Shown here: positions 1 to 64,000 of the stretch, piece by piece
How the letters are laid out: every line of letters begins with the position of its first letter
Position numbering within the stretch: the first letter of the stretch is position 1
Origin: Eledone cirrhosa
Taxonomy: Eukaryota
NCBI GenBank assembly: GCA_964016885.1
Contig: OZ024741.1
Coordinates: 107,012,001-107,076,000 of the forward strand
Direction: 5' to 3'
DNA length: 64,000 nt
Notes under the pieces: generated by a model
The model's input: only the letters and a program-made list of their open reading frames with translations
Told to the model about the DNA's origin: nothing
Database searches by the model: none
Position numbers and translations under genes: made by a program

Positions 1-699
1 CACCACCCACCACCACCAACAACACCACTACCACCACTACACCACCACCACCACCACCACTAAGAGTACGTCACAGTATCGCCACAACTTTCGCTCCTTC
101 AAAGAGCACGCCACTGCACCAGCACTAGCACTAGTAGCAGTACCACCACCACCACTACCACCACCACCACCACCACCACCACCAACATCAACAACAACAA
201 CACCACTACCACCACTACACCACCCACCACCCACCATCACCGCCACCACCACCACCACCACCACTAAGAGTACGTCACAGCATTGCCACACTTTCGCTCC
301 TTCAAAGAGCACGCCACTGCACCAGCACTAGCACTAGCAGCAGTACCACCACCACCACCACCACCACTACCACCACCACCAACAACAACAACAACAACAC
401 CACTACCACCACTACACCACCCACCAGCCACCATCACCGCCACCACCACCACCACTAAGAGTACGTCACAGCATTGCCACAACTTTCGCTCCTTCAAAGA
501 GCACGCCACTGCACCAGCACTAGCACTAGTAGCAGTGCCACCACCACCACCACCACCACTACACCACCCACCACCCACCACCACCGCCACCACCACCACC
601 ACCACCACTAAGAGTACGTCACAGCATTGCCACAACTATCGCTCCTTCAAAGAGCAAGCCACTGCACCAGCGCCACCACCACCATTATCACCATCCTAA
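1..699. repeat. Compound minisatellite: 4 copies of a ~85-bp unit separated by variable (CCA/CAA)n tracts
   Basis: taagagtacgtcacagcattgccacaactttcgctccttcaaagagcacgccactgcaccagc begins at ~61, 265, 456 and 609. Confidence 0.9.
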
Positions 700-1341
700 T
701 CTATTCCATTTCCCTGCCACCTTGAAGGAAAATTAATGCAATTTGTGCGTCCGACACTGAATCAGAGCTGATCTAAATAATATGGTGCGTGTTTTAATAT
801 CTTTCAGAGTCAAAAGTGAGCAGACAAACTTCATAAATACACGTTAGCAGTGATGGCTAGGGTCTATATAGTATATATAATCTTACAATATATATTCATG
901 AACTTATATACTTAATTACTTGATTATTCCAATGAAATTAATCGAGATAATTTAACCCACGAGATTTACAAATTATTCTATGATTTGTTATTCAGATTTT
1001 TCCACCTCCTTATTGCCTGGAACAGCCACATTACTATAGAACTATACTATTACGTCTTCATACTACCACATCATCATGCCACTACACTACCATACCATCA
1101 TACAATACCGATGCTACACCATCACACCACCACACCCGAACACCACCGTATCACCACACTACCACCCCACCACATCTCCACCCCGCCTCACTGCAATATC
1201 ATGACACTAATCCACCACCGACCAACCCATTAAAACATTTTGTTTAATTAGGGATGTTTAAATGAAAATGAAGCTGTAGCAATTATATGATCAGTGAAAG
1301 CCAGGGAAGGTGTGAGGCTGAATGGAGAATTAAAATATAGT

Positions 1342-2940
1342 AAGTGTGGTGTGGAGGAGTGTGGTGTAGTGTGGTGTAGTGTGGTGTAGTGTGGTGTGGA
1401 GGATTGTGGTGTAGTGTGGTGTAGTGTGGTGTAGTGTGGTGTGAAGGACTGTGGTGTAGTGTGGTGTAGTGTGGTGTAGTGTGGTGTAGTGTGGTGTGGA
1501 GGACTGTGGTGTAGTGTGGTGTGGAGGACTGTGGTGTAGTGTGGTGTGGAGGACTGTGGTGTAGTGTGGTGTAGTGTGGTGTAGTGTGGTGTAGTGTGGT
1601 GTAGTGTGGTGTAGTGTGGTGTAGTGTGGTGTGGAGGACTGTGGTGTAGTGTGGTGTGAAGGACTGTGGTGTAGTGTGGTGTAGTGTGGTGTAGTGTGGT
1701 GTAGTGTGGTGTAGTGTGGTGTAGTGTGGTGTAGTGTGGTGTGGAGGACTGTGGTGTAGTGTGGTGTGGAGGACTGTGGTGTAGTGTGGTGTGGAGGACT
1801 GTGGTGTAGTGTGGTGTGGAGGACTGTGGTGTAGTGTGGTGTAATGTGGTATGGTTGGAGTTGTAGTGTGGTGGGGTGTAGTGTGGTGTAATGTGGTGTA
1901 GTGAGCTGTAGTGTGGTGTGGAGGGGGTGTAGTGTGGTGTTGAGGAGTGTGGGGTAGTGTAGTATGGTGGGGTGTACAGTGGTGTAGTGTGGTGTAGTGT
2001 GGTGAAGTGTAGTGTGGAGGGGGTGTGGTGTAGTGTGGTGTGGAGGGGTGTGGTGTAGTGTGGTGTAGTGTAGTGTGGGATAGAGAGGGTGTAGTGTGGT
2101 GTGGAGGAAGGTGTAGTGTGGTGGTGTGGAGTGAGGTGTATTGTGGTGTGGAGGGAGATGTATTGTGATGTAGTGTGGTGTGGTGAGGTGTTGTGAGGTG
2201 TGGCGTGATGTGGTGGGGTTTAGGTGGTGTTGTTTGGTGTGGAGGGTGTGGTGAAGTATGATGGGATGTTGTGGTGTGGTATGGTGGTGTCTGATAGGCT
2301 GTTATGGAGTGTGGTATGGTGTAGTGTGGTGCAGTGTGGTGAGTTGAGTGATATGGTGTAGTGGAGTGTGGTGTGGTAGGCGTGATATAGTAGGGTGTAT
2401 AGTATAGTGCAGTGCGGTGTGGTGTGGTGTTGTGTGGTGTGGCTTGTTGTGATACAATGTAGTTTGTTGTGGTGTCTTGTGGTGTGCTATGGTATAGCAT
2501 ATTGAGGTGGGATGGCGTGGGGATGTGCTGTGGGTGTGTAGTATAGTGCAGTGTAATGTGTGTAGTGTTGTGTAGTGTGGTGTTGTGTTGTGTCGTGTAG
2601 TGTGCTGTAGTATTGTGGTGGAGTGCGGTGCAGTGTAGTGGGATGTAGTGTGATGTGGTTTAGTGTAGGGTGGTGTGGCGTGATTTAGTGTAGAGTGGTG
2701 AGGTATGGTACTGTGTGGTGTAGCTTAGTGTGTTGTGGTATAGTTTAGTGAAATGTGATGTAGTGTGTTATGCTGTGTTGTGATGTACTCTGTTATGCTG
2801 TGCTGTGTTGTACTGTGTTGTGGTATATTATACTGTGATGTGTTGTGATGTGTTTTGCTGCGGTGTGGTGTGTTGTGGTATAATATGGCGTGTTATGCTG
2901 TGGCGTGTTGTGTTGTGTTGTGCTGTGGGATGGTGTGACA
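1342..2940. repeat. (GTAGTGTGGT)n pentamer/decamer satellite, degenerating rightward
   Basis: Direct inspection; it produces the spurious His/Thr/Pro ORF 1283..2500. Confidence 0.95.
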
Positions 2941-3371
2941 TAGGCTGAGATAATTATCCTAATTAGAAATAAATGTTTTATGATTGAAATGATTTTGGTA
3001 AATTCTGGAAATTTTTCACAATAAAACATCGTTCGCTGATTCTCTTGTCTTACACGAATTTTTTCTATTTATCATGTTACACATAAGCAAATACATTCAC
3101 TCACATACTTACTCACATATGCACATTCACATATACATACAAACACACACGCATACATACCCTCACACATATATATGCTCTCATATATATACATATACAT
3201 ACACTCATACAAATTATTTCATAAACATACTTTCACATACACCTCACATATGCATGCTCATATATACATGTACACTCACATGTATATATATTCACATAAA
3301 CACACCCTCATATACAGTCTAATATACATACTCACACATATACATACACTCGCATATACATACTCTCATAT

Positions 3372-4224
3372 TATGCTCTCACATATACAAGCTGACGCAC
3401 ACAGACATTGATGCATTCGTCTATAAATATGTTTTCTTATACAATATAGGCGGCGAATTGGCTGAGTCGTTAAAACTTTAGATGGAATGTTTTGTGGGGT
3501 TTGTTCCGATTCTGATCTGAGTTCAAATTTTGCGAATGTCTACTTTGATTTTGAGGGCGATAAAAAAGTACCAGTCGAGTACTGGGTCAATTCTTCCTTC
3601 ATATCTCCTAATGTTTTCCCTGTCACTATATCTCCTTCTCTGGAAGAAATCAGCTGCGTTCAGATCTGGAGAAGTGATGGGCTCTGCCATGTTTAAAGAC
3701 TGCTTAAGAAACACAGTATGTCATTGTAGTGCTCCTATGAATCCAATATCGAAAGAGCGCCGGACAAAGTACTTTGTGGTATGTTACGACTGTACTTTGT
3801 GGTATGTTACGTCGGACAAAGTACTTTGTTCGACGCTCTTTCGATATTGGATTCATAGGAGCACTACAATGATATACGGTGTTTCTTAAGCAGTCTTTAA
3901 ACATGGCAGAGCCCATCACTTCTCCAGATCTGAACGCAGCTGATTTCTTCCAGAGAAGGAGATATAGTGACAGGGAAAACATGAGAAGGAGATATGAAGG
4001 AAGAATTGACCCAGTACTCGACTGGTACTTTTTTATCGCCCTCAAAATCAAAGTAGACATTCGCAAAATTTGAACTCAGATCAGAATCGGAACAAACCCC
4101 ACAAAACATTCCATCTAAAGTTTTAACGACTCAGCCAATTCGCCGCCTATATTGTATAAGAAAACATATTTATAGACGAATGCATCAATGTCTGTGTGCG
4201 TCAGCTTGTATATGTGAGAGCATA
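3372..4224. repeat. ~850-bp inverted duplication with ~400-bp arms, containing an old tRNA-derived SINE
   Basis: The right arm is the reverse complement of the left apart from a few substitutions and a 3-nt indel; mirror ORFs appear in the track; a related SINE lies at ~57880-58160. Confidence 0.95.
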
Positions 4225-4239
4225 TGTATAAGAGTATGT

Positions 4240-4405
4240 TACGACTTTCTTTCTACGTTCTAAGTTCAAATCCCACCGAGGTCAACTTGACATTTCGCCA
4301 TTCTGGTGTCAATAAAATAAAATACCGGTTAAGTGCTTGAGTCGATATAATCTACTTCCCCTTCCTCCAAGTTGCTGGCCTTGTGTCTATATTAGAAATC
4401 CTTAT
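4240..4405 (+). mobile_element. tRNA-derived SINE, old copy
   Basis: B-box aagttcaaatccc and 3' gctggccttgtg motif shared with the main SINE family. Confidence 0.75.
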
Positions 4406-5049
4406 TAGAGCTGTTCGTAATTTTTGTTCGTGTAGGTGACGCCACCTGACTGTAGCAATTCTCAGCTTTATGCTGTAACTACATTTTTCTTTTGTAACCA
4501 TTTAACTTAAATCACTTTCGACTTTCATTCCATGCGGTAAGAGATTTCGTGGAAGAAAATAATAATGGGTTTCTAATTTTCGCAAAAGGGGAAATTCAAT
4601 GATATCAACTCCCAGTACTTGAATGACACTTTATTTTATCGAATCAAGATAGATGTAAAGCAAAGTTGACCCTGGCTGAATTTAAACTCATGGCGCAGAT
4701 TATCGCCCTGAAGAAAATAATAATGATTTCTACGTTAGGCACAAGGCCAGTAATTTAGGATGAAAGGCAAAGCTAACCTCGGCAGCATTTGAACTAAAAA
4801 ATTAAAGGGACGTAACTATATGCCAAAACATGTTTCTGACAATTTACCGATATTGTCAATCCATCGCTCTTATATATTAATAAAATAATAGTAACAATAA
4901 CGGCAGCAACAAAAATACTCGAACCAGGCGTTGTGACCGACAGGTAGTATCAACATAGGAAAATATTAGACGTGTTTACCTTGGTTCTATTTCAAGGAAC
5001 CGCTATCTTCTGATTACTTGATCATCGATCGATCATTGAATCAAACATC

Positions 5050-5437
5050 ACCATCACCATAAGATTTCCCACATGCGATCATTCCGCTGAGTTCATAGCT
5101 TGCAGTAACGGAAGCGACATTCTCTTCTTGCATTTACATAAAACAGGTCTGTTGCTGTGTCAAGTTAGCTATCAATTCCTTGAGTCTTGAAACACGCACT
5201 GGGCCTTCCTATTTATCGTAAGATCAATGGTTCGTTTCATAATGCCTTTTCAAATTGTAATCTTTTGGCGTGGCGATGCAGTTGTTGCAAATTAAACAGT
5301 GTATCTTTCTGTTCACCATTGTGCAAAAATACTATAATTCCCAATTTTCTTGAAATACTCGCCCTTTTTCGTTCAATTTCCTTTTTCTCTTAGCTGGAGG
5401 AGCACTAGTCATGCGGACCGCATGTTTCGTATGCCTG
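5050..5437 (-). mobile_element. hAT/Charlie transposon 5' remnant with decayed transposase N-terminus
   Basis: Minus strand reads KRKLNEKGRVFQENWEL*YF...CLICNNCIATPKDYNLKRHYETNH; TIR-like caggcat...gcggtccgc next to tctaga. Confidence 0.8.
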
Positions 5438-5479
5438 GTCTAGATAGATGAGAAACAAAATCAAGATGTAGTTTATGGA

Positions 5480-5960
5480 ACACCCAAATGATTTAGAAGT
5501 AGACCTTAAGTAGGAGCAATAGCATTCAGAAAGACATGAACGACACCAGATGATTTTGTATTGAAAATTTTGAAAGTAGGTTTATAAGTATGAATTTTCA
5601 TTAGGTTTTCGTAGCTGTCTCAGTGTCCTAGCGGTAGGTACTAAAGTCGATGGAGATCTTGGCCTTGGGTTCAATTCTCGTTAAGAGGTATACTTTTCAG
5701 TTTTTATTTTACAACCAAAAGAAAAAAACTGAAAAGGTTTACCGGGAACCCTACTCCCGACCTGGATCGAACTTCAGACTAGGATCACCACCATCTATGA
5801 CTCATCCAGCTAGGCCGCCGAGACAGCTACAAAAGTATAATAAAAATGAATAATTATAAACCTACTTTAGAAATCAAAGTTAAAAAGATGTAGTGTCGTT
5901 CATGGCTTTCCTAGAGCTCTTAGTCATATTTAGGGTCGACTTATCAATCTTCTGGCTCTT
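5480..5960. mobile_element. Diverged fold-back element whose arms each carry a tRNA-like Pol III head
   Basis: Paired blocks gaaagacatgaacgacac/gtgtcgttcatggctttc, aaagtaggtttataa/ttataaacctacttt, gtagctgtctc/gagacagctac; B-box-like ggttcaattc (+) and gttcgatcc (-). Confidence 0.7.
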
Positions 5961-6151
5961 TGGTGACAACCTTTTTATTCCTATGTGTGTTTAACTGTTG
6001 AATTAATTTAATTTAATTATTTTAACAAAAAAATAATATATATATATGTATATATAGAAACTCGCCACCTACGGAAACCTCTTGTTGAGTCAAAAAGCGT
6101 CGAAGTATTCACAACCTCTAACTGGATTACCTATAACGATATTTTGTTATC

Positions 6152-6202
<51 letters not shown>

Positions 6203-6203
<1 letters not shown>

Positions 6204-6554
6204 TAGCTGACGTACCCAGCTTCGCCCGGGTAAACAGATGATAAGAGAAGACAGGTAAAAGAGAAAATGACTGTATTGGATGTTTGTCTAGTTACAGTAT
6301 GAGGCGAGTCCGTGGTGTCTGTGATACAAAAAAAACAGTAAAAAAATTTTCCATATATACCAGATTCTTCGTTGTACTGTTTGTGCATAATATATGAACA
6401 ATTCTAGGTGCTCCCACCTAGAATAGTGACCTCTAGGAGATGGTTCATCTTCTGCCTGACTGTAAAACGTGTATCATTGCATAGACATGGTTGTTCCACG
6501 TTTCTCAAAAGGATGATGGAAGTTGCAATCTTTTATATTATATGTAGATATAGA
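6203..6554 (-). mobile_element. Non-autonomous Helitron with a PIF1-like helicase remnant
   Basis: Minus strand: 5' TC, 3' hairpin acccgggcgaagctgggt then CTAG; internal peptide IILLRNVEQPCLCNDTRFTVRQKMNHLLEVTILG. Confidence 0.8.
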
Positions 6555-6942
6555 TAATTAATATAAAAGATGTCCGTCAATGTAAAAAAAGGTCCCTGTT
6601 TACTCCCTTCACAACTCTGAGTATGTTAGACTGACAGACAGGCACACAGACAGATAAACTGCGTGGCGATTGTGGAACGCCGCACGTACACACACATACA
6701 CGGATGGAAACGCGCACACGCACGCAAACTTACACACGCACCCGTGCACTTACACACACGCACACATTCACACATGTTGATAGTTTTTACTTTCTGTGGA
6801 ACGCTGCACGCACACACACATAAACATACGCACGCACACATGCATGTTAATACTTATTGCTTTCTTTCCCCTCTTATTTCCACACACATCACACACACAT
6901 GTGTCTCTACACTGACACATAGTGTATCCAAACACAGCGTTT

Positions 6943-7399
6943 TCTGGTTTTCTGCTAGCATGTATAGTGTGTATATTGCTATTATACGCAAGTATATATA
7001 CATGTAGATATGATACACCAAATAAAATCGTAATTGACAATATAAACAGAAATTGAACGAAGACGTTGTTACACTGTCTTATGTAATCAGTAACGTAATC
7101 CATGATACATTAAACAAGACGATATTATATATAAACTGCATTAGGAGAAAATTAGTGACAGAAAATTAGTATGTTTATTTAGGCGATCGCCAACCGGAAG
7201 TGTTGACATTTCAGAAATTTAAAAAAAGTGATTCTTTAAATAAACAAAACATATTTAATCAACAGCCACGAAATTTAGTAGATAAATTATGTAATATTCA
7301 TTCATTATTTATTCAAAGTAATCCAACTTATTTTACAAACGGGATAAAAAAATATATTCTGGACGCAATCCCGCACTCCTTTCTTTGTTATACTTTAGA
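6943..7399 (-). mobile_element. Non-autonomous Helitron, same family as 49517-49988
   Basis: Reverse-complement match over ~450 bp. Confidence 0.75.
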
Positions 7400-7528
7400 T
7401 AATGATTAAACCATTTATGTAACATCAGCATTTTTATTTTTGTTATTTTTGTACTAAATCTCCATCGTAACTACAAACTACGAATGTTGAGTGCTTTCTC
7501 CTGACTGCTCCTATTTTTACCAAAACAA

Positions 7529-7744
<216 letters not shown>

Positions 7745-7974
7745 ATATATATATAATGCCAATCATTGTAATTTAGAATCTAACTGACGTGCAAAAACAT
7801 ATATATATGATTAAGGTAAGCACACAGCATAGTAGATTCAAATATCACAGAGAAAAAGTGAGAGAGAGAAATATATATATATATATATATATATTGGCAA
7901 GAACAAAACAAAAACAAGGAGTGCAGTACAAACAGTGTTGGTATTAGGTTCACGCTTGAGAGCTCGAAGGAAAA

Positions 7975-8255
7975 GGCCAGCGAGCACCTTCGTATACAGA
8001 CGATAAATCGCCGAGCAAATTGTCAAAGGGCGCCAGTTCGACAGGTCGAAAGGGTCCTTCTTGTTCTTCGGAAGAAGGATCGATCTCTCAACCTTAAAGC
8101 CGGTGGGAACCTTCCCAGATAGGAAAAAGCAGTTAAACATGTTGGCGAGCACCGCAGGGTCAGCCGCCCGAATCGCTCTCGGGGAGATGCCGTCGGGACC
8201 CGCAGCCGAGCCGGGCTTCAGCTGCCTAAGTGCGGCCTTGACCTCCGGGATTGCG
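7975..8255 (-). pseudogene. Reverse transcriptase fragment of an R2/NeSL-like non-LTR retrotransposon
   Basis: SAAGPDGI...SILLPK...NWRPLTICSAIYRLYTKVLA. Confidence 0.8.
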
Positions 8256-8342
8256 AGTGAGAGAGAGATAGAGGGGGGGGGGGGGGCAAATGAGGTATGA
8301 CAGAAACGAAACATGGCTTACAGGTTAAAATATAATCTAGAT

Positions 8343-8561
8343 CAGGCATGTTTAACTAAAGATCCCCTGAGGCCCACCTGGGTCAAATATGTGTTGTCTG
8401 AGGGCCACACACGTTAACTAATTGCACACATTACAACTAATTTTTAAAATTTTATATTACGAAGATAAAACATGTTCGCGCTGTAAACACTTTTGTGCGG
8501 GCCGCAGGTGTGCTTGTAAAGGGCTGCATGCGGCCCGCAGGCCGCATGTTGCACATGCCTG
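8343..8561. mobile_element. hAT/Charlie-type MITE
   Basis: TIRs caggcatgt...acatgcctg and subterminal gcggcccgc motifs; target-site duplication (TSD) not preserved. Confidence 0.75.
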
Positions 8562-10384
8562 CTATACACTGTCTCTATAAAACTCTATATTGTATATATG
8601 AGTAGTAATCTATGCGAGAATATATGTGTACGTTTATGTGAATGCATGTGTGTGTGTGTATGTGTCAATGTGTGCATGTATATTCGCATCTGTATATGTA
8701 TCTGTATGTGTATGTGAATGTACTATTTGTGTATGTGTGTATGTGTGCGCGCGTCAGTTCATGTGGTTGTATATTTATGTGTGTATGTGGACATGTGTAT
8801 CTAGCTGTGTGTACATACGTGTATGTGTGTATGTGTCTGGGTTAATGTGTGTGTATATTAGTGTGTGTGCGTGCGTGCGCGTGTGTAATGTGTGTCGGAG
8901 CGTGTATGTGTATGCATAAGGTTATGTGTGCACACGCTTGCGTGAATGTGTGTCTATCTATGTGTGTGTATTGGAGTTGATATGTGTATGTATGTGTGTA
9001 TGGGGGGGGGGGGGGGGTTGATGTATGTGTATGTGTGTGCCTATATTTGTCTGTGTATGCGGTTGTATGTGTATATCTGTGTGTGTATGTCTATGTGGGC
9101 ATGTATGCTTATGTGTGTGCACAAATGTGTACACGTGAGTGTGTATGTCTGTGTATACGCATGCATGAGTGTACAGGTGTGAGTGTATGCATATGAATCT
9201 ACGTGTATGTGTGTGTAGATATGTGTAGATGTGTGTATGTATGTGCATAAGCGTGTAGCTATGCGTGTGTCAATGATTGTGCATATTTGCATATATGTCT
9301 GAGCGTGTATATATGTGCCTGTGAGTGTGTATGCAGGTGTATGTGCGTACATGTGTGCCTGTATGTATGTGTATCTATATGTGCATGTGTGCGTGAATAT
9401 GTGTGTGTCTATATATGTGCGGTGTGTGTTCAAGCATAAATGATGTATAATGTCAGATGTATACAGTGAAATAGTTTACATTTAACATTTAACAAAGACA
9501 AACGATAAAAGTGTAATTATATAATTGAATGAGAGACAAACACAAAATCAATAAATAACTGGTATTTTTAAATATAATTACAGAAAGCCATTTTGGCCTT
9601 TCCTAGTTCAGTTGATGTCGTAGAGTTATGAGCAAGTATCAGCTGATGTCGTAGAGTTATGAGGAAATATCGTCAGGAATAACTTCTAGATGACACTGTG
9701 TCGTGACACTGACCAATACTTGCGCAGAGATTTAGGATTTTAATTAACTTTGTGACGTGTACAAACTTAGTCCGCGTTTATATTATTATTATCATTACAA
9801 ATACTCGCTAAGCATTTTCGCCGGCGCTCTAACGATTCTACTGATGCTGTTATTACCATTACCATTACCATCACCATTACCATCATCTTCACCATCAACA
9901 TCCTCTCGCTCCTCCTACACCATCACAACTACCTCGTTCTCATTAAAATAATAATAATCATTATTATTGGTTTCTCAAGTAGTCGTTACGCATACTTTTG
10001 CACCGTAAGTTTTGTTGATTTTTCACTTGTTTGCATTGCGTTTCTTCTTAATATTTCTTATTATACGCTGTAAATAGAGCATCATACATAAGAGTGGGAA
10101 ACTTCATAATATTTGGGCCCAATTATTACAAACTTTAAACACATTACGCCGACAAAAAGAAAGTGATGGCGACACCCCCACCACACTCGCAAAACAGTGC
10201 AAAAGTATTTCGCACGTGCCAACCATGGCGCCCAATTTCAGTAAATGTTCAACGAGTAATAAAAACAACGTCATCACCGACACCAACAGCCACCACCACT
10301 ACTACAGAAACCAACACTACCGCAAACAACAACAACAACATCAATAACAATAACAACAATAACAACAGTAGCAGCAACAGTAAT

Positions 10385-10572
10385 AATTGTTTCTACTTTT
10401 GGCACAAGGCCAGCAATTATCCCAGTGTATTACTGGTGCTTTATTTATCGACCCGGTAAGGATGAAAGGCAAAGTTAACCTCGGCGGGACTTGAACTTAG
10501 ACCGTAAAGGGCCGTAACTCTATGCTGCAAAGCATGCCTGACATTCTACCGATACTGCCAAACCACTGCCCT
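10385..10572 (-). mobile_element. tRNA-derived SINE (~190 bp, main family)
   Basis: A- and B-box-like motifs on the minus strand; (ATT)n tail; many near-identical copies in the window. Confidence 0.85.
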
Positions 10573-11339
10573 GATAATGAAAACAAGAACAAAAATAAGA
10601 AATTATAAAACGCTCAAGCAACAAGCCAGCCAACAAGCCTGTTAAGCTGACTTGTGGGTTTAGGTCGAACACATGCTGCCACATGTAGAACAGATCCGGC
10701 TATCAGCTGAGTCCATCATGAAGATCACCCCACAGCCTTCCTTTAGCCGGGAAGGACAGGCAGTTTTTATTTGCCCGTTGGCCATAATGAGAAAGGTCGT
10801 GTGGTGGACACGTTGAAGACAAGCTTTATCCTCTTCGGCGAAGTCCTAGTTAACTTTTTCAGGTTTCACTTGAAGAGGAAAATCAGGTGAAGGGGGAAGT
10901 GCTACTATCCATTCAAGTATACATTATGACTCAACAAAACGGAGATATAGGACAAGTTGTAGCTTTCGGCGAATTACACCAGATCATCCCATAAATAATG
11001 TCGCTTTTGTTAATAAGTTTCGAAGAGATAAAGACACAAGTTACACCTTAATTTAATCATGTATATATTCCCCATCTAAATCAAAAACATTCTTCCAGCT
11101 CTGTTAAAGGTTTCTTTTCACTTTGTATTTAGACAGAGTGAAAAGTTAAATGCTGCGGGTGAAATAGGGTTATTGTGGAGCTGGATGGAAGGAAGACCTC
11201 TTGATTCAATCAAGAGGGCAAAGATGCCATCCAAGCAAAAAGGAGATCTACACAACATGGTTTGGAAATAAGTCCTCCTCTTAGCATTTGCAGTAAAAGC
11301 AGACTCGAAGAATCGCAGCAGAGACAAAAAAAACGTCAA

Positions 11340-12789
<1,450 letters not shown>

Positions 12790-13790
12790 CATTATATATT
12801 AAGTATATGTATATCAGTTGACGGCAAAAAGAAACAACTGTTTACGTTTTTCGTCGACACCTGATCATATGTTTTATTAAAGTGATTGTTACACACACAC
12901 AGACATATATATATATATGTATATATATATATTTATATATATTGATTAAAGTGATTGTTACACACACACACACACACATATATATATGTATATATATATA
13001 TTTATATATATTGAAATTTATATATATATATATATATATAAACATACATATTTGTATGCATGTATATATGCATATGTATATGTATCTATCGATCTATATA
13101 TATATATATATATATATGAATGCATGTATGTACGCATTATGTATGTATGTATGTATGTATGTATGTATGTATGTATGTATGCACCTATACATGTGTGTGC
13201 CCCTATAAACGTATATGCAGTGCAGTCCATCTGTGCTTCCATCTGCTCTTTCTCTTATCGTCTGCTATTCATTCAACCGTCCCATCCCATAACACCACCA
13301 CACCATCACTCCACTTTACAACACACAATACACCACACGCTTTTATCTAAATCTCATCTGCACCTTCCATTTCCTCCTTCCTCTCTCTCATCCCCCTCCT
13401 CATCTCTTCAGAATGTCCCTCTTCTATATTCTGTATTTTTATCAGGAAATCTGGCAGTGTTTATAGATTTCTGTGGAGGAATTGTAAATGTGTCTGCCTT
13501 CAGCACTGACCGTCGGTCTTTATCTTGTCTAATATTATTATAGTTTACCTCTCCACAGCCTATTTCTTTCGTAAATTATTATAAAACTCTTTCATACAAT
13601 ACACACACAAATGCACACATACACGCACATACACTTACACACACACATGCACTCACACACATACACAGAAACACAAACATATATATATGTGTGTATGTAT
13701 ATACATATATATATATATACATTAATAAGTTTGTGCGTTTGTGTGTGTGAGTGTGTGCGTGTGCGCGTGTGGGTGTATATACGTATAAAC

Positions 13791-13833
<43 letters not shown>

Positions 13834-13836
<3 letters not shown>

Positions 13837-14428
13837 TGGCTGCCAACTCGTTTTCGAGTGCGGCCACTACTTTATATCCATGTAGGAGAACCCCTACCGA
13901 TGCGCTGAAGGAGTGTGACTTTTTAGTCCAGCCAGCGACTTGAAAACTCTGGTACAAACGCTACACTTGTCACAATTATTGACACATAGTGGTGGGCCCA
14001 TGGTACCATGTGATGACAAGTGCAGAGAGATCTCCAGATATAAAGCAATGCCTGCGCCGTGAAGCTTTTATAGTGAGCAAAGGTACTGCACAAAGCCAGT
14101 CCCACTCTCTTAACCAAGATGATATTTACCAAAAAGAAGAACAAGTCAACATCATTGGATACCACCAGGGTTGCAGGTGTTATATCAGAGTTTTCCTTCT
14201 AGAATTCTGCCTTGACAAAGGCTAAGGGGTCATCTCTCCCGGTGATTTTGGATGGCCATTGACTCTTAAGAGCTCCTTTGCCCTTTGACAGGCTTTGTTT
14301 TTAGTCTTGCAGGATGTCCAAAGTCACCCTCCTCACCAAGAAACCTTGGTGGGGTTGCCAGCTTAGTCGCCAACGACCCGACCATGAGACAGGTTGTACT
14401 GGGATACATGTTACCAGTAGCACCAGCT
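13834..14428 (-). mobile_element. Microsatellite-flanked interspersed repeat, family A (RTE 5'-UTR-like)
   Basis: Close copy at 44818-45302; related copies at 14697-15230, 18965-21790 (interrupted), 30425-30762 and 50472-50812. Confidence 0.7.
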
Positions 14429-14446
14429 ATATATATATATATATAT

Positions 14447-14540
<94 letters not shown>

Positions 14541-14696
14541 TCACATATACACGCACACACATATATATATATATGCATATATACATGCATACACATACGC
14601 ACACACACACACATATGTGTATATAAATATATATGTGTGTGTATGTGTATGTGTGTATGTATGCATGTATGTATGTTCGTATATATTTATATATAT

Positions 14697-15230
14697 ATGT
14701 CAGGTCGTTCTTCAGCGCTTCTAGTAACATGTAACCCAGTACAACCTATGCATGGTCAGGTCATCGGCGACTAAACCGGCAACCCCACCAAGCTTACCAA
14801 GCCAGCTTGATGGGGAGGAGGATTTTGGACACCCTGCGGATGAAAAACAAAATCTGTCAAAGGGCGGACGAACTCAAGAGAGTCAACGGCCATGTAATAA
14901 ATTTTGTGGAGCGAAAACATTGAGACATCTTTCTACTAGAAGGTCACTCTGGTATAAAACCTGCGGCTTTGTTTGCATCCAATGATGTAGACCAGTTCTT
15001 TTTGAGTGAATGTTCATAGAGTGGATTGGACCCGTGCAAAGCCTTTCTTCATTTAAAAAAAGCTTCAAGAACGGGCATCACTTGATGTGTGATATTTTTT
15101 AGTATGCATGGCATTGCTAGCCATAGGCGGGGCCCTAGCTTGACTAGAAAGCCACGTCCGTGATGCTAATGCTTAAGTATCAAGCGATAGCATTACTTGA
15201 TATCGAGTTGCAGTCATCATGTAAGTATGT
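14697..15230 (+). mobile_element. Family A repeat, opposite orientation to 13834-14428
   Basis: Shared taacatgtaacccagtacaacc...ggcgactaa...aaagggc core. Confidence 0.65.
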
Positions 15231-15755
15231 ACGTATACACACAAGCATGAACATAGGTTCACACAAATGCATCCAAATGTAACGACCATGATAGAACCTT
15301 CCGTCAAGAAAGATGTATAAGCTGTTAGTAAAAAAAACCCAGAGAACCACTCAATGAATTAGCGTGCTGTGTGGCTGATTAGTCTTATACTTATGTGGAA
15401 GGAATATGACACAGTGTTTTTATATGGCAATACTTTGATATACTAATGCAGTCCAGCCGACGAGCTACTATAATGCTATCTCTACTCAACATTACTATAA
15501 AGCTGGTTAAGTGATTCTTGTCCAAGATGAAGCCTGTGCCTCATTATTTGTAAGTGAACCACATCAAAAGACTTCAAAAATAAGTTTCATGTGATATAAT
15601 TTTCATAGTCGTATTCCATGATCGGATATTTTACGTTTATATTGATTTCGCTTGTAGTGTATGTATATATATATATATATATACATTATGAAGAGAGAAG
15701 AAACATTTAGATATAATTAGTAATAAAATGTATCATACCCAAACTGCTCCTAGAT

Positions 15756-15845
15756 TCCTCGACTACGTAGTTTCGTGGTATAAACAAAAACAATACATCA
15801 TAAAGATATAGAGTCCTTGCGAGGTCTGCCGACTTATCAAGAGGA
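15756..15845 (-). ncRNA. Type-I hammerhead ribozyme, U3-A8 variant, long loop II
   Basis: ucCUC-UUGAUAA-gu...ac-GAAAC-UACGUA-GUC-GAGga. Confidence 0.65.
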
Positions 15846-16346
15846 TACCTCATTTTACTAGTCTCAAGAACGCGTCTACACGACGTGAGAAAGAATCCCA
15901 AAAGGCGGAGGGGGAGACAGTCACGCGATATAACGGTCGAGAAACAGAGCTAAGCCTCTTATAACCCCGAAGAAAATACCACGGAGGCGGAGGGGGTATT
16001 TATATCGAAGCCGTAGAAGAGGTGGTGAAGGAGGAGAGAAGTATGAGTAATGGAAGCTTTCCAGCAGTCCCCACACTTCAAAGATTGCTCGACCAGAGGG
16101 AGTTATTAACAATATATTTAGAAACACACAGATACATGCGGACACACACATATACATGAATGCATCCGCACCCAACCGTGAGTTAAGGGTGCCAACTTCA
16201 CCGATGTTGCTCAATGAATGACTGGGACAGACCAATCCGGTTGAACTAGACTGAACCAGTATCAGAGTTAAAAATACATTATGAAGAGAAGAAACATTTA
16301 GATATAATTAGTAATAAAATGTATCATACCCAAACTGCTCCTAGAT

Positions 16347-16436
16347 TCCTCGACTACGTAGTTTCGTGGCATAAACAAAAACAATACATCATAAAGATAT
16401 AGAGTCCTTGCGAGGTCTGCCGACTTATCAAGAGGA
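16347..16436 (-). ncRNA. Type-I hammerhead ribozyme, second tandem copy
   Basis: Same motif as 15756-15845. Confidence 0.65.
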
Positions 16437-16610
16437 TACCTCATTTTACTAGTCTCAAGAACGCGTCTACAATGTATTTTTAACTCTGATACTGGTTCAG
16501 TCTAGTTCAACCGGATTGGTCTGTCCCAGTCATTCATTGAGCAACATCGGTGAAATTGGCACCCTTAACTCACGGTTGGGTGCGGATGCATTCATGTATC
16601 TGTGTGTTTC

Positions 16611-16693
<83 letters not shown>

Positions 16694-16828
16694 GTATATG
16701 TATATATATGTGTCTGTGTGTGTAGGTGTGTGTGTGTGTGTCCTCTTCGTATTGACTTTGTTATAGTTACTTCATCTTACGAAAACGAAGTATACACACA
16801 CATCTTTATATATATTTAGAGAGAGAAA

Positions 16829-16866
<38 letters not shown>

Positions 16867-16867
16867 A

Positions 16868-16912
<45 letters not shown>

Positions 16913-16944
16913 AGGGAGAGAGAGAGAGAAAGAGAGAGAAAGAG

Positions 16945-17840
16945 AGATAGAAATGTTTTCTATGAGACTAGAACTGTTTCATCAGGAAGGTCAGACAAAA
17001 TTGGTCGGTATCGTAATTTATAATTTCTCTGGGATGGATGTTGAGAGGGGTAAAATGTTGATAGAAGGGAGGCAGAGAAGATAATTGTTTCTACTTTTGG
17101 CGCAAGGCCAGCAATTATCCCAGTGCATTACTGGTACTTTATTCTATCGACCCTGTAAGGATGAAAGGCAAAGTTAACCTCGGCGGGATTTGAACTCAGA
17201 CCATAAAAGGCTGTAACTCTTTGCTGCAAAGCATGGCGTCCGACCCTCTAGCGATACTGCCAATCCATCAGAGAAGATGATGGAGCGATAGTGTAGTAGG
17301 TGAAGATGATAGAGTTAAGGTGTAGTAGGCAGAGAGGGGGAAAAGACGAGGAAGAGGGAGTAAGAGAGAGAGGGGGAAGTAGGAAGAATAGAAGAAAAGA
17401 AATAAGTAGTGGGCAAGGGAGAGCGAGGGGATGAATATAAAGGGAAAGGGATTGTGAGGTGGGGGGCTTTATTTAAAAAAAAACCCTTTTGTTTTGTAGT
17501 TTACGGAGAAAATATGCATGGCAACAATCCTAAATGTTTTTTAGTTAACTACAAAACAAAAGGTTTTTAAAACAAACCCCCATCACTCTCCTCCTCCTCC
17601 TCTTTCACCCCCTCCTCTTTTTCTTCTTTTTCCTCCCCCTTTTCTCCCTCCACCTGCTACAATTTCATTCTATCATCTTCTACATCACCTTCTCCTCACC
17701 AGCCTTCCTTCTCCAATACTAGTCTAAACACTTATTTCAAAGAAATTACATAAGGACACCGACCAATTTTGTCTGAATTTCTTCATCAGTTTACACAATT
17801 GAATCAGTTCTAGTCCTGTAAAAGTCATTTCTATATAGAA
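16945..17840. mobile_element. Old ~890-bp fold-back element with decayed HHR-family ends; SINE inserted in the left arm
   Basis: gactagaactg..cagacaaaattggtcggt pairs with accgaccaattttgtctg..cagttctagtc; ends related to 43621-43671. Confidence 0.7.
17083..17268 (-). mobile_element. Main-family SINE with TSD cagagaagat
   Basis: Family match; flanking direct repeat. Confidence 0.85.
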
Positions 17841-17950
17841 TAAAGATGTGTATACCCTACCAACGTAGTGAGTACCATTTTAAACTGAGCTCACCCCCAA
17901 TAGCTATTGTGAATCCACCTATTATATATATATAAGCAGTGTGTAATAAT

Positions 17951-18140
17951 AATTGTTTCTACTTTTGGCACAAGGCCAGCAAATACCCAATACATTACTG
18001 GTACTTTATTTTATCGACCCCATAAGGATGAAAGGCAAAGTTAACCTCTGCGGGATTTGAACTCAGAATGGCAAGGGTTGTAACTCTATGCGTCAAAGCA
18101 TGGTGTCCGACCCTCTACCGATACTGCCAATCCACCGCCA
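17951..18140 (-). mobile_element. Main-family SINE with TSD cagtgtgtaa
   Basis: Family match; flanking direct repeat. Confidence 0.85.
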
Positions 18141-18154
18141 TCAGTGTGTAAAAG

Positions 18155-18375
18155 TAATAAGTATGGATGAGGTGTCAAATATTCATTAATTTTATTCAGG
18201 TTTGACGCGCGTTTCGCGAGTGATCAGCTCAAAGTTCGATCTCTATCGATCGGCGCCGTCTCTGTAATCAAAAGCTCATCAGACTTTTGTTAGATTAATG
18301 ACGGTATGATTCCTGAAACGCGCGTCACATCTTGATAAACTTAATGAATATTTGACACCTCGTCCAGACTTATTA
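18155..18375. mobile_element. Fold-back pLTR-like island with HHR motifs on both strands
   Basis: ~60-bp inverted arms ending in gaaacgcgcgtc; minus strand CUGAUGA-gc...gc-GAAAC-GCGC-GUC at ~18201-18285, with a weak stem I. Confidence 0.65.
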
Positions 18376-18380
18376 TATAT

Positions 18381-18495
<115 letters not shown>

Positions 18496-18856
18496 GTGTG
18501 TGGGGGTGGGGTGGTGAATTTCGTACATCTAAGGAGATATAGTGAAAGGTTAATAAATAAACATTTTGAAATCCAAGCCTCAGCTATGAATTGAAGGTTG
18601 ACGTCCAGCACCATCTAGCGGAATCCAACAGAAGCAAGGGGGATAATTGTCTATGCATTTCGAACTTAAATGGGTCTCAGCAGGACAATGCTTCCCTCTG
18701 GTATGTATACAGCTATTTCGAAGCTGAATTTTAATTCTAAGTTGAACCAACTCATGCAGCTTCGTATGCAAATGAGGCTAATCAGCCCACCTACAGAGGC
18801 AAAAAAAAACTATATATTTTCTCAAAGTCCAACAGTAGAAGCTAAATTTTAATTAC

Positions 18857-18903
<47 letters not shown>

Positions 18904-19817
18904 TGTATGTATGTATGTATGTATGTATGTATGTATGTATGTATGTATGTATGTATGTATGTATGTCAGGTCACTCTTGAGTGCTACTGGTAACATGTAA
19001 CCCAGTACAACCTGTCGCATGGTCGGGTCGTCGGCGACTAAACCGGCAGCCCACCAAGTTTATTTGGTGAGGAGGGTGATTTTGGACACCCTGTAGGACA
19101 AAAAACAAAACCTGACAAAGGGCGGAAGAACTCATAAGAGTCAACGGCCATCCAAAAGTGTGTAAATATGTATATGCACATGTACATATGTATGTATATG
19201 TGTATACACATGGGTGCATGTGTATGTATATCCGCGGGAACATAGAAATAGTCGGGCTGGACACCTGATCGCGCGGTTAATCCACTGGGAGTGAAGGACC
19301 CCTAGCCTTTGTCGGGGCATTCTTCTATGACAGGGGTCGGGAACCTTTTGGAGAGAGAGGGCCAAACAGCTATGCAGTGTCATGGAGGATGGCCATGTTA
19401 TTAAATATGTAAATAAATTTTCTGGAGGTTTAAAGCAAAACAAGGAATTTAATATAATTTAATATATTTTACTGCAGGAATAACAAAAAAAAAAAAAAAC
19501 TACAAACACATTCAACAAAAAGAAAAAGCAAATTTCTTATTTTACTGCAGGAATAACAGAAAAACAACTACTATCACAATAAAAAAAAAAGCAAATTCCT
19601 TGCTACAAACGAAATACAGTTAGAAATGGTAAATGATTTAATGAGACACTTGTTTCTGCTTATTGTGCGATAACTTCTCCACATCAGGTGAAATATTTGT
19701 CGATGACAGGCGCAAAACATCATCAGGTGGTCGTCACGCAACCTTGTCCTTAAATGAATTTTAGTGTATTTCATTTTGGAAAAAAGTTGTTCACAAGCAT
19801 ATGTACTTCCAAATAAT

Positions 19818-20003
19818 TGTTTCTACGTTAGGCACAAGGCCAGCAAATACCCAGTGCATTACTGGTACTTTATTTTATCGACCCCGTAAGGATGAAAGGC
19901 AAAGTTAACCTCGGCGGGATTTGAACTCAGAATGGCAAGGACCGTAACTCTATACGTCAAAGCATGGGTCCGACCCTCTCCCAATACTGCCAATCCACCG
20001 CCC
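19818..20003 (-). mobile_element. SINE nested in the hAT element, 18-bp TSD tatgtacttccaaataat
   Basis: TSD at 19800-19817 and 20004-20021. Confidence 0.92.
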
Positions 20004-21187
20004 TATGTACTTCCAAATAATGATATCAGTTTCGCATTGGCAATATATATTTCTTGTAGAAGTCAGCAGTGGATTCGAACTGAAATTTCGATTTCAAAGA
20101 TTCGTCGCACTGTAAGTCAATTAACTCCAACTGATATTCTTCTGCCACATCTGTTTCGTAAGGAGTACCGAATAACTTAAATAGAGTTCCATACTGCCGG
20201 AAGTCAGCAAAACGAGAGGAAAACTCGCTTCTCAAATCCTTAATAGAGCTCACAAAGATGTCTAGTATTATATCTCTCTTGTGATTTTGGAGACTTGGGA
20301 AATGGGAGTAGTTTCCTTTTTGAAGTTGTGATTCCCACAGTCGAAGTTTTCTCTCAAAAGCAGTAATTTGACCAAACATCTCAAATACAACCTTATTCTT
20401 TCCTTGAAGCTCTAGATTCAGTGTTCATGTGGGTCGTGATGTCCACTGAAAAAGCTAACTTGACAACCCACTGTGGATCCTGAAAGTAAGAATTATCTTG
20501 GTCTTTGCTCTCTAAAAACATAGAATTCTCTTCTCTCAATGCATATACTCGTTCTATCTTTTTTCCGCGGTTAAGCCATCGAACATTTGAAAAATATGTA
20601 AGGTCGCCATACTCTGCTTCAATTTGTTTTAGAAATTTTTGAAACTGGCGGTGATTTAGTCTTCTTGACAGTATAAAATTCACTGTTTTCACGACCACTG
20701 CCATGATGTCCTTAAAATTCAGTGACTTTGCACATAATGCTTCTTGATGAATAATGCAATTAAGTTTGATTAGTTTTTTTATCAATACCGATGTGGTTTT
20801 GGAGCAATGCAACAAACCCCTTTTTCTCTCCAACCATTGCTGGTGCTCCATCTGTGATTACTCCAGAAAGCTTTGATAAATCCAGATTCATTTCGGTAAT
20901 CTATTTTATTATGCTTTCCAAAATATCTGCTCCAGTCCTTCATAGGAATCAATTGTACAAATTCTTCCACAATATCAAATGTTGGTGTTATACCCCTCAC
21001 AAACACTGCAAGTTTACAAGTATCCTTCATATCTTTGGTTTCATCGATAGCAATGGAATAATACTCCAGATTATTTAAAATTATTTGACTGGAACAAAAA
21101 CACATACATGACATCACAGGAAATAATAATACAAGTAATATAGTGCTTGGCGGAAAGCCCAGAAAAAGATGGATAAGAGGAAATAAT

Positions 21188-21357
21188 TGTTTCTGCTTAT
21201 GGCACAAGGCCAGCAAATACCCAGTGCATTACTGGTACTTTATTTTATCGACCTCGTAAGGATGAAAGGCAAAGATAACCTCGGCAGGATTTGAACTCAG
21301 TCCGTAAAGGGACGTAACTGTGCTGCAAAGCATGGCGTCCGACCCTCTACCGATACT
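21188..21357 (-). mobile_element. SINE nested in the hAT element, TSD gaggaaataat
   Basis: TSD at 21177-21187 and 21358-21368. Confidence 0.9.
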
Positions 21358-22159
21358 GAGGAAATAATAATAAATGGAAAATATGATAAGGTTACAAAGG
21401 TATCTGTAAATATATACGGTATGAGTAGCGATTTGTGATGGGCATCAGGTCGGCACAAACTTGAAGTGAACTACTTGAAGTGAACTACTGGATACTAATT
21501 AGATAATTAGTGTCCAGTGTAAGATGGCGGGCCGGACAAAAATCACTGGAGGGCCGGATGTGGCTCGCGGGCCGGGGGTTGCCGACCCCTGTTCTAGGAG
21601 AAGGCAACTCAGGAAACTGGGATAACTCCGATATAAAACCTGCGGCTCAGTAGTTACCGATGATGTTAATCTTTCCTTCTTTTCGGGTTATAGCTACTGT
21701 AACTCAGAGAGTGGGATTGGCTCAGTGCACAGTCTTTCCTCACTTTAAAAAATATCTTCACGCACAGGCATTGCACGATAGAATTAATTAATAATTATTA
21801 ATAATGGTATATCATGCAATGCCCATATTCGATAACGAGGGGGCAGCCATCATCATGTATGTATGTATGTATGTATGTATGTATGTATGTATGTATGTAT
21901 GTATGTATGTATGTATGTATGTATGTATGCCAGTTATATGTGTTAATGTATGTATGTATATATATATAATATATATAAAATAATATATGTGTATGTTTGA
22001 GAGTATGAGAATGGGTGTCTCTCATTTACCCTCCCAACGTTCACTTCTGTTGCAATCACTTCGGTGGAGATTCTTTATTGTTGTTGTTCTTGTTGTCATT
22101 GTTGTTCTTCTTCCTCCACGATGGCGACGACGACGACCACTACCACTACCACCACTACT

Positions 22160-22265
<106 letters not shown>

Positions 22266-22694
22266 ACTCTTCCTCTACCTTCACCTCCTTGCTGTTGACA
22301 GCAACATATAATAAAATAAGATAAATTGTAAAAGAAGAAAAAACAAATATAAAAAATGAAAATGCAAAAACAAAACAAAAGAAATATTAACATGAAAACA
22401 AAGAGAGAGAAAAAGAGCGATGGCAAGGGAGACAACAAGATAAGACCATCGAATGTCTTATAGCCGGAGGTGTTGATGGTGTTAAGATGGAAAAAATAGC
22501 AGGTAGGGACGCTGTAGAAAGGTTACGATTTGGCAGAGTATTCAGAGTATTAGATAAGAATGCCTTGAAGTGAGTTCTAATTTCGACGACTTAGTCAACT
22601 TTACATTTTATCATTTCGGGGTTGTTAAATAATATTTCTGTTATATCCTGGAGTAAATTTTCATTTTCATTCTCTCCCTCTCTTTCTTTCTTAG

Positions 22695-22762
<68 letters not shown>

Positions 22763-22827
22763 CCTTATAAGGAGGTAAAAATTCAACGAAGATCAAGATG
22801 TTAGTCAAATTGTATAATCGAAGGTGC

Positions 22828-22862
<35 letters not shown>

Positions 22863-22892
22863 TATAATACATATATATATATATATAATGTA

Positions 22893-23070
22893 ATTGTTTC
22901 TACTCTTGGCACAAGGCCAGCAATTACCCAGTACATTACTGGTACTTTATTTTATCAACCCCGTAAGGATGAGAGGCAAAGTTAACCTCGACGGGATTTG
23001 AACTTAGACCGTAAAGGGACGTAACTATGTTGGAAAGCATGGCGTCCGACCCTCTACCGATACTGCCAAT
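22893..23070 (-). mobile_element. Main-family SINE
   Basis: Family match. Confidence 0.85.
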
Positions 23071-23763
23071 TCAAGAGTGAAGAATAATATGGTCGGCTGT
23101 ACAAAAAGGGTTTATTTACAGCATTAACAATTGTTTCATTAATCAGGTGAGTCTAAACGATACTTTGTTTTCCTATAGTATATTATATATATATGTAATA
23201 TAATTGCACACGGCCAGCAATTTTTGGGGAAGGGAAAGTCGTTTAAATTGATTCCAGTGTGTTACTGGTGCCTTGTTGTATTGACCCCGTAAAGGGCCGT
23301 AACTCTCTGCCGTGAGCCTACACAACAAATTGCTGACCTTGTGCCTAAAGTAGGAACAAATAATATAAAATAATATAATATACATGCACCTTCGATTATA
23401 GAATTTGGCTAACATCTCGGTCTTCATTGGATTTTTACCTCATCACACACACACAAACACACACACACATAGATGTATATATATATATAGAGAGAGGGGG
23501 TGGAGAGACACACACAAACATCACAAACATCAACACACATACACGTTTATACTTACATATCCACATACATGTATTGGCACATGTGAACACACGTTAGCTT
23601 TTAATATTTAATCACCGAGGAAGGACATTTGCCATGGCTCTTTATAGAGCTTCAAAACGCTGGTGAGATATGAGGGTGAAGAGTATTCTCAAAACAGAAA
23701 CCAGGGCAGAATTCTTGCAACAAACTGGAATCTGCTAAAGTCACACAGGTAAAAGTTGGCAGT

Positions 23764-24268
23764 GTTAAACTGGGTGACAGATTAAGTCTACCACCCGAGA
23801 AGCATGTGGTGATTTTAAACTAGGTGGCAGATTAAGTATACTACCCAACACCCAGGTGATGGTGCTAAACTGAATAACAGATTAAGTCTACCACCCAAGG
23901 ACCAGGTAGTGATGTTAAACTAGATGACGGATTAAGTCTGCCACCCAAGTGGTTTTGATCTTAAAATAGGGGACAGATTAAGTCTACCATTCAAGGATTA
24001 GGTAGAGGTGTTAAACTGGGTGATGGATTAAGTCTACCACCCAAGTGGCTTTAATGTTAAACTGGATGACAGATTAATTCTACCATTCAAGGATCATGTG
24101 GTGATCTTGAACTAAGTGTCAAATTAAGTTTACCACCCAAGAACCAGTTAAACTGGATGACAGATTAATTCTACCATTCAAGGATCATGTGGTGATCTTG
24201 AACTAAGTGTCAAATTAAGTTTACCACCCAAGAACCAGTTAAACTGGATGACAGATTAAGTCTACTAC
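23764..24268. repeat. Minisatellite, ~11 units of 41-50 bp
   Basis: Core ttaaactggrtgacagattaagtctaccacccaag; includes a recent ~91-bp perfect duplication. Confidence 0.9.
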
Positions 24269-24378
24269 ATAAAAAACCACGGTAGAATCTGAGCTCAGAT
24301 TGCAAAAAGCGTGAATACTGCACTATATTAAGATATCGTTCGAAGCTGCTGCTTCTGCTGCTGTTGCTGCTGCTACTG

Positions 24379-24435
<57 letters not shown>

Positions 24436-24638
24436 TGAGGACGACCACTACAGCCACCAGCACCATGGTCACAACAGTGAACATGATGATGATAACGATA
24501 ATGATAATGATGATGATGCGGAGGAGGAGGAGGGCTGAAGGAGCAGAAGCTAGAGGTAAGTCTGGCATTGCCCTGCATCTAAATGAATAAATTCGCATCA
24601 ATATGACAGTTGGCTGGATTGGTGGAGAGGACCTGTAT

Positions 24639-24716
<78 letters not shown>

Positions 24717-24821
24717 CGTGTGTGTGTGTGTGTGGAAATAGATAGATAAATCAAGAGAGGGATGGAGAGATAGATAGAGAGGGGAGACCGAGGGACAGTG
24801 AGTTAGAGAGAGGTAGAGAGA

Positions 24822-24858
<37 letters not shown>

Positions 24859-25173
24859 TGAAAAAGCAAGTTAGAGAGAGAGAGAGAGAGAGAAAGAGAA
24901 AAGACGGTCAAATGAGATGTTGTGATAAGGAGCCATCTGCAGTCCCTGTTTCAGGCAATATAGATTTACTGATAGGCTGAAGTAGGTAGTGAAAGTGTGA
25001 GTGACAGAGAGAGATAGTGAGGGAGGGAGGGAGGACGAGAGTGGCTTAGACAATAACATGGGGAGAGAAAGTGAGAGAGAGTGAGTGATAGTGAGAATGA
25101 GTGCAAGTGTGATGGAGAGATGTATATACGTGTATACATACATACATAATACATACATACATACATACATACA

Positions 25174-25209
<36 letters not shown>

Positions 25210-25210
25210 T

Positions 25211-25968
25211 ACCACAATGTTCAATTTGTCAAGCTATTTAAACGTATGTTATTACTCTAAGGACCTACCCTTATTGAGTGCTTTGCTAACTCATTCATAT
25301 TGTAGGTCGAATTTGCTTGCCCACAGCCAAAGATTCGATTTTACTAAGCCTCCACTTATATTATTTTCTCCTAGATTTAATAATTAACTAATTAATTTAA
25401 TTAGACAATTCTGTTGATTGGTTAATTATTTGTGTTTGTTTAATAACATCTGGTTGAGAGCTTTATTCTGAATGTTAGCGGAAATTATAATATTTCCTTT
25501 GTCTAACACTTTGAATCGACCCGCCAAAAACCGGAGTTATTTCCCTTATTAGAAATAACACGTGACAACTAAATGTTCGATTCGCTTGCTGTTAGCAGCA
25601 CCATTTATTGTTCGCCCCGTTCTTTGGTAGATCGAAATCCCTGTTGATGAAATGAGTCCTCTGTTCGATCATGAATACCACGAGCTTGCCAGTTACGTAA
25701 GTCTGATATTTGATTTCGGATTCATAGAAACACTTTAAACGTATAACCTTTAATTTGTCCAGGTGTATCTTTTTTAACCTGTTAGTTCTTTCGTTACTTT
25801 GGTATTGTGTGTTAGATTTTGCTTACCACAATGTTCAATTTGTCAAGCTATTTAAACGTACATTGTTACTCTAAGGACCTGCCCTTATCGAGTGCTTTGC
25901 TAACTCATTCATATTGTAGGTCGAATTTGCTTGCCCACAGCCAAAGATTCGATTTTACTAAGCCTCCA

Positions 25969-25974
<6 letters not shown>
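25211..25974. mobile_element. Non-coding element with ~150-bp terminal direct repeats (period 614), microsatellite-flanked
   Basis: accacaatgttcaatttg...aagcctccacttata at 25211 and 25825; HHR-like ctaagga-cctac...gtagg-tcgaa. Confidence 0.7.
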
Positions 25975-26041
<67 letters not shown>

Positions 26042-26081
26042 GTATATATATGTATATATATATATATGTGTGTATATACGA

Positions 26082-26173
<92 letters not shown>

Positions 26174-26178
26174 GTATA

Positions 26179-26217
<39 letters not shown>

Positions 26218-26225
26218 ATATACGA

Positions 26226-26314
<89 letters not shown>

Positions 26315-26436
26315 TATGTGTGCGTGTGCATGAAATTGCAAATGAGGTTATCCCAAATATAGAATATAACAGTAGTCGATCACTATAAATACTAGTTGGG
26401 ATAATCGGGTAACGTACATTTGGCGATGAAAAGAAG

Positions 26437-26504
<68 letters not shown>

Positions 26505-26532
26505 ATACGGATTTATCTCTACGTTTATTCTT

Positions 26533-26565
<33 letters not shown>

Positions 26566-26755
26566 TTATATATGAGTGTGTTTGTGTGTGTGTGTACGTG
26601 TTCATGTGTGTGGGGCGGTGTTATATTTGAAACATGATTTTACACCTGTATAATCATGTTCATTAAGGATTTCTTGTATTAATTCTTTATGCCTAGTTTG
26701 TGACTGTCGCCGTCCTAAATTTATGTGTGCATTAGTGTTTCGAAACCTATATATA

Positions 26756-28455
26756 CGAGGTACACTTAAGATGCTTTGAGACTTTTATCGGAGAGATATT
26801 TATTTAACTCAGATCAACACAAATATTTAATCTCCTTCAAAGTAGGATCCTCCAACTTCAATGAATTTGCAGTGCTTCAGCCACTTCTGGAAGGTACCCT
26901 TGTAGACCTCCAAAGCTTGACACAGTCTTCTTCATCTTCTCCGCATCCTCAAAGCGGATGCCCATGAGCTTCTCCTTCAGATTCTGGAACATCCAGATGT
27001 CACATGGGGCTAAGCCTGAACTGTAGGTGGGATGAGGGACAGTGTCCATCCCTATATCGGCCATGTAGTTGGTTACCAGGATGGATGTGTAGTAGGGTTT
27101 ATTGTGTTGGTGCAAGTGCCACTGACCAGACTTGAAGAGTTCTGGTCTCTTGCGATGAAATCTCTTTCTGAACTGCCTCGAAACCACTACATAGTACTTT
27201 TTGTTGACTGTCTGGCCGTGGGGGATCCAGTGGATGTATATGACGCCCTTGCTGTCGAAGAATGGGATCACAGAGAGCTTTCCAGTGAACCTGCTTTTCC
27301 TGGCCTTCTTGGGTCATGAAGAGTTAGTATGTTTCCACTGAGCAGTCTGTCTATTGGTCTCTGGATCATGACGGTAGACCCAGCTCTCGTCACAGTTTAG
27401 CAGAGACTCAAGGACATTTGATTTCGAATTGATCCACTCGACCAGATCCCTGCAGTTATCAACGCTCCTCTACCTTTGATCTTCATTGAGCACCTCGAGA
27501 ACAAAGTTTGCGCATTTTCCGATCGTCATGAATGACTCTGTACGTAGTGCCCTCAGCTCCTTCAAATTGTTTAGCACTCGTCAGAAGAGATGCATGACGC
27601 GCCTCGTTCAGAAATTTAAGAATTCTTTCTACAAACTTTGGCGAGATGAAGTTTTCTCCGAATTGAGAGATCACAGCTCCGATACTACAAGCATGTGGTT
27701 AGAATATCTCGGGAAAGATTTGCTCGGCAAATTTTACAGGCAAAAACCAACCGGCAGAAGCCCCGGGGATAGACCCGAGCAAGATGGTTGACTAAAATCC
27801 ATGATCTTGGCTGGTTTCGCTTGGAGATCTAGCCGGATCAGTTGGAAGTGTGTTTGAGGACTCTCCCTCCACGACTGTCTCAGGAATAAGTGGACGAAGA
27901 AGAAGAATAAAAAGAAAAAGAAAAAGAAAAAGAAAAAGAATAAGAAAAAGAAAAAGAAAAAGAAAAGGAAAAAGAAAAAGAAAAAGAAAAAGAAAAAGAA
28001 AAAGAAAAAAGAAAAAGATCATGAAGATCTTTGGCGTCCTGATGTCCCTCTCCCTGTCACACCTCTCCTCGCCCCTCACCTGTTCCCTGCCCTCCTGGAA
28101 CCTCTTGTGCCATTGGAAAACAGTTACCTGACTCATGAAAGTTAGTCCGTAAGCAGTTTTGATTGTTTCATAGGTTTTCTGTAGCATTTTTGCCGAGCTT
28201 GACACAAAACTATTAAATATCGATTCTCCAAGTTCTCCTCGCGTCCCAACAGCATTGTGGAACCAGTCAGTTGTGAGAAGATATGTATGTTGGGTAGTGT
28301 TTAAAGTGCTGTAGCGTCTCGAGCCTTCAGACTGGAAAAAAGAATTGGCATGTTAGCTTAATATAAGCATATTAAGGATATATTAAAGAGACAGTTACGT
28401 AGGTAAAGTAAAAGTGCATGAAAAGTAAGTCTCAGATCCTCTTGAGAGTTCCTCG
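26756..28455 (-). mobile_element. Mariner transposon with decayed transposase
   Basis: TA-flanked TIRs cgagg...tgagactt; peptides VFQWHKRFQEGRE, FFDSKGVIYIHWIP, PHPTYSSGLAPCD. Confidence 0.92.
27685..28020 (+). mobile_element. 5'-truncated RTE 3' end nested in the mariner element
   Basis: Homologous to 12450-12712; tail (GAA)n expanded to (GAAAAA)n. Confidence 0.8.
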
Positions 28456-28523
28456 TACATATATTTATACATATGTATGCATACATATATATATGCACAC
28501 TTACACATACACACACATATATA

Positions 28524-28584
<61 letters not shown>

Positions 28585-28745
28585 TGTAATATATATATAT
28601 ACATATATATACATATATATATATATATATTTATTATTACTACAAATTAAAGTTTAACCAAAGAATAGCTGCTTTCACCCTATTACGGGATCTTCTGAAA
28701 TTCCTTATCACATCCTCTTCGGATTTTGGTCTTCGTAATTATTAT

Positions 28746-28820
<75 letters not shown>

Positions 28821-28851
28821 ATGTACATATGTATATGTATATATATATAAG

Positions 28852-29157
28852 TTGTAATAAAATGAAAACGAAATTTCATTTCTCACTCTTAGTACGGCAC
28901 TTACTTAAATGTAAGTATGTATGTGTCAGTGTTGAACAAAAAGGTGACGTGGTTGCCTTAACACCGTACGGCATAAATTCAGGCTGTTCAGTTTGTTTAC
29001 AAACGAACAAAGCGGGCGTTATAATAAGCGTCCGCTAAACTGATACGTGCATATATGTATGTGTACCTGTATGTATATGTATATATATATATATATATGC
29101 ATGCTATTGTACGTCTGTATACATATATGTATGTACGTATACATACATACTTACATA
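28852..29157. mobile_element. Truncated and inverted copy of the 52292-53140 family
   Basis: Shares aaacgaaatttcatttctcactcttagtacggc and tgtcagtgttgaacaaaa. Confidence 0.75.
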
Positions 29158-29336
29158 TATATATATATATATATATATACATTCACTACCAGAAAGGCAC
29201 CCAGCAGTCAACGAGCTGCTAAACGAGCTGCTACCAAGATGAAAACTACTGTGAAATCCCACAATGAATTTTATACTTGAATTTTCAAATCTCAAATTTT
29301 AACTCTTCTTATTATTAATTTTTCTTAACATTAATC

Positions 29337-29384
29337 AACATTTGAAAAGATGGCTTTTGGAGACCCATCGAAACCGGTCATTTT
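29337..29384 (+). ncRNA. Minimal type-I hammerhead, U3-A8 variant
   Basis: aacau-UUGAAAA-GAUGG..CCAUC-GAAAC-CG-GUC-auuuu; one mismatch in stem I. Confidence 0.7.
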
Positions 29385-29522
29385 TTATACTCTTTATTAT
29401 TTCCTTACCTTATAAAATTATATGTTTTTTCACAAAAAAGTATTCTGTCTCTTATATATTCCATGTGCCATTACCAACCTCAATTTTCTCTATAACCTTC
29501 GTTTTGTGTAGTAAATTACACT

Positions 29523-29576
<54 letters not shown>

Positions 29577-30305
29577 CTGTGTGTGTAGGTGTGTGTGTGT
29601 TTGTGTTTTTTCAGAAGGTACACTATCGGAGCTTAGAGTAGGTTGAAGTCTTAGCAATTGTAGAAATCGGAAACCCAGAAAATAATTGTAGCCACAGTCG
29701 ATTGCTATAAATAATAGAAAATAATAGAAAATCGGGTAAAATAACTCTATAGATGGAAAAAAGTAGCGAGGAGCTACAATATAATAATCCCTTTCCGCCA
29801 GGATGAACGTGGGTTTGCGCCTAGAAAGTTTCCTTCTGAGTCATACGCATTGGCAAGGTGTTTTAGCGGAAGTCCAGTAGTCCCCCATCCATACTAGTCT
29901 CCCCTCTTTACACCACCGATGTTGCTCAATGGAAGCTAGATGCTGATACAGATTGGTACCAGTGACATCACCACTCATTTCTGCAATAGAGTGAACTGAA
30001 GGTATATGAAATAAAGTGTCTTTCTCACCCGGTCTGGATATCGAACACACAATCTCACAATTATGTACCTCTAAACATAAAGCTACGCATTTTCACACAC
30101 AAAGGCAAGTGTGTGTTGTGCATTAGTTGTAAAGTTTTATACTCGTGATTGTTGATTGTTGTCTCCTTGACTTATGTCTGGCACATGCTTGGAAACATTG
30201 TGTACTGTCTGACATGTTTAGTCATGTGCTTTCATTGCAGTTACCAATGTCTCCAGATTTCTATAGACACAGACCTTGTCAAGTGCATAGAATATTCAAA
30301 TATTC

Positions 30306-30759
30306 AAGCACTTATTTATGCATACAGACACATACATATATATGCAAACAGCCATCCACAGACACTCATACAACACATATACACACGCATATATATATAT
30401 TAATATATGAATATATATATATATATCCAATCCAGTCCAGGGTCTTTTCACTCCTTTTGGATGAACCCCTCCCTGGCTGACCTCCCCGCTTTCTGTTTGG
30501 TTTTTGTCACGTCAGGTGTGTAGGCGTACTCACCATGCTTGGGCAATTTCGGGTTGGTGAGGCTATTTAACCCATAGTTGGAGTGGATGGCTGTTGACCC
30601 TGAGGAGATCATCCGCCCTTTTAACAGCTCTTGTTTTTTTGTGTTGCTGGGGTTTCCCACCACCAGGGTCTGGTGGGGGAACCGGCTTTGTCATGGACAA
30701 CTTGGCCACGGAGAAGTTGTAACATGTTACATGATGCCAGTAACAGGGACGCGGCTGAC

Positions 30760-30806
<47 letters not shown>

Positions 30807-31290
30807 AAGAGAGAGAGAGAGACGGAGAGAAAAAGAGAGAGAGAATGGGAGAGAGAGAGAGTGCGGGAGAGAGAGAGATAGATCGATATAGATATAGACA
30901 TCGATATATATAAATGAGTGTAATAGTTTCCTTGAAGCATTTGGGGATATGATAAATGGATGTGTTGGAAACGCTACAATACAAGTGGGGTTGTAATTAT
31001 GAAGGACGGAAAATGGGATGAGGAATGAAAGAGTTGAATGTAAGTTCATGAATATTACGTAATGATATTAAATGTGGCAGGTTGGATTGTGGCGATAATC
31101 TGTGGCTCTTCCAGCGCATATCCCTTACCATTCTCCGGGGAAACGCCTTCTCCATTCTGTCCACCGGGGCTGTGGGGTGGCCAGCCCGTGGGACCCCATT
31201 TGTTCACTATACAGAGAGATGGGGGCGATGGCGGTGGGAGTTCGACTCTTCCGTGTTCGGACACATTGGACATGTCAAGAGTGTATTTTC
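30306..31290. repeat. ~1-kb composite block, duplicated in inverted orientation at ~50030-50950
   Basis: Family-A-like repeat, microsatellites and CRE-like fragment in the same order in both copies. Confidence 0.85.
31060..31190 (+). pseudogene. C-terminal fragment of a CRE-like non-LTR retrotransposon
   Basis: LFQRISLTILRGNAFSIL resembles the FQRLS..IQRGNA motif. Confidence 0.55.
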
Positions 31291-31316
31291 ATATTTACAC
31301 ATCTTCCTGTTTATTG

Positions 31317-31387
<71 letters not shown>

Positions 31388-31395
31388 CACGCACG

Positions 31396-31473
<78 letters not shown>

Positions 31474-31484
31474 AATATATAAAC

Positions 31485-31515
<31 letters not shown>

Positions 31516-31869
31516 CATACACACCCACACACACCTGAAGGTTCATCATTTGATGTTTTCATTGTTGTATAGTTTGTTTACCGGACTAAATTCTATAATT
31601 ATTTATTTACTCATTTATATATCTATGTTTGGATGGAGGGTTAAATTAGCCATTGCACCATGTTCATTAAAAGTCTCGGCCAATTTATCTCTGAAACGTA
31701 CGTAACTGTCAATATTCAATAAAAGCATTTCATTGTGATACTTCGTCGTATCAAATCTTTGAAATAAAGAAGACTAACGAGCGGATCAGTTGACCAGGAC
31801 GGCAAAGACGACTTTACCCGTTTTTTCAGCAAGAGACCCGACCCCATCTTGTGGCGTAAGGAAAGGAAT

Positions 31870-32165
31870 ATAATGAAGAAGATGGGGCGTACTGTCACTT
31901 GGGAGGCGAACATCGATGATGCATTTAACCGGAAGGACAGGCAGTATAGGGAGCAGGCTGAACTCTTTGAAGCCTTTGGTTGGGAAGCATCCTGTTTACC
32001 TGTAGAAGTAGGAGTCAGAAGATTCGTAGGAACCAGGGCTGACTCGCTCCTCAGGTGCCTTGGACTGGCATCAAAGGAAAGGAAACACCTTTCGAGACCA
32101 TTTTCGGAGGTAGCTGAGAAAGAAAGTTACGGCATCTGGCTCAAAAGAGAAGGAGAATGGTGCGG
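31870..32165 (+). pseudogene. Restriction-like endonuclease C-terminus of a HERO-like non-LTR element
   Basis: TVTWEANIDDAFNRK..Y..GW..CLPVEVGVRRF...AEKESYGIWLKR..W. Confidence 0.75.
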
Positions 32166-34031
32166 CTGTCAAATTGAAGTGGATGGAGGCGTCTCGATCA
32201 GAATCACAACACGAGGCTCATCGAAGTTCATGCTGTTCTGTCGCGTTGAATTGGACGAACTAAACATCAAACACCTAAGATTGTGCAGTTGTGAAAGTGT
32301 TTCGTTGTCTACATTAGTGCGTAGCCCCGCTCTAGTGTCGCGGTGGAAGGGGTCAAAACACTTTCTGAGTAAATTCTTCATCCCTGATGAGAAATAGACT
32401 CCTGCATTCAAAGACGGAGTACAGCAGCAGCTATGTCTTCAATATATATATATATATATATACTTACAGAGAGAGAGAGAGAGAGAGGGGGGGGGGGATA
32501 TAGGAAATAGTAAGGATTGTGTTAACTCTGGTATCTCAAATATTTGCATTGCTATCCTTGTGTCCAAAGAGAAATCTTTAAAGAAAGGCTTAAAAGTGTC
32601 CGTGAAGATTTAAATCATTAGATGTCTATATGAATTAAACTCGGCTCCCCAAAACTCTCAATAATCGCCTAACATTACTCTGGTGCCACCAACGATAATT
32701 TTCCATTCTATTGCAAAAATATGCATTTAGTTAATGCATTCTAGTTATGTGGACGTGATTTCTTGAAAATTGAAAAGATTGTTGTTATGGTCAGTTTGGC
32801 AAACACCACGTGCTTTTCACTGACCAATCGTGAGATAATATTTCCAAACATGACTTCATTTATGAGAAAACAAAAGAAACAAAATAATAATTTAATAGAA
32901 GCATTATTGCCCGTGTTTTACTTGATGCTATTATATATATATACTTATGCATCTAACTCCTTCGAAAAATCCATAGATATTTCTCCCATTTGACCCCCAC
33001 CAATCAGCAGTTGTGTGTTTTATCACATTCTGTTCACCTTTTACCCACATTCAACATTAGTAAGAAACCACACAATTTAGTTTTAGTCACATTTACATCA
33101 CTCATTACTAATGTTTTTTTTTTCTTCTATATTTCTCTCTTTTTTCTTTTCTCTTTCATTTTGCTGCTTGCTACACTCACCGCTCGTTCATCTCTTAATA
33201 ACATCCGCCATTTTAGTTATAATCATTATATCTCTTATGATCGACCGTTTCTTTATCAGTTTCTACTTACAATGTTATTTTATTTGTGTTTTTTTTCTTT
33301 ACATTATTTTCCCTCTCATACAGTTCTCTGCTTCTCCTCCTTCCATTGAAGCCATGATTTGACCCAGAACGGATTATCCGTTAATGACAGTGCATTTGTC
33401 GTTGAATTTGCTTGGCTAAAATTTCTTCCATTTTGTTGGAGAGTCCATAGAGAGTGAGAAATGCCACGTAGAGAAATGGAGAAAATTGAGAGATAGTTTT
33501 CTACTGCTCTGCGTGTTATACATATATAATCAATGCAGCTTAAGACAACGACGATGCAAATGAAACTGAGATACATAAAAATAACTACAAAACACAAAAA
33601 TATATAATGTTAATTCCGTTGCTGTAAACAGATACAAAGTGAGTGAAATGCATGTTTAAACGGACGGGGTTTGGACATATTTCTTCTTTCTTCAATTCCG
33701 GTACAACCCCACTATAGAGACGTGATAAATTATAGCGGATCGCATGCTGAAACATTCAAACTTTGCATTCTGTATATAAGGTGACTGATATGGTAATGTA
33801 TTCGACTAATCTTCCCTAGTGAGTTTAGGTTGATCAATGTGTTAAAATGCTAACCTGCTCCAACTTTGTCTTCCAAACATTTGTAGGCAACAAAATATGT
33901 AAAACGTACCATTAATATATGTATATATATATTATATATAAGTATGTAAATTTTGTATATCTAAAGATATATGGTATGTGTACCAATAAGCATTTGCAAA
34001 GACCTTTAGCTATGCATATTGAAAAGCTGAT

Positions 34032-34071
<40 letters not shown>

Positions 34072-34264
34072 TCAGATATTGTACAAAATCACAGACCATG
34101 AATAATAAATAATAATACAACCAAGGGTTTAGGGAGGATTATAAAATTTTAATTGTTTTACGTACATTTCACCAAATGTAGAAAATAACAACAGATAGGG
34201 ATGATCGAAATTATTCTATCAGTTTAGTAAGACATGAGTATATGGAAATTAAATATATATATAT

Positions 34265-34420
34265 AACAAAAAAGGTGTGGTAAGATACCAAGTGGACCAT
34301 AACCCACCAGAGTACTCGATACTTAGAGTAGTAGAGTGGGTAATATGAAAAGAGTCATGATAACATTGGCTGAGGTCCGGCCGTTTCGAGCTCAGCCGTC
34401 GGGGTCCTCACTCTTTTCAT
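34265..34420. mobile_element. Family B palindromic island in (TA)n
   Basis: gaccataacccaccagagtactcgatactt..gtagtagagtgg shared with 42433-42635 and 59773-59970. Confidence 0.7.
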
Positions 34421-34501
34421 ACATATATATATATATATGTTCATGTATGGTTGATGGTTGAGAACAAAATAGTACTCAATACCAAAGTAGAGATTTAATG
34501 T

Positions 34502-34551
34502 TCTTGTCTGATGACCTTGTGATAAACAGGCAAAACTCCAGAGTAACAAGA
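34502..34551 (+). ncRNA. Minimal hammerhead with G12-to-A lesion, probably inactive
   Basis: UCUUGU-CUGAUGA-ccu..agg-c-AAAAC-uccaga-GUA-ACAAGA. Confidence 0.7.
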
Positions 34552-34766
34552 CTCACTATTTATCCATGATAAAATGAATATATATATATATTAAAATGAC
34601 AGATATATATATATATATATATATATATCGGCAGTCGAAGAAACAGTACCAAGCGTCCGGCCGGTCCCCTGTATCAAGAAAAGAAAATCTTTTTCGAGGG
34701 AGTTATTGGGTTTTTCCAAATTTAAGGGGTTACTTTTAGGAACTTTCATTGTTTTTATAGGTGTTG

Positions 34767-34824
34767 CCGTCTGAAGAGCTCGGGCTATCATAACTGATAA
34801 TCCTTAGCGAAATATGTATAACGG
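34767..34824 (+). ncRNA. Type-I hammerhead with intact core
   Basis: CCGU-CUGAAGA-GCU...AGC-GAAA-uaugua-UA-ACGG. Confidence 0.8.
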
Positions 34825-34883
34825 AGTTTTACATAAATCTGAATCCACTGAATATGGCCTCGGATCTTTTAATAATAATAATA

Positions 34884-35075
34884 ATTGTTTCTACTTTTGG
34901 CACAAGGCCAGCTATTATCCCAGTGTATTACTGATACTTTATTTTATCGACCCAGTAAGGATGAAAGGCAAAGAGTTAACCTCGGCGGGATTTGAACTCA
35001 GACCATAAAGGGCCGTAACTCTTTGCTGCAAAGCATGGGGTCCGATCCTCTACCGATACTGCCAATCCACCACCC
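34884..35075 (-). mobile_element. Main-family SINE
   Basis: Family match. Confidence 0.85.
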
Positions 35076-35182
35076 TTGTTATCCTATAATATAATATTAT
35101 ATATATATGTAATATAATTGCTTCTACTTTAGGCACTAAGCCAGCAATGTTTGGGGGGGGGGGGGAATGTCAATTAAATTGA

Positions 35183-35293
<111 letters not shown>

Positions 35294-35302
35294 ATATATA
35301 TA

Positions 35303-35976
35303 TATTGTTATACTTGGGGAGGGTCATATTGTTGTAATCATATTGCCAGAAATAATAACAGAACACACTCACTGTTTGGTTCGTTTTCGCTTCTGCATCT
35401 TTCATGTAAAGTGTTAAATGTAAAGCGAACTCCCAGATAAACTGTAAAACTAGAAATGTAGTCTGTAGCATAAGATGTAAAGAGGGTACTTGCAGAAACA
35501 TGACAACAACATACGTTGGTGAGACAGCTCGAAGCATAGGGGAATGAATAGACCAACACTGAGGGAAATTAAAAGGACCAAAAGACGGTTCAGTACTATA
35601 CGAACACGCCAGACAAAGACATGACGGTAATATAGTCAAGATAGAAATTAAAATAATATCTAATCATAGAAATGACCCAACAGGTAGGCAAATCAGAGAA
35701 GCGAGCCAAATAGAGCTTATAAAACAAAAGTTAAACAGAAAAAACGAATGGAATAACAACAACAACCATACCAAAACAAACAATACTGACTTAAGAGATA
35801 TATAAACAAATAAATAAATAAATATATACACAAGTACAATAACAATAAACACATATAAACACACACTAGTAAACAAAGATAAATACAAAACACCAAAACA
35901 CATACACCCAAACACGAACACACACACTAAACATTATACACACATGCAAACGCATGCGCAGAGACGGAGACAAAAA

Positions 35977-36015
<39 letters not shown>

Positions 36016-36298
36016 AATAAAAATGGCGTGAACATTACAATACAACGCAATAGGAGGGAACATGATAATAGTACGACTGATGATGTTGCAGAAGTGCAAC
36101 GAAAGAATTTTGTTAGACTATATATATATATATATATCTGTATTTTTAACCGATGGTCAATCAATGATAAACATTGATTGTCAAATAAATTAACTATGGA
36201 GATATAAAAGATGCAGAAGCGAAAACCAACCAGTGTGTTCTGTTATTATTTATGGCAATATTATTACAACAATATGACCCTCCCCAAGTATAACAATA
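35303..36298 (+). mobile_element. 5'-truncated Penelope-like element: GIY-YIG remnant between inverted pLTR ends
   Basis: CKTRNVVCSIRC...TYVGETARSIGE*..H...RQIREA..LNRKNEW; ~95-bp inverted ends; decayed HHR ctgatga-tgttgca-gaag-tgcaac-gaaa at ~36077-36120. Confidence 0.85.
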
Positions 36299-36360
36299 TT
36301 TGTTTCAACACATGATTTAATATTAAAAACCTTGCAAAACACACACACACACGCGCGCAC

Positions 36361-36463
<103 letters not shown>

Positions 36464-36488
36464 GACACACACACACACACACACACAC

Positions 36489-36558
36489 ATATTGGGTCGT
36501 CAAGTATGAAATTTGTAGAAACATTTTTCTACAAATTTCATACTTGACGCCCCAATAT
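36489..36558. mobile_element. ~70-bp hairpin, probably a TIR-only Tc1/mariner MITE
   Basis: ~33-bp near-perfect arms, 4-nt loop, TA flanks. Confidence 0.6.
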
Positions 36559-36559
36559 C

Positions 36560-38560
36560 TACCCTACGAATTTTACGTAGCAATGCCGGACTTATTCTCC
36601 GGTCTCCTGGAAGCGGTCTACTGCAACTGGCAACAGAACGGGAGAATTCCCAGTTCTGTGACAGGGGGCGTAGTCACACTAGTCAGGAAGGACGAGAATA
36701 AGGGGGATGACATAGGCAACTGCGACCCATAACTCTGCTAAACACAGAGTTACAGATTTTGGCCAAGGTGTTGGCAAAGAGGCTGGCGCTTGTCGTCGAG
36801 AAGCTGGTAGGAGAAGCGCAGACATGCGCAATCCCGACCAGGTCCATACACGACAACCTCCACCTCATGCGATACATCATAGAGAGGGTAGGGTGTAAAC
36901 CCGGCTTCGGTGGGGCCCTGATCAACTTGGATCAGTCTAAGGCTTTCGATAGGGACGACTATCGTTACCTGGATGCAGTGCTCGAGGCGGCAGGCTTCGG
37001 ACCCGTGTTCAGGGGCTGGATTGCTGCAATGCATAACAGCAACATCTGCTCAAGGGTTAAGGTGAATGACTACCTCTCGGAGCCGTTCCATATCGCGCGA
37101 TCCATTCGACAGGGATGCCCTCTCTCCTCCCTTCTGTACGTATTGACTCTCGAGCCACTACTGCGGAAGTTGGAGCTATTGCAGGGCATCCCTCTGGAAC
37201 CGGGACTGCGGAAAGCGGCATCGGCTTACGCCGACGACGTGACAGTAATGGTGTCGAGCGCCTCGCAAATCGAAGAAGTCGGCACCTTACTGAAGGAATA
37301 CGAAAGGTTCACAGAAGCGAAGCTGAACCAGGACAAGTCCATCGGTTTGCAACTCGGATCGTGGAGAGGCAAACCGATGCCTTCCGATGGCGCCGTCGGA
37401 CGCTGGACGGAAGGATCAGTAAAGTTGCTCGGGGTCTGGTTTGGTCCCGACCTCCAGGTGGAGAAGAACCTGTAACGAGGTGTCGGCCAAGGTGTTTGCA
37501 CTCACCCAGAAGTGGGCCGAGTGCAAACTATCCTTGAAAGGTCGAGCGGAGGTGGCTAACACTTTTATAGCGTCCACCATCTACTACCGCTTGACCATCG
37601 TGCCTTGTCCAGCCAAAACGCTCGCCAAAATGGAGCGGGCACTCCTCCAATTCATTTGGAAGAGGCGGGCTCCTTTGGTGAGAAGATCCATCTGCTGCCA
37701 ACGCCCTTCCAACGGAGGGCTGGAGATGCCGTGGCTGACGATGCGCAAACACGTGCTCAAGCTGCGGTATCTCTACGTATTCCTCACCGGACAACCGGTG
37801 TGGGCCCCGTTCGTGAGGCGAGCCTTCCCACGACTCGTCTCGCTGACCGAGCTGCAGTCCTGGGTCAAGAAAATACCGAGGAAAATGGGCGACTGGCACA
37901 TCGAATGTGCTCAGGCGCTCACAGCCCTCTGGCAGGCGAACCCGGCGATCAGTGGAGACTCCACTTCGTCATTCTATAGAGGGTTGATCCGCAGTAAGTG
38001 CGACGACGGGCTCGGTGAAACTCTGGGCGTAGAGGAAGACGAACTGGCCAGTCTGTTCGGTAGGACCTTCCGCCCGGGACCGATGGACAACTTCCAAAAG
38101 TCACTGGCCTGGGAGTGCTACCGAGGAGCTCTACCAGTTCGAGATAAGCTCTACAGACATGGGCGCCCGAGCAGGGACCCTGCAAAAAAGATCTGTCCGA
38201 GGTGCGTACGAGATGAAGAAACCGTCGCGCACGCATTCATAAACTGCACGGGCGTCACCGACCTGTGGGGCTATGTGGAACTACTATTGTCGCGGGTGGG
38301 ACCAATCCAGTTGACCACCGAGTCCATTGTCATGATCAAACCGCCACCCTCCTTCAAAAACGAAGGAGGAGCAGTTTTCCTTTGTGTGATAGCTATGGCG
38401 AAAGAGGTTTATGGTGGACAAGGTTGAAAGGGCTATTGGGGAAAATCGATTAATTTTTAAATTGCATTTGTGATAATATTTTACACGTTTTTATTGTATG
38501 TAAACTTCCCCCTTTGTATTTGTCCCCTTCTTTTGTGCCCCGGTGGCTAATAAAGAAACA
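36560..38560 (+). mobile_element. Tx1/L1-like LINE, 5'-truncated, ORF2 RT plus zinc finger, frameshifted
   Basis: LDQSKAFDR, SIRQGCPLS, YADD, CPRC...ETVAHAFINC; 3' aataaa followed by (TA)n. Confidence 0.93.
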
Positions 38561-38561
38561 T

Positions 38562-38711
<150 letters not shown>

Positions 38712-38991
38712 GTAATAATAATAAAATTGAAGACTAAAATCCAAAGAGGGCTCGATAAGGAAAATATATATCAAATATATAAGAACATATATATATATAT
38801 ATATATTATTAAAAATACTATTTATAGTTATGTATATATTATACTATAAACAACTATAAACATGGAAGGTCAGTAATTTATTACTACCTTATTACCAGTA
38901 AGATAAATAGCTCAATGTAAGAAGGTCAGTTGTTTTACAGAGCAGTAATATTGAATTCACAAGTATCAAAGTTATGTTTAAAACATTTATT

Positions 38992-39038
38992 CGCTGACAA
39001 TTGTTTCTTCCAAACCTAGGCTTGGAGTCTTCGGAGCA
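38992..39038 (-). ncRNA. Minimal hammerhead in the pLTR (U4-to-C variant)
   Basis: GCU-CCGAAGA-cUCCAAGC-cuag-GUUUGGAa-GAAAC-AAUU-GUC-AGC. Confidence 0.7.
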
Positions 39039-40352
39039 TTTTTTATGTTTGTACATATAATTGACCTCCTACTCAACCGAATAAACATACAGATACATAT
39101 ATATATATATATTGATGTTGTGTACAGCAGTTTCATGTTTACAGTGTGGGATTGATGTGACATATATTATATTATACTATATTTGTACAATAATTCAAAT
39201 TAAGATTAAAATCAAAATTAAATTTAAAAACAAGATTAAAAGCATAGGTTGTAATACATGCGACAGATAATACAGATAATACGAGAGAATAGTCCAATAA
39301 TTAAATTAAAGAGATAGTATATGCGTTAGTCATATATAAAGGGATGGAACAAGCAAATGTATCATGTATATATGAGTACTGTATGGCAAGGTATTACATG
39401 AGATACAAGCACTTTATGTGAATATGTTAGTGTTTTATCGTGGTTGCAATGCGAAGATATTTTCTGTATAGTTCAAATTTGTATGCGTGCAGAAAAAGAA
39501 AGTTACAGTTTTCACATCCATCACATAAGTTACGATATATTTGTATTCAATGTTTGTTATAGTAATGGATTGTAATGTATTGTAACTTGGTGTTATTTAA
39601 TCCATATTTATAGATTAGGGTTTTTCAGCTGCGAGAATTTACGGCGGTTTAATATCCGGAAGCGGGTATGTAATTAAGGGGAGTTAATGCGTAAGGGGAA
39701 GTAACTAGCTCATTATAATAATTAAATTCATTGCTCTCATAGACATTATATGGTGCCTCAATTGAGTCCCTTATATAAAAAGTTATATATTTATATTTAA
39801 TTTTAAATACAGTCTACTCTCTCATAATATATTAAAGGTGTCAATAGAAAGTTGTCTACCCAATATTATATAGTGCCATAATTGAATTTCCCATACAAAG
39901 TGCTATATATTTATATCAAATTAACCTTAAATACAGTCTACTCTCAAAACATATTAAAGGTTCAATTATATTTTTGTCTACTCAACATTTGGTAAGCTAT
40001 GGAATAACGTACAGCCGTTTGCATGATAAATTAGATACATCTCTTGAGTAAATAAATTCATTCTTTATATACAATGTTATTAATCTATACATTTAATTAT
40101 AAATGTATATATAATTCATTATTCCATATTACATATAAGTTAGACAAATCCCTTGTGTTAATAAATTAATCCTATATATACAATGTTATTAATCTATACA
40201 TTTAATTATAAATGTATATATAATTCATTGTTGCATTTAATATTTAAAGTTTATATAAACTGTATTATATTTCAATCACTATATAATTATATGTGATCGA
40301 AAGTAATTATATTAAAAGGTGGTGATTATAAGGATATTTCTAGAGTATAAAG

Positions 40353-41228
40353 TTATAGATAGAATGATTTGTGTAGAGGAAAGGGTGGATCAGAGAGAGT
40401 GATGTAGTGGTGGAAAGCAAGACCTAGATGTGAAGTGCTAATGGTGGTGATGAGTTCAAATCTGACATTGTTATATACTAGGTTTAAAGTTTTGGAAAGA
40501 GTGTCGGAAGCGGTGTTGGCATGATGCAAACACTTCCGATTATTTTTATTAAGGAGGTTAAGATTCGAAAATATTATAGTATGGGTCTCCGGTAGACAGA
40601 GGTTACAAAATTTATTAGGTGGTTTATACGATGCAGCCCTACCTACCACTTCCCATTGAAGTGTATATGATCTATTCCTAGTTTTCAGATAGTGTATGTA
40701 GCTTGATAGTGAAGTGGAGTTGGCTAGATTGTGTTTTTTGAAAGAATGGAGGTGTGAGTTGTATCTCGTCTTGAAGCAGGTCGAAGTAGAGCCTATATAG
40801 GTTTCAGAAGAGTTGTTAGTGTTGACCGTGCATGAGTAAATGATGTCCTTGATTAAGCAGTTGTTACCTAAAGGACAGGTTCTATTTGATCTACAGTTAC
40901 ATTTATTTTGGATGTTATCTTGTCGGTTATTATGTTGTGTAGAAGTCTGGTTGCTAGGTATTGCATTAGGGCTATGATGGTTGTCGTTCCTAATGTTATT
41001 GATTTCATTAGTGTTATTACTATTATTACTATTGTTGTTAGGGTTTGTAGTTATTATGTTGTTTTGAAAGTTTACCCCCTGCTGTGTTTTAGTTTGTTGA
41101 AAATAAGTATTAATCTTTCTTTTATTACTACTAGCTATATGGTATGCTATGTTAGGTGTGGTAGAGTAGGAGATTTTAATGGTGTTTTTATTTATAAGAC
41201 TATGGTACTTGTGGCCAGATGGGAAGTT
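40353..41228 (-). pseudogene. 291-codon start-less open frame: Penelope linker, zinc knuckle and GIY-YIG endonuclease
   Basis: NKNTIKISYS..PN, Asn-rich linker, CNCRSNRTCPLGNNC, DIIYSCTV..TYIGST..FKTRYNSH, CNLC..E, KCLH; FFNP motif upstream beyond frameshifts. Confidence 0.9.
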
Positions 41229-41846
41229 TTATCCAGGATTGAGAAGAAAGCCTTAGTAAGTTGGTAGAGACGTTTAGATTGTAAGGGGATTGAAAAATAT
41301 ATTAGTTCTACTATTTTTGTTTTTTATATCTATTGAGGTATTTCTGTTTATAGTATGTTGGTGTCTACTCTGGTGCGAGTTAAGTTTGATGCTACCCTTC
41401 GTATTAGTGTAAGTGTGGTTATTATTCTTATTACTATTTTTCCTCATGATTTTATAGGTAGGAACTCAATCCCATTATTATGGCCTGATTTAGCTAATGC
41501 CTGATTATAGTATATACATGATACATTTGCTTGTTCCATACCTTTATATATGACTAACGCATATACTATCTCTTTAATTTAATTATTAGACTATTCTCTC
41601 GTATTATCTGTATTATCTGTCGCATGTATTCCAACCTATGCTTTTAATCTTGTTTTTAAATTTAATTTTGATTTTAATCTTAATTTGAATTATTGTATAA
41701 ATATAGTATAATATAATATATGTCGCATCAATTCCACACTGTAAACATGAAACTGTTGTACACAACATCAATATATATATATATATATGTATCTGTATGT
41801 TTATTCGGTTGAGTAGGAGGTCAATTATATGTACAAACATAAAAAA

Positions 41847-41893
41847 TGCTCCGAAGACTCCAAGCCTAGGTTTGGAAGAAACAATTGTCAGCG
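41847..41893 (+). ncRNA. Minimal hammerhead in the inverted pLTR
   Basis: Mirror image of 38992-39038. Confidence 0.7.
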
Positions 41894-41946
41894 AATAAAT
41901 GTTTTAGACATAACTTTGATTCTTGTGAATTCAATATATATATATT

Positions 41947-42021
<75 letters not shown>

Positions 42022-42344
42022 AAATATAAATATTTTCATGGATATTGTTCTAATGAGATTTCCTCTTTGTTGTCTTGTTTTCATGAATTTAAATACGGTT
42101 TGGTGGCTAGGGCTCCTTTACATTCCTTTACATTTGAATTTCCTATATATAACGGCAAATTGTATTCTGATAATTTCTATCCTTGCACATGAAATTCTCT
42201 TCTGAAGCACCTCAATGGTTATTTTTTTACTCATTGAATTATGTTCTACATGTCTTGTCTTTTTCCATTCTCAGTAAATCCTTGAATTTTAGTGGCCTCA
42301 TTGCCAAGCTTGGAGTAAGTAAATAATACATATATACACATATA

Positions 42345-42432
<88 letters not shown>

Positions 42433-42435
<3 letters not shown>

Positions 42436-42628
42436 CGAAGGAGTTGTGGTAAGGAACCAGAAGGACCATAACGCACCAGAGTACTGAATACTTAGGGTAG
42501 TAGAGTGGGTAATAGGAGAAAGTATGGCCCCGACAGCAGAGCTCAAGCCGTTTCGACGGCTATTTCAGGGCTAAAAAAAAAAAAAAAAGCGTTGAAACGG
42601 CTTGAGCTCTGCCGTCGGGGTCATACTT

Positions 42629-42635
<7 letters not shown>
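42433..42635. mobile_element. Family B palindromic island
   Basis: gagaaagtatggccccgac..ccgtttc / gaaacgg..gtcggggtcatactttctc. Confidence 0.8.
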
Positions 42636-42667
<32 letters not shown>

Positions 42668-42754
42668 TAATATTAATTAAGTAATGGTTAATTAGTCTCT
42701 AATACCGAAACATCTCAATGAAAAAAATCTTTCAGAGAACCAATATTATTCTGT

Positions 42755-42966
42755 ATATTAAAATTGAATGAGAAAGAAACTCTAATTCTGGGAGTACAAA
42801 CAAGATAGACGAAAATAGTTTTATATCTAACTTCGCTGATATATAGATCTCCCTACCATGACTTCGTATGGCGAAGAATTATTATTGGGACCAACAATAA
42901 TTGAAGAATCAGTCTATCTTTTTTATACACCCAGAATTAGAGTTTTTTTCTCATTTACTTTTAATA
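42755..42966. repeat. Fold-back island with ~60-bp imperfect arms
   Basis: aatgagaaagaaactctaattctggg / cccagaattagagttttttctcatt. Confidence 0.7.
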
Positions 42967-43503
42967 TATAATATAATATAATATAATATAATATAATATA
43001 ATATAATATAATATAATATAATATAATATCATATTATATAATATATATATATATATAGCGAATATTTTATTCCAGCTCTTCATACTGTCACCTATCTTCA
43101 CCACCATTATTATTTTTCTTTTTATTCTAAGTTATTATTGATTAAATATTAAATCCAACGACTCCAGTTTGGCTGGAAATTCTTTTTGAAATTTCCATAT
43201 TTTGAAGTTGAATACTAAGAGTCTGTGTGTCTATGAAATAGATAGCTTCAACATTCACTAATCTTCTCAAATTGCATAAGAATATTATTCCACGTACAAG
43301 GAAAATTGAAACTTAAACATATCAAAACCAAATAACGGCCAGTAATTAAAAAACTGTCGAACAGTTTCCAGAATAATGAAGAAAAAAAAATCATTCACTC
43401 TTTTTGCATGTATGAGTGCTTTTTTTTATTTCAACACACACACACAGACGCGCGCGCGCGCACACACACAACCACACACATACATACACGCATACACACA
43501 CAT

Positions 43504-43573
<70 letters not shown>

Positions 43574-43579
43574 CGAAAC

Positions 43580-43619
<40 letters not shown>

Positions 43620-43620
43620 G

Positions 43621-43671
43621 AGCTTCTACAGGACTAGAACTGTTTCATTCGTGAGAAATCATCAGGAAGCT
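43621..43671 (-). ncRNA. Type-I hammerhead with intact core and 6-bp stem I
   Basis: AGCUUC-CUGAUGA-uUUC-ucac-GAAu-GAAA-CAG-uucuaguc-CUG-UA-GAAGCU. Confidence 0.85.
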
Positions 43672-44056
43672 AAGTGTCCAAGTAAAAATGGTGGTATTTA
43701 TATCTTTTCTGGTGGTAGGAGAGGGTGGGGGTGGGATGGGTGGAAATCGTTGGTTGAAAGAGAAGGGAATTCTTTAAAAGCTAATTCTTTAAAGCTATAT
43801 TTTATATTTAGAGTGACAAAGGCTGGAAGAATTCTATAAACAAGTTCAAAATGGAGTGCCACTCCTTATATTTAAGTTTCTCTTAAGCTAACAATGCCTA
43901 TATTTCAGGTGTCTACAGTATGGGTGGAGGTCATGGTTGATGGGTTTAAAGAAAGCAGAATTTTTTAAAAGCTAATTCTTTAAAGCAGAATGTATTGCTA
44001 TGTATTGAGTACCTTACTTACTGTGGTTACCTCCGACTCAACCCGGTATAACTTAA

Positions 44057-44137
<81 letters not shown>

Positions 44138-44245
44138 TGCACTTACATATAAGGTTGCACTTACCAATGAAACGGTCGTAAATACCTGGATAAAATCCTT
44201 CTCTTAATGCTTACCTGTGTTTTCTCTTTTATATATATATATATA

Positions 44246-44470
44246 GTGATAGAACACTGGAAGGTAATATCCGTAGTGGTAGAGCACTCAGTCTATGGGA
44301 CGAGTTAGGTAGAAGTGGTTACACAACAGTTAGTTCACCATACCGAGAACAATTGTTTCACCTTAGCGGATCCTCAGCTCGTAATGGGCATGGTTATACG
44401 AGCTAGCTGAGGATCCGCTAAGGTGAAACAATTGTCCTCGGTATGGTGTACTAACTGTTGTGTAACCACG
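44246..44470. mobile_element. Fold-back pLTR island with two opposed hammerheads (44344-44381 minus, 44399-44440 plus)
   Basis: CGAG-CUGAGGA-ucc-gcuaa-ggu-GAAAC-AAUU-GU(U/C)-CUCG; terminal segment recurs at 47932-47985. Confidence 0.8.
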
Positions 44471-44817
44471 TATATATATATATAGTGTGTGTGTGTATTT
44501 GAAACACACACACACATATATATATATACATTGTTTATTCGAAACACCCAAACTGAAAACGTACCAACCCAGATCGAAATGGCTTTTAAAAAGAGGTTTT
44601 CCTATATTTTTAAAATCCTTACTGTTTATTTTACGTTCATTGAAAGCTAGGTTTTATCGGTTCTATAGACAGTGAATTAAGTATATACTGATGACAGTTA
44701 CGCCTTAACTACTTTGATGTCTTATTCAGAAGTCATACATACATACATACATACATACAAATATACGTACGTATATACATATATACATACATACAAATAT
44801 ACGTACTTATATATATA

Positions 44818-45302
44818 TGGTGGCTGCCAACTCGTTTTCGAGTACGGCCACTACTTTATATCCATGTAGGAGAACCCCTACCGATGCGCTGAACGAATGT
44901 GACTTTTTAGTCCAGCCAGCGACTTGAAAACTCTGGTACAAAGACTACACTTGTGACCATTATTGACACATAGTGCAGGGCCCATGGTACCATGTGATGA
45001 CAAGTGCAGAGAGATCTCCAGATATAAAGCAATGCCTGTGCTGTGAAGCTTTTATAGTGAGCAAAGGCACTGCACAAAGCCAGTCCCACTCTCTTAACCA
45101 AGATGATATTTACCAAAAAGAAGAACAAGTCAACATCATTGGATACCATCAGGGTTGCAGGTGTTATATCAGAGTTTTCCTTCTCCTAGAATTCTGCCTT
45201 GACAAAAGGTAAGGGTTCATCTCTCCCGGTGATTTTGGATGGCCATTGACTCTTAAGAGCTCCTTTGCCCTGTTACAGATTTTGTTTTTAGTCCTGCAGG
45301 AC
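44818..45302 (-). mobile_element. Family A repeat
   Basis: Close copy of 13834-14315. Confidence 0.8.
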
Positions 45303-45974
45303 ATACATACATACATACATACATACATACATACATACATACATACATACATACATACATACATACATACATACATAGTTCTGTATTCAACACTACGTCT
45401 CCATGTATCGATGTTACAGCTGGAGGCACAATAACGACTGCTGAGGTTAAGCATTTCACATCGGAATCATGAGATCTCGAGCTCGACACTACTGCTTATC
45501 AACTTGGATAAGTTTCTTTACCATAGTCTAAGATCTATCCGAAACTTATTAACGAAATTAAGTAGACGGCAACAGTATGGGTAGTCTGTCTGATGGATTC
45601 TACCTGAAATTCAAATGTCCTGCTATGTCACATATTGCGTTATGCTGATTCGGCTATGAAATTACGATAAGAGTACGTGTATCTGTGGAATACTCAATCC
45701 CTTACATGTTAATTTAGGAGTTGGGATGTTCTGTTGATTGAATAACTATATTCTTATCGTCGAAATGAACGGAAGAACCATCGTTATCGTGGTTCAGCTA
45801 TCAACAGTGTTAAAGTGTCGATCCCCAGAGTAAGGAACTTAACACCGAGATATCTTTGAGGTAGATGTAAATTTTGTTGGCCTTCATTATCAAGATTACA
45901 GAAATCAAGTTTAATGCCTCTCACACCAGAAGCGGTTTAATCTTACTGTTGTTACATTAATGTTTATGACGATT

Positions 45975-46580
45975 TGTTAGCAGTATTTGTAGATCGTCAG
46001 CCGAATTTCCACTCTTTACATTCTGAGTTCAAATCTCAATGAGGTCAAATTTACCTTTCATTTTTCTGCGGTCGATAAAATAAAATACTAATCAAATACT
46101 GGAGTCTGTTTAATCGACTACCTCTCTGTCTACAAATTGCTAACCTTGTGCCAAAATAAGAAACCTCGAGCAAAATACTTTGGACAAAATACTTTGTAGA
46201 ATTTAGTTACGATTCTTTACATAGTTCAAATCCCGCCAAGGTCAACTTAGCCTTTCATCCTTCGAAGGTCGATAAAATAAAGTAGCAGTCAAATAATAGG
46301 GTTGATTTAATCAACTACTTTCTCAGACATTTGCCGGCCTTATGCTTAAATTATAAATCAATATTAGTTTACAAAGGGGACAGAGGTTTAACGAAATACT
46401 TTGCGTATTTAGTTATGGTCATTTACTTTCCGAGTTCAAATCTGTCAAAGCCAACTTTGTCTTTGATCCTCACGGGGTCAATAAAATATAGTTCCATACA
46501 TGTACTGGGGCGGATATAATCAACCTTTCCCTCTCATCCCCACGAATTGTTGGCAATGTGCCTAAATTGGAAATCATTAT
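45975..46580 (+). mobile_element. Three old head-to-tail SINE copies
   Basis: Repeated agttcaaatc..ggtcgataaaataaa..ttgtgcc. Confidence 0.75.
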
Positions 46581-46940
46581 TTATTGCGACAAACAACATG
46601 TAAATAAATATATAAATATGTATAAAATAAAACACTTCTGAATTCGAATTCAGGAATAGAAGGTTTCCAATTTCAAACAGATTCACTGATCACCCCGCCA
46701 CAAATACACACAGACACAGATCCCCCCACACACACACAAGCACATACACACACATACACACACGTGCACAGCACATACACACACACAAAATACATACACA
46801 AACACCACCACCACCATCACCGAAGTCCAACTCAGCCTCATTTCAAAAGCTCCACCTCTCTTCATTGTTTTTCACTGATATGTGCGTGTCTGTGTGTGTG
46901 TGTAGCTTTGTAGAATAATGTGCGTGCATGTGTGTGTGTA

Positions 46941-47005
<65 letters not shown>

Positions 47006-47345
47006 ATATATATTTATATATACATACACACACATACACATATATATGCATATATGTGAGTTAGAAACTCAAAACAGTCTCTTACAATAAATTAGCTCTA
47101 GGAAAGAGATTTTTCCGAGCCGCTCACCTTAGCGAATCTAGTCCTTTACGATTTGAATACATACATGTATATGTCTGTATTCGTTTTTCTTTTTTGTTCA
47201 GTTATATATATATATGTATATATTTATTTGCTTAAACTTTAATCTGTTATTTTAATAAATATTTGCTCTAGGGTTGTTATATATTTGATATTTATTTATC
47301 CTTATCGAGCCCTCTTTGGATTTTAGTTTTCACATTTATTATTAT

Positions 47346-47430
<85 letters not shown>

Positions 47431-47657
47431 CGTGTGTGTGTGTGTGCGCGTGTGTAAAAGGTAAATAGAAATAACTACACAATTGATACAAAGGGATATA
47501 TTAGGTTAACGCTTGATATAGCAGGACGCTAATCCTTCATCAGAAGAAAGAATGAGAAATAAGATAGATTGGGGGGACGGGCGGGTTGGGATTGGAAAAA
47601 ATGTCTCTAGATGAAAATAACAGGTCCATTCATGTTGACATCTCTAGCAAAACACAG

Positions 47658-47723
<66 letters not shown>

Positions 47724-47849
47724 AATGTTTCATACGCTTAGCATGTATGTTCGACCATTGGATTCGGGGTCCAGTTGTTTATACTAAATAAGGTCTCTTG
47801 CAATAGATGACCACAGTTTTCCTTCAACACACATGCACACATGCACACA

Positions 47850-47891
<42 letters not shown>

Positions 47892-48042
47892 CACACATGC
47901 ACAGATGCACACACACACATACACACATATACGGACTGAGTGCTCTACCACTACGGATATTACCTTCCAGTGTTCTACCACTATATATATATATATTATG
48001 GAATACTGTTGGCTTCTTGCTACAATATTTGCTATAACTTTC

Positions 48043-48116
<74 letters not shown>

Positions 48117-48146
48117 GGAAAGAGAATAACGTATGCAAAGTTCCTA

Positions 48147-48320
48147 GATTCCTAGTAAAGTAACCTAAAGCAAAAAGGTTTCACTAGCATCTTTCCCTTA
48201 TTGCATTTTGGATAAACTTCCAGTGTTGCCTGCTTAATTTATTGAGATGGTCAACATTGCTTCTCAAGGCAAAGATGTTAGAGAAGCTTTCTTGTTTTAG
48301 CTTGCTTTACTAGGAATCTT
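48147..48320. repeat. Fold-back island or MITE with ~55-bp arms
   Basis: agattcctagtaaag..catcttt / aaagatg..ctttactaggaatct. Confidence 0.7.
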
Positions 48321-48441
48321 CCCCGCGGTTTGTATGTGCTTCCCTGAATTATGAATTAGATATATTTTGGCGATGTTTTCATTGAGTTGTTCTATATATT
48401 AGTTTCTCTGTGACACACACACACACACACAAACACACACG

Positions 48442-48655
<214 letters not shown>

Positions 48656-49516
48656 TATATATACATATGCAGATAAATCTACCAAAATATACGGTAGCGT
48701 CCAATCCGTATGAAGAACTCAATGTAATCCAAATATCATGAAAAGAGAAGATGTATTCAACATTTTTTCGATGAAAATCACAGGAAAACAGAGTCAAGAT
48801 AAATTAATAAAAACAATGAATAAAAACAAAGAAACAGTTCCTTATATTAAAAAATTCATCATTTTACGATCGTTTCTAGGATATATATGTGTGTGTTGGT
48901 ATGTATATCATATAGATCTATGTAAAAGTTTTACAAACTATCAGAGGTAATATACATACCTACACATATATATGCTGTCCTCAGAAATAATGTATATATA
49001 TATATTAGGTTATGTTGACCTCCTTGTATGGTAATGAGTAAAATAGTAAAATAATTGGCATAAAATTTTAAAATTAAGAAAATTCCTGCCCCATCTTCAG
49101 ACATGATGCTGGGCGTTGAATTACCTTCTAGCTTCTAAGTAGAATTTCAGTCATAGTCCTATAGATTTGCCTATGTTGAAGATGTGTAGTTTCCATGAAT
49201 GAGATCTAAAGTTCTGGTGAGTTCTAGCATTTGTACAGACATTGAAAGATCAAATTACGTTGAGACGGTTGTGTTTGACAGTATTTTCTATTATATGTCT
49301 AATGATTATATAGTTGTGTCTTTAAATAGTGTGTAGTGTTTATATTGTGTGTGTGTAGCGGTGTATTAGTATCGTTGTTTGGTTGAAGGGTATGTTGTGG
49401 TTATATCGTTGTGTCCTCGGATGGTTTGTATTGGTTATATCGTTGTCTTTGTAGAGTATGTAGTGGTTAAGGGAAAAGAAACAGATAAAATATAACAAAC
49501 ATTTTCTAGTAATGAA

Positions 49517-49988
49517 TCTAAACTATAATAAAAGGAGGAGCGCGGGACTGCGTACGGTTTATTTATTTTTAACCTGTTTGTAAAATAAGTTGGATTACTT
49601 TGAATAAATAATATTACATAATTTATCTACTAAATTTCGTGGCTGTTCATTAAATATATTTTGTTTATTTAAAGATTCACTTCTTTAAAATTTCTGAAAT
49701 GTCAACACTTCCGGTGGCGATCGCTTAAATAAACACTATTTTCCGTCATTAATTTTCTCCTTATGCAGTTTATATATAATATCGTCTTTTTTAATGTATC
49801 ATGGATTACTTTACTGATTACATAAGACAGTGTAACGCAGTCTTCGTTCAATTTCTATGTATTATATATTGTCAATTACGATTTTATTTGATGTATCATA
49901 TCTACATGTATATATACCTGCGTATAATATCAATATACACACTGCATATGCTAGCAGAAAACCACACGTGTGATGGTTGTTCTGCTAG
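49517..49988 (+). mobile_element. Non-autonomous Helitron
   Basis: A|TC 5' end, 3' hairpin and CTAG|T; second copy at 6943-7399. Confidence 0.8.
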
Positions 49989-50389
49989 TATATGATAAGA
50001 ATGGAATGGGACCTCCATTGTCTGTTATATACATTTGACTTAGTGTATATAACCACAAGGATTATGGTCCCAACCTGGAAGAGCCGAACTCCCATTGTCA
50101 CCGCCTCCATCTCTTTTACCCTCTCCATCTCTCTGAATGGTGAACAGATGGGGTCCCACGGGCTGGCCACCCCACAGCCCAGCGGACAGAATGGAGAAGG
50201 CGTTTCCCCGGAGGATGGTAAGGGATATGTGCTCGAAGAGCCACAGATTATCGCCACAATTCAACCTGCCACGTGCTGGTTCATGAACTTACAATCAACT
50301 CACCCGATTTTCTGTCCTTCATAATTACAACCCCACTTTTTATCTCCAAATGCTTCAAGGAAACTATTACATTCTATTATATATATATC

Positions 50390-50475
<86 letters not shown>

Positions 50476-50808
50476 GTCAGCCTCGTGATTGTTACTGGCA
50501 TCATGTAACATGTTACAACTTCTCCGTGGCCAAGTTGTCCGTGACAAAACCGGTTCCCCCACCAGACCCTGGTGGTGGGAAACCCCAGCAACACAAAAAA
50601 AAACAAGAGCTGTTAAAAGGGCGGATGATCTCCTCAGGGTCAACAGCCATCCACTCCAACTATGGGTTAAATAGCCTCACTAACCCAAAATTGCCCAAGC
50701 ATGGTGAGTACGCCTACACACCTGACGTGACAAAAACCAAACAGAAAGCGGGGAGGTCAGCCAGGGAGGGGTTCCTCCAAAAGGAGTGAAAAGACCCTGG
50801 ACTGGATT

Positions 50809-50859
<51 letters not shown>

Positions 50860-51195
50860 TGTGTATATGTGTTGTATGAGTGTGTGTGGCTGGCTGTTTG
50901 CATATATATGTTTGTGTCTGTATGCATAAATATGTGAATATTTATGCATACAGATGGTTATATTGTTGTTTAGTAGTTATATCATTGTGTCATTGAAAGA
51001 TGTATAGTGGTTGTATCGTTGTGTCTTTGAAGGAGAATGGATGTTGCTGGGGTCTCTAGTCATGAAGTCAGTGAAGATTTGGGGCGAGGTGTTTTAGATT
51101 GTAAATAAAGATTGAACATGGAAAGGTAAGAAGTCATGTGTACCTTTAATGTAATCCTTAGGCAGAATTACTGAGACATGATTTATGATATGGTG

Positions 51196-51315
51196 AAGGC
51201 GTGTGGCTGAGTGGTTAAAGAATTAGATTCGCAATCATGAGGTTGTGAGTTCGATTCCCGGACCGGGCGATGCGTTATGTCCTTGAGCAAGACACTTTAT
51301 TTCACGTTGCTCCTT
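51196..51315 (+). mobile_element. tRNA-derived SINE, second family (CORE-like)
   Basis: A-box tggctgagtgg, B-box gttcgattcc, then gtccttgagcaagacacttta. Confidence 0.75.
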
Positions 51316-51675
51316 CTACCTGGAGTTGCGACCGATAGATAGTATTAGCAACTGGAAAGACCAATGGAAACATTGTTTCCTCGGTCCGATTTGACGAAAG
51401 TCGATCATTCCTTTATGGTTGGAACATAAAATTACATGTACTGTTCAAACGACGAATCTGGCGAGTTTCACTCGATGCAATATGCTATGCAATGGGATTG
51501 AACCCAGCACCTCACAATTTAGAAGCAAAATTCTTAACGATTCAACAATACCGGTATCTCTATACGCACATAGCTGAACATATATACATAAATCAACTTG
51601 ACATGAAACTTTAAACATTTATCTATTCACATAATGTTTATGCATTCATAAATATATGCATACCCATGATCCCAC

Positions 51676-51724
<49 letters not shown>

Positions 51725-51782
51725 CGTGTGTGTCTGTGAGTTCATGTGTGTTTTTGTGCCTCCCATATATGTATGTATATAC

Positions 51783-51862
<80 letters not shown>

Positions 51863-52048
51863 TTGTGTAGATGACCTTCCTGTGTGGTAATATACAAAAT
51901 ATCAGTATAAAATTTGAAAATTAAGAAAATGCTGGCGTCGTTTTCAGACCTGATGTCGGCACTCGATACTTTGTCTGTATTAAATTATAAATTCTAGTTT
52001 TTCGCTTCGATTTTAATATTACAATTACTACTTTCACTACGAACATCG

Positions 52049-52121
<73 letters not shown>

Positions 52122-52503
52122 CCCCCTCTCTCTCTCCACTCTTTCTTTCCCTTTCTCTCTCTATGTATATATATGTATATATACATACATATATATATAT
52201 ACATATAAACATACACACACACATACATACATGCATACATACATACAGACACACACACAAGCGCGTATATACATAAATATATATATATATATAAATATAA
52301 GTATGTACACGTACATACATATATGTATACAGACGTACAGTAGTATGTATATATATACATACATGCACACACATATATATATGTACGTATGGGTTTACCG
52401 AACATTTATTATAATGTTCGGCTTGTTTGTAACAAACAGCCCGAATTAAGCCGTACAGTGTTCAGCAACCATCGTTGCCCTTTTGTTCAACACTGACACA
52501 GGA

Positions 52504-52546
52504 ACGATGAACTAGTTTCAAGCTTATTAGCTATCGTCAGCATCGT
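52504..52546 (-). ncRNA. Minimal type-I hammerhead
   Basis: ACGAUG-CUGACGA-uAGCU-aaua-AGCUu-GAAAC-UA-GUU-CAUCGU. Confidence 0.85.
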
Positions 52547-52932
52547 ATACCTTCCTGTCAGATGATTGAACGTTTGAAAGTATATACTTTCCTTAAACAT
52601 CTTACCGGCTGAGCAGCCTAATTTGCATATCGAGTGAGTTAGTCGGCCGGGCGCACCGAAAACGATAAATAAAAAAAATGAAACGAAATTTCATTTCACA
52701 CTCTTAGTACGGCTGTTAATTAAATATAAGTATGTACACGTACATACATATATGTATACAGACGTACAGTAGTATGTATATATATACATACATGCACACA
52801 TATATATATATGCACGTATGGGTTTACCGAACATTTATTATAATATTCGGTTTGTTTGTAAACAAACAACCCGAATTAAGCCGTACAGTGTTCAGCAATC
52901 ATCGTGCCCTTTTATTCAACACTGACAAAGGA

Positions 52933-52975
52933 ATGATGAACTAGTTTCAAGCTTGTTAGCTCTCGTCAGCATCGT
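52933..52975 (-). ncRNA. Minimal type-I hammerhead, tandem copy
   Basis: acGAUG-CUGACGA-gAGCU-aaca-AGCUu-GAAAC-UA-GUU-CAUCau. Confidence 0.85.
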
Positions 52976-53175
52976 ATACCTTCCTGACATATATATATAT
53001 ATGTGTGTGCATGTATATATATATATACATACTACTGTACGTCTGTATACATATATGTATGTACGTGTACATACTTATATTTAAGTAACAGCCGTACTAA
53101 GAGTGAGAAATGAAATTTCGTTTCATTTTTTCCATTTATATAAATATATATATATATAGTAATCAGGGGGAGGTA

Positions 53176-53218
53176 AGTTGACAGCGCTGTTTCGTACTAT
53201 TTGGTACATATCAAAACT
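53176..53218 (-). ncRNA. Minimal hammerhead, U3-A8 variant with A9-to-U change
   Basis: AGUU-UUGAUAU-GUAC-caaaua-GUAC-GAAAC-AGCGCU-GUC-AACU. Confidence 0.7.
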
Positions 53219-53281
53219 CACTACTCTCCCCGTCTGCCGAAAATTATGTGTGTTGGATTCTTATAGAATTCCAGTAACAAT

Positions 53282-53549
53282 CAGGAACTGATTTTACAGA
53301 GCGGTCGCCGGCCCAGCAGAAATTGAAAATTAGAATTGGTGCTCTGAAATAGCGATATATATATGAATGTATATATAGTGTAGTTTGCCATACACTGTAT
53401 GCTTAATTAAAACCAGTAATACTTAATTAAATACAGTGTATTGCAAACTACACTATATATACATTCATATATATATCGCTATTTCAGAGCACCAATTCTA
53501 ATTTTCAATTCCTGCTGGGCCGGGGACCGCTCAGTAAAATCAGCTCCTG
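53282..53549. repeat. ~270-bp near-perfect palindrome
   Basis: ~120-bp arms with few mismatches. Confidence 0.92.
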
Positions 53550-53709
53550 GAACCATATTAATGTAATCAGGTAACACTAAAATATCCTCAGGATATCAAT
53601 ATAAAATCTGGAGCATGGAAGTCTTTGAGACTTTTCGTAGAAGTTAATAAAAATGATTTAAAGTATAATCTTTGTTTTTATACTTCAATTAATATTATGT
53701 ATATATACA

Positions 53710-53870
53710 CCGTATTTCCCGACGTCGAAGACACTTCGTCCTCGAGGACGAAGTTTGACAAACCAAAATTTGAAAAAAAATAATAAACAATCTTCGGCCT
53801 CCAGGACGCATGGTAGATTTTTGAGGCTATTTTAGGTAAAAAGTAGCGTCCTCGACGCTGGGAAATACGG
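53710..53870. mobile_element. Tc1/pogo-type MITE
   Basis: TIRs ccgtatttccc/gggaaatacgg; TA on the right flank. Confidence 0.75.
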
Positions 53871-53878
53871 TATATATA

Positions 53879-53972
<94 letters not shown>

Positions 53973-54264
53973 AGTACATGTTGGTTGTTTACCGACACCC
54001 CAGTATGCAGATTGGAGCACTCGACGAAGTATGCAGGTGGGTTTGTTTACTCCGGATTGGTGTGGAAAAGACAAGTACACATGTTGTTGAAATGTGTTTT
54101 ACTCCGTCAATACATCGATATGTCCAACTCCTGGTTGTGTTGTTATTCCTCTGAGGAACTGGATTCATATGGAACTGGATTCATATGGCTGTCACCGAAA
54201 TATATATAGCAGTATATCTATAATTTATAATAAACGAAGCCAAATTTTACATATTTGACTTAAT

Positions 54265-54334
<70 letters not shown>

Positions 54335-54343
<9 letters not shown>

Positions 54344-55975
54344 AATGATTTCTTTATTGGCCACAAGGGCTGACATTACAGACGGCACAGGACGGTACAG
54401 GACGCTATGATGTGGGTTTTGTGCGTGTAAATATTTTTATTATTTATATAAGAAAAGAAAAAAAGACATAGAAACAAATATATATATATAAACAATAAAA
54501 ATGAAAATTGAAACAATGAAAAATTCCCCAGTAGGGGGGAAACCTCCGAGGGTTACTCGTGGCGAAAACCACACAAAAGACCACGGCCACCCTGACCACC
54601 AGGGCAAGTGCCCTCTCTCAATTTTTCCATTTCTCAAACTACAGACGTATGTTCAGAGCGGTCCCATTCACTCGGACCATTCTCGCTACATTCACCCACC
54701 TTTCAACAAACTTGCTAGTAGGCAGCACTTGCCTCTCCACCCCGATTTTCCACTTCAACTGAAACTTGAAAAAGTTAATTAGGGATTCGCCGAAGAGGGA
54801 AGTATCTGTCTTTAACCCTTTTAACCTTGTCCACCACACAATCTCTTTCGCCATGGCCACCAGGCAGATGAAAACCGCCTGCCCTTCCTCCTCGAAGGAA
54901 GACGGCGAGACCATCTGCACAATGGACTCAGTCGATAACCGGATCAGTCCTACACGCGACAGCAACTGTTCGACATAGCTCCACAAGTCAGCAATGCTCG
55001 GGCACTGAACGAGTGCGTGCACGACGGTTTCGTCGCTCTGCGCGCATCTCGGACAGGCTCGGCTGACGGCACTTCCGTGCATGCAGAGCTTATCTCGAAC
55101 CGGCAACGCTCCCCGGTAGCATTGCCAGGCCAGGGATTTTTGGAAGTTATCCATAGTCCCTGGGATGAAAGTTCTCCGGAAGAGAGCAAACAGCTGATCT
55201 TCTTCGTCGCCCAGGATCTCTCCGAGAACGTCGTCGCTCTTCCCCTCCACTGGTCCTCTATAGAACGCCGAGGTGGATGTTCCACCGATACTGGTGCCCA
55301 GCTGGCAGAGGGCAGTGAGCGCCTGGAGACATTCCAGTTTCCAAGCGCTATCCCTCGGTCTTTTTCTGACGCAGGACTGCAGCTCCGTCAAGGAGATGAG
55401 CTGTGGCAAAACGTTCCTGGCGAACGGCGACGACACCTGTTCACCGTCAAGGAAGCACCAGAGATGTCGCAGTTTCAGCGCATGTTTGCGCATCATCAGC
55501 CATGGCATGCCCAGTCCTCCGCGCAACGGGTGTTGACAGCATATGGATCGTCTGACGATGGGAGCGCGTCCCTTCCACAAAAAGCAGAAGAGGAAGCGCT
55601 CCATTTTGGTGAGAGTTGGGCCGGGGCAAGGGACGACGGTGAGGCGGTAGCAGATGACGGATGCGATGTACGCATTCGCCACCTCCGCCCGGCCTTTCAG
55701 GGATAGCTTCCTCTCGGCCCATTTCTGGGTGAGGGAGGCCACCTTGCTCGTCACCTCGTTCCAGTTTTTCTCCATCTGGAGGTCCGGTCCGAACCAGACC
55801 CCGAGCAGTTTAACCGGCCCGCCCGTCCAACGCCCACGACGCTGTCGGACGGCATGGACTTACCTCTCCAGGTGCCGAGCTGCAATCCCACCGACTTTTC
55901 CTGGTTTATCTTTGCTCCTGTCACCGCTTCGTATTCCTTGAGAGCGCTGCCGAGCATCTGGACGTGTCTGGTGCT
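54335..55975 (-). mobile_element. Tx1/L1-like LINE, 5'-truncated; 378-aa C-terminal ORF2 segment still open (54639-55775)
   Basis: Homologous to 37300-38560; CPRC..ETVVHALVQC; aataaa and (ATT)n tail running into (TA)n. Confidence 0.93.
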
Positions 55976-55976
55976 C

Positions 55977-56335
55977 AAAGTAAAATGACAGAAGGCCGGT
56001 CAGGTTGAATTTCCTTGATTTCTGCAAACACTATGCACATTTCAGTCCCCAGGTATGCCTCGTCATCCCCCCAGGACGGCGAGGCATAATAACAACAGGC
56101 TGCTGCGGTCGTCTCTGGGTCAAAAACAAAAACACACTTTTTTCTACCCTGTTTTGTTTTCTTTGCATTTTTCCTTAAAGCATCTTAGAATGTGCTTACC
56201 ATCATTCCGTTGGTATACAACTATTATGCAATTTACACATGAAGATGGCATCCTGGCCACTGAAATGTGCATAGTGTTTGCAGAAATAAATAATTAAGGA
56301 AATTCAACCTGTCTGGCTTCCTGTCATTTTACTTT
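55977..56335. mobile_element. Fold-back pLTR island with decayed HHRs in both arms
   Basis: ~90-bp arms; plus strand ACAC-AUGAAGA-uggc..gcca-cu-GAAA-ugugca-UA-GUGU at 56235-56277. Confidence 0.75.
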
Positions 56336-56729
56336 ATAATATATTTAACACCGTTCCCGTACCACCAGCATGATTTAACATCAAAGATGGATTAGCTGCA
56401 TAATGTCGAGTGCTTTTCCATATTACGTCACGGTTAACATTGCAGAATGACCAATTCTACCCAGTGGAAATCTGCCAAATTTAAACGTACATATATATAT
56501 ACACATTTCATCCTTACGTGGTCGATAAAATAAATACCAGTAATGCACTGGCTAATTGCTGGCCTTGTGTCAAAAGACGAAACAATTATTATTATTATTA
56601 TTATTATTATTAACGGTGTTGTCTCAGAATGGCAGCAGCCATGGCCTGGAATAGGTAAAAGAATATATATATATTTAAGAATATGTCTGCACGTTGAAAA
56701 TGAGGATTGAATCTATGGAATTCTATACG

Positions 56730-56970
56730 AGTTGTGGTCCTTTAAGGTTCAGTAATGTGTGGGTTTGTGGTCCTTTAAGGTCCTTTAAGTTTCAGTAATG
56801 TGTACCTTTGTGGACCTTTCAGGTTCAGTAATGTGTACCCCTATGATCCTTTACGGTTCAGTAATGTGTGCCTCTGTGATCTATAGGGCTCACTAATGTT
56901 CTAAACCTTTAAGGTTCAGCAATGTCCCGTTGTGATCTTTAAGATTCAGTAGTGTGCCCCTTTACGGTCT
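56730..56970. repeat. ~31-bp minisatellite
   Basis: About 7 units of tgtggtcctttaaggttcagtaatgtg. Confidence 0.85.
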
Positions 56971-57299
56971 GCACTCAATGTGGATATTGGATATTAAATG
57001 ATCCCTGTATAGACACCACAGATGTTAGTTTAAATCAACTAAATACTGGGAATATGTCAGTTCAGATTTAGTGAGCCTCCTCTTCCTGGTTTAGTTCCTT
57101 TGGCTCCCTATGAAGCATTACGTTATGAGAAGTCTCCTCTCCCAACTGGGTCACGGGCCAGCACACAGTCGAGACCCACATCCCCATATTCTAGGTTATC
57201 CCCAACAGACCTCAAGCAGGTTTTGATAGGCCAACCTTGTTTCCCAGAAGTTTGAAGGGATTTAGTAATATACCTAACTTTCTCATTACAAAACCGGTT

Positions 57300-57600
57300 C
57301 AAAGGTCCTTATATAAGATTATGTTGAAAGGTTTTTCTTAGATAAATATAACCAGTTTAAAAACGAACAGCTTTGCATATAGAATCCGTCGATGTTTGGA
57401 ACTTAACATAACAAAGGTTCTTACATAAAATTATAATGGAAGGTTTCTTTTAGATAAATACAAACACTTTAAAACAAATTGGTTTATATCATAAATATAT
57501 ATGTTTGGAACATAACTTAACAGAAGTCCTTACATAAAATTATGATCTAAGGAGCTTTTTTTTTAGATAAATATAAACACTTTAGAACAGAGACGGTTTG
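57300..57600. repeat. Three diverged ~112-bp tandem units
   Basis: Recurrent cttacataaaattat..ttagataaata..gtttggaac. Confidence 0.7.
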
Positions 57601-58621
57601 GTTTCTAAATAGTTGGAACAAATATTTTTGTCTGTTTCAATGGTAAATATGACAAGATTTTAAATTTGAAGAAAATTTTCTATAACAATTTAGTGCAAGA
57701 CAATTTACAGATCCTTTGGACCGTGGGGTTTTGATTATGATAAAGTTACTGAGACTCACAGGAGTTACTGGGTTGTAGTTGCAGTATGTGAACCACGTGA
57801 AAAACAGATGCAGTTATGTATAAAGAAGAAAGAAGTTTGTAGTCGTATCAATTTTTATGATTTGTAATCGATGGATACCCGCGACGAATTGGCAAATTCG
57901 TTAGAATGTCGGATAGAGTGCTTTACGGTATTCATTCCGGCTCTCTGTTCTCTGAGTTGAAATACCGCTGAGGTCGATAAAAAAAGTACTAATCTAGAAG
58001 TAGGGTGGATTCTTCATTTATATCTCCTTCTCATTTCCCCTCTCTCTCCCTCTCACTTTCCATCTTTCTCTGGACAAAATCTGCTGTACTCAGGCTTGGA
58101 GAGGGATTGGCTCCTCCAGGCTTAAAATGTCCAAGAAACGCCGTATGTTATGACTCTATCAGAAGTTACGGGACCATACATACATACAATTGATTGATAG
58201 AATGAAGAAAAAAAAATAGTCAGGTTATTGCACCTTGAGACATTATGAGGTCTTTCTTCTCGGCTGAAAAATGTATTTCGAAGGTTCGACCGTTTCTATA
58301 CTATTGAATTTGACATCTTAGTTATTGATCGATTTTTAATGATCTGAGAATACAGGCTTATAATTGCTTGGGTTTCTTTCACAAATATATTCAGTTTAAT
58401 TAGAAAATCTTCAAAGCGGCGGTTGCAGTCTGACGGATTCATACGGTTGCAGTTTGACGGATTCATGAATAAATTTAAGTTTAAGCTTTCACATCCCAGG
58501 AGAAACTTGTTACAAGGCCCGTTTGTGGCTATAGTTTTTGACACGTGTCTTGGTTTTGTCTGAAACCGTTGTCACATCCAAACGTTTTTTTTTCTTTTAT
58601 TACCCCCCCCCCCCCCCAGAC

Positions 58622-58842
58622 AGAGGGCGGTGGATTGGCAGTAACGGTAGAGTGTCGGACGCATGCTTTGCAACATAGAGCTACGGCCCTTTATGATCTG
58701 AGTTCAAATCCCACCGAGGTTAATTTTGCCTTTCATCCTTATGGGGTCGATAGAATAAAGTACCAGTCACGCACTGGGGTCGATTTAATCGACTTTCCTC
58801 TCTCCCAAAATTGCTGGCCTTGTGCCTATATAAGAAACCATT
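58622..58842 (+). mobile_element. Full-length main-family SINE
   Basis: ggcggtggattggcagtaacggtagag...gagttcaaatccc...ggccttgtgcc. Confidence 0.85.
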
Positions 58843-59315
58843 ATTTTTTCCGAGACAAATGCTTAGCAGTATTTCTTCGGTTCTTATATCTTATGAGTTC
58901 AAATCCCGCTTGAAATTTCTGGCATTGTACCAAATGTAGAAAGAATTATTTTATTTACTTTAGTTCTTTTAATCATATAGAATTTTCTTCTACGTCGTTA
59001 TAACATGTTTATGTTTATTTCTTAATAAACATATCTTCCTTTTTTAACTAAAATTGATGTGAGTTATTACCAATACACACTGATAATAAAGTGAAAAATT
59101 TGATATTTTGGATATTTGCTTGTTTGGCATAGCTCTGATAATGGGGCCCTGTATATCTTGATGGTAAATAGCTTCTCTGTTCCTCAGGATTATCATTTTT
59201 GTCCTATGTGTTACCACTATTATATTCAATAAGATAAATTAAAATTCATATTGCAAAAGTGAAATTGCACCTTATGGTAAATATTTGTCCTGAATTGCTT
59301 TCAATGAGATTAATC

Positions 59316-59752
59316 AACGGTTAAAAATACAGATATAGATATTGTAATGTAGACATTACAATACAACGGGAGGAAACATAATAGTACCACTAATGATGCC
59401 ACAGACTATATATATATATATTTATATCTGTATTTTTAACCGTTGGTCAATCAAAGATAAATATTGATTGCCAGATAAATTAACTATGGAGATATAAAAG
59501 ACACAGAAGTGAAAGCCAGCCCAAACCAAACAGTGAGTGTGTTTTATTATTATTTCTGGCAATATTATAACAATTAAGTTAATCCCGCCGAGGTTAACTT
59601 GCCTTTCATCCTTACGGGGTCGATAAAATAAAAGTACCAGTCACGCACTGGGGTCGACTTAATCGACTTTCCCTTCCCCCAAAATTACTGGTCTTGTGCC
59701 TATAAAAGAAACCAATATTATAACAATATGATCTTCCTCAAATATAACAATA
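59316..59752 (+). mobile_element. pLTR remnant of the 35303-36298 family, with a nested SINE (59575-59713, TSD aatattataacaat)
   Basis: Homologous to 36030-36298; short inverted start aacggttaaaaatacagatata. Confidence 0.8.
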
Positions 59753-59772
59753 TATATATATATATATATATA

Positions 59773-59970
59773 TGAAAAGATTCAGGACCCCACCGACTGA
59801 GCTCCGGCCGTTTCGACAGCTAGATCTGAACTAGTTCGGATCTAGCTGTCGAAACGGCCGGAGCTCAGCCGTCGAGGTACTGAATATTATCATATTCACC
59901 ACTCTACTACCCCAAGTATCGAGTACTCTGATGGGTTGTGGTCTAGCTGGACTTTTACCCCACCCTATCG
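59773..59970. mobile_element. Family B palindromic island
   Basis: ctgagctccggccgtttcgacagctagatc / gatctagctgtcgaaacggccggagctcag. Confidence 0.8.
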
Positions 59971-60029
59971 GATATATATATATATATATATACCTTATCG
60001 GATACTATATATATATGTATATATATATA

Positions 60030-60291
60030 CGGAAAAAGATGTTATCGAAAATGCAACTGGAGTCCTTTACCGGTTTCCTTGTGCTTTTCAAAAGTAGAAT
60101 TGAGATGGAGGGTTTGTGGTTTTTCTCGCATCTATGCGAGAAAAACCACAAACCCTCCACCTCAAAACCGGTAAAGGAACCAAATAAATATTTTTAAAAA
60201 GACTCCAGTTGCATTTTCGATTTCATCTTTTTTCCTTATACTTTCACTCGTGTGGGACATTTATTTTTTTTTCATTTTGTAAAAAAACCTC

Positions 60292-60300
<9 letters not shown>
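60030..60300. mobile_element. Nested fold-back island with decayed HHR halves
   Basis: Outer arms gaaaaagatg..tcgaaaatgcaactggagtc; inner perfect hairpin; minus strand cuu-UUGAAAA..GAAAC-CG-GUA-aag. Confidence 0.7.
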
Positions 60301-60342
<42 letters not shown>

Positions 60343-60423
60343 GATAAGCAGAACAAGTAAAATTCAATCAATTTTTTAAAATACATTAAAAAATATAATA
60401 TAAATATTTACCTCTCCTAGTGG

Positions 60424-60504
60424 CCCTTACTGATTAGTTTCGCTTTGTAAAACCTCATAAATCCGATGGATTTATGATGGAAAACCAAAGCTCATCAGAG
60501 AAGC
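60424..60504 (-). ncRNA. Type-I hammerhead with intact core and long stem II
   Basis: uucu-CUGAUGA-GCUUUG...UCAUAAAUCC-auc-GGAUUUAUGA...CAAAGC-GAAAC-uaauca-GUA-aggg. Confidence 0.8.
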
Positions 60505-60827
60505 ATTTTCCCTTCCTAGGGCTAAACGTCCCAGGAACGACAAAATATATAACCTCCTGCCAGCTAATAAAGGTCTGAAAGGTCGTAAAAGTATATATAT
60601 ATATATACCTTATCGGATACTAAGAAGCTGAAGGTAAAGGTACTACACCAGTTTTTTGCTGCTATTCATACTGCTAGTGTTGTTATGACTGCTGCTGATG
60701 ATGATGCGAGTATAATAAAGAACGTGCATTCATTTAATTAATGGTAAATACCGACTGTAACTTATATTTCACAGGTAAAATCCCACCTGTTTTACAGATA
60801 TACATAATGATTCATTGAGTCATTCAG

Positions 60828-60877
<50 letters not shown>

Positions 60878-61238
60878 CTGTATGCGCGCATGTGAGAGTT
60901 TGTGCGTATAATGTAATATGATATAATACATATATATATATATACACGCACATAAATATCTCCTGGACAGCCATTATAGTACAAATGTTCGCTTTGATCT
61001 AACTAAAGGGCGATATCTTTCTCTTGATGTTGAAAATAAGAGGGAACCCGATTGAGAATTGTCTAGACTTTAATATGCCTCAAGCCTTCACCTGCTAAAA
61101 TTAAGGTTAGGCAAAACAATATTACCTCCCTTCACTCCCTCCCAATTGTCACCCCACTCTTCTTCCGCCTTGTATCGGCTATCGTCACCAAGTTTTGCAC
61201 CTTTAATAAAATATAGACTTTCTTTACGTGTTCATTTG

Positions 61239-61273
<35 letters not shown>

Positions 61274-61495
61274 ATTACTCCCCCTCTCTCTCTATATATA
61301 ATTGTTTTTATTTAAGAGTTTGTTTGATTGTGAATTATGTGTTTGCACTATCTCAATACATAATCTCCAGTGTACACCGGATTAAGAACCCCACTTCAGT
61401 AGTATGTATACCACACTGATATGGTATCGCGTAGCATACGACGGAGTAGCGTTACACACACACACACACATATATATATATTCACATACACACAC

Positions 61496-61526
<31 letters not shown>

Positions 61527-61599
61527 TATATATATAAATGTATCAATATATTTCGGCACACGAATTTACATTAAGAATCTTGCAAACCAAATGCTGGCA

Positions 61600-61669
<70 letters not shown>

Positions 61670-62562
61670 GCACACGCACACGCACGCGCACACGCATACG
61701 CACGCGCACACGCACACGCACGCGCACGCGCATACGCACGCGCACACGCACACGCACACAGACACACTCACAGATACACTCACACAAACACAGACACACA
61801 CACACATACACACATATATGTATATACCACAAAGAGAGGTCACAAAGACTCAATATCTAACTAATTATATCATTAGACTAATTACTTTAACACCAACATT
61901 CCCTATTTAATTGAATATCGTAATATAATTAATTTACGAAAGTGTAATTGTATTATCCAGACTACATATGGTTTGAGAGCTGGTGTTTATGTTAGCTTTC
62001 TTTTCTGGTCAATCGGTTTTGGTTATTAACTGCGGTTATTTAATTTCATTTAATTAACTCCATGTTTTCCAAACTGTATGCCACGACACCTTAGTGTGTC
62101 ATTGATAATCGCTAGGTATGTCTTAATACCTTGATATGTCACTGATAATCTCTACATGTGTAACATAACCTTAATGTTTTATTGTGCCACTGATAATATC
62201 TAGGAGTTTCACGACTCTTTACTGTTCGCATATATATTACTTTCGGAAAGTTCCATACAAATCAAAGATTTTAAATAAAGGTAAATGTGAAAAAGCACAA
62301 GGGTATATTTAATGATTTTTTCCTTTAATTCGACAGAAAGAATATTTTTATAAATGTTATATTAAATAGATTTAAATTTAGTCAAATATTACAAATACTA
62401 AGACAAGGATCATTATTAAAATATGCCTTAATATTTGTTTTTATATACTTTGTGAAATTATAAAACTAATGTGGTTAGATGTATTCATTGGATGAAAGTT
62501 TGGACTCTTTATTATTCTTCGAACGGAAAACAATGCTCGCTTCTTCAGCCACCTGATTTCGA

Positions 62563-62599
<37 letters not shown>

Positions 62600-63823
62600 A
62601 TTTATATATATGAACTCAGTGTACAATCAGAATTTAGCTAATCAAAAAGACATCCATATTTTGTATTAACGTGTAAGGAGAAACCCATAGCTGTAGATAA
62701 AACACCTGCAACTCAATCGTGTAGCGTCGATCTCCTCTAAAAGTACTTGAACCTTAATTAGGCCGCTAATACACCAGGGATGGGAATCGTATGACCATCA
62801 CAGCTCCTAACTGCATTTTCTCTTAAAATATCTGAGCTTTTGAGCCCAATTTGAGAATACCAGTATTACGTATGGAAGCGTTGTGGTCGTCGCTTCTAGA
62901 ATATATTTAAGCTGGACAACCTTCTTTCTCTCCCCAGTTGAGTGTGATTTAACTTCCTTTGCGTCACTTTCTTTCTTTGTGTCCCTATTAAGCATTTCAA
63001 GTGGCCAATGGCCTTATCCTTGTGATGAAGGTGGATGAGCTGTGGCTCGGTGGCCAGCTTCCGAGCAATACTTGGACGAGAATTAGATACACACCGTTGA
63101 TACTTTATTCCCGATGTTAGATACACACCGTTGACACTTTATTCCCGATGAGAATTATAGACATAAATAAATTACAGTTGTTCATGGTACTCCACCCTCA
63201 GTAATGAGGATGAGAAGTGACCTGTGATGTCATAAATTTAGTGGACGTATAAACCTCCCATTTAATTTTCGAACTGAGTTATGAATGTAAAAACGCGATG
63301 CCTTGTCTTAGTATCACAAGCGTATGATCACAGGTTCTGCGTTTTGATTTTGAGCAGGTCATTTTATTTCGCATTACTACAGTCCATATCTAAATACAAC
63401 AAAATCATCAAAGATAAAGGAGTATTTTGTACACTCAGTTTATTAAGATTGCATGAAATAATTTCAAACTCCGGCCAGATGAGTCTCCAAGGCTCGAGAA
63501 ACAAAGACTTCAACATTTTTCACAGCTCTCCTCATTAAAACAGGGCCGTACCACAAAACCTTCCGACTTCTATTAGCCCGACAACCTCCCTTATTCTAGA
63601 CAGAAATGACGATGTTTCTGTAACCTAATGCCCCACACCTGTGAAAGGATGGCCGCAACCCTCGATAAGAAACACAACTTCCCCACCCTCACAAGTAACA
63701 ATTTATTGAGAAAAGTTGTTTCATTTTCAACACTTCCTTTTTTTTTCTTTACCTTCTAATTATTGTCCTTCCTCCTTCTAGCCTACACACAATCTCTTTC
63801 TCTCTTGCTCTGCCTTTGTGTGT

Positions 63824-63941
<118 letters not shown>

Positions 63942-64000
63942 ATATATACATACATATATACATATGTATATATATTTATATGTATACACCCCCCTCCCAC

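Follow-up and report, generated by a model that had tools for sequence, protein, structure and literature searches.

The window analyzed here, a stretch of 64,000 nucleotides from Eledone cirrhosa, carries at 15681-16617 an element whose mapped repeats bear out the layout proposed in the first-pass annotation, namely A-B-C-A-inverted C within (TA)n. The left (TA)n (15664-15683) is part of the target microsatellite and is joined, at 15681-15690 of the minus strand, to an end site designated S1, the putative start of a first cDNA arm of 791 nt. This arm consists of the first copy of A (15681-15880), the B spacer (15881-16111), the 162-nt tail C (16112-16273), and the second copy of A (16274-16471), all on the minus strand; the tail extends from a second end site, S2 (16112), to an internal S1 (16274), and the second A is 5'-truncated at the inversion junction. 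The two arms meet head to head at position 16471 with a 1-nt microhomology, and the second arm, the inverted C (16471-16617, plus strand), runs from S2 at about 16617 to S1 and is flanked by the right (TA)n microsatellite (16614-16709). The two copies of A are one substitution and one 2-nt indel apart, and the inverted repeat of C (16112-16280) at 16471-16617 differs by one substitution and a 20-nt deletion. Hereafter, q denotes the window position minus 15680.

The B spacer contains two conserved CCCCCTCCGCC boxes (15904-15914 and 15986-15996) and a TATA-like stretch (15997-16006), which may have a promoter role. A tRNA head for the element was ruled out, since there is no tRNA gene in the window. 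No empty allele of the locus (15664-16709) was seen in the sequencing runs compared, the alignments of which skip TA repeats.

Each copy of A contains a type I hammerhead motif on the minus strand with the core UUGAUAA, as noted previously, and the window motif scan places the cores at 15840 and 16431. The first motif (15756-15851, core 15840-15834 with U3.A8) has a predicted cut at 15761/15760, a predicted loop II/stem I pseudoknot, and a C.A mismatch in stem II at 15779, while in the second (16347-16442, predicted cut at 16352/16351) stem II is intact. The predicted cuts after C17, at 15761 and 16352, are spaced by 591 nt over two consecutive units, such that the proposed 591-nt monomer holds at this locus, but most of the close relatives have 593 nt. 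The core residues are U3 U4 G5 A6 U7 A8 A9 and G12 A13 A14, with GUC as the site. Stem I has 5 bp, and stem III has 3 bp inside a palindrome that had been given as UACGUA and is refined here to the 10-nt ACUACGUAGU (duplex −12.9 kcal/mol). The loop II insert, previously estimated at about 55 nt, is present and amounts to 59 nt between A9 and G12; it is composed of a 6-bp stem II with one bulged C and a 46-nt loop, the latter comprising a 37-nt hairpin and the 5-nt strand ACCUC, which can pair with GAGGU upstream of stem I.

The hammerhead was aligned over 12 variants, i.e., the two window copies plus representatives from 10 of the 13 clusters. Neither the core nor any of the five pseudoknot pairs varies, and the stems are conserved among the copies, with 97% of the cells paired in register vs 34-53% when the alignment is slid; the loop II hairpin varies by G-U/A-U swaps. 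No compensatory change is seen in any of the 33 stem pairs of these variants, and the covariation does not exceed that of shuffles. With the pseudoknot left out, the unconstrained minimum is at −28.7 kcal/mol vs −25.7 kcal/mol for the active fold of the right copy and −19.0 kcal/mol for that of the left copy, which places the active fold 3 and about 10 kcal/mol above the minimum, respectively, the latter copy being the one with the stem II mismatch. We count the missing compensatory change and the non-minimal active fold against our preferred explanation.

The scan of the window against Rfam (E ≤ 1) gave 239 matches, and among the 150 of these that were listed there are only microsatellite-driven ones and none to a hammerhead family. 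A pattern search for short-loop hammerheads returned only three deletion derivatives. Self-cleavage at the locus is a prediction from the motif. The U3-A8 covariation and the stem I/II pseudoknots are described as natural variants of active hammerheads (PMC3088659), and a short palindromic helix III is reported to suit cleavage as a dimer (PMC4209133).

The RNA structure of the minus strand is also constrained in the tail, which forms two conserved hairpin domains. The fold of C has a z score of −4.36 on the minus strand and −0.66 on the plus strand, i.e., it is confined to the ribozyme strand. In an alignment of 12 variants (11 of the 15 clusters and the window), 97.7% of the cells pair and 4 of the 48 pairs change on both sides. 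The covariation score is reached by none of 500 shuffles, a control that relatedness can inflate. The tail is likely the protein-binding element.

The family comprises thousands of copies, dispersed over many chromosomes. Exact matches to the ribozyme core number 7,147 genome-wide and none for the reversed-pattern control, so the motif does not occur by chance and the element is clearly multi-copy, while the 1,911 exact TA-S1 junctions in the genome set a floor on the number of insertions. The element had been described as probably young, and this is correct for the 40 best of 2,230 candidates, which are 97-100% identical; the lineage, however, is also old, with subfamilies at 77-91% (the subfamilies span 73-100% identity overall) and a sister retrozyme family (L128:834-1135, L164-L193) at 72-80%. 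The sister family has a period of about 580-590 nt and 1,820 candidates, and both it and the divergent subfamilies have the same two ends, are non-coding, and lack an open reading frame of a Penelope-like element (PLE). In the element itself, the longest stop-free frame is of 128 aa and is interrupted by a 2-nt indel among the copies. There is no reverse transcriptase (RT) or GIY-YIG frame, and tblastn searches with three PLE proteins gave no match in the window.

Copies are often inserted in the terminal TA run of another repeat or PLE-like element, which results in nested clusters (flanks of L005, L012, L016, L027, L130, and L137). Contigs of the element are found in runs from other organisms. 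We did not infer transfer between organisms from them, as the window's other high-copy repeats accompany these contigs and contamination or relatives therefore suffice. Two of the runs, X8 and X11, were compared with 15640-16660 of the window. In X8, from another organism, the window's short interspersed repeat is very deep and the element is represented by one contig with a depth of 36, a contrast that would fit either a lineage-specific burst or contamination. Run X11 has a shorter variant of the element without 15967-16110.

A total of 88 insertions were mapped in 86 regions; four duplicates and two insertions truncated at the edge of their locus were removed, and those retained comprise 31 with one arm and 51 with two. 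The two-arm insertions are all head to head, and the direct-plus-inverted architecture proposed earlier is present at the locus but is not fixed across the family, the inverted arm being absent from 31 of the 82 insertions. The element meets (TA)n at either of two fixed outer sites, S1 or S2, located 162 nt apart. TA-rich sequence lies on both sides of 42 of the 45 two-arm insertions and of 23 of the 31 one-arm insertions. For 3 of the 85 insertions tested, all of them copies other than the present one, a paralogous empty site could be identified: the flanking repeat also occurs elsewhere in uninterrupted form, with a TA run in it.

The one-arm copies start at S1 (q1) in 22 cases and at S2 (q432) in 9. 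In all 45 two-arm insertions having both ends at a site, one end is S1 and the other S2, and neither S1/S1 nor S2/S2 is found; the chance of this is 0.5^45 = 3e-14. The same pairing is seen in 22/22 loci drawn by the ribozyme pattern alone and, from the junction lists of C1:1-68.5 Mb, in 22/22 facing pairs (10 of which are already among the mapped insertions), with no S1/S1 pair among 100 S1 junctions. In 6 of the 51 two-arm insertions at least one outer end lies at neither site, which we count against the preferred explanation.

The inner ends, on the other hand, are variable: they scatter over the period, and the overlaps at the junctions are mostly 0-7 nt. The arms measure from 46 to 2,907 nt, the longest corresponding to about 4.9 periods, and in 17 of the 45 two-arm insertions neither arm is contained in the other. 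No third arm and no inherited inversion junction occurs in the 88 insertions. At multiply covered sites, 187 insertion-private alleles were identified, of which 26 are present in all units (20 of them across both arms), 156 in one unit, and 5 in some units. The divergence is about 1.0% within insertions vs 3.1% between them; that to the nearest other insertion is 0.8%, so the value within is not lower than this. The two arms of an insertion come from one source, as follows from the 20 private alleles that cross both arms and from the 1.0% vs 3.1% divergence. Nine insertions are internally polymorphic at the single position q352, which is also counted against the preferred explanation. Apparent shared polymorphisms at q120/122 and q557-560 were rejected as artifacts of gap placement.

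We consider it quite probable that this non-coding, high-copy element with a period of about 590 nt is a non-autonomous Penelope-like retroelement, i.e., an animal retrozyme, and that its head-to-head copies are made of two cDNAs on opposite (TA)n strands, one from S1 and one from S2. In this mechanism, the minus strand would be transcribed, and a PLE protein with reverse transcriptase and GIY-YIG domains would act in trans, probably as a dimer, and bind the folded tail. The protein would then nick both (TA)n strands, with one subunit starting at each site, S1 and S2, and joining of the two truncated cDNAs at their growing ends would give the head-to-head insertion. One-arm copies would arise when only one cDNA is kept.

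As to the template, a cut linear monomer is excluded by the observation that 41 of the 45 S1 arms and 39 of the 45 S2 arms extend beyond the predicted cut site, with 1 of 121 inner ends located there (1.4 expected), that is, without a pile-up. We lean slightly toward a circular monomer that is made by the hammerhead and copied in a rolling-circle fashion, which is modestly favored because there is no third arm among the insertions. We further put forward, as a tentative proposal whose chances we place somewhat below even, that PLE insertion may be an obligately asymmetric double priming, in which a dimer on the folded 162-nt tail uses S1 and S2 on opposite strands and both cDNAs run round the ribozyme-made circle. 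If this is true, pseudo-LTRs, the inverted copy, and the one-sided tail would all be explained in a single step, and the 590-nt RNA would constitute a minimal substrate for proving such priming. It counts against the preferred explanation that, for the PLE PAc in vitro, the start sites are reported to be alike between the strands and cleavage not to be needed (PMC11167929).

It is also conceivable, although on the doubtful side, that the two-site priming by the PLE machinery takes place on linear RNA that is read through from long source arrays and left uncut, with a hammerhead that is regulatory, protein-assisted, or dispensable. PAc is described as inserting unprocessed RNA and as having a ribozyme that requires protein (PMC11167929), only one of nine Xenopus retrozyme dimers is reported as cleaved in vitro (10.64898/2026.07.22.740005), and the active fold of the present hammerhead is not the energy minimum. 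Homogeneous source arrays would, in addition, also yield the all-or-one pattern of private alleles, and the 5 of 187 alleles found in some units fit such arrays. However, this scenario has to contend with 88 insertions lacking an inherited inversion junction or a third arm, with arms of up to about 4.9 periods, with private alleles that occur in all units (26) or in one (156), and with the invariance of the hammerhead core over the 12 aligned variants.

The remaining alternatives do without a second priming event or without retrotransposition. The inverted arm could stem from a single cDNA that folds back or primes itself, or from a palindrome formed later. Such a route has a precedent in the self-priming proposed for the palindromic junctions of Penelope (PMC3846280); 28 of the 45 insertions are geometrically compatible with it, and 2 of the 45 junctions are perfectly symmetric. 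The junction phase differences, however, are close to uniform (11/45 within 60 nt, with 9.2 expected), and fold-back leaves the constant stop of the second arm at the other site and at TA unaccounted for. As the sole mechanism it is excluded by the 17 non-nested cases, and we regard this route as very unlikely. Less probable still, to the point of being nearly negligible, is a TA-targeting miniature inverted-repeat DNA transposon, or a satellite unit, with a chance hammerhead-like motif. The TA flanks, the inverted ends, the small size, and the lack of a protein would agree with it, but the two ends are different sites rather than identical terminal repeats, the inversion is missing from 31 of 82 insertions, the inner ends vary continuously in the manner of 5' truncation, the structure is confined to one strand and shows G-U pairs as well as compensatory changes, and the copies are spread over many chromosomes.

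The search for the partner of the element drew on 10,595 GIY-YIG candidates in the genome and on 56,115 candidate relatives of a 291-aa frame in the window (40353-41228, minus strand). This frame has an endonuclease-like domain of the form CNCR...CPL / IIY...YIG, missed by Pfam, and lies in a PLE placed between inverted 427-nt repeats (38948-41937, 97% identical). Profile scans of 150 PLE endonuclease loci, a small fraction of these hits, revealed no termini shared with the element, only one nested copy (L086) and weak AC-repeat matches, which counts against the preferred explanation, and no partner was found in 60 larger regions or by two protein searches. An 18-nt match in the 3' UTR of L108 (E 0.5) was dropped as chance.

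The genome is rich in PLEs, with 11 endonuclease groups from one scan and two more from others. Open frames of 938, 844, and 1,096 aa contain RT and, by motif or Pfam, GIY-YIG and have a CxxxxCxxC linker, of the type described for Neptune and Nematis (PMC8557442), so the ORF-bearing PLEs appear to be Neptune-like. Several Neptune-like PLE families whose open frames are long lie in the loci L091-L110 (e.g., L091:4309-7122 and L093:1775-5062). In at least three or four of them the hammerhead core is U3.A8, and two ends, separated by about 35-68 nt, are joined to TA. Several ORF-bearing families are flanked by TA, have two ends, and carry the core UUGAAAA; of six inverted copies inspected, five (L096, L100, L102, L106, and L109) bear one of each end, in favor of the preferred explanation. 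The sixth, L108, has the same end on both sides and is counted against the preferred explanation. The partner most likely belongs to the Neptune-like families of this genome, an assignment by shared features and not by homology.

Another family with a hammerhead, with a 429-nt unit, is found in the window at 52292-53139, with a second, partial copy at 28828-29180. As stated in the first-pass annotation, it has no evident sequence in common with the present element, the only match being a low-complexity AC-rich 27-mer (85%, E 7e-4). It has 523 exact core matches genome-wide, with copies 84-95% identical to the window copy, a C3-G8 core (CUGACGA), and CUAG as loop III. Its ends fall at no fewer than three positions, near q1, q82, and q374-381, and their pairing is noisier, with two apparent same-end pairs in noisy alignments. 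The suggestion of a common mobilization mechanism stands insofar as the two families likely belong to the same class of mechanism, by analogy with the published PLE architecture, but use of the very same partner protein is in our view unlikely. The two families share TA flanks, the direct-plus-inverted layout, and a stretch rich in AC/GU close to an end; against a single protein are the differences in core pair, loop III, ends, and tail length, the lack of homology beyond low complexity, and the many PLE groups in the genome.

Other repeats of the window include two more motifs that resemble type I hammerheads, have C3-G8 cores, and belong to other families (34771-34820, plus strand; 60498-60428, minus strand) and a partial tandem with a 614-nt period between microsatellites (25210-25975, 152-nt direct repeat, 97%), in which motif scans found no hammerhead. 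Long palindromic insertions lie at 3358-4239 (95% self-complementary over 892 nt), 14134-15003, and 53282-53549, LINE-type RT/zf-RVT fragments at 36711-38427 and 54639-55953, and a mariner-type transposase fragment at 26858-27313.

Retrozymes, the PLE architecture, TA targeting, and U3-A8 cores are already known components; new here are the long structured 162-nt tail and the strict one-of-each rule for the ends. In L1 twin priming, each target strand supplies a primer, and the resulting inverted and direct arms are joined by microhomology, with the second priming at variable internal sites and the arms sequential. In the present insertions, by contrast, both starts are fixed and the sequences of the arms overlap over hundreds of bases.

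Animal non-LTR retrozymes are described as non-coding tandems of units with a type I hammerhead each (Cervera and de la Pena 2020, PMC7229834), and they have been argued to be non-autonomous PLEs (Li, Clavereau, and Pollet 2026, bioRxiv 10.64898/2026.07.22.740005). The present element resembles them in these respects and in its thousands of copies, but its monomer is about 590 nt, compared to 170-400 nt in the 2020 paper and 51-972 nt in the 2026 preprint, and instead of long arrays it forms dispersed head-to-head insertions of mostly 1-3 periods. The word "inverted" is absent from the text of the 2020 paper, and the main text of the 2026 preprint contains no analysis of insertion ends. The insertion anatomy ties animal retrozymes to the PLE machinery independently of the phylogenetic argument of the preprint. 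As for the ribozyme, a short palindromic helix III, G10.1-C11.1, U3-A8, and a pseudoknot are shared with the PLE-type and pseudoknotted hammerheads described (PMC4209133, PMC3088659), the difference being the combination of a 3-bp helix III, a 46-nt loop II with a 37-nt hairpin, and a predicted 5-bp pseudoknot.

The published hallmarks of PLEs are a partial tandem, an inverted truncated copy, a tail of 30-40 nt that is often one-sided, and a microsatellite bias (PMC8557442, PMC3846280; further context in PMC7761336, PMC6155905, and PMC13282606), the tail being located on one inverted pLTR. The origin of the tandem and inverted insertions and of the tail is named there as an open problem (PMC8557442), and the sole in vitro study of a PLE leaves the later steps unvalidated (PMC11167929). 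In the literature searched, which lies mostly outside subscription papers, no count of the pairing of PLE end sites was found. The thousands of young copies provide large-sample constraints, i.e., two fixed starts, one of each, no fold-back arms, and read-through of the ribozyme site.

Compared to the EN+ PLEs (Penelope/Poseidon, Neptune, Nematis, and Naiad), the element has the partial tandem, the inverted 5'-truncated copy, the tail at one end, the microsatellite bias, and the hammerhead of the terminal repeats in common, but it has no ORF, its tail is 162 nt instead of the published 30-40 nt, and the tail, described as optional or often one-sided in those elements, here follows the one-of-each rule in 45/45 insertions. 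A further parallel is with PAc (Poseidon of Anolis, PMC11167929), for which the tail is reported to be bounded by two internal RT starts that adjoin a stem-loop located downstream of the hammerhead, the target is AT-rich, both strands are cut and extended, and a dimer is predicted. In PAc, however, the sites are adjacent and show no strand preference in vitro, whereas in the present element S1 and S2 lie 162 nt apart, and its inverted copies use them in a strictly complementary way.
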